A DNA stretch of 32,000 nt from Methylorubrum extorquens (GTDB lineage: Bacteria > Pseudomonadota > Alphaproteobacteria > Rhizobiales > Beijerinckiaceae): the NCBI GenBank assembly GCA_900234795.1, contig LT962688.1:3240001-3272000 (forward strand). The letters are read 5' to 3'. The stretch's first letter is position 1, and every line of letters starts with the position of its first letter. Below, one piece after another: positions 1 to 32,000 of the stretch. The position numbers were made by a program, and so were the translations under genes. The notes beneath the pieces were generated by a model. It had not been told where the DNA came from. It searched no databases and was given only the letters and a program-made list of their open reading frames with translations.

Positions 1-1
1 C

Positions 2-1408
2 GCCAAGCAGGCCGAACTGATCGGGCGGGGCGAGCGCCGGACGCTGGCCCGCTCGCGCTCCGTCCTCGACCTGCTCGCCGGGGTGCTCGAGCAATCGCGC
101 TTTTCCGCCGCCTGCACCGCCGCGGTGACGGACCTTGCCATCGCCTTTTCCTGCCAGCGCGCGGCAATCGGCTTCGTGCGGCGCGGCAGCACCCGGATCG
201 CGGCGATCTCGCACTCGGCGCAGTTCGGCCGCGAGATGAACCTCGTGCGCCGCCTCGGCGCCTGCATGAACGAGGCGATCGACCAGCGCAGCCTGATCCT
301 GTTCCCGCCGCCCGAGAACGAGGCCACCGTCACGACGGCGCATGCCGACCTCGCCCGCCTGCAATATGGCGGCCGAGTGCTGACCGTGCCGATGCTCGTC
401 GATGACCGCTTCGTCGGCGCCATCACCCTGGAGCGGCCCGCCGACCAGCCGTTCAGCCTCGAGATCGTCGAGCAGGTGAGCGCCTGCGCCGCCGCCATCG
501 GCCCGGTGCTGGAAGACAAGCGGCAGAACGACCGATGGCTGGTGCTGAAGGCCACCGACGCCGTGATGAACGGCGCGCGGCTGGTCTTTGGCCCGAACCA
601 TACCGGGCTCAAGCTCGGCCTCGCCGCGACGCTGGCCGTGGTCCTGGCGCTCTCGGTGATCAAGATCGATTACCGCGTGACTGCGGACGCCCGCGTCGAA
701 GGCCTCGTGCGCCGTTCCGTCGTCGCCTCCTACGACGGCTACCTGAAGACCGCCGGGCACCGCGCCGGCGACACGGTGCGCAAGGGCGATCTCCTCGCCG
801 CCCTGGAAGACCGCGATCTCGCCCTGGAGCGCCTGCGCTGGGTCACCGAGCGCCAGCAGCGCACCTACGAGTACGACAAGGCGCTCGCCACCCGGCAGCC
901 CGCCACGATCAACGTGGTGAAGAGCCAGATCGATCAGGCCGACGCGCAGATCCGCCTGCTCGACGAGCAGATCGCGCGCTCGAAATTCACCGCGCCCTTC
1001 GACGGCTTGATCGTCTCCGGCGACCTTTCGCAATCCATCGGCGGCGCCATCAGCCGCGGACAGGTGCTGTTCGAGATCGCTCCGCTCGACAGCTACCGCG
1101 TCGTCCTCAGCGTGGACGAGCGCCTGATCGCCGACCTGCGCGAGGGCCAGACCGGGCACGTGCTCGCGACCTCCCTGCCCGACCAGCCGCAAGTGCTGAC
1201 GATCCAGACCATCACCCCCGTGGCCGAGGCCAAGAACGGCCGCAACCTGTTCCGGGTCGAGGGCCGGATCGAGGACGGCGCCACCCGGCTGCGGCCGGGC
1301 ATGGAAGGCATCGCCAAGGTCGATGTCGACCGGCGGCTGCTCGCCTGGGTCTGGGCCCGGCCGATCGTCGATTGGGTGCACCTCGCCCTCTGGCACTGGT
1401 GGCCGTGA
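2..1408 (+). CDS. GAF domain / HlyD-family membrane fusion (periplasmic adaptor) protein, probably 5'-partial
   Basis: The frame is open from base 2 with no stop before the GTG at 83, so the gene likely starts upstream of the window. The N-terminal part looks like a GAF domain (VPMLVDDRFVGAITLERP...). A hydrophobic helix follows (LGLAATLAVVLALSVI). The rest is HlyD-like: a lipoyl-like hairpin (GDTVRKGDLLAALED), a coiled coil, then FTAPFDGLIV and a beta-barrel region. An 11-nt gap containing gagg precedes the next gene. Confidence 0.75.
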   Translation, partial: AKQAELIGRGERRTLARSRSVLDLLAGVLEQSRFSAACTAAVTDLAIAFSCQRAAIGFVRRGSTRIAAISHSAQFGREMNLVRRLGACMNEAIDQRSLILFPPPENEATVTTAHADLARLQYGGRVLTVPMLVDDRFVGAITLERPADQPFSLEIVEQVSACAAAIGPVLEDKRQNDRWLVLKATDAVMNGARLVFGPNHTGLKLGLAATLAVVLALSVIKIDYRVTADARVEGLVRRSVVASYDGYLKTAGHRAGDTVRKGDLLAALEDRDLALERLRWVTERQQRTYEYDKALATRQPATINVVKSQIDQADAQIRLLDEQIARSKFTAPFDGLIVSGDLSQSIGGAISRGQVLFEIAPLDSYRVVLSVDERLIADLREGQTGHVLATSLPDQPQVLTIQTITPVAEAKNGRNLFRVEGRIEDGATRLRPGMEGIAKVDVDRRLLAWVWARPIVDWVHLALWHWWP

Positions 1409-1419
1409 GGGGTTGAGGC

Positions 1420-3567
1420 ATGTCCCAGTCCCTGTTCAGCCAATCGTGGTACCGCGTCGCGGCCCTGCGCCCGCGCCTGCGCCGCCATGCCGAGATCCAC
1501 CGGCAGAGCTTTCGCGGCGAGGTCTGGTACGTCCTTCAGGATCACCAGACCGGGCGCTTCCACCGCCTCTCGCCCGCCGCCAACCTCATCCTGTGCATGA
1601 TGGACGGGCGCCGCACCCTGCAGGAGGTGTGGGAGGCGGCCGCGCGCCGCAACGAGGATGACCCGCCGACCCAGGACGACACGATCCGTCTGATCTCGCA
1701 GCTCCACGGCTCGGACCTGCTCCAGGGCGACCTGCCGCCCGATCTCGCCGAACTCGCCGAGCGCTCGGAATCGACCGCGCGCCGCACCCTGATCGCCCGG
1801 GTGAAGAACCCGCTGGCCCTGCGCTTCCCGCTGTTCGACCCCGATCCGTTGCTCGACCGGGTCGCGCCGTATTTCCGGCCGCTCTTCTCGGTCTGGGGGC
1901 TCGCGGTCTGGCTCGCGGTGGTGATTGCCGGCCTCGTCGTGGCCGGGTTGCACGCGGGCGAGCTGACCGGCGACGTCGCCGGTCAGATGCTCTCGGCGCA
2001 GAACGTCGCGCTGATGATGTGCCTCTACCCCGTCATCAAGGCCCTACACGAGGCCGGGCACGCCTGCGCCGCAAAAGCCTGGGGCGGCGAGGTGCACGAG
2101 GTCGGCGTGATGCTGCTCGTGCTGTTCCCGGCGCCCTACGTCGATGCCTCGACCTCCGCCGCCTTCCCCAGCAAGTGGCAGCGGATGATGGTGGCCGCCG
2201 CCGGCATCTTCGTCGAGCTGTCCCTGGCGGGCCTTGCCGCCATCATCTGGGCCACGGCCGAGCCCGGCCTCGTGCGGGCGGCAGCCTTCAACGTGATGTT
2301 GATCGGCAGCGTTTCGACGCTGCTGTTCAACGGCAACCCGCTGCTGCGCTTCGACGGCTACTACATCTTCGCCGACCTGATCGAGATCCCGAATCTCGGC
2401 TCGCGGGCCAATCGCTACGTCTTCTACCTGATCGAGCGCTACGCCCTGAAGATCGAGGGCGCGAAGAGTCCGGTGACGGCGGATGGCGAGCGGCCCTGGC
2501 TGTTCGTCTACGCGGTGGCCGCCTTCGTCTACCGCACCACCGTCTCGATCGCGATCGCGAGCTTCATCGCCACGCAGTACTTCGTGTTCGGCGTGCTGCT
2601 GGCCGGGCTCGCGCTGTTCGGCACCGTGGTCTCGCCCCTGGTGAAGGGGCTCAAGTTCATCCTCACCGATCCGAAGCTGAACCGGCGCCGGAGCCGGGCT
2701 GTCACCCTCACGAGCGCCGCCACCGGTGCGGTTCTGGCCCTGCTGTTCGTGGTACCCCTGCCCTACACGACGATGGCGCAGGGCGTCGTCTGGGCGCCGG
2801 ACGACACGCAGATCCGCACCAAGACCGACGGCATCCTGACCACGCTGCTGGTGGAGCCCGGCCGCGACGCGCAGGCCGGCGAGGCCCTGGCGACGCTCGA
2901 AGACCCGAGCCTCGACAGCCGCGTCGCGGTGCTGGAGGCGCAGCTCGCCGAACTGCGCCTGCGCTACGACGCCGCCCGGCTCGGCGACCGGGTGCAGGCG
3001 CAGATTCTGCAGGAGCAGATCGCCAGCACGCAGGAGATCCTGCGGGTCTACCGTGAGCGGCAGGCCGGCCTCATCGTGCGGGCATCCCAGGCCGGCCGGC
3101 TGATCGTGCCGGGGGCCGTCGATCTGCCGGGGCGGTATCTGCGCCGGGGCGAGCGCATCGGCTACGTGCTCACCACAGACGACCCCGTAGTGCGGGTCGT
3201 GGTGCCGCAGACGGATGTGGACCTGATCCGCAGCCGGACGCAGGGCGTCGCCGCGCGGCTGGCCGAGAAGCCGGAGGAAGTCCGCGCCGGCTCGATCCTG
3301 CGCGAGGTGCCAGGGGCGCAGCAGGAGATCCCGAGCCTCGCCCTCGCGACGCAGGGCGGCGGCACCATCGCCGTGGACGCCAGCAACCCGCAGAAGCCGG
3401 TGGCGCTTCAGAGCATCTTCGTCTTCGACGTCCAGCTCGCGGGCGGCCTCCCTTTCAACGTGCTCGGCGAGCGGGTCTATATCCGGTTCGATCACGGGGC
3501 GGAGCCGATCGCGTGGCGCGCGCTGCGCAGCCTGCGGCAGGTGTTCCTGAGCCAGTTCCGTGTCTGA
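1420..3567 (+). CDS. Three-part fusion: PqqD-like N-terminal domain, M50 (site-2 protease family) zinc metalloprotease membrane core, HlyD-like periplasmic C-terminal domain
   Basis: The HExxH motif HEAGH lies at nt 2047-2061 in a hydrophobic context (LHEAGHACAAKAWGGEVHEVGVMLLVLFPAPYVDAS). The downstream NGNPLLRFDGYY fits the M50 third-ligand motif. The N-terminal 50-100 aa (RFHRLSPAANLILCMMDGRRTLQEVW...LISQLHGSDLL) follow a PqqD-like pattern. The C-terminal 250 aa have an HlyD-like lipoyl and coiled-coil pattern (GEALATLEDPSLDSRVAVLEAQLAELRL). Confidence 0.8.
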   Translation: MSQSLFSQSWYRVAALRPRLRRHAEIHRQSFRGEVWYVLQDHQTGRFHRLSPAANLILCMMDGRRTLQEVWEAAARRNEDDPPTQDDTIRLISQLHGSDLLQGDLPPDLAELAERSESTARRTLIARVKNPLALRFPLFDPDPLLDRVAPYFRPLFSVWGLAVWLAVVIAGLVVAGLHAGELTGDVAGQMLSAQNVALMMCLYPVIKALHEAGHACAAKAWGGEVHEVGVMLLVLFPAPYVDASTSAAFPSKWQRMMVAAAGIFVELSLAGLAAIIWATAEPGLVRAAAFNVMLIGSVSTLLFNGNPLLRFDGYYIFADLIEIPNLGSRANRYVFYLIERYALKIEGAKSPVTADGERPWLFVYAVAAFVYRTTVSIAIASFIATQYFVFGVLLAGLALFGTVVSPLVKGLKFILTDPKLNRRRSRAVTLTSAATGAVLALLFVVPLPYTTMAQGVVWAPDDTQIRTKTDGILTTLLVEPGRDAQAGEALATLEDPSLDSRVAVLEAQLAELRLRYDAARLGDRVQAQILQEQIASTQEILRVYRERQAGLIVRASQAGRLIVPGAVDLPGRYLRRGERIGYVLTTDDPVVRVVVPQTDVDLIRSRTQGVAARLAEKPEEVRAGSILREVPGAQQEIPSLALATQGGGTIAVDASNPQKPVALQSIFVFDVQLAGGLPFNVLGERVYIRFDHGAEPIAWRALRSLRQVFLSQFRV

Positions 3568-5596
3568 CCCCCTCGCCCTCTCCGCCGGCTCGGCGCCCGG
3601 AGCCGCCTTCCGCGTGCCGACCGTGCGCGCCTATTCCGAGCGCAAGCCGCTGAAGGCGAGCCGGCTGGATCAGGCCGCTGCGCGGGTGATCGGCCGCGTG
3701 CGCGTCGGGCTCGCCGGCTGGGCGGCCCGCCGCTACGCGCGGATCGCCCGCGCCGCCCTGGCGCAGGCCGAGGACATCGCCGAGCTGTCCGAAGAGGCGC
3801 TGCAATTCCGCATTCGGGCGATCACGGGCGCTCTGCGCGCCCGGAAAACGTTTCGCGATGCCGACATCGCGGAGGCGTTCGCGCTGATCCGCGAGATGTC
3901 GGGGCGGGTGAAGGGGCAGCGCCATTACGGCGTGCAGATGATGGGTGCTGCCGCCATCCTCGACGGGCGCGTCGCCCAGATGGCCACCGGCGAGGGCAAG
4001 ACCCTCACGGCGACGCTGGCCGCCGGGGCCGCGGCGCTGGCCGGCCTTCCCGTCCACGTCGTCACGGTCAACGATTACCTCGCCGAGCGCGACGCCGAGG
4101 AGATGCGTCCGCTCTACGCCGCGCTGGGGCTCACCGTCGGCGTCATCAAGGAGAAGCAGGAGCAGCCGGAGCGGGCACAGGCCTATGGCTGCCACATCAC
4201 CTACTGTACCAACAAGGATCTCGCCTTCGACTACCTGCGCGACCGGATCGCGTTGGGCCAGCGCGCCAGCGACGTGCGCCTCAAGCTCGAGAGCTTGCAT
4301 GCGAGCGCGAGCCGGCTCGCCCAGCTCCGCCTGCGCGGCCTGCACTTCGCCATCGTCGACGAGGCCGACAGCGTGCTGATCGACGAGGCGCGCACGCCGC
4401 TCATCATCTCGGCCCCGGCCGGCTCGCAGTTCGGCACGGAGGTGCTCGCCCGCGCCATGGAAATCGCGGCGGAGTTGAAGAGCCCCGAGGATTACGGGAT
4501 CGAGGCGGCCGAGCACCGGATCATCCTCACCGAGGCCGGCCGCGAGCGGATCACGCGTCTCGCCACGAGCGACGGGCGCGGCGAGGCCTCGGCTTGGCGT
4601 GGGCGTGTCACCCGCGAGGGGCTGGTGCGCCAGGCGCTCTCGGCTCTGCACCTGTTCCACCGCGACGAGCACTACATCCTGCGCGACGGCAAGGTGGTGA
4701 TCGTCGATGCCAATACCGGCCGGGTGATGCCGGACCGGAGCTGGAGCGACGGCCTGCACCAGATGGTCGAGCACAAGGAGGGCTGCGACCTCTCCGGCGC
4801 CCGCTCGACGCTGGCCCGCATGACCTACCAGCGCTTCTTCCGCCGCTATCCCCGGCTCGCCGGCATGACCGGCACGACCCGCGGCGTCGCCGCCGAATTC
4901 TGGACGGTCTACCGCCTACCGGTGGTGCGCATCCCGACGCACCGGCCGGTGCAGCGGCGCCACCTCCCCGACGAGGTCATGCCCGACGAGGCGGCGAAAT
5001 GGCGGCGGGTGACGGCACGCATCGCCGAGCTCCATGCGAAGGGCTGCCCGGTTCTCGTCGGCACCCGCTCGGTGGCGGCCTCCGCGCGGGCGAGCACGCA
5101 TCTCACCGCAGCCGGGCTGCCGCACACGGTGCTCAGCGCCGCTCAGGACGGGCAGGAAGCGGCCATCGTGGCGCAGGCCGGGCAGTGCGGCCGCATCACG
5201 GTGGCGACGAACATGGCCGGGCGCGGCACCGACATCAAGCTCGGCCCCGGCGTGGCTGAACGCGGCGGCCTGCATGTCATCATGGTCGAGCGCCAGGACG
5301 CGCAGCGCATCGACGACCAGCTCGCCGGCCGCAGCGGACGCCAGGGCGAGCCCGGCTGTTTCCAGGCGATTCTTTCGCTCGACGATCCGCTGCTGGATAG
5401 CAGCCTCGTTAGCCGCGGGCTCGCCCGCCGCATCATGGCGCTGCTCGGCCCCGAGCGCGGCCGGGTCTTCGGCGCGCGCCTGCTGCGCCACGCGCAGTTG
5501 CGCACCGAGCGGCTGCACGGGCGCATGCGCGCCGACCTGCTGCATTCCGACCAGATGCAGGACCGTATTCTGGCTTTTGCCGGCCATGCCGAGTGA
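3560..5596 (+). CDS. SecA-like ATPase paralog (NBD1, reduced PPXD, NBD2) truncated within the first helix of the helical scaffold domain
   Basis: SecA signatures are present: Walker A MATGEGKTL (nt 3980-), VTVNDYLAERDAEEM, ITYCTNKDLAFDYLRDR, Walker B AIVDEADSVLIDEARTPLIIS, TNMAGRGTDIKLG and LAGRSGRQGEPG. At 678 aa it is well short of the roughly 900 aa expected for housekeeping SecA. The GTG start overlaps the stop of the upstream gene by 8 nt, which suggests translational coupling. Confidence 0.85.
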   Translation: MSDPLALSAGSAPGAAFRVPTVRAYSERKPLKASRLDQAAARVIGRVRVGLAGWAARRYARIARAALAQAEDIAELSEEALQFRIRAITGALRARKTFRDADIAEAFALIREMSGRVKGQRHYGVQMMGAAAILDGRVAQMATGEGKTLTATLAAGAAALAGLPVHVVTVNDYLAERDAEEMRPLYAALGLTVGVIKEKQEQPERAQAYGCHITYCTNKDLAFDYLRDRIALGQRASDVRLKLESLHASASRLAQLRLRGLHFAIVDEADSVLIDEARTPLIISAPAGSQFGTEVLARAMEIAAELKSPEDYGIEAAEHRIILTEAGRERITRLATSDGRGEASAWRGRVTREGLVRQALSALHLFHRDEHYILRDGKVVIVDANTGRVMPDRSWSDGLHQMVEHKEGCDLSGARSTLARMTYQRFFRRYPRLAGMTGTTRGVAAEFWTVYRLPVVRIPTHRPVQRRHLPDEVMPDEAAKWRRVTARIAELHAKGCPVLVGTRSVAASARASTHLTAAGLPHTVLSAAQDGQEAAIVAQAGQCGRITVATNMAGRGTDIKLGPGVAERGGLHVIMVERQDAQRIDDQLAGRSGRQGEPGCFQAILSLDDPLLDSSLVSRGLARRIMALLGPERGRVFGARLLRHAQLRTERLHGRMRADLLHSDQMQDRILAFAGHAE

Positions 5597-5609
5597 GGAC
5601 TGTTTTGCG

Positions 5610-6491
5610 ATGACCCTTCTGGCTGGAACGCGGCAAGCCCGGATCTGCGCGGCGCTCGCTGCCCTCTTCCTCTCCACCTGCGCGGCGCGCGCCCAGGACA
5701 CCCGCGTCGATTGCGTGGTGGAGCCGGCGCAGAAACTGAAGATCGGTTCGGCGACGCTCGGCATCCTCAAGAGCGTGCCGGTCAATCGCGGCGCGGCGGT
5801 CAAGGCCGGCGACATCATCGCCCGGCTCGATTCGAGCGTGGAAGAGGCCAACGTCGCCCTGTCGCGGGCGCAGGCAGAATCGACCGCCGGCATCGAGGCG
5901 CAGCAGACCCGCGTCGAACTTTACAAGCGCCGCCTCGAACGCCAGAACCAGCTCTCAAAGGGCATCGTCACCCAGGAGAAGCTCGATCAGGTCGAGGCCG
6001 ATTACGAGATCGGGAGGCGCGACCTCCAGACCGAGATCCTCAAGCACAAGCTCAACGGCATCGAACTCCAGCGCGCCGAGGCGCAGCTCGAATTGCGGAT
6101 GATCCGCAGCCCGATCCGCGGCATCGTCACCGAGCGGTTGATGTCGGCCGGCGAGTTCGTACGCCAGGACAGCGCGATCTTCACCCTGGTCCAGCTCGAT
6201 CCGCTCTACGTCGAGGCCTACCTGCCGGTCTCCCGCTGGAAAGAGATCGCCCTCGGGATGCCGGCCACCGTCGTGCTCGACCAGCCGATCGGCGGCGCCT
6301 ACGAGGCCAAGGTCAGCGTGGTCGATCAGGTGTTCGACGCGGCGAGCGGCACCTTCGGCGTGCGCCTCGAATTACCGAACCCGGACTTCAAGCTGCCCGG
6401 CGGCCAGCGCTGCAAGGTCGCCTTCCCGCTTCCCCCCGCCGGGCCGCTCGCGACCGCCCTGCCCCCCGACGCCAAGTTCGACGCTAAGTAG
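5610..6491 (+). CDS. HlyD / efflux RND-type periplasmic adaptor subunit with N-terminal signal or lipoprotein-like peptide
   Basis: The ATG at 5610 gives MTLLAGTRQARICAALAALFLSTCAARAQD, a signal peptide. This is followed by a lipoyl-like motif (AVKAGDIIARLDS), a coiled coil, IRSPIRGIVTE and a beta-barrel region. An alternative ATG at 5586 overlaps the secA-like stop. The upstream part of the tracked ORF (5034-5609) lies inside the secA-like gene and is rejected. Confidence 0.8.
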   Translation: MTLLAGTRQARICAALAALFLSTCAARAQDTRVDCVVEPAQKLKIGSATLGILKSVPVNRGAAVKAGDIIARLDSSVEEANVALSRAQAESTAGIEAQQTRVELYKRRLERQNQLSKGIVTQEKLDQVEADYEIGRRDLQTEILKHKLNGIELQRAEAQLELRMIRSPIRGIVTERLMSAGEFVRQDSAIFTLVQLDPLYVEAYLPVSRWKEIALGMPATVVLDQPIGGAYEAKVSVVDQVFDAASGTFGVRLELPNPDFKLPGGQRCKVAFPLPPAGPLATALPPDAKFDAK

Positions 6492-6560
6492 GCGGCGAAT
6501 CGGAGACCGGTTGCCCGGCGCGATGGACCTTTGCCCGTCATCGACGTATTGCGCTGCACG

Positions 6561-7220
6561 ATGGAGCGGACGGCGACACGGATGCTGACGGTGGGGCTCG
6601 CGGCGCTCGGCGCCGCCGTGCCACCCGCCGACGCGGGCAGCGCGCGGGCGCAAGCGGCGGGAGCCGCCGCCGAGACAAGCCGGGAGGCGCAGGATGGGTC
6701 CGAGGCGCGCGCCTTGATCGAAACGCTGAGCGCCCGCCTTCTCGCCGCGCCGAGCGCCACCGCCGTTCTCGAAGCGTGGTGCGCCGAGCGCGGGCTCAGC
6801 CCCGATCCGCGGATCGTCGCCGTGCGCGTCCCCGGCCCGGACAAGCTCCCCGGCGCAGCCCGGCGCGAGCGGCTGGCCGTGGGCCCGGACGAGCCGGTGC
6901 GCTACCGCCGGGTGCGGCTCACCTGCGGCACCCACGTCCTGTCCGAGGCCGACAACTGGTACGTTCCGAGCCGCCTGACGCCCGCGATGAACGCGGCGCT
7001 CGACGGCACGCAGGCCCCCTTCGGCCACGTCGTGCGCCCGCTCGGTCCGAGCCGGCGCAACCGGTCGCTGACGATGCTGTGGCGGCCCGAATCCGGCGGC
7101 CTGCCGGGGCCCGGCGAACCGCTGTTCTCAGTCGAGGCGGTGCTGACGGCCGGCGGCGTGCCGTTCTGCGAAGTCGCCGAGACTTATACCGGCGCCGTGC
7201 TCATTCAGGGCGAGCGCTGA
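6561..7220 (+). CDS. Secreted hypothetical protein, last gene of the operon
   Basis: The ATG at 6561 (or 6582) gives a signal-peptide-like N-terminus (MLTVGLAALGAAVPPADAGSARAQA). Third codon positions are GC-rich, consistent with real coding. I recognise no family with confidence. The segment LEAWCAERGL...YRRVRLTCGTHVLSEADNWYVP vaguely recalls chorismate-lyase/UTRA-fold proteins, which is weak inference. Confidence 0.55.
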   Translation: MERTATRMLTVGLAALGAAVPPADAGSARAQAAGAAAETSREAQDGSEARALIETLSARLLAAPSATAVLEAWCAERGLSPDPRIVAVRVPGPDKLPGAARRERLAVGPDEPVRYRRVRLTCGTHVLSEADNWYVPSRLTPAMNAALDGTQAPFGHVVRPLGPSRRNRSLTMLWRPESGGLPGPGEPLFSVEAVLTAGGVPFCEVAETYTGAVLIQGER

Positions 7221-7255
7221 CGCGACTCCCGGCCAGACCCCAGTTTGTCCCATCC

Positions 7256-7334
7256 GTCATCGCGAGCGAAGAGATCCAGGACCGCGACGGCTTCGGAGAG
7301 GTCGGCGCGCTGGACGGCTTCATCTCGCCGTGAC
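7256..7334. repeat. REP-like imperfect intergenic palindrome between convergent genes
   Basis: The left arm is gtcatcgcgagcgaagagatccag (7256-7279). The right arm is ctggacggcttcatctcgccgtgac (7310-7334). The reverse complement of the right arm shares the blocks gtca/gcgag/gaag/tccag with the left arm. From memory it resembles a Rhizobiales repeat family with a GTCATTGCGAGCGAAGCGAAGCAATCCAG core. Confidence 0.45.
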
Positions 7335-7352
7335 GAGATCGAGCCTCTTAGA

Positions 7353-8243
7353 TCAAAAATCCTGATCGGCCCGGCGGCCCTCGCGGGCAAGGCGCAGCAG
7401 GTTCTGGCCGTAGCTGGTCTTGGCGAACAGCTCGCCGCGCGCTTGCAACTGCTCGCGGCCGATGAAGCCTTGCAGGTAGGCAATCTCCTCCAGGCAGGCG
7501 ACCTGAAGCCCCTGCCGGCGCTGCAGCACCCGCACGAACTCGCCGGCCTCGAGCAGGCTGTCATGCGTGCCTGTGTCGAGCCACGCGTAGCCGCGGCTCA
7601 TCCGCTCGACATGGAGCTGGCCGCGTTCGAGATAGGCTTGGTTGACGGATGTGATCTCGAGTTCGCCCCGGTCCGAGGGCTTCACCTCCGCGGCGATGTC
7701 GAGAACCTGATTGTCGTAGAAGTACAGGCCCGTCACCGCCCAGGGGCTTTCGGGGGTCTTGGGCTTCTCCACCAGCCGCAAGGGCCGGCCGGACTCGTCG
7801 AGGGTGACGACGCCGTAGGCCTCCGGATGATCGACGTGGTAGGCAAACACCGTCGCCCCGCTCTTGCGGGTGCGCGCCTTGGCGAGCAGGTCGCTCATGC
7901 CGTTGCCGAAGAAAAGGTTGTCGCCGAGCACCAGTGCCACGTCGTCGCTGCCGACGAAGTCGCGGCCGATGATGAAGGCCTGGGCCAGCCCTTCGGGTCG
8001 CGGCTGCACCGCATAGGTGAAGGTGACGCCGAACTGCTCACCGGTGCCGAGCAGGCGCTGGTAGTTGCCGAGATGCTCCGGCGAGGAGATGACGAGGATC
8101 TCGCGGATGCCGGCGAGCATCAGCACCGAGATCGGATAGTAGATCATCGGCTTGTCGTAGACCGGCAGCAGCTGCTTGTTGATCGCCAGCGTGGCCGGAT
8201 GGAGCCTGGTGCCGGAGCCGCCGGCGAGCACGATGCCCTTCAT
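7353..8243 (-). CDS. rfbA: Glucose-1-phosphate thymidylyltransferase
   Basis: [55 protein letters not shown] is the canonical RmlA N-terminus. The ATG at 8243 follows agga and lies just after the rfbD stop. The GTG start in the ORF track (8252) is less likely. Confidence 0.95.
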
Positions 8244-8259
8244 ACGAAACACGTCCTGA

Positions 8260-9150
8260 TCAGTGGGAGCGAACCGGCCCGACCAGCCGGTCGAGGATGT
8301 CGTCGAGCGCCGGCTCCCAGGAGCGCGGCGCGAGGCCGTAGGCGTCGGTCAGGCTCTGGGTGGAGAGGCGCGAGTTCACAGGGCGCCGGGCCGGCGTCGG
8401 GTAGGCCGAACTCGGGATGCCCTCGATCGGCACCGAGCGCCCGCCGCGCCGGACCGACCCGGAGACGATCGCCCGGGCGAACTCGCACCACGTCGTCGCG
8501 CCGTCGTTGACGCAGTGGAAGGTGCCGGTGGGCGCAGCCTCGTCGCCGGCCAGCCGTAGGGCGATGGTGGCGAGCGCGCGCGCGAGGTCGGCGGCCGAGG
8601 TCGGGCAGCCGTGCTGGTCCTCGACAACGGTAAGCCGATCCCGCTCGTCCGCGAGCCGCAGCATCGTCTTGACGAAGTTGCCCCGGTGCGGGCTCACCAC
8701 CCAGGCAGTGCGCACGATGGCGTGGCGCGGATTGCCGGAGCGGACCGCCATCTCGCCGGCCGCCTTGCTGGCGCCGTAGACGCTCTGCGGGTTCACCGGC
8801 GCATCGGGGGCGTAGAAGCCTTCGCCCGACCCATCGAACACGTAGTCGGTCGAGACATGGACGAGCGGGATGGCCCGCCGCTTCGTCTCGGCCGCGAGGA
8901 TGGCCGGGGCCAGCGCGTTGAGGCGCCACGCGGCCGCGACCTCGCTCTCGGCCTTATCCACCGCAGTGTAGGCGGCCGTGTTGATCACCGCCGCATAGGT
9001 GCGCGCATCGAGCGCGGCGGCAATGGCGATCTCGTCGGTGATGTCGAGGTTCTGACGGTCGGGCGCGTGGACCCGCACGCCCTCGGGCCAGGGAAAGGCC
9101 TGAAGCTCCGTGCCGACCTGACCGGCGCCGCCGAGGATCAGGATGTCCAT
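8260..9150 (-). CDS. rfbD: dTDP-4-dehydrorhamnose reductase
   Basis: [16 protein letters not shown] is a Rossmann-type N-terminus, and [12 protein letters not shown] and YGASKAAGE are RmlD signatures. The ATG at 9150 lies 2 nt after the rfbB stop. Confidence 0.93.
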
Positions 9151-9152
9151 GT

Positions 9153-10211
9153 TCAGGCGCTCTTGGGCGCGAGGCCGAGGCGCTCGCCGGAATAGCGGCC
9201 CTCGCGGATCGGGCGCCACCACGCCTCGTTGTCGAGGTACCAGCGCACGGTTTCCGTCAGCGCCTCCTCGAACACCTTGGTCGGCCGCCAGCCGACCTCG
9301 GCTTCCGCCTTCGACGGGTCGATGGCGTAGCGGCGGTCATGGCCGGGCCGGTCGGCGACGAAGCTGATCAGGCGCTCGTGCGGGCCGTTCTCGGGCTTGA
9401 GTTGGTCGAAGGCGGCACAAAGCGCCTTCACCACGGCGAGGTTGTTCCGCACCGAGCGCCCGCCCAGCAGGTAGGTCTCGCCGAGCCGGCCGCGCTCCAG
9501 CACCGCGACGAGGCCGCGGGCATGGTCCTCGACATGGATCCAGTCGCGCTCGTTCAGGCCGTCGCCGTAGACTGGGAGCGGCTTGCCCTCCAGCGCCGCC
9601 AGGATCATCAGCGGGATCAGCTTCTCGGGGAAGTGGCGCGGGCCGTAATTGTTCGAGCAGTTCGTCACCAGAACCGGCAGGCCGTAGGTCTCGTGCCAGG
9701 CGCGGGCGAGATGGTCGGAGGCCGCTTTTGACGCCGAGTAGGGCGAGCGCGGATCGTAACGGCTCTCCTCAGTGAAGAAGGCGTCGGGCGGCAGCGAGCC
9801 GTAGACCTCGTCGGTCGAGACGTGGAGGAAGCGGAACGTCGCCTTGGCCTCGCGGTCGAGGCTTTCCCAATGGGTGCGGGCGCCGTCGAGCATGACCTGG
9901 GTGCCGATGACGTTGGTGCGCACGAAGGCACCCGGATCGGTGATCGAGCGATCGACATGGCTCTCGGCGGCCAGATGCATCACCGCCTCGGGCCTGAACT
10001 CGGCGTAGAGGGCGTGGACGCGGGCCGGATCGCAGATGTCGGCCTGTTCCAGGCGGTGGCGCGGGTCGTCCGCCAGCGGCTGCAGCGAGATCGGATTGGC
10101 GGCATAGGTCATGGCATCGAGGGTCAGCACCTCGTGGCCGAGATCCTGCACCAGATGCAGCACGAGCGCGGAGCCGATGAAGCCGCAGCCGCCCGTTACC
10201 AGAATGCGCAT
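9153..10211 (-). CDS. rfbB: dTDP-glucose 4,6-dehydratase
   Basis: MRILVTGGCGFIGSALV, HLAAESHVDRSI, FLHVSTDEVYG and YSASKAASDHL are the RmlB SDR signatures. The ATG is at 10211. Confidence 0.95.
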   Translation of the reverse strand: MRILVTGGCGFIGSALVLHLVQDLGHEVLTLDAMTYAANPISLQPLADDPRHRLEQADICDPARVHALYAEFRPEAVMHLAAESHVDRSITDPGAFVRTNVIGTQVMLDGARTHWESLDREAKATFRFLHVSTDEVYGSLPPDAFFTEESRYDPRSPYSASKAASDHLARAWHETYGLPVLVTNCSNNYGPRHFPEKLIPLMILAALEGKPLPVYGDGLNERDWIHVEDHARGLVAVLERGRLGETYLLGGRSVRNNLAVVKALCAAFDQLKPENGPHERLISFVADRPGHDRRYAIDPSKAEAEVGWRPTKVFEEALTETVRWYLDNEAWWRPIREGRYSGERLGLAPKSA

Positions 10212-10344
10212 CGATCTCAACTCCGTCCAATTCCTGCCAGCGGGGTCGGCATCCGCGGGATGGGCAAGGGCCACGCTCGGCCGCGCCTACGCCAACCTGA
10301 GGTCGGGCTCAATCCGCCCGACCGAACGATCTCGATACCTTGAC

Positions 10345-10896
10345 TCAGAACACCCGCCCGAGATCGGCCAGAAGCGGCGCCGCCTTGTCCTTGCCCGAGA
10401 GGATCGCATCCGCTTCGGCCACCGGCCATTCAATGCCGATCGCCGGATCGTTCCAGCGCAGGTTCCTGTCGTCGGCTGGGCTGTAATAGGCGTCCACCTT
10501 GTAGGCGACCATGGTGTCCGGCTCCAGGGTGCAGAAGCCATGGGCAAAGCCGGCGGGCACGAAGAGCTGTTCGCCGCCGGTCGCATCGAGCCGCACCGCG
10601 ACGTGGCGGCCGTAGGTCGGAGAGTCGGAGCGCAGGTCAACGGCGACATCGAGGATCGCGCCGGCGAGCACCCGGATCAGCTTGGCCTGGGCGTTGGGTG
10701 CGACTTGGAAGTGCAGGCCCCGGATCGTGCCGGCGGGCGCGGAGAAGGACTGGTTGTCCTGCACGAAGGCGTTGGCGATCCCGTGCTCGGACAGGATATC
10801 GGCCCGGTAGATCTCGGAGAACCAGCCGCGGTCGTCGCCGTGGCGCTTCGGGATCACCCGTTTGACCGCCGGAATCTCAGTATCGATGACCTGCAT
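10345..10896 (-). CDS. rfbC: dTDP-4-dehydrorhamnose 3,5-epimerase
   Basis: KRHGDDRGWFSEIY, GTIRGLHFQ and LFVPAGFAHGF are RmlC cupin motifs. This is the first gene of the minus-strand rfbCBDA operon. Confidence 0.95.
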   Translation of the reverse strand: MQVIDTEIPAVKRVIPKRHGDDRGWFSEIYRADILSEHGIANAFVQDNQSFSAPAGTIRGLHFQVAPNAQAKLIRVLAGAILDVAVDLRSDSPTYGRHVAVRLDATGGEQLFVPAGFAHGFCTLEPDTMVAYKVDAYYSPADDRNLRWNDPAIGIEWPVAEADAILSGKDKAAPLLADLGRVF

Positions 10897-11081
10897 CCGC
10901 CGCTCCTGACTTGTCCGTATCGGCTCGCCGTGGGCGTAGGCCGCGCGAAGGCGGCGAAGTCAAGGCCGCATCGTCATGCGGCCTCATATCCCGCGCCTTG
11001 CCCCGCTCCTTGCGTAACCGTGGCGGGCTGACTACCGCTCGCGCCGGCCGGCGGTCACTGTCGGCGAGGAGGGAAGCTCGA

Positions 11082-11525
11082 ATGACGACGCCGCGCGCCA
11101 ACCGTTCACGCCATCGCCCGAGGCACATCTTCGCCGCGGCGCTGCTGCTCGCCGTGTCCGGCACAGGCGCCTTCGCGCAAAAGGCCTCGGACCTCTCCGG
11201 CCTGTGGCAGACGGAGACGGCGGGCTCGACCGTGCGCATCGCCCGTTGCGGCGGCGGCTATTGCGGTGTGATCGCCGCGACCGCCGGCGCCGGCCTCGAC
11301 GCTCAGAACCCCGATCCGGCGCTGCGTTCGCGCAAGCTCGTCGGCGTGCAGATCATGCAGGCCGGCACCCCGAGCGGCAACGGCTTCGAGGGCAGCCTCT
11401 ACAATCCGAACGACGGCAAGACCTATTCGGGCAGCGTCACGCCGAAGGGACCCGACACCATCGAAGTGGCGGGCTGCGTGCTCAGCGTTCTGTGCAAGCG
11501 CCAGACCTGGCGGCGGATTCGGTAG
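11082..11525 (+). CDS. DUF2147 domain-containing secreted protein
   Basis: The ATG at 11082 is preceded by gaggagggaag. A signal peptide is present (HIFAAALLLAVSGTGAFAQ). GLWQTE...VRIARCGGGYCGVI, GSLYNPNDGKTYSG and VAGCVLSVLCKRQTWRR match the DUF2147 pattern. Confidence 0.8.
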   Translation: MTTPRANRSRHRPRHIFAAALLLAVSGTGAFAQKASDLSGLWQTETAGSTVRIARCGGGYCGVIAATAGAGLDAQNPDPALRSRKLVGVQIMQAGTPSGNGFEGSLYNPNDGKTYSGSVTPKGPDTIEVAGCVLSVLCKRQTWRRIR

Positions 11526-11547
11526 AGCGAACCCCCGCCTCTCCCGC

Positions 11548-12015
11548 TCAGTGATCCGCGCTTCCGGGCGCGGATTCCATCGCGCTGTCGATGAGCGCGG
11601 CCTTCTCGGCCGGCGGCTCGGCGCTCGCCATGGCCTTCGTCTCCAGAAGAGGCTGCAGGCGGGCGGCGAGCTGCTTGTCGAGGTGGCGGGCGTAGGCCCC
11701 CTTGAAGTAGCGGGCGCCGGTGCCGGGGCCGTAGATCCGGTCGTGGGCGACCGCCATGCGATCGACCTCAGGGCGACACAGGAAGCCGGTCACTCCGGCC
11801 GCCTCGTACCAGCGCCCGTCCCGCGCGAGCCGCATCGCCTTCGGGTTGGAGACCACGGTTTCGGCAAAGCACGCCGTTGCCGCTTCCTCGAGCGGCGCCA
11901 GCACCGCGTGCTCGGAGCCGGCCACGTGCTGCCGGGCCGGACGCGCCTCGGCCGCGGGGCCGAGCAGGACGAAGGCAAGACCGACGAACGGCAAGGCTCT
12001 CATCACGGCTCTCAT
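11548..12015 (-). CDS. Hypothetical secreted protein
   Basis: There is a signal-peptide-like N-terminus (MRALPFVGLAFVLLGPAAEA). The coding bias is GC3-rich. I recognise no family. Confidence 0.5.
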   Translation of the reverse strand: MRAVMRALPFVGLAFVLLGPAAEARPARQHVAGSEHAVLAPLEEAATACFAETVVSNPKAMRLARDGRWYEAAGVTGFLCRPEVDRMAVAHDRIYGPGTGARYFKGAYARHLDKQLAARLQPLLETKAMASAEPPAEKAALIDSAMESAPGSADH

Positions 12016-12189
12016 GGGGCGCCTCGAACGAGTATGGAACGCCGCCAGTGTTCGCCGAAGATCGCGCCGGATCTAGGGCGAAAACCGATCACCCGTGCCG
12101 CAGCGCGGAACAAATCCGAATCTGTCGCCGGGCCGCCACAGCACGATCCGTGCGAACCGCTTCGCGCCGACGCAGCCTGACAGGCGAAA

Positions 12190-12582
12190 TCAGCCGCGCC
12201 GCATCGCGTTCCAGCTGCCGTTGCAACTGATCGGGCCGTCGCCAAGGGTCGACCAGCGGCCGGCGCCGGTCCCGTTGGCGGACAACCGCCCAAACACTTG
12301 GGCGGCATCGCTGCCGCGGGAGATGGTGCCGCGGACCGTCCCATTTGCCGCGACGCGCCCGCTGATCCCGACCTCTCCGCCGCTGTAGACGGCCTCGCCG
12401 CGCTGGATCTGAATCCCGTAGCGATAAGCCCGGTCGCAGGGGCCGTCGAGGGTCACGACCTCGATGCTCCAGCGGCCGTCGTAGCGGTGCGGCACCTGAA
12501 CCTTGCGCTTGGCTGCCTCCGATGTCCCGGCGCTGCCGACGGCGATGGCGAAGGTGGCGACGGCAAGGATCGGAAGGCGCAT
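12190..12582 (-). CDS. Conserved-looking small secreted hypothetical protein
   Basis: A signal peptide is present (MRLPILAVATFAIAVGSAGTSEA). The body pattern YDGRWSIEVVTLDGPCDRAYRY...ISGRV..NGTVRG recalls small periplasmic proteins of Bradyrhizobiaceae. That is from memory only. Confidence 0.55.
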   Translation of the reverse strand: MRLPILAVATFAIAVGSAGTSEAAKRKVQVPHRYDGRWSIEVVTLDGPCDRAYRYGIQIQRGEAVYSGGEVGISGRVAANGTVRGTISRGSDAAQVFGRLSANGTGAGRWSTLGDGPISCNGSWNAMRRG

Positions 12583-12688
12583 GGGATGACATCCGGCTCA
12601 AGACATGGGGCCGTGTCGGCCCGTTTCAGCCGGAAGATCGTCTTGCGTCCCGCAGTGTCAAGGTTGCTCACGCGGCCTTGAGCGCCAG

Positions 12689-14506
12689 TCAGCCCGTCCC
12701 GCGCTCGGCCGCCTCCCGCAGGAGCGCCAACAGGTCGCAACCGGCGAACAGGAAGCCTCCGACGCCCGCTTGGCGCAGAGCCTCGGCCTCGGCGGGTTTG
12801 CCGGCGAGGTAGATGGTGCCGGCGCCGGCCGCCTTCAGCGCCTCGGCCGCGGGCACGGCCTCGGTCTGGTAGACGGTGTCGGACGAGCACAGGCAGGCGA
12901 TCCGCGCGCCCGACGCCTTGAAGGCATCGGCCAGGGCCTGCCTATCGGAGAAGCCGTCATTGCCGATGGCCTCGATGCCACCCGCGGCGAAGGCGTTGGC
13001 GGCGAAAGTCGAGCGGGCATTGTGGACCGCCACGGGACCGAGATTGGCCAGGAAGACCGCCGGGCGCTTGCCCGTCCGCTCGCGGACGGCGTCGGAGGCG
13101 TCGCGCAGGACCTCGTAGGGTTCGGCGAGGCGTTGCGACGGCAAGGCCCCCTCCGAGGAAGCGGCGGGGTTCGGCGCCACGTCGAGCACCGTCACCGGCT
13201 GCTCGGCGAGGAAGGGGAACTCGCTGGCGCCGGTCAGCGGCTCCTTGCGGGTCGCGACCGCCCGTGCCCGGGCCTGCGCCACCGCCGCGATCCGACCCGC
13301 GAAGGCGCCGGACTCCAGGCTCGCGGCGATCCCGCCCTCCCGCTCGATCTCCTGGAAGGCCGCCCAGGCCTTCTCGGTCAGTTCGGCGGTCAGCGCCTCG
13401 AAGCCGCCCGCGCCGGCCGCCGGATCGGAGACCTTGGCGAGGTTCGATTCCTCGATCAAAACGATCTGGCTGTTGCGCACCACCCTCCGGGCAAAGGGGT
13501 CGGGCAGACCAAGCGCCAGGGTGTAGGGCAGCGCGGTCACCGAATCCGCCCCGCCAAGGCCGGCGGAGGCCGAGGCCATGGTGGTGCGCAGGATGTTCAC
13601 GAAAGGATCGCGGCGGCTCATCATCCGCCACGCAGTCTCGGCCAGGACCCGCAGCGGCTTCGGCTCGAGGCCGCAGGCCTGCTCGACCCGAGCCCAGAGC
13701 CGCCGGATCGCGCGGAACTTGGCGATGGTCAGGAATTCGTCGGCATCCGCCACCAGCAGGACCGCGATCTGGTCGCGCGCGAGCGCGAGATCGTGGCCGC
13801 CGGCCTCCAGCGCCCGCAGATAGGCGACCGCCGTCGCGAGCACGGCAGCCAGTTCCTGCACCTCGCTCGCCCCCGCCTCGTGATAGGGCCGGGCATCGGC
13901 CAAGGCCGCGCGCCCATGGTATCCGGCGAAGGCGGTGACGGTCTCGGAGAGGCGTGCCTCCCACCCCTGGTCGAGCCGGCCGGTGGCGGCGCGGGTGCCG
14001 ATCGGGTCGAGACCGAGATCGAGGTCGAGCGCGGACGGGTCGTCGCCGCGACGATCGATCAGTTGCTTGAGAAGCGCCGCCGTCTCGAATCCGGCCGGGC
14101 CGGCATCGAGCCGCAGGGCGATGAGCGGCAGCATCACGCCCGTCAGCGCCGCATCCAGCGCATCGACGGACGGAAGTTCGAGGCCGAAGCCGCGGGCGGC
14201 ACGGGCGTCGCGATGGACGAGGACCAGCGCATCGGCACCGCCTTCGAGGTCGGCCAGCGCCTGTGCTCCGGCCTTCTCGGCATCGGGATGGTCGATGCGC
14301 TGCGCCAGACGCCACGGGCCGGGCGCCCGCACCGGCTGGGCCACCGCAGCGGCCGGCTCGTAGAAGGGCTCGATGCGCAGGCCGTCGGCGGTCTTCGACA
14401 CGAGACGCTTCTCGAAGTCCGCCCCCTTCAGCGCGGCTTCGACGGCTTGGCGCCAGCGCTCGCGGGTGGCGGGCTCGAACAACTCGGCGAGCGGACGATC
14501 TTCCAT
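12689..14506 (-). CDS. mcmB: Methylmalonyl-CoA mutase small (beta) subunit
   Basis: The N-terminus MEDRPLAELFEPATRERWRQAVEAALKGADFEKRLVSKTADGLRIEPFY is typical of the MCM small subunit. The TIM-barrel-like core lacks the catalytic-subunit motifs. The C-terminal flavodoxin-like domain (RPAVFLANLGP...ACLCSSD) lacks the DxHxxG cobalamin ligand motif. The ATG at 14506 is preferred over the upstream start in the track. Confidence 0.85.
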   Translation of the reverse strand: MEDRPLAELFEPATRERWRQAVEAALKGADFEKRLVSKTADGLRIEPFYEPAAAVAQPVRAPGPWRLAQRIDHPDAEKAGAQALADLEGGADALVLVHRDARAARGFGLELPSVDALDAALTGVMLPLIALRLDAGPAGFETAALLKQLIDRRGDDPSALDLDLGLDPIGTRAATGRLDQGWEARLSETVTAFAGYHGRAALADARPYHEAGASEVQELAAVLATAVAYLRALEAGGHDLALARDQIAVLLVADADEFLTIAKFRAIRRLWARVEQACGLEPKPLRVLAETAWRMMSRRDPFVNILRTTMASASAGLGGADSVTALPYTLALGLPDPFARRVVRNSQIVLIEESNLAKVSDPAAGAGGFEALTAELTEKAWAAFQEIEREGGIAASLESGAFAGRIAAVAQARARAVATRKEPLTGASEFPFLAEQPVTVLDVAPNPAASSEGALPSQRLAEPYEVLRDASDAVRERTGKRPAVFLANLGPVAVHNARSTFAANAFAAGGIEAIGNDGFSDRQALADAFKASGARIACLCSSDTVYQTEAVPAAEALKAAGAGTIYLAGKPAEAEALRQAGVGGFLFAGCDLLALLREAAERGTG

Positions 14507-14654
14507 CTTGGGCGAGACCTTGACGATTCGGCGTTTCCCGACCGCTTCTTCAAAGAGCGGCGACTTGGCCGCAAGCCCTCGCACGGGGCGCGGGCAGGCG
14601 ACAACCGACTTTAGTCCAGGTTGCCGCCTCCGCCTCGCTCAAAATCCTGAAGGC

Positions 14655-15506
14655 TCAGCTAAAAAGAATCAGTCCCGCGAAGCCGAGCGAGCCGACGATG
14701 ATGCGCCACCACGCGAACAGCCAGAAGCCGTGGCGGGAGACGTAGTCGAGCACCGTGCGCACCACGATCAAGGCCGAGATGAAGGCGGCGACGAAGCCGA
14801 TGACGATCAGCAGCGCGTCGTTGGAGGAGAGGTTCTTGTAGTTGTCGAGCAGGTCCTTGGCGAAGGCGCCGGCCATGGTCGGCATGGCGAGGTAGAACGA
14901 GAACTCGGTGGCCGAGCGCTTGCTCGCCCCCATCAGCATTGCGCCGACGATGGTGGCGCCGGAGCGCGACACGCCGGGGATCATCGCCACGCATTGGAAC
15001 AGGCCGATCTTGAGCGCCATCGGCAGGCTGAACTCGAACACGTCGGTCTTGCGGGGATGCTCGGTCGGACCGTCGTGCGTTCCATCATTCGGAGCCGCCT
15101 TCGGCTCGCCGACCGTGTCGTCGATGATGAGGAGCACGATGCCGCCGGCCACCAGCGTGGCGCAGACGATCCACGGGTTGAACAGATAGAGCTTGATGTA
15201 CTTGGAGAAGAGCCCGCCGACGATCGCCGCGGGCAGGAAGGCGATGAGGATCGCGAGCACGAAGCGGCGCGCCCGCGGATCGTTCGGCAGCGCGGTGGCG
15301 ATGCTCCACAGCCGGCCGAAATAGACGAACAGGATCGCCAGGATCGCGCCCAATTGGATCAGCACCTCGAAGGTGTTGTTGGGCGAGTGGAAGCCGATGA
15401 AGTGGCCGATGAGGAGCTGATGCCCGGTCGAGGAGACCGGGATGAACTCGGTGGCGCCTTCCACCACGGCGAGCACGAGCGCCTTCGCGATCAGGACGAG
15501 ATCCAT
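14655..15506 (-). CDS. uppP: Undecaprenyl-diphosphate phosphatase
   Basis: [19 protein letters not shown] and [18 protein letters not shown] are the two BacA/UppP signature motifs. The ATG is at 15506. Confidence 0.93.
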
Positions 15507-15733
15507 AAGCCTGCCATTCCCCACGCCGATGTGCCGGCGATTCAGGGCGCGGCAGACGACGGCGATGCGGCAGCTTTGCGGCGGTAGGGTTGACGGGCGG
15601 TTACCGGGTTGCGGCGGGTTTGTTAATGAGGTGGCAACGTTGGAGAAATAATCCTGGCGCGTCGCCCCAATTTCGCCGGTGCGACACGGTCTGCCCAGGG
15701 CTCTGCCTTCTTTACCGCTGAACCACGGCCTCG

Positions 15734-16427
15734 ATGGCGACGCTCTATCACTCCCCGTTCTGCCCGAACTCGCGCTTCATCCGCCTCGTCCTGGCCGAGA
15801 TGGGGATGGAGCCGACTCTCGTCGAGGAACGGGCCTGGGAGCGCCGCCGCGACTTCCTCATCGTCAACCCGGCGGGCACCACGCCGGTGCTGGTGGAGCA
15901 GACCGGGCTCGCCATTCCCGGCGCGGGCGTGATCGCGGAATATCTCGACGAAACGCGGGGGGCTCGGCCTCGCCGGACGGCGGCTTCTGCCCGACACCAC
16001 CCAGGCGCGGGTGGAGGTGCGGCGCCTGCTCGACTGGTTCCTCGTCAAGTTCAACAGCGAGGTGACCGAGTATCTCGTCACCGAGAAGATCGATAAGCGC
16101 TTCATGCCCTCCGCCGCCGGAGGCGGCCCGCCGGACATGAACGCCATTCGTGCGGCGCGCACCAACGTGCGCTATCACCTCCAATATGTCGGCTACCTGA
16201 TCGGGCAGCGCCGCTGGCTCGCGGGCAACGACCTGACCTATGCCGACCTCGCGGCGGCGGCCCACCTTTCCTGCGTGGACTATCTCGGCGACGTGCCATG
16301 GGACGAGGACGAGATGGCGAAGGACTGGTACGCGCGGGTGAAATCCCGCCCGTCCTTCCGCGCGCTGCTGGCCGACCGGGCACCGGGGATGCCGGCGGCC
16401 GCTCACTACGCGGATCTGGATTTCTGA
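15734..16427 (+). pseudogene. Glutathione S-transferase family protein, interrupted by a +1 frame change in a G6 run (possible sequencing artefact)
   Basis: The N-terminal thioredoxin-like half ([24 protein letters not shown]...TPVLVE...AEYLDETRG) is in frame 2. The C-terminal helical half (LGLAGRRLLPDTTQARVEVRRLLDWF...DLTYADLAAAAHLS) is in frame 0. The switch falls at gggggg, 15957-15962. Confidence 0.8.
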
Positions 16428-17557
16428 AACCCGAAAAGGCCGTCCTCACGGGTCGCGCCCTGCGCGAGACCATTGAGGCGCGCGCGCGCCGGCTCGGCTT
16501 CGAGGCGTTCCGCGTCACCCGTCCCGACGCCGTACCGGACCTGCGCGAGCGCTTGCCGGCATGGCTCGCCGCGGGCCATCACGGCACGATGGACTGGATG
16601 GAGGAGCGGGCCGACCAGCGCGCCGCGCCCTCCGCCCTGTGGGCCGAGACGCGCAGCATCGTCATGCTCGGCATGAATGCGGGCCCTGAGCGCGATCCCC
16701 TCGAACTCATCCAGCTGAAGGATCGCGCCGCCATCGCCGCCTATGCGCAACGGCGCGACTATCACGATGTCATCAAGGGCAAGCTGAAGGAACTCGGCGG
16801 CTTCCTCTCCGCCCGCTCCGGCCAGCCGGTGAAGGTCTTCGTCGATACCGCGCCCGTCATGGAGAAGCCGCTGGCCCAGGCCGCCGGGCTCGGCTGGCAG
16901 GGCAAGCACACGGTGCTGATCTCGCGCGAGCACGGCAACTGGCTGATGCTCGGCGCGATCTTTTCCCGCGCCGAGCTCGAACCCGACACCCCCGAGACCG
17001 ACCATTGCGGCTCCTGCCGCCGCTGCCTCGACATCTGCCCGACGGACGCCTTCCCGGCCCCTTACCAACTCGATGCGCGCCGCTGCATCGCCTACCTCAC
17101 CATCGAGCATCAGGGCCCGATCCCCGCCGAATTCCGCGAAAAGATCGGCAACCGGGTGTTCGGCTGCGACGACTGCCTCGCGGTCTGTCCCTGGAACAAG
17201 TTCGCGGGTGCGGCGCGGGAGAGCCGCATGGCCGCCCGCGACGATCTCGCCGCGCCGCCGCTCGCCGAACTCGCTCGCCTCGACGATGCGGGATTTCGCA
17301 CCCGCTTTGCCGGCACGCCGATCAAGCGCACCGGCCGCGACCGCTTCCTGCGCAACGTGCTGATTGCCATCGGCAATTCCGGTGATGCCGCCCTCGCCGC
17401 GGAGGCGGTGGCCTGTCTCGCCGAGCCCGATCCGGTGGTGCGCGGTGCCGCCGTCTGGGCCTGCGGCCGGTTGCTGCCCCAAGAGCGGCTGCACGAACTC
17501 TTCGATGCCCATGGACACGGGGGAAACGGAGGCGCATGTGAGGGAGGAATGGCGTGA
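16298..17557 (+). CDS. queG: tRNA epoxyqueuosine(34) reductase
   Basis: Two 4Fe-4S ferredoxin motifs are present (CGSCRRCLDICPTDAF and FGCDDCLAVCPWNKF). There is a C-terminal HEAT-like segment (DPVVRGAAVWACGRL) and GLGWQGKHTVLIS. The start is uncertain. The only ATG (16298) overlaps the GST gene by 130 nt. The conserved part begins near 16424, where only a CTG is available. Confidence 0.85.
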   Translation: MGRGRDGEGLVRAGEIPPVLPRAAGRPGTGDAGGRSLRGSGFLKPEKAVLTGRALRETIEARARRLGFEAFRVTRPDAVPDLRERLPAWLAAGHHGTMDWMEERADQRAAPSALWAETRSIVMLGMNAGPERDPLELIQLKDRAAIAAYAQRRDYHDVIKGKLKELGGFLSARSGQPVKVFVDTAPVMEKPLAQAAGLGWQGKHTVLISREHGNWLMLGAIFSRAELEPDTPETDHCGSCRRCLDICPTDAFPAPYQLDARRCIAYLTIEHQGPIPAEFREKIGNRVFGCDDCLAVCPWNKFAGAARESRMAARDDLAAPPLAELARLDDAGFRTRFAGTPIKRTGRDRFLRNVLIAIGNSGDAALAAEAVACLAEPDPVVRGAAVWACGRLLPQERLHELFDAHGHGGNGGACEGGMA

Positions 17558-17609
17558 GGCCGCCGCCCTCCCTATGGAAGCGGACGGCCTACGGGAGACC
17601 TGACACCGC

Positions 17610-18480
17610 ATGAACCTGTTCGTCTTCGGCCTCGGCTTCTCCGCCCGGCATTTTGCCGAGCGTGAACGGGCGCGATTCAACGCGGTGCGGGCGACGGTGA
17701 CCGAGCCCGAGCGGGCCAGGAGTCTCGCGGCCGAGACCGGGTTCACCCTGCGCGCCTTCGGACCTGAGGCGGACGATCCCCGCATCGCCGAGGATCTCGC
17801 CGACACCGACGTCCTGCTGATCTCCGCTCCGCCGGGCCGGGACGGCGACACGGTGCTCGCCCGCTACCGCGACACCATCGCGAAAAGCCGCATCGGCTGG
17901 ATCGGCTATCTCTCGACCATCGGCGTCTACGGCGACCAAGGAGGTGCCTGGATCGACGAGACGACGCCCGCCACGCCGAAGAGCGCCCGCTCGCGCGACC
18001 GCCTCGCCGTCGAGAATGCATGGCTCGCGCTGGGCGCCGAGACCGGCAAGGCGGTGCAGGTGTTTCGCCTCTCGGGCATCTACGGCCCCGGCCGCAATCC
18101 GATCGTGAAGCTGCGCGACGGCCGCACCCAGCGCATCGTCAAGCCGGGGCAGGTGTTCAACCGCATCCACGTCACCGACATCGCCGCGACGCTGGCCGCC
18201 TCGATCGAACGGCCGCGGGGGGGCGCGGTCTACAACGTCACCGACGACGAGCCGGCCCCGCCGCAGACGGTGACCGAGCACGCAGCAAGGCTCACGGGGC
18301 TGCCCCCTGCCGCCGGAAGTCGATTTCGAGACTGCCGACCTCAGCCCGATGGCCCGCAGCTTCTACGGCGAGAACAAGCGGGTGCGTAACCGCCTGATCC
18401 GCGAGGAGCTGGGCGTGCAGCTTGCCTTCCCGACCTATCGCGAGGGGCTGGCCGCGCTGGTCTCCGACGCGCGCCGGTAG
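17610..18480 (+). pseudogene. SDR-family / NAD-dependent epimerase-like oxidoreductase, interrupted by a +1 frame change in a C5 run (possible sequencing artefact)
   Basis: The frame-0 product runs MNLFVFGLGFSARHF...YLSTIGVYGD...VFRLSGIYGPGRN...VYNVTDDEPAPPQ. After ccccc (18303-18307) the plausible C-terminus PPEVDFETADLSPMARSFYGENKRVRNRLIREELGVQLAFPTYREGLAALV continues in frame 1 to the TAG at 18478-18480. Confidence 0.75.
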
Positions 18481-18539
18481 GCGGACCGTCGCGCAGCATC
18501 CCGAAGGCGGGCCACGACCGTTCCCGACGCTGCGCGGAA

Positions 18540-20504
18540 TCAGACGAACTGAACGCCGACCCCGTCGTCGGCCCGCCGTATGACGCGGCAGCGTCGGGAC
18601 GGCTCGCCGTCGATGTGAAGCGTGATGAGGTTCGGAAGGTCCGCAGCCTCGAGTGCCAGCTTAGCGCCGCCCTCCGAGAGGTTGAGAATGGTGCAGGGGC
18701 GGCTCTGCGGCGTCCCCGCCGTTCGCCCGCGCTCCGGCACGAACGCGACAAGGCCGGCGCGCGAGGAGCGAAGGCGCTCCTCGCCCCGCCGCTCCTCCAG
18801 CCCGACATTCCAGGCGTCGAGACGGCTCGCAAACTCCGCCACGCTCGCGGCGGTGGCCTGCATGTCGGTGCTGACCTGACCGGTGGTCGCGCGCTGCCGC
18901 GTGCTGTCCGCGGTGGTCTGCGCGATGAAGCCCTGCACGGTATCGACCACCGCCGCGGTCGAGACCAGCGCCGCGCCGACATCCCGCGAGACCGCCTGCA
19001 TGGCACCGATCTCGCCGGTGATGCGCGCGGTGGCCGAGCGCGCCTGCTCGGCGAGGCTCTTCACTTCGGTGGCGACGACGGCGAAGCCGCGGCCGGCCGC
19101 ACCGGCGCGGGCGGCCTCGATCGTGGCGTTGAGAGCGAGCAGGTTGATCTGCTCGGCGATGCCCGTAATGACCTCGACCACGCCGGTCATCGCGGCGGCC
19201 GCGTCGTCGAGCTTCGCCGAGAGGACGCTGGCGGCGCTCATGCGGGTCTGAATGTCGCCGACCGCATCGTGCGAGCGGTTCATCTGCTCAGCGATTGATT
19301 CCGAGATCCGGTGCATCTCCTCGGACGCGCCGGCCACCGTCCGTACCCGGGCCAGCGTCTGCTCGGCCATGGCGAGGGCGCTGGCGCGCACCGCCATGCT
19401 CTGGCTGATGTCGAAGGCGTATTTTACGATCTTGAACGGGCGCCCGGCCGCGTCGAGAACCGGGTTGCAGGAGGCCTGAATCCAGACCTCGCGACCATCC
19501 TTGGCCACCCGCTGGTAGACGGCGGAGGTGAACTGCCCCGCCCGCAGCGTCGCCCAGAACTCGGCATAGGCCGGGCTCGCGGCGATTTCGGGCGTCACGA
19601 ACATCCGGTGATGCCGGCCCTGCACTTCGGAAAGGGTGTAGCCGAGCGCGTTCAGGAAGTTGTCGTTGGCGTCGAGCACCGTGCCGTCCATGCCGAACTC
19701 GATCACCGCCTGCGAGCGGCGGGCGGCCTCGACCTTTCCCGCCATGTCGGCGGCGACGCGCTTGGCCGCCGTGATGTCGGACGCGTATTTGACGACCTTG
19801 AACGGGCGCCCGGACGGATCGAGGATCGGGTTGTAGGTCGCCTGGATCCAGACCTCGCGCCCGTCCTTGCCGACGCGCAGGAACTCGCCGGCCCGGTACT
19901 CGCCGCGGGCGAGCGCCTCCCAGAAGGCGCGGTACTCCGCGGATGCCGCCTCTTCCGGCCGCACGAACTGGCTGTGGTGGCGGCCCTCCACCTCGTGCGG
20001 CGCGTAGCCGAGGGCGTCGAGGAAGTTGGCGTTGGCGCTGCGCACCGTCCCGTCGAGGTCGAACTGGATCACCGCCTGCGACCGGCTGATCGCGGCGATC
20101 TGGCCCGCCGTCTCGGCGGAGGCGAGCCGCTCGGTCGTCACGTCGAGGGCGAATTTGACGATCTTCCGAACGCGGCCGGCGGCGTCGAGGATTGGATTGT
20201 AACTCGCCCGGATCCAGACCTTGCGTCCGTCCTTGGTGAGACGCCCATAGGCCGCCGTCTGAAACGTGCCGCGGCGCAGGCCCTGCCAGAACGCCTCGTA
20301 CTCCGCGCTCTCCGCCTCCTGCGGGTCCACGAACAGACGATGATGCCGCCCGCGCACCTCACCGAGGGTGTAGCCCATCAGTGAGAGGAAATTGTCGTTG
20401 GCGTCGAGCACCGTCCCATCGACGGCGAAGGTGATGACGGCTTGGGAGCGGTTGAGCGCGTCGAAGATGGACGCGGCATCGGAGCGACGAAGGACGGAGA
20501 GCAT
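18540..20504 (-). CDS. Soluble methyl-accepting chemotaxis protein with three tandem PAS domains and a C-terminal PilZ domain
   Basis: No transmembrane segment is visible. There are three roughly 122-aa PAS repeats, each with RSQAVI...GTV..AN.NFL..LGY...EV.GRHH..FV...Y..FW..L..G......R..KDGR.VWI.A.YNPI.D..GR. The MCP signalling hairpin [35 protein letters not shown] is present. The C-terminal PilZ motifs are RRGEER (RxxxR) and NLSEGG (NxSxxG). The ATG at 20504 has ggag upstream, and a GTG at 20534 is an alternative start. Confidence 0.88.
19401..20468 (-). repeat. Intragenic tandem triplication (period 366 nt) encoding the three PAS domains of the chemoreceptor
   Basis: The RSQAV motif recurs at residues 29, 151 and 273 of the tracked ORF, a spacing of exactly 122 aa. 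The three units are clearly alignable at protein level. Confidence 0.8.
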
Positions 20505-20726
20505 CGGTGATTTCGGCTCCACTTGCCGTCCCACGATGCCCGATGCCGCTTAAGAATCTCCTCTGAGGCATCAAAGGATGCATTTCTGTCAGTGCGGACA
20601 GGGCAGGCTTCCGCAAACGGTCAAGCTTCAGCCATCTTCTCCGGCGCATGCAGTCACCAACTCGACCGAAGGTTGTGCCCCCCTCCGCCCGACTGTCCGT
20701 CCATCGGACATCAGCGATCAGTTCGA

Positions 20727-21501
20727 ATGGCTCCCATGATCCATCCCTTGCCCTTCAAGGCTCCCGCCTTGGCCGCATTCATGGCCACCCTTCTGCTTGG
20801 GCCAGCCGCAGCGCAGTCTTCGAACGAGAATTCTCCGCCATCACGCGGATCCGTTCTGACCGTCCACGGCGCGGGCTCGTTCGAACAGAAGCCCGATTAC
20901 GGGCGCTTCGAGGTAAGCCTGGTCACGCAGGACAAGACGTTGGAGGCAACCGTCTCGGCGCATGAAGAGCGAGCGGGCTCGGCGATAGAGGTCCTGCGTC
21001 GGTTCGAGCAAGCAGGCGTGAAAATCGAGAGAAGTCGCTTCCGACTCGATGAGGATCGATCTGGCGGTTATCAGCCACCGCAATATCCTGGACATCGGCC
21101 GCCGCCACCCAAGAAATCGGCCACTCCGTTCACCGCAACGACCACCTTCATTTTGAAGGCCAACGGGATCGATCATTTGAACGCAACCATGAGTCGGATT
21201 GCGGAAACGGGCCTGCTTCGGGTTCAGTCGGTGACGTTCAAGGTCGAGAATGAGCGGGCCGCGTTGCTCGAAGCGCGCCGTGCGGCCATGCTTGATGCCC
21301 GCCAACAAGCCAAGGTCTACGCGGAGGCTGCCGACGTCACGCTCGTCGAGATCAATGCGATCACAGACGGAGAAGCTAGCCCTTCCGAAGTGGGAGAGGC
21401 CGACATGCCGCGATCGCTTCGCCGCATCCAAATCGTGCCGCCGGCGACCATTTCTTTTTAACGCCACGGTGAACGTGACGTGGCGCATCTCGCCGCGCTG
21501 A
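20727..21501 (+). pseudogene. SIMPL-domain (DUF541) periplasmic protein; last 14 codons displaced by a +1 frame change in a T5 run (possible sequencing artefact)
   Basis: A signal peptide is present (FKAPALAAFMATLLLGPAAAQ). The SIMPL pattern includes LTVHGAGSFEQKPDY..FEV.V and AALLEARRAAMLDARQQAKVYAEAADVTLVEINAI. The tracked frame ends TISF* at ttttt (21455-21459). Removing one T gives TISFNATVNVTWRISPR* ending at 21501, the expected terminal beta-strand. Confidence 0.7.
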
Positions 21502-21520
21502 AGGGCAGCGGACGACCCGT

Positions 21521-22295
21521 TCAGATCTCCTCCCGCACCCCTTTGCCGCGGCGCTCGAAGTAGAACGGGATCGGCCGGTAGGGCGGGAAGCCGGCGTCGG
21601 CCGCCGCCTCGAGATCGTCGAGGATCACGCGGGTGATGCGCGGCAGGTCGAGCTTGCGCGCAGCGTCGAGATCGACCCAGGCGAGTTCGGTCAGTTCCGC
21701 ATCCGGCCCGACGATACCGGGCCGCTCGGCGACCACCGCCTTGCGATCGACGGCAAAGAAGCGGGTATCGAAGCGGCGGGGGCGCTTCGGCGGCGTGATC
21801 GCCCGCGCCACCAGATGCAGGGTTTCGAGATCGGGCATCACCCCTTCATCGGCGAAGGCCTGCCACGCACCCTGCGGTGCGGTCTCCGGCGGACCATAAT
21901 CGCGGGTGCCGATGAGAAGGCCGGTCTCCTCGTAGGTCTCGCGGATCGCGGCGAGCGCGAGGGGAACGGCCGAGATGGTGGGGTGCGCGCGGCAGCTTGG
22001 CCCGTAGCGCGTCGTCGGCCCGCTGCGACAGGGCCCCGGCCACCGGCATCATCCGGTCGGACGGTTCGATCCGTCCGCCGGGAAACACGAACTTGCCGCC
22101 CATGAAGGCGAGGCCGGCATGGCGCCGGCCCATCAGCAGCTTCAGCTTCTTTCGTGACCGGTCGAGAATGATCAGCGTCGCGGCATCGCGCGGGCGCAGA
22201 AGCGCCGGGCGGGGCGTGGCAGCAGGCGAAGCGGGCTGATCTGAATCAGGCTGATCCAAGCTTTGGGGCGTCGCCTGCTCTGCTTCCTGCCTCAC
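21521..22295 (-). pseudogene. NUDIX hydrolase, interrupted by a +1 frame change near a C4 run (plus-strand gggg 21980-21983); possible sequencing artefact
   Basis: The N-terminal frame gives DAATLIILDRSRKKLKLLMGRRHAGLAFMGGKFVFPGGRIEPSD. The NUDIX box core AAIRETYEETGLLIG and the C-terminus (LVARAITPPKRPRRFDTRFF...) lie in the frame shifted by one base. The start is uncertain: GTG at 22295 or TTG at 22259, both overlapping the DUF983 gene end. Confidence 0.75.
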
Positions 22296-22743
22296 CGCCG
22301 CGTCTCTCCCCCGTGCCCGTGCCGGTCCCACCGCGCGCGGGGGGCAACTTGCCGAAACCGTGCATGCCGAACGTGTATTGCAGGCCAATCACCGCGCCCT
22401 TGACCGGCTGCAACAGCACGAGCGCCAGGACGAGGGTGAGCAAGGGCCACACCGTCATCGAAATCCAGAGCGGCACGTCGTAGCCCATCTCGATCTCGAG
22501 CACGAGGTAGCCGATGATGTGGCCCACGAGGAAGATCACGATATAGGGCGGCAGGTCGTCGGCCCGGTGGCCCTCCATCTCCAGGCCGCAGGCCTCGCAA
22601 GCCGGCCGCACCTTGAGGAAGCGGCCGAAGACGTGGCCCTCGCCGCAATGCGGGCAGCGGTTGAGGAAGCCGTTGGCCATGGCCGGGAGCAGCCGCGTCC
22701 GCTCCTGGGGAGCCGGGGCCGGAGGGGAGGCGTAGGTTTCCAT
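22246..22743 (-). CDS. DUF983 domain-containing membrane protein
   Basis: A zinc-ribbon-like RCPHCGEGHVFGRFLKVRPACEACGL is followed by two hydrophobic helices (PPYIVIFLVGHIIGYLVL, VWPLLTLVLALVLL). This is the typical DUF983 layout. Confidence 0.8.
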   Translation of the reverse strand: METYASPPAPAPQERTRLLPAMANGFLNRCPHCGEGHVFGRFLKVRPACEACGLEMEGHRADDLPPYIVIFLVGHIIGYLVLEIEMGYDVPLWISMTVWPLLTLVLALVLLQPVKGAVIGLQYTFGMHGFGKLPPARGGTGTGTGERRGGEAGSRAGDAPKLGSA

Positions 22744-22766
22744 AGGCCGAGTCTAGCCCCTTCCGC

Positions 22767-25133
22767 TCAGCGACGCGAGCCGCGATGGCGCCGCGCCGCA
22801 TCGCTCTCGGAGGCCGCCGCCTTGCCGGGGCGCGGCTTGCCCTTCGGTGGCTTCGCCCCGAACTTGGCCTTGCCCAACTTCGCCTTGCCCGGATTCGCCT
22901 TGGACCCGCTGCGCTTGATCCCGCCGCCTTTGGCGCCGGAGCGGCTGCGCCCCTCCGACAGGATCTCGAAGCGCAGGGCGCCGGCCACCGCCGCCGCCTC
23001 GACGAGGCGGACCTCGACCGTGTCGCCGAGGCGGTAGGTCTCGCCGCTGCGGTCGCCGACGAGGGCATGCAGAGCCTCGTCGTGGCGGTAATATTCGTGG
23101 CCGATGGTGGAGACGGGCACGAACCCGTCGGCCCCGGTCTCGGCGAGCTTCACGAACAGCCCCGAGCGCGTCACCCCTGAAATCCGGCCGGAGAAGGTCG
23201 CGCCGACCCGGTCGGCGAGGTAGCCGGCAATGAGCCGGTCGATGGTCTCGCGCTCGGCCGCCATCGCCCGGCGCTCGGCCGCCGAGATCTGCTCGGAGAC
23301 CGCGTCGAGCATGCCCGGCGTGGTGTCGTCCGGCAGGCCATCCTTGCCCAATCCGCAGGCACGCACGAGAGCACGGTGGACGATGAGATCCGCGTAGCGG
23401 CGGATGGGTGAGGTGAAGTGGGCGTAGCGGCGCAGGTTGAGGCCGAAATGGCCTAGATTTTGTGCAGCGTAGATCGCCTGTGCCTGCGAACGCAGCACTA
23501 CCTCGTTGATGAACGGGGCGTGCTCGCTCTCGGCCACCTGGGCGAGGATGCGGTTGAACAGGTCCGGCCGCAGCGCTCCGGCCTTGGTCATCTTGACGCC
23601 GACCGAGGCGAGCACCTCGCCGAGCGCGCGCATCTTCTCCAGGGCCGGTTCGTCGTGGACCCGGTAGATCAGCGGCGAGCCCGCCTTCTCCAGCGTCTCG
23701 GCCGCCGCGACGTTGGCCTGGATCATGAACTCCTCGATCAGCCGGTGCGCCTCAAGACGCTCCGGCACGATCACCCGATCGACGCCGCCTTCCGCGTCGA
23801 GCAGCACCTTGCGCTCGGGCAGGTCGAGGGCAAGCGGGCCGCGGGCGTCGCGGGCCCGCTTCATCGCCTCGTAGGCCGCGTAGAGCGGGCGCAGCGCCGT
23901 CTCCAGCACCGGTCCCGACTTCTCATCCGGCCTCCCGTCGATCGCGGCCTGCGCCTGCGCATAGGCGAGCTTGGCGTGCGAGCGCATCAGGATGCGGTGG
24001 AAGCTGTGGCTGCGCTTCACCCCGTCGGCGCCGATGATCATCCGCACGGCAAGCGCCGGACGGTCCTCCCCTTCGCGCAGAGAGCAGAGATCGTTCGAGA
24101 TGCGCTCGGGCAGCATCGGCACCACCCGGTCGGGGAAGTAGACCGAGTTGCCCCGTAGCAGCGCCTCGCGGTCGAGGGCCGAATCCGGCCGGATATAGGC
24201 GGCCACATCCGCGATCGCGACGGTAACGATGAACCCGCCCGCATTGGCCGGATCGGGATCGGCCTCGGCCATCACCGCGTCGTCGTGGTCCTTGGCGTCG
24301 GGCGGGTCGATGGTGACCAGCGGCGCCTCGCGCCAATCCTCTCGGCCGCGCTTGGTCGCGCGCTTGGCCGCGTCCGCCTCCGCGAGCACGGCGGCGGGGA
24401 AGACGTGCGGGATATTGTGGATGTGCAGCGCGATCAGGCTCACCGCCTTCTCGGAGCCGAGCGCGCCGAGCCGCTCGGTGACGCGCCCGCGGGGCAGGCC
24501 GAAGCGGGTCTCGCGCTCCACCGCGACGCTGACGAGGTCGCCATCCCGGGCCTCGCCCTCCTCGCCCGGCGGGATCGCGATTTCCTTGCCCTGCGATTTC
24601 TTCTCGACGGGAAGCAGGCGCCCGCCGTCGCGGCTGGCGCGATAGACGCCGATCACCTCGGAGCGGTTCTTGCCGATCACCTTGATGACGCGGCCGGTGT
24701 AGCGGCCGGGCGCTTCCGGGTCCGGCGCGACGCGGACCAGCGCCCGGTCGCCGATGCCGGGGGCGGGGCGGTTGCCCTTGCGGCCGGCGCGCGGGGTCTC
24801 GACGGCGATCTTGGGCGCCTCGCCCTCCCCGTCCCACTGCGACGGGCGGGCGATCAAGTCGCCGTCGCGGTCGCGCGACACGATGTCGGCGAGCACGACC
24901 GGCGGCAGGCTGCCGCCTTTCCGCAAGCCGCCGCGGTCACGCTCGAGCGCGCCCTCGGCCTCGATCTCCTTCAGGATCGCCTTGAGGCCGATCTTGTCGG
25001 CGCCCGAGATGCCGAAGGCCTTGGCGATTTCGCGCTTGCCGACCTTTCCGGGCGTCTCGGCGACGAAGGCGAGGATCTGCTCGCGGGAGGGGAGAACGGG
25101 GGTGCCCGCCGTCGGATTGATGCGTCTGGCCAA
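22767..25133 (-). CDS. rnr: Ribonuclease R
   Basis: The RNB catalytic motifs are present (TIDPPDAKDHDDAV, VYFPDRVVPMLPERISNDLCSL, HFGLNLRRYAHFTSPIRRYADLIVHR). There is an S1 domain (GRISGVTRSGLFVKL) and a lysine-rich basic tail. The TTG at 25133 is preceded by ggagag 9 nt upstream. The TTG in the track at 25226 is less likely. Confidence 0.9.
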   Translation of the reverse strand: MARRINPTAGTPVLPSREQILAFVAETPGKVGKREIAKAFGISGADKIGLKAILKEIEAEGALERDRGGLRKGGSLPPVVLADIVSRDRDGDLIARPSQWDGEGEAPKIAVETPRAGRKGNRPAPGIGDRALVRVAPDPEAPGRYTGRVIKVIGKNRSEVIGVYRASRDGGRLLPVEKKSQGKEIAIPPGEEGEARDGDLVSVAVERETRFGLPRGRVTERLGALGSEKAVSLIALHIHNIPHVFPAAVLAEADAAKRATKRGREDWREAPLVTIDPPDAKDHDDAVMAEADPDPANAGGFIVTVAIADVAAYIRPDSALDREALLRGNSVYFPDRVVPMLPERISNDLCSLREGEDRPALAVRMIIGADGVKRSHSFHRILMRSHAKLAYAQAQAAIDGRPDEKSGPVLETALRPLYAAYEAMKRARDARGPLALDLPERKVLLDAEGGVDRVIVPERLEAHRLIEEFMIQANVAAAETLEKAGSPLIYRVHDEPALEKMRALGEVLASVGVKMTKAGALRPDLFNRILAQVAESEHAPFINEVVLRSQAQAIYAAQNLGHFGLNLRRYAHFTSPIRRYADLIVHRALVRACGLGKDGLPDDTTPGMLDAVSEQISAAERRAMAAERETIDRLIAGYLADRVGATFSGRISGVTRSGLFVKLAETGADGFVPVSTIGHEYYRHDEALHALVGDRSGETYRLGDTVEVRLVEAAAVAGALRFEILSEGRSRSGAKGGGIKRSGSKANPGKAKLGKAKFGAKPPKGKPRPGKAAASESDAARRHRGSRR

Positions 25134-25291
25134 GGAGCAAGGCTCTCCGCGCCGGTCCGGGAAGGCGTGGCGCGTTCGGTTTTTCGTTGATTGGGGAGAC
25201 CGTTGACGATCCCGGCACCTCTTCAAGATGGGCGCTCGGACGCCTTAGAACAACGCCGCGCGATCGACCGTGAACAGGTTCGGCCCCAGCG

Positions 25292-25630
25292 TCAGCCCGT
25301 GGAAGCCGATTTGCGGATCGTCTCGACTGCCCGATCCACGTCGAAATCGGCTTGGCACAGCTCTTCGAGGGTAAAGGGCGCGCTCCGCGGCAGGGTCAGG
25401 TTCACCTGTCCTTCCGCCGGCTGAAGCTCGGGCGCTTCCGCCGCGCGGATCGCCAGGGTCCAGGCGCCGTCGATCCGCACCGCGTCCGCAGACGGCGGAT
25501 CGGCCGCGAGCGCCGCGATCTTGTCCGCCGCGGCCTGCCGGAAGGCGAGGCTCAGGCCGTCATTGGAGACGAGCGCGGCCTTGATCAACTCGGCCAGCGC
25601 GTCCCGCACTCTGTCGACACTCACGTTCAT
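25292..25630 (-). CDS. Hypothetical protein
   Basis: This is a 112-aa ORF with GC3-rich codon usage, on the same strand as rnr and just upstream of it. I recognise no family. Confidence 0.5.
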   Translation of the reverse strand: MNVSVDRVRDALAELIKAALVSNDGLSLAFRQAAADKIAALAADPPSADAVRIDGAWTLAIRAAEAPELQPAEGQVNLTLPRSAPFTLEELCQADFDVDRAVETIRKSASTG

Positions 25631-25701
25631 CCGCCCGCTTTCCTCATCCGCCTATGTTTCGAGGGGTGCAAACGGAGTGCCGCGCGCAAGGTTCAGAGTG
25701 C

Positions 25702-25768
25702 CTCACAAAACTCCCGGTCTCTGGCCGTTCTCGCTCTGGCGATGACAGCGCGGCGGGAGTTTTGTGAG
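25702..25768 (-). other. Long inverted repeat (15-bp perfect arms, 37-nt spacer) immediately downstream of the FMN reductase gene
   Basis: ctcacaaaactcccg (25702-25716) and cgggagttttgtgag (25754-25768) are perfect reverse complements. The arms extend imperfectly (gagtg/cactc). The spacer contains ctctggc twice. No U-tract follows on the minus strand. Confidence 0.6.
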
Positions 25769-25774
25769 AGACAC

Positions 25775-26353
25775 TCAGTACGGCGTGCCCCCGGCCCGCT
25801 TCGCCTTTAGAGCCTCGGCGTACCAAGTCAGCTCGTCGAGAAACTTCTTCGCGGCCCGGCCGAGCCAGTCCTCAGCGGGTTCGCCCGCCTCGCTCAGCGC
25901 CTTCTGGATGCGCGGGATCGGCAGGAGCGAGGGAATGCTCGGCGTGCCGAGTTCGGCCAGCATCGCCCGCAACTGCATCGCCGCGCGCACGCCGCCATAC
26001 TGCCCCGCCGAGTAGCAGCAGATGGCGGAAGGCCGCCAGAAATACTCCTCCAGGAAGTGATCGAGGGTGTTGGAGAGCGCGGGCGGGATCGAGTGGTTGT
26101 ACTCGGCCGAGACCACGACGAAGGCATCCGCCCCGCGAAACAGCGTCGCCAGCCGCTCCAGCGGTTCGGGCGCCTCGCCCTTGGGATATTCCTTGTACAT
26201 CCGGTCGAGCAGCGGGAGCTTCAGCTCGGCGGGATCGACCAGCGGCGCCGTGTGGCCGCGGGCTTCGAGTTGCGCGACGAGGAAGCGGGCGGCGCGGATG
26301 CCGGCGCGCTCGGCACGCACGGAACCGAGGATCACGGGGACGGTGAGGGACAT
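25775..26353 (-). CDS. NADPH-dependent FMN reductase family oxidoreductase
   Basis: ILGSVRAERAGIRAARFL, ADAFVVVSAEYNHSIPPALSNTLDH and YSAGQYGGVRA match the flavodoxin-like FMN reductase pattern. Confidence 0.85.
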   Translation of the reverse strand: MSLTVPVILGSVRAERAGIRAARFLVAQLEARGHTAPLVDPAELKLPLLDRMYKEYPKGEAPEPLERLATLFRGADAFVVVSAEYNHSIPPALSNTLDHFLEEYFWRPSAICCYSAGQYGGVRAAMQLRAMLAELGTPSIPSLLPIPRIQKALSEAGEPAEDWLGRAAKKFLDELTWYAEALKAKRAGGTPY

Positions 26354-26422
26354 GGGTCAGGCTCCCGATCGGACGGGCCTACTGGTTCCGCCCCGGCTGC
26401 CAGCGTCAAGCATTCCCCGAAC

Positions 26423-26458
26423 AAAAAAGGCACCGGAGCCTCGAAGGCTCCGGTGCCC
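26423..26458 (-). terminator. Rho-independent terminator of glnA
   Basis: On the minus strand the sequence reads gggcaccggagccttcgaggctccggtgcctttttt. This is a 12-bp perfect GC-rich stem (26429-26440 with 26446-26457), a 5-nt loop and a T6 tract. It lies about 30 nt after the glnA stop. Confidence 0.88.
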
Positions 26459-26485
26459 GCTGCACAACGCTACGCGAAAAAGATC

Positions 26486-27895
26486 TTACAGCGAGTAGTA
26501 CTGCACGAACTCGATCGGGTGCGGGGTCATCTCGTAGCGCAGCACCTCGGCCATCTTCAGCTCGATGAACGAGTCGATCTGGTCATCCGAGAACACGCCG
26601 CCGGCCTTGAGGAAGGCGCGGTCCTTGTCGAGGTTCTGCAGCGCCTCACGAAGCGAGCCGCAGACGGTCGGGATCTTCTTCAGCTCGCGCGGCGGCAGAT
26701 CGTAGAGATCCTTGTCCATCGCCGGGCCCGGATCGATCTTGTTGATGATGCCGTCGAGGCCGGCCATCAGCAGGGCTGAGAAGGCGAGATACGGGTTGGC
26801 CATCGGATCGGGGAAGCGGACCTCGACGCGCTTGGCCTTCGGGTTCGTCGTCCACGGGATACGGCAGGAGGCCGAGCGGTTGCGGGCTGAGTAGGCCAGC
26901 AGCACGGGGGCCTCGTAGCCCGGCACCAGACGCTTGTAGGAGTTGGTGGACGGGTTGGTGAAGGCGTTGAGCGCCTTGGCGTGCTTGATGATGCCGCCGA
27001 TGTACCACAGGCATTCCTGGCTGAGGTCGGCATACTTGTCGCCGGCAAACAGCGGCTTGCCGTCCTTCCAGATCGACTGGTGCACGTGCATGCCCGAGCC
27101 GTTGTCGCCGTAGACGGGCTTGGGCATGAAGGTGGCGGACTTGCCGTAGCTCTGCGCCACGTTGTGGATGCAGTACTTGTAGATCTGCATGTGGTCGGCG
27201 AGGAGGGTCAGCGTGTCGAACTTCATGCCGAGCTCGTGCTGGGCCGACGCCACCTCGTGGTGGTGCTTCTCGACCTTCACGCCCATCGACTGCATCGCGG
27301 CCAGCATCTCGCCGCGCATGTCCTGGGCCGAATCCTGCGGCGGGACGGGGAAGTAGCCGCCCTTGGTCTGCACCCGGTGGCCGAGATTGCCGCCCTCGTA
27401 ATCGGTGAAGCCGTTGGTCGGCAGCTCGGTCGAGTCGAGCTGGAAGCCGGTATGGTAGGGGTCGGCGCCGAACTTCACGTCGTCGAACACGAAGAACTCG
27501 GCCTCGGGGCCGACAAAGATCGTGTCGCCGATGCCGGTGGAGCGCAGATACGCCTCGGCGAGCTTGGCGGTCGAGCGCGGATCGCGGGCATAGGGCTCGC
27601 CGGTCGAGGGCTCGAGCACGTCGCAGACGATCGACATGGTGGAGGCCGAGAAGAACGGGTCCATGCAGGCCGTGACCGGATCGGGCATCAGCAGCATGTC
27701 GGATTCGTTGATCGCCTTCCAGCCGGCGATCGACGAGCCGTCGAACATGGTGCCGTCCTGGAACATCTCCTCGTCGATCAGGGAGACGTCGAAGGTCACA
27801 TGCTGCCACTTGCCGCGCGGGTCGGTGAAGCGGAAGTCGACGTACTTGACGTCATTGTCCTTGATGGCCTTCAGCACATCGGCGGCCGTATTCAT
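26486..27895 (-). CDS. glnA: Glutamine synthetase type I
   Basis: [32 protein letters not shown] is the N-terminus. The [15 protein letters not shown] and [17 protein letters not shown] motifs are present, as is the adenylylation-site region ([10 protein letters not shown]). The 469-aa length is typical. The ATG is at 27895. Confidence 0.96.
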
Positions 27896-28099
27896 GCTGT
27901 GCGTCTCCTCGGCAAATTCTGGAAGCGGGGCGGCGAACCATCGGCCGGGTCCGGGCGCGGTCCGAGCCGGTCCGTTCCTGGGGCGCGATGGGCTGATCGG
28001 GAAAGCGGCATGTCTCGACGGGGCGGCTTCACGCCCGCGGCGTCGCTCCTGATCCGGGTCCGGCCCCCCCTCTCGCGTCCCCGGCCGGTCTCGCCGGCC

Positions 28100-28121
28100 G
28101 CGCGGACGATATCGTCCGCGC
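28100..28121. promoter_or_regulatory. 22-bp perfect palindrome in the divergent glnA-glnII intergenic region (candidate operator)
   Basis: gcgcggacgatatcgtccgcgc is exactly self-complementary, centred on gatatc. Confidence 0.4.
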
Positions 28122-28252
28122 TTCGCCGTTGCCACCCGTCGGCAGGCAAAAAATCCACGCAATCGCGGGACGTTCGGACTGTTTCGTCTGCAAGACCGGC
28201 CCTTGGGCGGTCATATTTGCCGCATAGGCCACCGCCTCGCGACCAAGGCGAC

Positions 28253-28268
28253 TGGCACGCGACATGCT
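28253..28268 (+). promoter_or_regulatory. Sigma54 (-24/-12) promoter candidate for glnII
   Basis: TGGCACgcgacATGCT compares well with the consensus TGGCAC-N5-TTGCW. The GG-to-GC spacing is correct. It lies about 205 nt upstream of the glnII ATG on the same strand. Confidence 0.6.
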
Positions 28269-28472
28269 TAGGCGGAAACCGGAGCGTCCACCCGCACAGT
28301 GGGCGCTCGGGGGTCGGGCTGGCGCCCTGCTCGCCGGTGGATCGGCGTCTCGGATGCGGCGGGGAAGTCACCCGCCGGACGCCGCGATCCAACGGCCGGG
28401 CAGGTTCTCAACGACGCCGGTTCCGCAAAGGTTTCGTCAGGACACGGATCCTCAAGGTACGAGAGACTGGGA

Positions 28473-29520
28473 ATGACCAAGTTTAAGCTCGAGTACATCT
28501 GGCTCGACGGCTACACGCCCACACCGAACCTGCGCGGCAAGACGCAGATCAAAGAGTACGACAGCTTCCCGACCTTCGAGCAGCTCCCGCTCTGGGGCTT
28601 CGACGGCAGCTCGACGCAGCAGGCCGAGGGCTCCTCCTCCGACTGCGTGCTGAAGCCCGTGCGCCACTTCCCCCGACCCGGCCCGCACCAACGGCGTGCT
28701 CGTGCTGTGCGAAGTGATGATGCCGGACGGCAAGACCCCGCACCCGTCGAACAAGCGCGCGACCGTGCTCGACGATGCCGGCGCGTGGTTCGGCTTCGAG
28801 CAGGAGTACTTCCTCTACAAGAACGGCCGCCCGCTCGGCTTCCCCGAGACCGGCTACCCCGCTCCGCAGGGTCCGTATTATTGCGGCGTCGGCGCCTCGA
28901 ATGTCGGCCCCGTGGCCCGCAAGATCGTCGAGGAGCATCTCGACCTCTGCCTCGCCGCCGGCATCAACCACGAAGGCATCAACGCCGAAGTGGCCAAGGG
29001 CCAGTGGGAATTCCAGATCTTCGGCAAGGGCTCCAAGAAGGCCGCCGACGAGATGTGGATGGCCCGCTACCTGCTCCAGCGCCTGTGCGAGACCTACGAG
29101 ATCGACATCGAGTACCATTGCAAGCCGCTCGGCGACACCGACTGGAACGGCTCGGGCATGCACTGCAACTTCTCGACGACGTTCATGCGCGAGACCGGCG
29201 GCAAGGAGTATTTCGAGGCGGTGATGGCCAGCTTCGAAAAGAACCTCGACGACCACATCGCCGTCTACGGCCCCGACAACCACATGCGCCTGACCGGCAA
29301 GCACGAGACGGCGCCGTGGAACAAGTTCTCCTACGGCGTGGCCGACCGCGGCGCCTCGGTGCGCGTGCCCCACTCCTTCGTCAACAACGGCTACAAGGGC
29401 TACCTTGAGGACCGCCGCCCGAACTCCATGGGCGACCCCTACCAGATCGCCTCGCAGGTTCTGAAGACGATCTCCGAGGTTCCGCTCCCGGGCGAAGCCG
29501 CGCAGAAGGCCGTCGCGTAA
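28473..29520 (+). pseudogene. glnII: Glutamine synthetase type II, interrupted by a +1 frame change in a C5 run (possible sequencing artefact)
   Basis: MTKFKLEYIWLDGYTPTPNLRGKTQI...DCVLKPVRHF is in frame 0. After ccccc (28670-28674) the product continues in frame 1 as (PDPARTNG)VLVLCEVMMPDGKTPHPSNKR...FGFEQEYFL...GINAEVAKGQWEFQI...GSGMHCNFS...DRRPNSMGDPY to the TAA at 29518-29520. Confidence 0.85.
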
Positions 29521-29554
29521 GACTTTCGAGGCCGACAATAGCGTCTGAAACAGG

Positions 29555-29589
29555 CCGCCTCCGTCGAAAGACGGGGGCGGTTTTTGTTT
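29555..29589 (+). terminator. Rho-independent terminator of glnII
   Basis: ccgcctccgtc-gaaa-gacgggggcgg forms an 11-bp stem with one G-U pair and a GNRA-type loop. It is followed by tttttgttt and lies 35 nt after the stop. Confidence 0.88.
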
Positions 29590-29610
29590 GGCTCATCCCG
29601 GCCTCGCCCT

Positions 29611-29718
29611 CATCCTGAGGTGCCGCAGCGAAGCGGAGGCCTCGAAGGATACTCCAGTAGCCGTGCGATCCCTGGAGGATTCTTCGAGGGCCGCTAACGC
29701 GGCCACCTCAGTGATCAG
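29611..29718. repeat. REP-like imperfect palindromic intergenic element
   Basis: The left arm is cctgaggtgccgcagcgaagcggaggcctcgaagga. The right arm is tcttcgagggccgctaacgcggccacctcag. The arm ends (cctgaggtg/cacctcag and cctcgaag/cttcgagg) are complementary. The element sits between the convergent glnII and glsA genes. The spurious ORF 29588-29857 runs through it. Confidence 0.5.
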
Positions 29719-29761
29719 GGCAAGGATGCGGCGATCAGTGCGCGAGGGCGACTGGCGCGCC

Positions 29762-30691
29762 TTACACCCCAAAAATCGACCAGCCCGTGCGTTTCACCAG
29801 CATCTCCAGGGCGATACGCCCGAGATGGGAGTTGCCGGCCGCATCCAGTCCCGGTGACCAGACGCAGATCGAGGCCTTGCCCGGCGCAACGGCCAAAATA
29901 CCGCCGCCGACGCCGCTCTTGCCCGGCAGGCCGACGCGGTAGGCGAAATCGCCCGAGCCATCGTAGTGGCCGCAGGTCAGCATGATCGCGTTGATGCGCC
30001 GCGCCCGCTCAGCCGAGATCACCGAATGCCCGGCCAGCGGATGATGCCCGGAATAGGCCAGGAACAGCCCGGCGGTGGCGAGCTGGCGGCAGGTCATCGC
30101 GATGGCGCAGTGATGGAAGTAGACGCCCAGCGTGTAATCGACCGGATTCTCGATCACATCGAAGGAGCGCATGTAGTTGGCGAGCGCCGCGTTGCGGAAG
30201 CCCGTGCGCTTCTCGGAGGCCGCCACGCGCTCGTCGATCGTGATGCTGTCGTCCTGCGCCACGAACTGCATGAAGCGCAGGATCTCGCCCAACGCCTCCC
30301 GCGGCTGATGGCCCGACAGGATCAGGTCGGTAACCGCGATGGCGCCGGCATTGATGAACGGATTGCGCGGGATGCCGTGCTCCCGCTCCAACTGCACGAT
30401 GGAGTTGAACGGGCTGCCCGAGGGCTCGCGGCCGACCCGGCGCCAGAGCCGGTCGCCGACCATGCCGAGGGCCAGCGTCAGGGTGAAGACCTTGGAGATG
30501 CTCTGGATCGAGAAGGGGGTGTCGGCATCCCCCCCGGCCGCGACCCGCCCGTCGCCGTCGATCACGACGAGGCCGAAGCCTTGAGCGTCGACGCGGGCCA
30601 GTTCGGGGATGTAGCTCGCCACCGCGCCGCGATCGGGGCGGGCCCGCATCTCCGCGGCGATGTCTTTGACGATACTGTCGAGATCGGGCAC
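29762..30691 (-). CDS. glsA: Glutaminase A
   Basis: [39 protein letters not shown] and GKSGVGGGI are glutaminase (serine beta-lactamase-like fold) signatures. The GTG start is at 30691. Confidence 0.9.
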
Positions 30692-30777
30692 GGCGTCGCT
30701 CGGCTACGGCGCTTCACGGCAAGCGCGGACGCGGCCGGCCCTTCACGAAGCGGGCCAGGATAGCGGGGCCGACTGGA

Positions 30778-31143
<366 letters not shown>

Positions 31144-31149
31144 TCAGTC

Positions 31150-31165
31150 AGCCATTTATGTACCA
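31150..31165 (-). promoter_or_regulatory. Sigma54-like -24/-12 candidate upstream of glnB
   Basis: The minus strand reads TGGTACataaaTGGCT, with correct GG-N10-GC spacing. It lies 34-49 nt upstream of the glnB ATG. It deviates from consensus at two positions (TGGTAC for TGGCAC, TGGC for TTGC). Confidence 0.4.
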
Positions 31166-31300
31166 TCGCCGCCGCGTGACCGCCACGGCGATTTGGATGA
31201 CGGGACCGGGAAGTTGCGCACGGAATATGCAAACAAAGCGGAATATGTAGGCAATTCCGCCAAAAACGATGAATTTAAAGGCATAGGTTGAGCCAGTTGC

Positions 31301-32000
31301 ATGCATGAGCCGGTGAAATCCCCCCAAGCCTCGCATCGGCTGCTCACCGTTGAGGCGATGCGCCGGGTTGATGCCGCCGCGATCGCCGGCGGCACGCCGG
31401 GCCTGACGCTGATGGAGGCGGCGGGCGCCGCCGTCGCCGCGCATGCCCGCGCCATGGCACCGGAGCGTGGCCGGGTGCTCGTGCTGTGCGGCCCCGGCAA
31501 CAATGGCGGCGACGGGTTCGTGGCCGCCCGCCTGCTGAATGAGTCCGGCTACCACGTCGATCTGCGTCTGCTCGGCGAGCGCGCCGCGCTCAAGGGCGAT
31601 GCCGCCCTCGCCGCCGAGGCCTGGACCGGCCCGGTGGGTACCGTGGAGGCCGCGATTCCGGCGGCCGACCTCATCATCGATGCCGTGTTCGGCGCCGGCC
31701 TCTGCCGCGATCTGGAAGGGGCAGCCCGTACCCTCGTGGAAGCGGTGAACCGCTCGGGCATCCCCGTGCTGGCCGTGGATGTGCCGAGCGGCATCGACGG
31801 CGATAGCGGCGCGGTGCGCGGGCTCGCGGTCGAGGCGACCGAGACGGTGACCTTCGTCGCGCCGAAGCCCGGCCACCTGCTCGAGCCCGGCCGGACCCAT
31901 TGCGGCGTACTGCATGTCGCCGATATCGGCACGGGCGAGGCCGCTTTCGCCGCCGGGGTCGCCGGAGAGACCCGCGCGCTGTATCGCAACGCGCCCGGCC
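31301..32000 (+). CDS. nnr: Bifunctional NAD(P)H-hydrate repair enzyme (epimerase / ADP-dependent dehydratase), 3'-partial
   Basis: This ORF is not in the track because it runs off the window end. ATG 31301 gives MHEPVKSPQASHRLLTVEAMRRVDAAAIAGGTPGLTLMEAAGAAVA...VLVLCGPGNNGGDGFVAARLL...IDAVFGAGL...VLAVDVPSGIDGDSG. This is the YjeF N-terminal domain signature. Confidence 0.85.
   Translation, partial: MHEPVKSPQASHRLLTVEAMRRVDAAAIAGGTPGLTLMEAAGAAVAAHARAMAPERGRVLVLCGPGNNGGDGFVAARLLNESGYHVDLRLLGERAALKGDAALAAEAWTGPVGTVEAAIPAADLIIDAVFGAGLCRDLEGAARTLVEAVNRSGIPVLAVDVPSGIDGDSGAVRGLAVEATETVTFVAPKPGHLLEPGRTHCGVLHVADIGTGEAAFAAGVAGETRALYRNAPG

Follow-up and report, generated by a model that had tools for sequence, protein, structure and literature searches.

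The closest described relative of the locus analysed here is a four-protein module that was described across phyla by Kamneva, Poudel & Ward (2015, PLoS One; PMC4452313), with an explicit analysis of the orthologous M. extorquens AM1 operon META1p2402-2399. The four proteins are a GAF-HlyD protein, a Peptidase_M50 protein with HlyD, a SecA_DEAD protein without wing and scaffold domains, and an HlyD/biotin_lipoyl protein, and their order is that of our locus. For this module the authors already suggested a type-I-like function in which the SecA_DEAD protein is the ATPase, without settling what it does; furthermore, they identified actinobacterial SecA2 as the sister clade of the SecA-like paralog, and they found that in exponential phase the GAF gene alone is detectably expressed in AM1. 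The original prediction for our locus had known of no characterised system with this composition. The composition had thus been described before; what we were not able to find in the searchable literature is a functional characterisation of the module, and in this respect the prediction stands.

Four better known systems resemble parts of the module. Type I secretion (for example HlyB-HlyD-TolC, LapBCE or sapCDEF of Campylobacter fetus) shares with it the alpha-hairpin periplasmic adaptors and, at some module loci, contiguous TolC-like genes, an association with SapC and neighbouring giant repeat, cadherin or RTX proteins. Our locus encodes three membrane fusion (periplasmic adaptor) proteins, as expected for type I secretion, but no HlyB-type ABC transporter. 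Energy would instead come from a SecA-family ATPase, one of the three different adaptors is fused to an M50 protease, and the candidate signal is N-terminal (LEPR-XLL), whereas the type I signal is C-terminal. With canonical SecA and SecA2, the SecA paralog shares NBD1, PPXD and NBD2 with all ATPase motifs; in contrast to them, it stops partway through the scaffold helix and has adaptor genes, but no SecY2 or Asp genes, as partners.

The RRE-containing leader proteases of RiPP pathways (daptide, NF041824; YydH/LiaK, NF058609) likewise combine an N-terminal PqqD-like RRE with a polytopic HExxH protease, and in the source genome, too, tailoring enzymes (radical SAM, methyltransferase) are found nearby. 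On the other hand, the module protease has a fused C-terminal adaptor, has no small precursor gene, scores far below the cutoffs of these families and is associated with proteins that are thousands of residues long. The gamma-subunit of QHNDH, QhpC, is matured with the radical SAM enzyme QhpD, the flavoprotein QhpG, the protease QhpE and the exporter QhpF. The logic of a cytoplasmic radical SAM enzyme plus a Trp-modifying flavoprotein, a leader that is cut and a dedicated inner-membrane exporter may be shared; the locus has neither a QhpC-like Cys-rich subunit nor any dehydrogenase genes, however, and the types of protease and exporter differ, so that we treat this resemblance as an analogy only.

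Architecture of the operon

The window is a stretch of 32,000 nucleotides from Methylorubrum extorquens (GCA_900234795.1, LT962688.1:3240001-3272000). According to the ORF calls, the module genes take up positions 1-6491, all on the plus strand. The first of them, the GAF-HlyD gene, is truncated by the window edge (3' part, 468 codons, 1..1408); the whole protein has 628 aa and its start lies 480 nt upstream of the window, where the gene is preceded by a gene for a 98-aa DUF3467 protein. A GAF domain, a cytoplasmic sensor (about 107-502; 8e-7), is followed by a single TM helix (about 605-661) and a periplasmic adaptor domain, matched by HlyD_3 and HlyD_D23 in Pfam/NCBIfam.

After an 11-nt gap follows the PqqD(RRE)-M50-HlyD fusion of 715 aa (1420..3567), which we analysed with Pfam, NCBIfam, alignments, AF2 and Foldseek. 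In Pfam, this protein matches PqqD (27.7 bits, cutoff 23.4), Peptidase_M50 (29.9 bits, above the gathering threshold of 27.2) and HlyD_3. It is polytopic, with TM helices in both the sequence and the AF2 model (pLDDT 77), in which an RRE-like N-terminal domain, predicted to bind peptides (about 1489-1722), precedes the M50 core, followed at the C-terminus by a periplasmic adaptor with an alpha-hairpin (about 2911-3066). Foldseek matches the C-terminus to MexA, MacA and AcrA at about 1e-12. The zinc-binding and catalytic HExxH motif (H210, E211, H214; 2047..2061) is invariant in 20 sequences of 37-58% identity (alignment A1) and in 41 further homologues (A3). In the NxxPxxxxDG motif of site-2 proteases (N304-G313; 2329..2358), which contains the third zinc ligand D312, the residues N304, N306, P307, L308 and D312 are invariant in A1; across both alignments this holds for H210, E211, H214, N304, P307 and D312. 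The whole M50-HlyD family comprises 4480 clusters at 50% identity (E<1e-30).

The third gene (3560..5596) starts inside the end of the M50 gene, with an overlap of 8 nt, and encodes a truncated SecA paralog of 678 aa, identified by Pfam, NCBIfam and an alignment with B. subtilis SecA. SecA_DEAD (1.6e-98), SecA_PP_bind and P-loop_SecA are found in it by Pfam, while neither Pfam nor NCBIfam has a match for the wing, scaffold and C-terminal domains, and the alignment, at about 40% identity, spans residues 17-557 of B. subtilis SecA only. The protein consists of an N-terminal extension of ~55 aa, NBD1, PPXD, NBD2 and the first part of the scaffold helix, and it ends about 60 aa past NBD2, with neither a two-helix finger nor a wing domain nor a C-terminal linker/zinc site. 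Its motor motifs are intact: Walker A (MATGEGKT, 3980..4003), DEAD (Walker B, 4358..4369) and motif VI are conserved in 71 SecA-like paralogs. The length of the SecA-like protein is conserved as well (645-685 aa). The best-scoring NCBIfam SecA model reaches 590 where the cutoff is 814; the SecA2 models all stay below theirs, too.

A gap of 13 nt (or an overlap of 11 nt, if the alternative start at 5586 is used) leads to the fourth gene (5610..6491), which encodes an HlyD/RND_mfp-type periplasmic adaptor of 293 aa with a signal-like sequence at the N-terminus (RND_mfp, 6e-40). A fifth gene (6561..7220) follows on the same strand after 69 nt; its 219-aa product has a signal-like N-terminus and no family match in Pfam or NCBIfam.

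The ORF coordinates reproduce exactly the junctions given in the original prediction, and its description of five genes with GAF, HlyD, PqqD, Peptidase_M50 and SecA_DEAD domains is borne out by the ORF, Pfam and NCBIfam calls. It had also counted the fifth gene, as a small secreted protein, among the members of the system, which did not hold. This gene is not conserved even within Methylobacterium: in M. currus and M. thuringiense (L214, L215) the DNA downstream of the module has no counterpart of it, nor does any of the 80 distant loci have one. The fifth gene is lineage-specific and lies outside the conserved system.

Conservation and gene neighbourhood

We asked how far this neighbourhood is kept in other genomes and scanned 80 loci from genome contigs of at least seven phyla or classes (some counts are given over 84 loci), covering Alpha-, Beta-, Gamma- and Deltaproteobacteria, Nitrospirota, Myxococcota, Methylomirabilia and Flavobacteriales. 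The order GAF-HlyD, M50-HlyD, SecA-like, HlyD is kept in nearly all of the 80 loci, a strong conservation of the predicted gene combination. The GAF-HlyD gene lies directly upstream of the M50-HlyD gene in 78/84 loci and the SecA-like gene directly downstream of it in 77/84, and an HlyD adaptor follows the SecA-like gene in 60/84. With a SecA_DEAD protein that lacks the wing and scaffold domains (Pfam; B. subtilis SecA residues 17-557), adjacent M50+HlyD, GAF+HlyD and further HlyD proteins, and a neighbourhood kept across distant phyla, positions 1-6491 represent the module of Kamneva et al. in Methylobacterium/Methylorubrum.

In 4/80 loci a SecA-like gene is missing in cis, and the HlyD gene directly follows the M50-HlyD gene; of these, L088 adjoins a LEPR gene, and in none of the four does an ABC transporter substitute for the SecA-like gene. 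We count the four loci against a SecA-driven machine. Across the 80 loci there is neither a recurrent ABC or RND pump upstream of the module nor a recurrent HlyB-type ABC transporter gene; in 10 of them the module is contiguous with TolC-like OEP genes, in support of an envelope-spanning role. In the source genome, no ABC or RND pump lies within 10 kb of the module on either side, and no TolC gene was found near it in the window and the flanking DNA examined. The original prediction had seen no ABC transporter or outer-membrane factor in the window and had pointed to the upstream DNA as the place where a standard pump might turn up; its statement can be extended to the 10 kb that precede the SecA-like gene.

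Beside the module, at least 11 of the 80 loci (about 14%) have a gene for a giant repeat protein with an N-terminal LEPR-XLL motif (NCBIfam NF012209). These proteins are 1000 to over 2300 aa long and have cadherin, Big_9, DUF4347 or RTX domains, or no Pfam match. When we searched the six-frame translations of all tested loci and of the window with a relaxed LEPR regular expression, there were only 10 matches, all of them in ORFs that directly flank the module, 18-105 aa from the ORF start; one locus (L050) has a variant form of the motif. Six of the eight tested N-termini score above the NF012209 cutoff. The leader is basic, lacks a hydrophobic core and ends with the consensus phi-x-phi-E-x-L-E-P-R-x-L-L-S-A-D. 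In the reverse test, 35 of 118 metagenome instances of LEPR-XLL had a module gene in the DNA examined. Where at least 2.5 kb upstream of the LEPR-XLL gene were available, an M50-HlyD or SecA-like gene lies directly upstream in 13 of 55 cases, usually on the same strand; about three quarters of the LEPR-XLL genes with enough upstream DNA have no adjoining module. In the source genome we found no LEPR-XLL motif in the window or in a 22-kb stretch (L002), no LEPR-XLL gene among the upstream genes called, which reach about 8.6 kb beyond the window start, and no cargo gene within 10 kb of the module.

These sequence associations suggest that the module exports giant surface proteins with an N-terminal "LEPRxLLSAD" tag. 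Independent support, as we take it, comes from a horizontally acquired secA, Cag_1676, that is co-expressed with giant-protein genes (bioRxiv 10.64898/2026.03.19.712371). Cag_1676 may be a SecA other than the truncated paralog, a point that we count against the export of giant proteins.

Further genes recur around the module. Of the 80 scanned genome loci, 31 have DUF3467, as do 6 of the loci around SecA-like homologues; the DUF3467 protein has two invariant Trp residues, a variable N-terminal tail and a highly conserved core, and in one locus (L021) it is fused to unk265. SapC occurs in 16 loci and lies inside the operon in Rhodobacteraceae. For example, one locus (L185) has the order DUF3467, GAF-HlyD, M50-HlyD, SecA-like, HlyD, SapC, LEPR gene. 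In the source genome, a divergent radical-SAM/flavoprotein/methyltransferase cassette lies upstream of the module, with genes for a radical SAM enzyme, two unknown proteins, a flavin halogenase/monooxygenase-like protein, a kinase-like protein and an O-methyltransferase. It always adjoins the module in Methylobacterium and accompanies about 10% of the module loci overall; in another locus (L141), it occurs with both SapC and a LEPR gene. Of the cassette enzymes, the radical SAM protein is similar to peptide maturases, and the flavoprotein resembles QhpG and LodB, with a match to the QhpG family NF049967 (2.8e-12) that is well below the cutoff. QhpG and LodB modify protein-bound Trp. Since the cassette is found beside LEPR-XLL genes in other genomes, it probably modifies the cargo. 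Judged by gene neighbourhood, SapC, the TolC-like genes and the cassette belong to the same gene network as the module and the LEPR-XLL proteins. The link to LEPR-XLL giant proteins is new in the present analysis, whereas PMC4452313 contains an association only; the PqqD/RRE domain, DUF3467, SapC in the operon, the cassette and any cargo are all absent from that paper.

The proposed export machine and its alternatives

The original prediction of a processing and export machine powered by a SecA paralog stays the best reading. We give a probability of about 0.5 to a type-I-like, TolC-dependent machine for protein export and processing across the envelope, driven by this paralog. The domain content, the intact catalytic motifs, the gene order, the association statistics and the leader features are observed; we infer each step of the machine, including the direction of transport and the cleavage. 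The ABC transporter would be replaced by a soluble, truncated SecA-family ATPase and a polytopic, site-2-type M50 metalloprotease, the latter a platform with an RRE/PqqD domain in the cytoplasm and an adaptor domain of its own in the periplasm. As cargo we envisage very large, repeat-rich surface proteins with no Sec signal and a basic N-terminal LEPR-XLL leader. This leader would be bound by the RRE domain, possibly with the help of the DUF3467 protein, SapC or both; the SecA-like motor, using ATP, would feed the unfolded chain into the inner-membrane platform, and the leader would be removed at the M50 site. GAF-HlyD, M50-HlyD and the soluble HlyD protein would together build a periplasmic duct to an outer-membrane factor, encoded beside the module in some genomes and presumably elsewhere in the source genome. 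Conceivably, the GAF domain couples the activity to a cytoplasmic ligand, as the gating by a GAF ligand in the original prediction would have it.

It is possible, and we propose it tentatively, that this is a previously unrecognised class of secretion system spanning both membranes, built from a SecA-family ATPase, an RRE-protease-adaptor fusion, two adaptors and TolC, which recognises and removes the LEPR-XLL leader and exports giant proteins, with DUF3467 and SapC as chaperones or adaptors and the cassette modifying the cargo. If this is true, the cargo includes some of the largest bacterial proteins known, such as Cag_663 and Cag_665 of Chlorobium chlorochromatii.

Two features of the components count against export. 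None of them is an obvious protein-conducting inner-membrane channel, and to our knowledge M50 proteases do not translocate polypeptides. Canonical SecA pushes its substrate with the two-helix finger and a scaffold that completes the clamp, both of which the paralog lacks. The small share of module loci with an adjoining LEPR-XLL gene, the many LEPR-XLL genes with no module beside them and the absence of a LEPR-XLL gene from the examined DNA of the source genome likewise count against this cargo.

Maturation and export of a small, RiPP- or cofactor-like product, on the model of daptide or YydF or of the QhpC gamma-subunit pathway (QhpD, QhpG, QhpE, QhpF), is unlikely. Here the cassette would first modify a small precursor (an unannotated peptide or the ~100-aa DUF3467 protein), the RRE-M50 protein would cut its leader, and the HlyD proteins and the SecA-like protein would export it. 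The M50 fusion does match NF041824, the daptide intramembrane metalloprotease, at 1.5e-48 and NF058609 at 1.6e-9, and it has the PqqD/RRE domain, but the scores of 165.8 and 37.8 are far from the cutoffs of 300 and 225. The constant presence of the cassette in Methylobacterium and the likeness of its enzymes to QhpG/LodB and peptide maturases fit such a pathway; its presence in only about 10% of module loci, and beside LEPR-XLL genes without a module, does not. Similarly, the two invariant Trp residues and variable tail of DUF3467 and its fusion to unk265 would suit a precursor, but its core is far too conserved for a core peptide and many DUF3467 loci have no cassette. No conserved small intergenic ORF was found in 12 cassette-bearing loci. 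Finally, a SecA-type motor with a PPXD fits long polypeptides better than a small peptide.

Potentially, the module could also be an accessory branch of the Sec pathway, which we regard as quite unlikely. The SecA2-like paralog would deliver special clients to SecYEG, the M50 protein would be a dedicated signal-peptide or leader peptidase in the membrane, and from the periplasm the HlyD proteins would lead to TolC, giving a two-step secretion. This would solve the problem of the missing channel. The paralog is a bona fide SecA-family motor with a PPXD, and its sister clade is actinobacterial SecA2 (PMC4452313). An M50 leader peptidase would have a precedent in the M50 protease RseP, which clears signal peptides. 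In SecA, the scaffold/two-helix finger, the wing and the C-terminal linker engage SecY, lipids and SecB, and it is these parts that the paralog lacks. Furthermore, a hydrophobic core is missing from the LEPR-XLL leader, none of the loci showed SecY2 or accessory Sec genes, and the tight fusion of protease and adaptor suggests one assembly.

M50 proteases are classically signalling proteases. With this precedent and a GAF sensor present, one might imagine regulated intramembrane proteolysis, the other reading offered in the original prediction, in which the M50 protease cleaves a membrane regulator under the control of a ligand sensed by GAF, and the adaptors are mere periplasmic scaffolds. The expression of the GAF gene alone in exponential AM1 cells (PMC4452313) agrees with this, and it counts against SecA-driven export. 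We nevertheless consider signalling very improbable: there is no recurrent anti-sigma/sigma pair or other membrane-tethered regulator in the 80 loci, the three alpha-hairpin adaptors, the contiguous TolC genes (10 loci) and the adjacent giant surface proteins point to transport, and the SecA motor would have no role.

An ordinary type I secretion or efflux system, with its ABC or RND pump elsewhere and an incidental SecA gene fragment, would account for the three HlyD-type adaptors and the RTX-type giant proteins near some loci, but it is effectively refuted by the conservation data, since there is no such pump within 10 kb of the module here and none that recurs in the other loci, and the SecA-like gene has intact motifs, a conserved length of 645-685 aa and, in 77/84 loci across phyla, the same position; in the source genome it overlaps its upstream neighbour by 8 nt.

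Conserved operon with a truncated SecA paralog

ORF calls on the window, which has a G+C content of 65-73%, agree exactly with the original prediction of five tightly packed genes on the + strand (window 1-7220) and with the junctions proposed between them; every one of the predicted domains was also found in searches of Pfam and NCBIfam. Gene 1 runs off the window edge, ends at position 1408 (+ strand) and encodes a GAF and an HlyD domain. Its full-length product, taken from the source chromosome (CP021054.1), has 628 aa; a single TM helix separates its cytoplasmic sensor region from its periplasmic adaptor. Gene 2 (1420-3567, +) combines PqqD, Peptidase_M50 and HlyD domains and overlaps by 8 nt with gene 3 (3560-5596, +), in which we find SecA_DEAD, SecA_PP_bind and P-loop_SecA only. 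Gene 4 (5610-6491, alternative start 5586, +) encodes an RND_mfp/HlyD adaptor with a signal-like N-terminus. We refer to these four genes as the module. Consensus sigma-70 promoters and intrinsic terminators were searched for in window 1-8000, and none were found.

The small secreted product of gene 5 (6561-7220, +; 219 aa, signal-like N-terminus) had been proposed as a fifth component. It has no family match in Pfam or NCBIfam and none in PADLOC, and we rejected it as an operon member because it is not kept within the genus and is missing from all other loci; in M. currus and M. thuringiense the module stops at the HlyD gene and is followed by unrelated genes. Since gene 5 is lineage-specific, found in the source lineage only, we regard it as an orphan gene; it lies between the module and the rml genes. 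The latter are a dTDP-rhamnose set directly downstream on the opposite strand (7353-11000, -), comprising an rmlA-like gene (7353-8252, -), an rmlD-like gene (8260-9222, -) and, after these, rmlB- and rmlC-like genes. This neighbourhood is not kept in other Methylobacterium species.

The gene composition was at first thought to be uncharacterised, but the combination has already been described. Kamneva, Poudel and Ward (2015) reported "secondary SecA_DEAD domain proteins" without the wing/scaffold domain that are encoded with Peptidase_M50/HlyD, GAF/HlyD and further HlyD proteins, and examined the orthologous operon META1p2402-2399 of M. extorquens AM1 (PMC4452313). In their suggestion, the module has a role related to type I secretion in which SecA_DEAD would be the ATPase and the M50 protein might be a membrane component; they did not settle on a function (PMC4452313). 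In a search of the full-text literature we found no functional study of the module after 2015. Given that the combination is already published, the locus is a further member of a described kind: a real conserved system that is functionally uncharacterised.

We used a profile of the M50 fusion to retrieve 80 genome loci, and tblastn for the neighbour genes. When the conservation of the neighbourhood was checked in this way, the gene combination was found to be kept across distant phyla (Alpha-, Beta-, Gamma- and Deltaproteobacteria, Nitrospirota, Myxococcota, Methylomirabilia and Flavobacteriales among the 80 loci), and in almost all loci the order is GAF-HlyD, M50-HlyD, SecA-like, HlyD. GAF-HlyD is present in 78 of 84 loci, the SecA-like gene in 77 and HlyD in 60, and missing module genes mostly correspond to contig ends. 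The 715-aa M50 fusion itself yields 4480 clusters (50% identity) at E<1e-30, nearly all of about 715 aa.

Some loci deviate from this arrangement. In L021, L055, L080 and L088 the SecA-like gene is absent and HlyD follows straight after M50-HlyD. An ABC exporter as its replacement was rejected, as none is found nearby in the flanks of L021 and L088, and a substitute ATPase was not found there either; L088, from Marinobacter suaedae chi1, adjoins a 1705-aa LEPR-XLL/DUF4347/cadherin protein. In L047 (11904-14081) and L038 (12138-14072) the slot is filled by divergent SecA_DEAD proteins with 28-37% identity to the gene 3 product, that of L047 having 725 aa and no detectable PPXD or P-loop_SecA match. 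In Devosia aurantiaca (L008, 7866-12792) three ORFs take the place of one M50-HlyD gene and HlyD is in fragments, so that either the copy is decaying or the sequence has an assembly or frameshift error.

The gene 3 product aligns with residues 17-557 of B. subtilis SecA, that is, with NBD1, PPXD and NBD2. It ends about 60 residues past NBD2, in a conserved tail equivalent to the beginning of the scaffold helix; a two-helix finger, a wing domain and a C-terminal linker are missing, and the protein scores under every NCBIfam SecA and SecA2 cutoff. Walker A, DEAD and motif VI are retained in 71 SecA paralogs, and the family is large and uniform in length (595-685 aa among the best 120 matches). 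Five truncated paralogs (P0002, P0017, P0019, P0051 and P0069) carry the NCBI label "prepilin peptidase", which looks like a propagating annotation error.

The M50 fusion has an HExxH (H210, E211, H214) and an NxxPxxxxDG motif (N304-G313), both invariant in the alignments. Its AF2 model (pLDDT 77) has three parts: an N-terminus of three strands and three helices, as is typical of PqqD-like RREs, a polytopic core, and a C-terminal adaptor with a two-helix hairpin that matches MexA, MacA and AcrA at ~1e-12 in Foldseek. Among the proteins of the module there are three different adaptors, of which two have cytoplasmic or membrane modules as anchors, and no recognisable inner-membrane transporter. 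As a kind, the module is mechanistically unlike any characterised secretion system.

Giant LEPR-XLL proteins beside the module

In many loci, a very large gene directly adjoins the module. Several of these giant neighbours contain cadherin, Big_9, FG-GAP, DUF4347 or RTX domains and others have no Pfam match; their N-termini have L-E-P-R-x-L-L-S-A-D in common. A relaxed LEPR regular expression, run on all six reading frames of the window and of all loci tested, gave only 10 matches, where a rough estimate predicts about 2 by chance and none for the extended motif. Each of the 10 is 18-105 residues into an ORF that directly flanks the module; in eight cases this ORF starts 0.1-0.8 kb 3' of the HlyD gene on the same strand. 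Six of the eight N-termini tested are above the cutoff of NF012209 ("LEPR-XLL domain"). To our knowledge, LEPR-XLL proteins are among the largest prokaryotic proteins, and we know of no secretion signal or route for them.

The association also holds in the reciprocal direction. With a DNA pattern of the motif we obtained 120 stretches of metagenome DNA, in which the motif occurs 118 times, always close to the start of long ORFs (up to >4600 aa). A module gene is found in the available DNA for 35 of the 118 instances. Where at least 2.5 kb upstream is available (n = 55), a module gene is present in 17 and M50-HlyD or SecA-like in 13, while the module is expected in a random 10-kb stretch well below 1% of the time. 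The usual order in the metagenomes is M50-HlyD, SecA-like, (HlyD), (SapC), LEPR gene, and contig L185 has the full series of DUF3467, GAF-HlyD, M50-HlyD, SecA-like, HlyD, SapC and LEPR gene.

The leader is basic: the 24 residues preceding the motif contain a median of 6 K/R, and phi-x-phi-E stands immediately before LEPR. A hydrophobic core is missing, so the leader is not a Sec signal. No LEPR-XLL gene was found in the window or in the upstream DNA of the source genome to ~8.6 kb before the window start. A search for variant leader motifs in ORFs directly 3' of the module, in loci without a LEPR match, gave nothing convincing; many of the ORFs checked are spurious high-GC ORFs.

Giant RTX (HemolysinCabind) proteins are encoded just 5' of the module in L007 (1-5494, +; directly before DUF3467), L072 (121-5433) and L083 (54-5930). 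For none of the three does the DNA covered show a LEPR motif; the L007 protein, from a Stellaceae locus, has 3612 aa and its N-terminus is beyond the locus.

Recurrent neighbours of the module

Flanking ORFs from the 80 genome-scan loci and from L002 (the source-genome stretch), L007 and L009 were clustered and then searched with HMMs; the counts given here refer to the 80 scanned loci. The original prediction that no ABC transporter or outer-membrane factor accompanies the operon holds for the 10 kb upstream of the SecA-like gene in the source genome, where we find no ABC or RND pump and no TolC. A recurrent ABC exporter is not found among the clustered flanking ORFs, and in 10 loci a TolC-like OEP gene adjoins the module.

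A DUF3467 protein of 98 aa is encoded outside the window, 87 nt before the start of GAF-HlyD (L002 5580-5876, +). DUF3467 is directly 5' of GAF-HlyD in 31 of 80 loci, and several metagenome contigs have it immediately next to a LEPR-XLL gene; its 75-aa core is very highly conserved and its N-terminal tail is variable. It has no sequence match in the PDB and no Foldseek match, and its AF2 model, with four strands and a C-terminal helix, is weak (pLDDT 65). A SecB-like chaperone is not supported, with an hhalign probability of 0.14% against E. coli SecB. SapC (PF07277) occurs in 16 of 80 loci, in the position of DUF3467, downstream, or inside the operon. In the Rhodobacteraceae-type loci L031 (Shimia gijangensis; SapC at 7868-8734, Pfam 1.3e-67), L016, L022, L041 and L075 (Poseidonocella HB161398), SapC lies between M50-HlyD and SecA-like, and in three of these five (L031, L041 and L075) a LEPR-XLL gene of >2000 aa follows HlyD.

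Divergent from the module, ~1.3-6.2 kb upstream of window position 1 (L002 196-5193, -), lies a cassette that encodes a radical SAM enzyme, a 291-aa protein (unk291), a 795-aa Trp-halogenase-like flavoprotein, a kinase-like P-loop protein and an O-methyltransferase, with an AraC-type regulator gene beyond it. It is also found in M. currus and M. thuringiense (L214 and L215). About 8 of the 80 loci, from alpha-, delta- and gammaproteobacteria, have the cassette (radical SAM, unk291, unk265, flavoprotein, methyltransferase). It flanks the module in each of the six loci collected around SecA-like homologues in Methylobacterium, Mesorhizobium, Devosia and Stellaceae, and adjoins it also in Labrenzia and in two MAGs, one deltaproteobacterial and one from Cellvibrionaceae. 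The metagenome contigs L141, L095, L145 and L191 have it next to LEPR-XLL genes, L141 having the cassette, SapC and a LEPR gene, and L095 a methyltransferase, SapC and a LEPR gene. The unk265 protein forms the C-terminal domain of the flavoprotein in Methylobacterium and is fused to DUF3467 in a deltaproteobacterial MAG (L021 4030-5280, -). The flavoprotein has a weak resemblance to two modifiers of protein-bound Trp, QhpG and LodB. Homology among SapC, unk291, unk265 and DUF3467 was rejected (hhalign probabilities all <=0.5%), as was an anti-phage defence system, with no PADLOC match for any of six proteins.

Proposed export route and its alternatives

Building on the parts list with its intact catalytic motifs, the synteny, the two-way association and the properties of the leader, we infer all steps of an export route for LEPR-XLL proteins. 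The RRE domain of the M50 fusion, perhaps together with DUF3467 or SapC, would bind the LEPR-XLL leader; the SecA paralog would then unfold and thread the protein, driven by ATP. The leader would be removed at the M50 site, the three adaptors would form a periplasmic duct to TolC, and the GAF domain would modulate the activity. For the Methylobacterium locus we predict that the cargo is encoded elsewhere and is modified by the adjacent cassette. There are weak points: the module has no evident polypeptide-conducting inner-membrane channel, the paralog is without the pushing elements of canonical SecA, some variants have no SecA-like gene, and the source genome has no LEPR-XLL gene in the stretch covered.

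On the other hand, the RRE in the M50 fusion, its sub-threshold similarity to daptide and YydH proteases and the presence of the cassette would also fit a maturation route for a small RiPP or a cofactor-like product. However, a conserved small precursor ORF was not found at the cassette, where only out-of-frame or antisense shadows of known genes recur; moreover, the cassette accompanies only about one tenth of module loci and is found beside giant LEPR genes as well. A two-step route that depends on SecYEG would remove the problem of the missing channel, but the SecY-engaging elements are absent from the paralog and the leader is non-hydrophobic. Signalling by intramembrane proteolysis is disfavoured, and the conservation of the module effectively excludes an ordinary type I or efflux system in which the SecA fragment is incidental.

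The module is very common, and its range extends from Proteobacteria to Nitrospirota and Flavobacteriales. Eleven years after it was described, it has no assigned function. The locus remains interesting because of its unusual kind of mechanism and because of the specific, testable hypothesis on cargo and signal, which is new here and of which we found no published version. If the export route is true, it would name a pathway for giant adhesin-like LEPR-XLL proteins, place a SecA-family motor at work outside the SecYEG translocon, and take RRE-guided leader recognition beyond small RiPPs, to proteins several thousand residues long. M. extorquens AM1 (META1p2399-2402) is a genetically tractable carrier of the module.

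Independent support for the link to LEPR-XLL cargo comes from Chlorobium chlorochromatii, in a 2026 preprint whose authors draw no connection to the SecA_DEAD module (10.64898/2026.03.19.712371). Its giant proteins Cag_663 and Cag_665 have N-terminal LEPRxLL domains and are flanked by SapC and TolC, and a horizontally acquired secA (Cag_1676), only putatively a truncated paralog, belongs to the same co-expression cluster (10.64898/2026.03.19.712371).

Follow-up and report, generated by a model that had tools for sequence, protein, structure and literature searches.

A truncated SecA-like ATPase in an HlyD/M50 operon of Methylorubrum extorquens is a candidate motor for the export of giant LEPR-XLL proteins

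The stretch of Methylorubrum extorquens DNA analysed here (32,000 nucleotides, hereafter the window) encodes a truncated SecA-like ATPase in an operon with HlyD-type adaptors and an M50 membrane protein. Everything that couples SecA to SecYEG is missing from this ATPase: wing domain, two-helix finger and C-terminal tail. Because of the operon context, with its HlyD adaptors and M50/PqqD protein, we place it in a Sec-independent, type-I-like exporter rather than among SecYEG helpers of the SecA2 type, and we consider it reasonably likely that it is the motor by which such an exporter handles giant LEPR-XLL surface proteins, many of them longer than 8,000 aa.

The feature as such is already known, as the gene is a member of a family and operon type published in 2015 under the name “secondary SecA_DEAD domain proteins”, “secondary” because the studied genomes also encode a canonical SecA (Kamneva, Poudel & Ward, PLoS One 2015, PMC4452313). 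The same layout of GAF-HlyD, M50 peptidase, SecA_DEAD and HlyD genes was described for Methylobacterium extorquens AM1 (META1p2402-2399), and the supplementary table of that study contains the locus for M. extorquens AM1, M. extorquens PA1 and M. populi. Together with the occurrence of the family on complete plasmids, this speaks indirectly against the window gene being the sole secA of its genome. Its authors proposed that the SecA_DEAD ATPase takes the place of the ABC transporter in a type-I-like secretion system, called the biological role “completely unknown” and, in exponential-phase M. extorquens AM1, found clear expression only of the GAF gene (PMC4452313). Sharing their domain content, with SecA_DEAD kept and scaffold/wing lost, the window protein does not differ in kind from these proteins. 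The 2015 description is silent on DUF3467, the PqqD domain, SapC, the modification-enzyme block and a giant/LEPR-XLL cargo. Our analysis adds the N-terminal PqqD domain and invariant HExxH site of the M50 protein, the DUF3467 component, and the presence of SapC and a LEPR-XLL giant in the island; the cargo link of truncated SecA to LEPR-XLL giants appears to be unreported. The features of the window are as follows.

1..1408, + strand: 3' part of the gene for a GAF-TM-HlyD adaptor (Pfam GAF and HlyD_3/HlyD_D23); the window begins inside the gene
1420..3567, + strand: fusion of PqqD (RRE-like), M50/site-2-protease-like membrane domain and HlyD, 715 aa (Pfam)
3560..5596, + strand: truncated SecA-like ATPase (“secondary SecA_DEAD domain protein”), 678 aa, the main finding
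3560..3727, + strand: family-specific N-terminal extension, residues 1-56 (SecA structure alignments begin at residue 57)
3980..4003, + strand: Walker A MATGEGKT, residues 141-148 (7 of 8 residues invariant in alignment A3)
4355..4405, + strand: Walker B/DEAD-like motif VDEADSVLIDEARTPLI, residues 266-282 (family alignment)
4439..4771, + strand: preprotein cross-linking domain (PPXD), residues 294-404 (Pfam SecA_PP_bind, E 6.4e-29; AlphaFold2 model)
4946..5413, + strand: NBD2, residues ~463-618 (Pfam P-loop_SecA; TNMAGRGTDI and GRSGRQGEPG largely invariant)
5414..5578, + strand: single long C-terminal helix, residues 619-673 (DSSP on the AlphaFold2 model; T. maritima/E. coli SecA alignments)
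5610..6491, + strand: third HlyD-type periplasmic adaptor, 293 aa (NCBIfam RND_mfp, 137 bits, cutoff 94.9)
6531..7220, + strand: small secreted protein (N-terminal signal-like segment)

The SecA-like reading frame comprises 678 codons plus stop without interruption. In its product Pfam detects SecA_DEAD (E 1.6e-98), SecA_PP_bind (6e-29) and P-loop_SecA (5e-47) and finds no match to the scaffold/wing model SecA_SW; the protein stays below every NCBIfam SecA and SecA2 cutoff (590 bits with the SecA equivalog model, cutoff 814). The original prediction had called all ATPase motifs intact, and indeed every motif it quoted is present, with TNMAGRGTDI at residues 550-559 and GRSGRQGEPG at residues 590-599. 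The core residues of these motifs are invariant in a 42-sequence family alignment, including D267, E268, A269, D270 and D275 to L281 of the Walker B region, and the protein is presumably an active ATPase.

To locate the C-terminal end, the E. coli SecA sequence (901 aa) was searched against the window by tblastn. Ec34-651 aligns to 3773-5557, which puts the last residue of the SecA-like protein at ~Ec663, and HMMER alignments to solved SecA structures reach query residue 669, equivalent to residue 650 of the T. maritima SecA chain. We take the long scaffold helix of E. coli SecA to span about Ec621-672. The earlier statement that the protein stops inside the first helix of the helical scaffold domain is therefore right as to the helix, but the end lies near its distal end, as about four fifths of it are retained; helix 619-673 represents most of this first scaffold helix, and the protein stops five residues after it. 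Since SecA_SW is missing and Ec640-901 has no tblastn match in any frame across the 32-kb window (best E 5.9), the claimed loss of the helical wing domain, two-helix finger and C-terminal tail is borne out, and these elements are absent from the window as a whole. In the family alignment Q646, E650, M656 and R657 of the C-terminal helix are invariant, and L671, A672, G675 and E678, i.e. the last residues, are at least 90% conserved.

At the other end, about 45 extra residues had been estimated, close to the about 40-46 that we measure: query residue 57 pairs with residue 17 of B. subtilis SecA and with position 11 in the E. coli SecA chain. The extension is partly conserved (P20, Y25 and E27 at least 90%) and carries a conserved LPxxRLYxER motif near residues 19-28. 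In the AlphaFold2 model residues 1-19 are predicted to be disordered (pLDDT <50), and an additional helix covers 35-50.

The conserved length and end point, the purifying selection and the conserved last residues argue for a functional specialised motor and against a decayed duplicate, as had been proposed. The closest relatives are 645-685 aa long. With one representative per 50%-identity cluster taken from the library, about 145 of the best 150 fall at 640-690 aa and align through the last residues of the query; length and C-terminal end point are also conserved in the SecA-like genes of related genome loci. In pairs whose whole-gene dS stays under about 0.7, the complete gene has a dN/dS of 0.09-0.23, which demonstrates purifying selection, and the C-terminal helix one of 0.05-0.30. 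This helix reaches 0.37 in one closest, low-divergence pair, and the N-terminal extension (0.09-0.6) lies above the rest of the gene. The product does resemble the N-terminal three quarters of a SecA, as would be expected from a functionless secA duplicate or a sequencing frameshift. However, the frame is clean, displaced coding sequence for scaffold, wing or tail is found nowhere in the window, the very large family ends at the same point throughout, and the gene is under purifying selection up to its conserved final residues; we therefore reject this origin, to which we assign next to no probability. Translational coupling had been proposed for both sides: upstream, GTG 3560 overlaps the stop TGA 3565-3567 by 8 nt, whereas the downstream HlyD gene, most likely starting at ATG 5610, follows closely, 13 nt past the SecA-like stop, without overlap.

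The AlphaFold2 model (pLDDT 83, pTM 0.82) ends in the long helix 619-673. With the housekeeping SecA of E. coli, B. subtilis and T. maritima the protein shares NBD1, PPXD, NBD2 and most of the long scaffold helix, at an identity of about 41% over 560-620 residues and a Foldseek TM-score up to 0.80, whereas wing domain, two-helix finger (IRA1) and Zn-binding tail are lacking. Best Foldseek likeness is to SecY-engaged, clamp-closed SecA (6itc_A, TM 0.80; 5eul_A, 0.79). The fold matches also include SecA-N68 (PDB 5k9t), an engineered E. coli SecA truncation that likewise consists of DEAD motor and PPXD without the C-domain; it is a laboratory construct, while the natural window protein retains the scaffold helix. 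The ATPase of SecA-N68 is deregulated and elevated because the inhibitory IRA1 element is missing, and the window protein presumably relies on partner proteins for regulation.

The likeness to a SecY-bound conformation, together with a clear SecA descent (39-45% identity to canonical SecAs), would also fit a SecA2-like accessory motor that works with the housekeeping SecYEG on a subset of substrates, with the HlyD/M50 proteins acting downstream in the periplasm. As with SecA2 of Actinobacteria and Firmicutes, this is a second SecA paralogue that is not essential and whose C-terminal region is reduced. However, SecA2 retains scaffold domain and two-helix finger and acts together with SecYEG or SecY2, while the window protein lacks both elements and, unlike SecA2, is tied to HlyD and M50 genes as its invariant partners. 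Two-helix finger, wing domain and distal scaffold, all absent here, are the SecY-contacting and coupling elements of SecA. Moreover, the protein scores well below all four NCBIfam SecA2 cutoffs, and no secY2 or asp genes are nearby. Even though the secondary SecA_DEAD clade is the sister of actinobacterial SecA2 (PMC4452313), we regard such a role as very unlikely.

A type-I-like exporter is suggested by the neighbouring genes. The complete GAF-TM-HlyD protein has about 633 aa (full gene at 5948-7849 in the near-identical locus L001), and a crude hydropathy scan indicates a single TM helix at 367-385; by this topology the first ~366 aa, GAF domain included, would face the cytoplasm and the HlyD part the periplasm. 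In the 715-aa fusion, Pfam detects PqqD at 37-101 (27.7 bits, cutoff 23.4), Peptidase_M50 at 206-292 and HlyD_3, and the stretch from residue 156 to 445 contains about 6-7 hydrophobic segments. The HExxH site (H210, E211, H214) and NPLLRFDGY with D312 are invariant among six proteins of 50-55% identity, and NCBIfam daptide_HExxH matches with E 1.5e-48, under its cutoff. The third HlyD adaptor carries a signal peptide, in which LSTC may be a lipobox. The product of 6531..7220 has no Pfam or NCBIfam match; its gene is conserved only in the Methylorubrum/Methylobacterium group of related loci, and its membership of the export system is doubtful.

For comparison we used 80 related loci retrieved with the M50 protein. 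In almost every one of sufficient length, the M50 gene is followed by the SecA-like gene, whose start typically overlaps the M50 stop; L041-L043 have it farther along, after a block of methyltransferase-to-radical-SAM genes. Almost all 80 loci have the GAF-HlyD gene ahead of the M50 gene, and most have an HlyD adaptor gene downstream of the SecA-like gene. Upstream, DUF3467 accompanies GAF-HlyD, and the DUF3467 protein is a further constant component of the system; its model is of low confidence (pLDDT 57), gives no reliable fold and shows no similarity to SecB or any solved structure. Of three divergent gammaproteobacterial versions, whose M50 proteins are 41-42% identical, two have a SecA_DEAD ATPase in the same position, and the third (L083) has no SecA-like match. 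The family also occurs on complete plasmids of Methylosinus, Pontibrevibacter, Aminobacter and Mesorhizobium, and a TolC gene adjoins the operon in Methylosinus, Methylocystis and Methylocapsa.

Giant genes are part of the same neighbourhood. In two plasmid loci, genes for giants of 8,847 aa and 10,603 aa, both matching NF012209 “LEPR-8K”, lie immediately upstream of DUF3467. A same-strand giant ORF ends just before DUF3467 or the upstream beta-barrel protein gene in 21 of the 80 loci, SapC and/or a LEPR-XLL N-terminus is found in 29, and 45 show at least one of the giant, SapC or LEPR-XLL signals; the other 35 have none of these within 10 kb. Many, not all, of these 35 are short contigs or have flanks ending 1-2 genes early. 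The giants carry RTX, LamG and PKD domains and share a conserved N-terminus, in which MAFPFxSxG is followed by a basic stretch and LEPRxLL. No giant gene or LEPR motif lies within the 32-kb window, so for this exact genome the cargo link comes from sister genomes: in the window's clade (L090, L091) a Trp-halogenase gene is followed, in this order, by an unknown gene, radical SAM, AraC, SapC and LEPR-XLL. By gene neighbourhood, a giant LEPR-XLL RTX protein is the likely cargo.

In the exporter that we propose, the SecA-like ATPase would be the cytoplasmic motor of an envelope-spanning complex with a type I layout and no ABC transporter. DUF3467 would contribute a small cytoplasmic part, GAF-TM-HlyD an adaptor, and the third HlyD adaptor, possibly a lipoprotein, a further part. 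The polytopic PqqD(RRE)-M50-HlyD protein of the inner membrane could serve as substrate receptor, leader peptidase and membrane conduit, and in some genomes TolC or a 430-aa beta-barrel protein could form the outer-membrane exit. The putative cargo is the giant RTX-repeat protein of the same island, encoded beside the SapC gene: PqqD would bind its N-terminal region, which the M50 site might also cut, and the unfolded chain would then be threaded by the ATPase, beginning with the N-terminus. Type I systems (HlyB-HlyD-TolC) and peptidase-containing ABC exporters are comparable in their HlyD-type adaptors, in TolC, adjacent here in some genomes, in an RTX-rich likely cargo and in leader recognition and peptidase activity apparently built into the inner-membrane component. 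In contrast, the system proposed here has no ABC transporter, a soluble SecA-derived ATPase, three distinct adaptors, an M50 metalloprotease with PqqD domain instead of a C39 cysteine peptidase, and an N-terminal (LEPR-XLL) candidate signal instead of a C-terminal one.

The classical route for RTX giants is C-terminus-first export through ABC-type type I systems, and such systems may be encoded elsewhere in these genomes. The ATPase could then merely unfold the giant protein or another substrate for the M50 protease in processing or quality control and leave export to them, for which the invariant M50 active site, the RTX repeats typical of ABC-dependent substrates and the inability of the ATPase to form a pore by itself (PMC4452313) could be quoted. 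Three HlyD-type adaptors and the sometimes adjacent TolC/beta-barrel protein are, however, hard to explain without a transport role, and no ABC transporter is annotated in two plasmid loci; we judge this variant unlikely.

Somewhat better, though still rather improbable, is a module that matures and exports a small modified peptide (RiPP) or a metabolite of the neighbouring enzymes, with PqqD as a classical RRE, M50 as leader peptidase and the SecA-like ATPase feeding protease and pump. Besides the PqqD domain itself, the M50 protein resembles daptide and YydH/LiaK RiPP maturation metalloproteases, and an enzyme block (O-methyltransferase, P-loop kinase-like protein, Trp-halogenase-like flavoenzyme, 291-aa protein, radical SAM enzyme) accompanies the operon in roughly 45 of the 80 loci and directly abuts it in the window's clade. 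A halogenated metabolite was predicted from SapC and Trp-halogenase neighbourhoods (Iyer et al. 2010). On the other hand, no small precursor gene was noticed on casual inspection; DUF3467 is unlike a precursor, being conserved over its full length without a hypervariable core, and a 678-aa polypeptide-clamp motor would be odd for a small product. Furthermore, plasmid and Rhodobacterales versions lack the enzyme block and keep the five-gene core beside the giant gene, and the enzymes could equally modify the giant protein.

A giant-protein exporter finds outside support in two further reports. In Chlorobium chlorochromatii LEPRxLL giants adjoin sapC and tolC and are co-expressed with the horizontally acquired Cag_1676, known in this context as “secA” (bioRxiv 10.64898/2026.03.19.712371). 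Giants of Omnitrophota and Actinobacteria carry SecA_DEAD and PPXD, i.e. motor and clamp without scaffold and wing as in the window protein, and the authors tie these embedded domains to giant-protein export (bioRxiv 10.1101/2023.11.21.568195); there the motor is located within the giant protein, whereas here it is a separate 678-aa protein in an HlyD/M50 operon.

The SecA-like gene is a reading frame of 678 codons with a GTG start and no interruption in frame. It is part of the following operon:

1..1408: 3' part of a GAF-TM-HlyD gene (the window starts inside the gene)
1420..3567: PqqD-M50-HlyD protein, 715 aa
3560..5596, plus strand: SecA-like gene
5610..6491: HlyD adaptor with a signal peptide

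In line with the original prediction of an intact ATPase, we found Walker A (M141 to T148), the DEAD-like Walker B together with DEARTPLI (D267 to L281), TNMAGRGTDI (550-559) and GRSGRQG (590-596), all of them invariant or nearly so in an alignment of 42 sequences (relatives 56-90% identical). Pfam matched SecA_DEAD, SecA_PP_bind and P-loop_SecA in the protein, and gave no match for the scaffold/wing model SecA_SW. Compared with solved structures, residues 57-622 align to residues 17-556 of B. subtilis SecA, and the alignment to the T. maritima SecA chain reaches residue 669 (chain residue 650). With E. coli SecA as tblastn query (Ec; 901 aa), Ec34-651 aligned to 3773-5557 of the window, which puts the final residue at about Ec663, inside the long scaffold helix that we take to span about Ec621-672 in the E. 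coli structure. Ec640-901 had no match in any frame of the whole 32-kb window. The AlphaFold2 model (mean pLDDT 83, pTM 0.82) consists of NBD1, PPXD, NBD2 and one 55-residue helix (619-673), after which the protein ends. Its top structural matches are SecY-engaged SecA proteins (6itc_A, TM 0.80; 5eul_A, 0.79; 3dl8_A, 0.77). Taken together, the predicted stop inside the first scaffold helix and the loss of the wing, the two-helix finger and the C-terminal tail are both confirmed.

At the other end of the protein, the extension first estimated at about 45 residues comes to about 40-46 by alignment. Its residues 1-19 are predicted to be disordered, and at least 90% of the 42 aligned sequences share P20, Y25 and E27. 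In the SecA-like protein as a whole, crude hydropathy gave one weak, marginal segment that was not taken as a membrane helix. Translational coupling was proposed for both sides of the gene. The upstream junction is an 8-nt overlap with the M50 gene; downstream the genes lie close together without overlap, the likeliest start of the HlyD gene being ATG 5610, 13 nt past the stop.

The gene is neither an artefact nor decaying. A frameshift with continuation in another frame is out, because the downstream ORF encodes the HlyD adaptor and the missing SecA portion is without a tblastn match in the window. The best 120 database relatives, from Methylobacterium/Methylorubrum, Mesorhizobium, Bosea, Devosia, Aminobacter, Xanthobacteraceae, Stellaceae and Rhodoblastus, are 595-685 aa long (nearly all 645-685 aa), and the nearest among them, from Methylobacterium sp. 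Leaf90, is 99% identical. The picture was the same when 1.8 billion cluster representatives (one for each cluster at 50% identity) were searched exhaustively: about 145 of the best 150 have 640-690 aa, most of these with an alignment that reaches within a few residues of the C-terminus. In the related genome loci, the end of the gene falls on the position of query residue 675-678, and at least 90% of the 42 sequences keep L671, A672, G675 and E678. Nei-Gojobori dN/dS against Methylobacterium/Methylorubrum orthologues, for comparisons with a whole-gene dS below about 0.7, ranges from 0.09 to 0.23 for the whole gene and from 0.05 to 0.30 for the C-terminal helix; a value of 0.37 for the helix comes from one closest, low-divergence pair and from only 60 codons. 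The N-terminal extension is under weaker constraint. The kept length and end, the dN/dS values and the conserved last residues thus support the original view of a functional specialised motor over that of a decayed duplicate. The truncated SecA family is large and is found in Alphaproteobacteria, with a divergent form in other phyla. Two longer database relatives were set aside: P0146 (1240 aa) has SecA_SW and is a SecA of full length outside the truncated clade, and P0175 (993 aa, metagenomic) joins a SecA-like N-terminal part to a HlyD adaptor, a Rosetta-stone fusion that we do not trust, as its NBD2 is partly deleted and it may be an assembly or gene-call artefact.

Such proteins have been described before under the name “secondary SecA_DEAD domain proteins”, which lost the wing-scaffold domain and are encoded together with GAF-HlyD, Peptidase_M50 and HlyD/Biotin_lipoyl proteins, in some cases also with an OEP protein (Kamneva, Poudel and Ward, PLoS One 2015, PMC4452313). 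Since this description fits exactly, the window gene is a member of a known family: SecA_DEAD is kept, SecA_SW is absent, the neighbours are the same and the gene order agrees with that of the M. extorquens AM1 operon META1p2402-2399, which the authors treated explicitly; their supplementary table includes M. extorquens PA1 and M. populi (PMC4452313). The feature is therefore already known at the level of comparative genomics, and the existence of the gene is no surprise. In the same study, the secondary proteins are phylogenetically apart from the canonical SecA of the same genomes, with actinobacterial SecA2 as sister group, canonical SecA co-resides with the secondary protein in the genomes studied, and one Chlorobi genome has a secondary protein (PMC4452313). 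The co-residence indirectly supports a full-length secA elsewhere in the genome of the window.

With housekeeping SecA the protein shares the motor motifs and the PPXD, whereas the complete scaffold with two-helix finger and wing is a feature of the housekeeping protein only. The cutoffs of the NCBIfam SecA equivalog NF009538 (590 bits vs. a cutoff of 814) and of TIGR00963 (567 vs. 800) were not reached. The same applies to the SecA2 models TIGR03714 (478 vs. 930), TIGR04221 (426 vs. 725), TIGR04397 (515 vs. 1085) and NF012136 (385 vs. 1100). The context is also different from that of SecA2, which is encoded with secY2/asp genes or as a lone gene with SecYEG dependence, whereas the neighbours here are HlyD and M50 genes. 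SecA docks on SecY and acts through it via the two-helix finger, the wing and the scaffold surfaces. The protein keeps the predicted motor and the polypeptide clamp and is devoid of these surfaces, which makes the truncated family a natural experiment on a SecA motor without its SecY-coupling elements.

HlyD-type domains are found in three proteins of the operon. According to crude hydropathy, the M50 protein has about 6-7 membrane segments and GAF-HlyD has one. The M50 protein also carries a PqqD domain (27.7 bits vs. a cutoff of 23.4) of the peptide-binding RRE type, predicted to be cytoplasmic, and its HExxH and NPLLRFDGY motifs are invariant in an alignment of six PqqD-M50-HlyD proteins. 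In L001, a near-identical locus that extends beyond the left edge of the window, a 98-aa DUF3467 gene lies upstream, followed by divergent genes for O-methyltransferase, P-loop, Trp-halogenase-like (795 aa), unknown (291 aa) and radical SAM proteins. The five-gene core is also present in four distant relatives. A promoter and terminator scan of window 1..8600 returned no sites. The 229-aa ORF at 6531..7220 (plus strand; 219 aa in L001), with a signal-like N-terminus and without a family match, trails the last adaptor only in the Methylorubrum/Methylobacterium group.

Searching one genome per GTDB species with the alignment of the six PqqD-M50-HlyD proteins yielded 80 loci, mostly from Alphaproteobacteria and with a few from Gammaproteobacteria, Myxococcales, Desulfomicrobium and Acidobacteria MAGs. 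Nearly every locus that is long enough has the SecA-like gene after M50, its start typically overlapping the M50 stop, together with DUF3467 and GAF-HlyD upstream and a third adaptor downstream. Among the divergent gammaproteobacterial systems (M50 41-42% identical), two of three have a SecA_DEAD protein in the same slot; the third, L083, gave no SecA-like match. Members of the family also occur on complete plasmids, which likewise indirectly supports a separate canonical SecA. One 571-kb plasmid of Pseudosulfitobacter sp. DSM 107133 (NZ_CP085155.1) has two separate truncated-SecA matches, suggesting two copies of the system. At a Devosia aurantiaca locus (L003, 3667..10800), the DUF3467 gene is frameshifted and runs on into GAF-HlyD, M50 falls into three separate gene calls, and the final HlyD gene is broken too. 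With several broken genes at this site, we rejected a DUF3467-GAF-HlyD fusion as a frameshift; the locus is either decaying or poorly assembled.

Besides the operon itself, our data point to a candidate substrate. On two complete plasmids a giant gene lies directly upstream of DUF3467, encoding 8,847 aa in Methylosinus sp. C49 (pMSC49a) and 10,603 aa in Pontibrevibacter, and the N-termini of both products match NCBIfam NF012209 “LEPR-8K” (LEPR-XLL domain). At 21 of the 80 loci, a long ORF on the same strand (1,200 aa or more) ends just before DUF3467, or before a beta-barrel gene upstream of it; these ORFs extend past the locus edge. Four of the giant fragments contain RTX repeats on scanning, one of them also LamG and PKD. 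A SapC gene and/or a LEPR-XLL N-terminus lies within 10 kb at 29 of the 80 loci, and the union of the giant, SapC and LEPR signals, plus one further LEPR-motif locus, amounts to 45 of 80; the rest are mostly short contigs or have flanks that end at the radical SAM gene. The common N-terminal region of the giants (about 75 aa) reads MAFPFxSxG, a basic stretch and (L/F)(D/E)PLEPRxLL(N/S)xD.

The clade of the window itself fits this pattern. Using the LEPR-XLL N-terminus of M. carpenticola as query, we retrieved LEPR-XLL entries in Methylorubrum extorquens and M. rhodesianum. An M. rhodesianum contig and a contig of a second assembly (L090, L091) carry genes for the Trp-halogenase-like protein, the unknown 291-aa protein, radical SAM, AraC, SapC and LEPR-XLL, an order that extends the island visible at the left edge of L001. 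Where the sequence spans both, the SapC-family gene is directly upstream of the LEPR-XLL giant (L090, 6607..7407; L091, 3589..4389), the same pairing as published for Cag_662/663 of Chl. chlorochromatii. Neighbourhoods of SapC and Trp-halogenase have been reported, with SapC as a predicted enzyme (Iyer et al., 2010). The Chlorobium chlorochromatii giants of 36,806 aa and 20,647 aa have LEPRxLL N-termini, lie beside sapC and tolC and are co-expressed with a horizontally acquired “secA”, Cag_1676, for which co-expression with Cag_663 and Cag_665 is published (bioRxiv 10.64898/2026.03.19.712371); in the supplement of this preprint we found nothing on whether Cag_1676 is of the truncated type. Giant proteins of Omnitrophota and Actinobacteria themselves contain SecA_DEAD and PPXD without scaffold and wing, for which a role in the giant's own export was suggested (bioRxiv 10.1101/2023.11.21.568195). 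Based on gene neighbourhood, the giant RTX protein is likely the cargo of the module. DUF3467, PqqD, SapC and giant proteins are not mentioned by Kamneva et al. (PMC4452313), and neither the longer list of parts (PqqD domain, DUF3467, SapC) nor the recurrent synteny with the LEPR-XLL RTX giants turned up in the literature searched. Parts list and synteny together lead to a testable cargo hypothesis.

Kamneva et al. proposed type-I-like secretion, with the ATPase provided by the SecA_DEAD protein and the membrane pore by the M50 protein (PMC4452313). Like a type I system, the operon has HlyD-type membrane fusion adaptors; in contrast to it, an ABC transporter as energiser is missing, nor does the annotation of either plasmid locus (about 25 kb each) show one. 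TolC adjoins the operon in Methylosinus, Methylocystis and Methylocapsa, on the Methylosinus plasmid after the last adaptor. Directly upstream of DUF3467 (2099..3403 in L002; around 6200-6500 in L025-L040), Mesorhizobium, Aminobacter, Devosia and Xanthobacteraceae have a gene for a beta-barrel protein of about 430 aa, whose Autotransporter/OMP_b-brl signal is faint; this protein is a candidate for the outer-membrane exit instead of TolC. Neither gene adjoins the operon of the window or that of L001, and the Methylobacterium loci are without the beta-barrel gene. Type I cargo combines RTX repeats with a C-terminal signal; the neighbouring giants have HemolysinCabind repeats, and the conserved motif that we found is N-terminal.

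We tentatively propose that the truncated SecA and PqqD-M50-HlyD, with the other two HlyD adaptors and DUF3467, make up a secretion machine of its own dedicated to the LEPR-XLL (“LEPR-8K”) giants, with reading and removal of a leader, N-terminus-first export without an ABC transporter and decoration by enzymes; as a whole, this reading seems possible to us, if somewhat short of probable. The MAFPF...LEPRxLL region would be the leader, to be read by the PqqD domain. In the reading that we find most economical, this domain would capture the LEPR-XLL N-terminus of the giant, be it nascent or unfolded. The SecA-like ATPase would clamp the chain (8,000 aa to more than 30,000 aa) and push it N-terminus first through a conduit made of the transmembrane segments of the M50 protein and the adaptors, while the M50 site may cut off the leader. 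The HlyD adaptors would bridge to TolC or the beta-barrel protein, and the RTX repeats would fold extracellularly upon calcium binding. GAF-HlyD may gate the system, and DUF3467 may be a cytoplasmic adaptor. A SecB-like chaperone is not supported for DUF3467: its profile gave only noise against PDB sequences, its AlphaFold2 model is poor (pLDDT 57) and without a Foldseek match, and hhalign against E. coli SecB returned a probability of 0.2.

SapC, the halogenase, the methyltransferase and the radical SAM enzyme may serve to modify the cargo. The main rival explanation is that these enzymes make a separate small product. The module resembles a RiPP system in combining an RRE, as PqqD, with a putative leader peptidase, as the invariant HExxH of M50. 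We noticed no gene for a small precursor peptide with a variable core. DUF3467, the only small conserved gene of the module, is unlikely to be the RiPP precursor, as it is conserved from end to end. In two loci (L041, L043) the order is M50, HlyD adaptor, the methyltransferase/P-loop/halogenase-like/unknown/radical SAM block and, at the end, the SecA-like gene; L042 is rearranged in the same way, and its contig stops before the SecA-like position. This order links the enzyme block and the secretion genes within what looks like a single operon.

If the proposed export of the giants holds true, the module would establish a new class of protein exporters that span the envelope and would explain how giant proteins leave the cell. 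Provided that the synteny reflects a cargo relationship, it offers a concrete and genetically tractable hypothesis for the export of proteins of 8,000-36,000 residues, with relevance also to Chlorochromatium's giant “symbiosis” proteins; M. extorquens AM1 has the operon. The interest of the gene as originally put forward is moderate, and would be higher with a confirmed cargo link.

Finally, some points concern annotation. RefSeq names of family members (relatives P0002, P0017, P0019, P0051 and P0069, and the plasmid matches H1-H4) read “prepilin peptidase” or “DEAD/DEAH box helicase”; these names are wrong and apparently spread by annotation transfer. Names in the family, including “preprotein translocase subunit SecA”, are misleading and could be corrected. 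In the window, the 421-aa ORF at 7245..8510 (plus strand) is a spurious Arg/Ala-rich antisense frame typical of DNA with 70% GC. The real gene beneath it is rmlA, as called in L001, and belongs to a dTDP-rhamnose cluster (7353..10896, minus strand) that comes straight after the secretion operon, encoded on the other strand:

7353..8252, minus strand: rmlA (NTP_transferase)
8260..9222, minus strand: rmlD
9153..10274, minus strand: rmlB
10345..10896, minus strand: rmlC

Since the other relatives do not share it, the rml cluster is probably unrelated to the secretion operon. Further downstream, a 664-aa protein (18540..20534, minus strand) combines three PAS domains with an MCP signalling domain and, at its C-terminus, PilZ, and from these domains looks like a soluble chemoreceptor with a c-di-GMP-binding module.

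Follow-up and report, generated by a model that had tools for sequence, protein, structure and literature searches.

What could a single polypeptide do that joins a PqqD-like domain, an intramembrane M50 metalloprotease and an HlyD-like periplasmic domain, and on which substrate would it act? The window, by which we mean the whole stretch of 32,000 nucleotides of Methylorubrum extorquens DNA analysed here, raises this question through one gene, with the following features:

1420–3567, plus strand: fusion gene, 715 aa, PqqD/RRE, peptidase M50 and HlyD/MFP parts in this order.
1528–1722, plus strand: PqqD/RRE-like domain, residues 37–101, predicted to be cytoplasmic (PF05402, AlphaFold2, homologues).
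1843–2751, plus strand: membrane core, residues 142–444, with seven transmembrane helices and a beta-hairpin at residues 227–242 (hydropathy, AlphaFold2).
2047–2061, plus strand: HEAGH zinc-binding/catalytic motif, residues 210–214, within helix 193–220.
2329–2358, plus strand: NGNPLLRFDG, putative second S2P motif (NxxPxxxxDG), residues 304–313.
2755–3555, plus strand: predicted periplasmic adaptor (MFP/HlyD) domain, residues 446–712 (Foldseek, Pfam HlyD_3).

Translation of 1420–3567 (+) gives a single frame of 715 aa. Since homologues are abundant and of constant length, and domain, motif and structure matches are all present, this frame is a genuine conserved gene, and a chance ORF is ruled out. 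The family yields more than 7000 word-index matches, 12,976 clusters at E ≤ 1e-3 and 4480 at E ≤ 1e-30, and nearly all of the best 150 homologues are about 715 aa long. The union of the three domains in one polypeptide, as proposed in an earlier reading of the sequence alone, was borne out: all three Pfam domains exceed their gathering cut-offs, and AlphaFold2 and Foldseek agree. PqqD (PF05402) scores 27.7 bits (cut-off 23.4) at residues 37–101, with weak matches of the same N-terminal domain to the lasso, PQQ and ScmD PqqD models. Peptidase_M50 (PF02163) scores 29.9 bits (cut-off 27.2) at residues 206–292, a partial match covering profile positions 9–116 of 221, and HlyD_3 reaches a marginal 23.6 bits (cut-off 22.2) at residues 569–626. 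When 31 homologues were scanned singly (E ≤ 0.01 for M50), M50 and PqqD were each found in 31/31 and HlyD_3 in 28/31. Annotation labels for the family vary between PqqD family protein, peptidase M50, HlyD adaptor, biotin/lipoyl-binding protein and hypothetical protein, and JGI uses ‘putative peptide zinc metalloprotease protein’.

The AlphaFold2 model of the fusion protein (mean pLDDT 80.6) places an RRE-type winged helix at residues 24–97, with strands 24–31, 34–41 and 46–50 and helices 52–60, 67–77 and 85–97 (block pLDDT 79–89). Profile and structure thus coincide on the segment, residues 40–100, that had been called PqqD-like from the letters. Sequence searches of the PDB returned no RRE and nothing informative for residues 1–142, and nothing informative for the membrane core. 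Seven long transmembrane helices follow between residues 158 and 444 in the model, and the C-terminal domain combines an alpha-hairpin (helices 496–519 and 524–549) with a lipoyl domain and a beta-barrel. In Foldseek this domain matches best MexA, MacA and AcrA (E 2e-10 to 1e-7, about 270 columns; MexA 1vf7, E 2.4e-10), and also ZneB, so that the predicted adaptor fold is strongly matched despite the marginal HlyD_3 score. The loop at residues 408–426, just before the last transmembrane helix, carries five K/R against one D/E, as expected of a cytoplasmic loop under the positive-inside rule. The predicted topology is therefore N-in and C-out, as anticipated in the sequence-only reading and in agreement between hydropathy, the positive-inside rule and AlphaFold2, with the adaptor domain lying in the periplasm and anchored after an odd number (seven) of helices.

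Within the membrane core, HEAGH lies at residues 210–214, so the earlier numbering of E211 is correct, and H210, E211 and H214 are invariant across the 31 aligned fusion sequences. FNGNPLLRFDG occupies residues 303–313 and N304–D312 is invariant in the same alignment; from general knowledge of M50 proteins we take NGNPLLRFDG to be the second S2P motif and D312 to be, presumably, the third zinc ligand. By its motifs and profile the fusion protein fits the peptidase M50/site-2 protease family, and it is predicted to be a protease.

Among curated families, the daptide leader peptidase MpaP (NF041824, daptide_HExxH) has the same beginning, an N-terminal PqqD/RRE domain followed by an M50 membrane core. 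Residues 18–404 of the fusion protein align to 363 of the 379 model positions (E 1.5e-48), and the score of 165.8 bits against a cut-off of 300 makes it a homologue that falls outside the equivalog. In daptide biosynthesis, an RRE fused N-terminally to an intramembrane site-2 protease was assigned RRE-dependent leader removal (MpaP; 10.1101/2023.03.08.531785). We count the homology to such an RRE-dependent leader peptidase in favour of the export model set out below. Compared with MpaP, the fusion protein has one more transmembrane helix and, in addition, a periplasmic adaptor domain of 270 aa; its hosts are Gram-negative, and its presumed substrate measures thousands of residues. None of the other daptide genes (DUF-RRE protein, oxidative decarboxylase, aminotransferase, short precursors) is present in the gene lists of loci L001, L002, L059–L063, L068 and L073. 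A weak but significant match (E 1.6e-9) connects the fusion protein with the epipeptide M50 proteases YydH/EpeP/LiaK (NF058609), one of which, EpeP, is thought both to cleave and to export its peptide (PMC10885120). The score of 37.8 is, however, far under the cut-off of 225, and these Firmicutes proteins have no adaptor and act on small peptides.

The fusion gene is embedded in a conserved module, of which the window holds three further members:

2–1408, plus strand: 3' part (469 codons) of a gene for a GAF–TM–HlyD adaptor (Pfam GAF, HlyD_3, HlyD_D23), whose 5' end lies left of the window.
3560–5596, plus strand: truncated SecA-like ATPase, 678 aa, NBD1, PPXD and NBD2 only, GTG start.
5610–6491, plus strand: small HlyD/RND-type adaptor, 293 aa from the ATG at 5610, with an N-terminal signal-like sequence.

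We counted the conservation of this module over 63 loci, mostly from Alphaproteobacteria, which share ancestry and are not phylogenetically independent; the denominators are eligible loci. The order is (DUF3467), GAF/HlyD, fusion, truncated SecA-like ATPase, small HlyD. A GAF/HlyD gene precedes the fusion gene in 56/56 loci, its product being about 620–628 aa long in relatives (a full-length homologue is present in L001), the SecA-like gene is found in 53/54 loci and the small HlyD gene in 45/53. The small adaptor scores 135 bits with TIGR01730 (RND_mfp; cut-off 94.9). The sequence-only reading made no use of these neighbours, the SecA-like ATPase and the two additional HlyD-type adaptors, which are nonetheless essential to an understanding of the locus. 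In 45/55 loci the module is immediately preceded by a gene for a DUF3467 protein of about 100 aa, with which the operon opens in relatives; TolC is encoded within the cluster in L039, L064 and L069, from lineages that include Methylosinus and Thalassospira, and an OmpA-like barrel in 24 loci. Across the 63 loci we found no conserved ABC, RND or MFS inner-membrane transporter with which the adaptors could partner, and no ABC exporter signature in any locus, including beside the giant genes described below. The module contains no evident inner-membrane channel, and we know of no protein-conducting pore formed by an S2P core.

The GTG start of the SecA-like gene overlaps the fusion stop by 8 nt; the two genes are translationally coupled, as read from the sequence, and the operon is tight. 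Like SecA and SecA2, its product has NBD1, the preprotein cross-linking domain and NBD2 (SecA_DEAD 1.6e-98, SecA_PP_bind 6.4e-29, P-loop_SecA 5.1e-47 in Pfam), together with a GEGKT Walker A motif and a DEAD-like box. It aligns to residues 17–556 of Bacillus subtilis SecA (of about 780–840) and ends some 50 residues past NBD2. Because the alignment stops at residue 556, the wing domain, the two-helix finger and the C-terminal tail are missing, and the protein does not carry the full SecA set of scaffold, wing, finger and tail. It scores below every NCBIfam SecA/SecA2 equivalog cut-off (at best 590 against 814). The gene is not found nearby in two variants, L061 and the Thalassospira locus L069, and the motor is therefore not a fixed requirement throughout the family.

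A further neighbour of the module lies outside the window. A giant gene stands beside the module in nearly every lineage examined, including 14 of the 14 loci with room beyond a SapC-family gene, and in nine loci a giant ORF on the same strand runs into the module. Where complete, the encoded proteins measure 2,665–15,428 aa, and they come from Alphaproteobacteria, Myxococcota and unassigned metagenome contigs. The association extends to distant members of the fusion family at 37–40% identity (L059, L060, L062, L063) and to plasmids of Methylosinus, Alisedimentitalea, Thalassospira and Mesorhizobium. All 23 of the 23 visible N-termini begin with a basic stretch of 15–75 aa followed by [FV][DE]xLEPRxLL[SN]AD, which places the conserved signal of the giants at the N-terminus; these leaders have no hydrophobic core of the signal-peptide type. 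The giant of L002 scores 29.6 bits with the NCBIfam model LEPR-XLL (NF012209, cut-off 17), and PGAP annotates the neighbour in Thalassospira as ‘LEPR-XLL domain-containing protein’. In Planctomycetes, N-termini of the LEPR type are frequent. RTX-like calcium-binding repeats occur near the C-terminus in several of the giant neighbours, so a classical type I system encoded elsewhere could in principle serve them. A protein search with a 90-aa leader recovered nine short fragments only.

For the window itself, the best guide is locus L073, which matches window positions 1–9439 at 96.8% nucleotide identity and encodes a fusion protein with 706 of 715 residues identical. L073 carries SapC, and its 15,428-aa LEPR-XLL gene lies 11.6 kb upstream of the fusion gene, starting about 10 kb left of the equivalent of the window edge. 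We looked for a cargo gene inside the window and rejected this possibility, as no window ORF contains a LEPR-type motif. The remainder of the window consists of housekeeping genes. The earlier reading had left the substrate upstream, elsewhere, or in the downstream secreted protein; the upstream option now gains a candidate, and the downstream one loses weight. The latter protein (229 aa, 6531–7220) is restricted to Methylorubrum and close relatives, has no family match and stands outside the conserved module, which makes it an unlikely substrate. The LEPR-x-LL leader that the giant neighbours have in common suggests a route by which giant proteins are exported. The substrate of the fusion protein is thus, as far as sequence comparison can tell, probably the giant LEPR-XLL protein rather than a small peptide, and the LEPR-XLL leader is the candidate ligand of its PqqD/RRE domain.

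On balance, genomic context and homology incline us to think that the fusion protein serves a dedicated machinery that exports LEPR-XLL giant surface proteins, as its receptor in the inner membrane, as its leader peptidase and as an adaptor. RRE domains bind the leaders of RiPP precursors, and by analogy the cytoplasmic PqqD/RRE domain would bind the giant by its leader while the chain is nascent or unfolded. The M50 site, predicted to lie in the cytoplasmic half of the membrane, would then remove the leader by cutting in or close to the LEPR motif. The LEPR motif recalls the daptide leader motif ELExMEAP only through a loose hydrophobic-Glu-(x)-Pro pattern, and this likeness does not amount to a test. 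The SecA-like motor, in which ATPase core and preprotein clamp are retained but the SecY-engaging two-helix finger and wing are absent, could dock on the membrane complex and thread the chain from its N- to its C-terminus. The inner membrane may be crossed through the fusion complex itself or through SecYEG. Beyond it, the three adaptor domains (of the fusion, the GAF-HlyD and the small HlyD proteins) might form a periplasmic tunnel leading to an outer-membrane exit, either the TolC of the Methylosinus and Thalassospira clusters or the OmpA-like barrel. More tentatively, the module as a whole could represent a previously unrecognised envelope-spanning pathway for giants of up to more than 15,000 aa, in which an RRE reads the leader, a site-2 protease cuts it and a SecA-derived motor replaces the ABC transporter. 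The literature that we searched contains no description of such an export route, nor any combination of PqqD, M50 and HlyD; it mentions DUF3467, LEPR-XLL and DUF4347 in passing only, and works on SecA with PqqD, on PqqD with HlyD and the RRE-Finder paper contain nothing on the fusion architecture.

For the anatomy of the fusion protein, the capture, cleavage and hand-over to an envelope-spanning conduit proposed in the sequence-only reading still offer the best interpretation, but a short RiPP precursor as substrate has become less likely than a giant protein. For the fusion protein to mature or export a small modified peptide, produced with the radical-SAM/methyltransferase/halogenase-like operon, the giant gene would have to be a bystander, and we regard this as improbable. 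It is true that the nearest curated model is that of the daptide leader peptidase and that genes for radical SAM, O-methyltransferase, Trp-halogenase-like and kinase-like proteins lie divergently upstream in 32–34 of about 52 loci, with such enzyme genes even inside the operon in L028. The daptide score is nevertheless far under its cut-off, and a SecA-type motor with a preprotein clamp suits long polypeptides. Moreover, many lineages have the module next to a giant gene but no enzyme operon (L030, L031, L033, L037, L039, L042, L044, L046, L056, L059–L065). When leftover ORFs of 50 aa or more were clustered all against all, nothing emerged apart from an AraC regulator, the giant gene and the OmpA-like barrel, which upholds the earlier remark that the operon has no obvious small precursor. 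The DUF3467 protein, with its size, its position directly upstream and its variable N-terminus of about 25 aa before a very strongly conserved 75-aa body, could at first sight pass for a substrate bound by the RRE domain. This is highly improbable: the gene is missing from 10/55 eligible loci that have the module and a giant neighbour, the product looks like a folded domain of three strands and a helix (although the AlphaFold2 model is poor, pLDDT 55), and Pfam defines DUF3467 as a separate family without reference to the module. We also considered this protein as a SecB-like chaperone and dropped the idea, with a profile–profile probability of 0.04 against a SecB sequence and no match in the PDB by sequence or by profile. 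Like SapC and the radical-SAM/methyltransferase/halogenase-like genes, DUF3467 is an accessory confined to certain lineages.

Other explanations accept the giant protein as the target while assigning its transport differently. LapG and LapD regulate the release and anchoring of the adhesin LapA, LapG acting in the periplasm, and by analogy the module might clip the leader of a giant adhesin for release or anchoring, with GAF as a cytoplasmic sensor and secretion left to a type I system encoded elsewhere. The RTX-like repeats of some giants, the GAF domain of the partner adaptor and the two variants without a SecA-like gene would fit such a role. However, three adaptor-type proteins, an in-cluster TolC in several lineages and a SecA-type ATPase in 53/54 loci look like transport hardware, no ABC exporter adjoins any giant gene seen, and the M50 site is predicted to face the cytoplasm, unlike periplasmic LapG; we consider this explanation unlikely. 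Also unlikely, in our judgement, is a two-step route in which the SecA-like protein would work as a SecA2-type accessory motor on SecYEG, the M50 protein as signal-peptide peptidase, and the adaptors with TolC as the outer-membrane step. SecA2 is indeed an accessory motor on SecYEG, and MacAB-TolC carries the enterotoxin STII across the outer membrane from the periplasm; all motor and clamp domains are kept, and the module has no channel-forming inner-membrane component, all of which would suit this route. Against it stand the absence of the SecY-engaging finger and wing from the SecA-like protein, LEPR leaders without a signal-peptide-type hydrophobic core and the need for a periplasmic intermediate of 8,000–15,000 aa, which seems unlikely.

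The dedicated export apparatus that we favour resembles HlyB-HlyD-TolC, MacAB-TolC and MexAB-OprM in the alpha-hairpin fold of its adaptors, in the TolC of some clusters and in giant adhesin-like cargo, some of it RTX-like. It differs from these type I and tripartite efflux systems by a SecA-type ATPase instead of an ABC, RND or MFS transporter and by its set of three distinct adaptors, which includes a protease fusion. Of the type I set, adaptors are present and TolC occurs in the three loci named above; membership in classical type I systems was rejected because no ABC exporter is present. The conserved cargo signal is also N-terminal rather than C-terminal, in a comparison that covers the N-termini of the giants. 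In contrast to accessory SecA2 systems, the module has no SecY2 or Asp genes. A closer parallel may be found in giant proteins of Omnitrophota and Actinobacteria, in which SecA DEAD and preprotein-binding domains are present while scaffold and wing are missing, with a proposed role in export (West-Roberts et al., 10.1101/2023.11.21.568195). There the SecA module is part of the giant polypeptide, whereas here it is a separate protein of 660–680 aa in an M50/HlyD operon; LEPR leader, M50 and HlyD have zero occurrences in that paper (West-Roberts et al., 10.1101/2023.11.21.568195).

If the proposed pathway exists, it would be a second route for giant proteins, built with parts from three fields, namely RiPP leader recognition, site-2 proteases and the SecA motor. 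To our knowledge, the export of proteins of 5,000–15,000 residues is understood only for type I systems (ABC/HlyD/TolC), with C-terminal signals. A function would also be gained for the LEPR-XLL N-terminal motif, which is widespread but so far an NCBI label only, the motif would be linked to the SecA-like domains built into the Omnitrophota giants, and an inconsistently named family of fusion proteins would be explained. The question could be addressed in tractable hosts such as Methylorubrum, Methylobacterium or Mesorhizobium. For genome miners, RRE matches of the fusion type would then not be markers of small-peptide clusters.

In 21 loci the giant gene has a SapC-family gene as its neighbour, as it does in the distant lineages L060, L063, L065/L067 and L073. 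The arrangement is reminiscent of sapCDEF of Campylobacter fetus, which belongs to the type I secretion of S-layer proteins. Trp-halogenase-like genes co-occur in other SapC neighbourhoods (PMC2938197), and they do so here. In that study SapC and the halogenases were connected with TonB receptors, and the suggested product was siderophore-like (PMC2938197), whereas the partners of SapC at the present loci are the giant LEPR-XLL protein and the export module.

The open reading frame (ORF) at 1420-3567 (+) encodes a fusion protein of 715 aa in which Pfam recognizes three domains, each above its gathering cut-off:

Residues 37-101, PqqD, 27.7 bits (cut-off 23.4)
Residues 206-292, Peptidase_M50, 29.9 bits (cut-off 27.2)
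Residues 569-626, HlyD_3, 23.6 bits (cut-off 22.2)

The sequence-only reading had correctly placed both the PqqD-like part (residues 40-100) and E211, the HEAGH motif lying at 210-214. Across 31 aligned homologues of 54-88% identity, the catalytic residues H210, E211 and H214 are invariant, as is the FNGNPLLRFDG motif (N304-D312). Scanned one by one, homologues carried M50 in 31/31 cases, PqqD in 31/31 and HlyD_3 in 28/31. The best curated model was the daptide intramembrane metalloprotease NF041824, which aligns with residues 18-404 (E 1.5e-48) at 165.8 bits, below its cut-off of 300; no curated family spans the protein as a whole.

In the AlphaFold2 model (mean pLDDT 80.6), residues 24-97 form three strands and three helices, a winged helix of the RRE type. 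Seven long helices lie within 158-444, a stretch that also has a beta-hairpin (227-242), and the C-terminal adaptor, which has an alpha-hairpin (helices 496-519 and 524-549), resembles MexA, MacA and AcrA in Foldseek (E 2e-10 and weaker). Hydropathy, an odd number of transmembrane helices and a K/R-rich loop at 408-426 agree and fit an N-in, C-out topology, so that the arrangement presumed in the sequence-only reading is also the predicted one.

The fusion family has a great many members, and their length hardly varies. A word-index search returned more than 7000 homologue matches, the best 120 of which are nearly all 713-728 aa, bar a few truncated fragments. Against 50%-identity representatives, an exhaustive search yielded 12,976 clusters at E<=1e-3, of which 4480 reach E<=1e-30; among the best 150, almost all are close to 715 aa and align over their full length. 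The architecture is not new, as the fusion is already in databases, annotated piecemeal under names that disagree: 'PqqD family peptide modification chaperone', 'peptidase M50', 'HlyD family efflux transporter periplasmic adaptor subunit', 'biotin/lipoyl-binding protein', 'putative peptide zinc metalloprotease protein' or 'hypothetical protein'.

In the window, the fusion gene is part of a tight operon with the following neighbours:

2-1408 (+), 3' part of a GAF-TM-HlyD gene directly preceding the fusion gene, its 5' end cut off at the window edge
3560-5596 (+), SecA-like gene, 678 aa, its GTG start overlapped by the fusion-gene stop
5610-6491 (+), small signal-bearing HlyD/RND-type adaptor, next after the SecA-like gene

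The SecA-like protein contains the SecA_DEAD, preprotein cross-linking and second P-loop domains (Pfam) and scores below all NCBIfam SecA/SecA2 equivalog cut-offs. Since it aligns only to residues 17-556 of Bacillus subtilis SecA and ends about 50 residues further on, wing domain, two-helix finger and C-terminal tail are missing. Directly 3' of the small HlyD gene lies a 229-aa ORF (6531-7220, +) with a signal-like N-terminus, the downstream secreted protein that the sequence-only reading had listed as a possible substrate. It has no match in Pfam or NCBIfam and is kept only in Methylorubrum and close relatives (loci L003, L006, L008, L011, L040, L050, L068 and L073).

We gathered 63 non-redundant loci carrying the fusion gene, from sources that include Methylobacterium, Methylorubrum, Bosea, Mesorhizobium, Aminobacter, Devosia, Paracoccus, Xanthobacteraceae, Methylosinus, Chromatiales, a Francisella-like MAG, Burkholderiales, Myxococcota, an acidobacterial MAG and unassigned metagenome contigs. 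Counted over loci long enough to judge, the accompanying genes were:

GAF-HlyD, upstream: 56/56
SecA-like: 53/54
Small HlyD: 45/53
DUF3467, about 100 aa, upstream: 45/55
OmpA-like barrel: 24/54

No ORF of any locus collected carries an ABC signature. A TolC gene lies within the cluster in Methylosinus and Thalassospira. The OmpA-like barrel gene (about 430 aa), directly upstream of DUF3467 (L002 6178-7479 and 23 other loci), occurs in Mesorhizobium, Aminobacter, Devosia, Paracoccus and Xanthobacteraceae; Methylobacterium and Methylorubrum lack it at this position. The barrel is a candidate for an outer-membrane partner. The SecA-like gene is missing from the neighbourhood in two variants of the module, L061 (P0414) and L069 (Thalassospira marina pCSC3H3). 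L061 is also devoid of a giant gene, and L069 retains an LEPR-XLL giant, DUF3467, two adaptors and TolC. In Methylosinus sp. C49 (L064 22222-24138), the SecA-like gene is mislabelled 'prepilin peptidase' in the public record.

A divergent operon encoding an O-methyltransferase, a kinase-like ATPase, a Trp-halogenase-like protein, a 290-aa unknown and a radical SAM enzyme is found in about 33 of about 52 loci and is absent from many lineages that retain the module core. In a Hyphomicrobiales MAG (L028 12073-20639), these five genes sit between the small HlyD and SecA-like genes; this insertion inside the export operon ties them functionally to the module.

The module recurrently adjoins a giant gene whose product, the presumed cargo, bears an N-terminal LEPRxLL leader. 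That of Mesorhizobium neociceri (L002; 10,068 aa, N-terminus MAFPFKSEG...RLIFDPLEPRLLLNADLNVNL) matches the NCBIfam 'LEPR-XLL domain' NF012209 at 29.6 bits (cut-off 17). A complete Methylosinus plasmid reads 8847-aa gene, DUF3467, HlyD, fusion, SecA-like, HlyD, TolC. Plasmid giants measure 10,518 aa in Mesorhizobium ciceri and 8148 aa in Alisedimentitalea, and a Thalassospira plasmid neighbour is named 'LEPR-XLL domain-containing protein' by PGAP. In nine loci a same-strand giant ORF upstream runs into the module. Myxococcota locus L056 has a divergent 2665-aa neighbour (MMRRRR...VEALEPRILLSAD). The arrangement is retained in members only 37-40% identical to our query fusion protein, which show the leaders ...FEELEPRILLS (L059), ...FESLEPRLLLSAD (L060) and ...FEELEPRLLLSAD (L062) and an 8110-aa neighbour (L063). 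In all 23 visible giant N-termini, a basic stretch (15-75 aa) precedes the motif [FV][DE]xLEPRxLL[SN]AD, and these leaders contain no signal-peptide-like hydrophobic core. The giants are of diverse kinds, among them LamG-like, cadherin/Ig-like, PKD-like and RTX-like repeat proteins. Alphaproteobacterial giants share a second motif, M-[AS]-[FY]-P-F, at the extreme N-terminus (L002, L017-L027, L047, L053, L057, L067, L068 and L073), separated from LEPR by the basic stretch, which we read as helix-prone. The annotated start codon of the Alisedimentitalea scapharcae giant (L067 600-700) lies erroneously downstream of the LEPR leader.

SapC is known from the S-layer secretion locus of C. fetus. A SapC-family gene adjoins the giant gene in L060, L063, L067, L068 and L073 and in 21/48 eligible loci overall, and persists where the fusion protein is only 37-40% identical. 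Clustering of left-over ORFs placed a giant next to SapC in 14 loci; every one of the 14 with room beyond SapC has it.

The module's left neighbours are not visible in the window, which begins inside the GAF-HlyD gene. L073 is 96.8% identical in nucleotides to window positions 1-9439, and its fusion protein is identical at 706/715 residues. To the right it has the 229-aa protein and then dTDP-rhamnose genes, as in the window; leftward follow DUF3467, a methyltransferase, a 219-aa protein, a Trp-halogenase-like protein, a 291-aa protein, radical SAM, AraC, SapC and a 15,428-aa LEPR-XLL protein. The start of this giant gene lies 11.6 kb 5' of the fusion gene, which puts it about 10.2 kb beyond the left edge of the window. 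L068 (86% nucleotide identity) has the identical gene order and a giant of 8099 aa.

From this genomic context, it is tempting to suggest that the fusion protein is receptor, leader peptidase and adaptor of an export apparatus for these giants. Its cytoplasmic RRE would bind the giant's leader, much as in leader peptidases that depend on an RRE; among these the daptide protease MpaP is its nearest homologue. The ligand could be M-[AS]-[FY]-P-F or LEPRxLL. The M50 site, presumably in the cytoplasmic half of the membrane, would then cleave the leader off. The SecA-like motor, retaining clamp and ATPase with the SecY-engaging parts gone, may dock onto the M50/GAF-HlyD complex and thread the chain from N to C terminus, and the three adaptor domains would form a periplasmic conduit towards TolC or another outer-membrane protein. 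A small-scale precedent is EpeP, an M50 protease proposed both to cleave and to export its peptide. Giant proteins of Omnitrophota and actinobacteria have truncated SecA modules built in, whereas the SecA-like protein is separate here; they hint independently at SecA-derived motors serving the export of giant proteins. Two points weaken this reading: L061 and L069 have no SecA-like gene nearby, and no inner-membrane pore is evident among the module components.

We disfavour a RiPP system for a small peptide, along the lines of the sequence-only reading: clustering of left-over ORFs (50 aa and longer) gave no conserved short one in the module, and the enzyme operon is patchily distributed. DUF3467, at the operon head (L001 7710-8012; L002 7746-8066), is an unlikely substrate since it is missing from 10/55 loci. 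Its N-terminal 25 aa or so vary, and its 75-aa body has 42 invariant columns in 28 sequences, conservation far above that of the adjoining enzymes. AlphaFold2 did not arrive at a fold for the monomer (pLDDT 55), which may mean that the protein is obligately oligomeric or a subunit bound to a partner; comparison with SecB gave no support for a SecB-like chaperone. The module might instead have a LapG-like role in processing or retention while a type I system encoded elsewhere does the secretion, yet three adaptors, a TolC within the cluster and a SecA-type ATPase are hard to square with this. A two-step route via SecYEG is also possible.

All parts of the module are of known kinds, and it is their combination that differs from type I secretion: a RiPP-style recognition element shares one chain with a site-2 protease and an adaptor, the truncated SecA stands alone, and the signal on the giant cargo is N-terminal. 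We found no paper describing the protein, the module or a role for the LEPR-XLL leader in the literature searched. That the module is a secretion pathway of its own is a tentative proposal, in which our confidence falls somewhat short of even.

The remaining window genes (rml genes, QueG, MCP, RNase R, glutamine synthetase, glutaminase) are unrelated. Four ORFs directly downstream on the opposite strand (7353-10896, -) have collinear counterparts in L068 and L073 with NTP_transferase, RmlD_sub_bind and epimerase/dehydratase domains. This points to a dTDP-rhamnose (rml) cluster, in which the single names rmlA/D/B/C are our own assignment, and the synteny helped us to recognize L068 and L073 as the window's relatives. 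Pfam matches neither of two further ORFs, 12605-14614 (+, 669 aa) and 14373-15587 (+, 404 aa), at E<=1e-5; with 70% GC in the sequence, both could be spurious, or the true genes could lie on the opposite strand.
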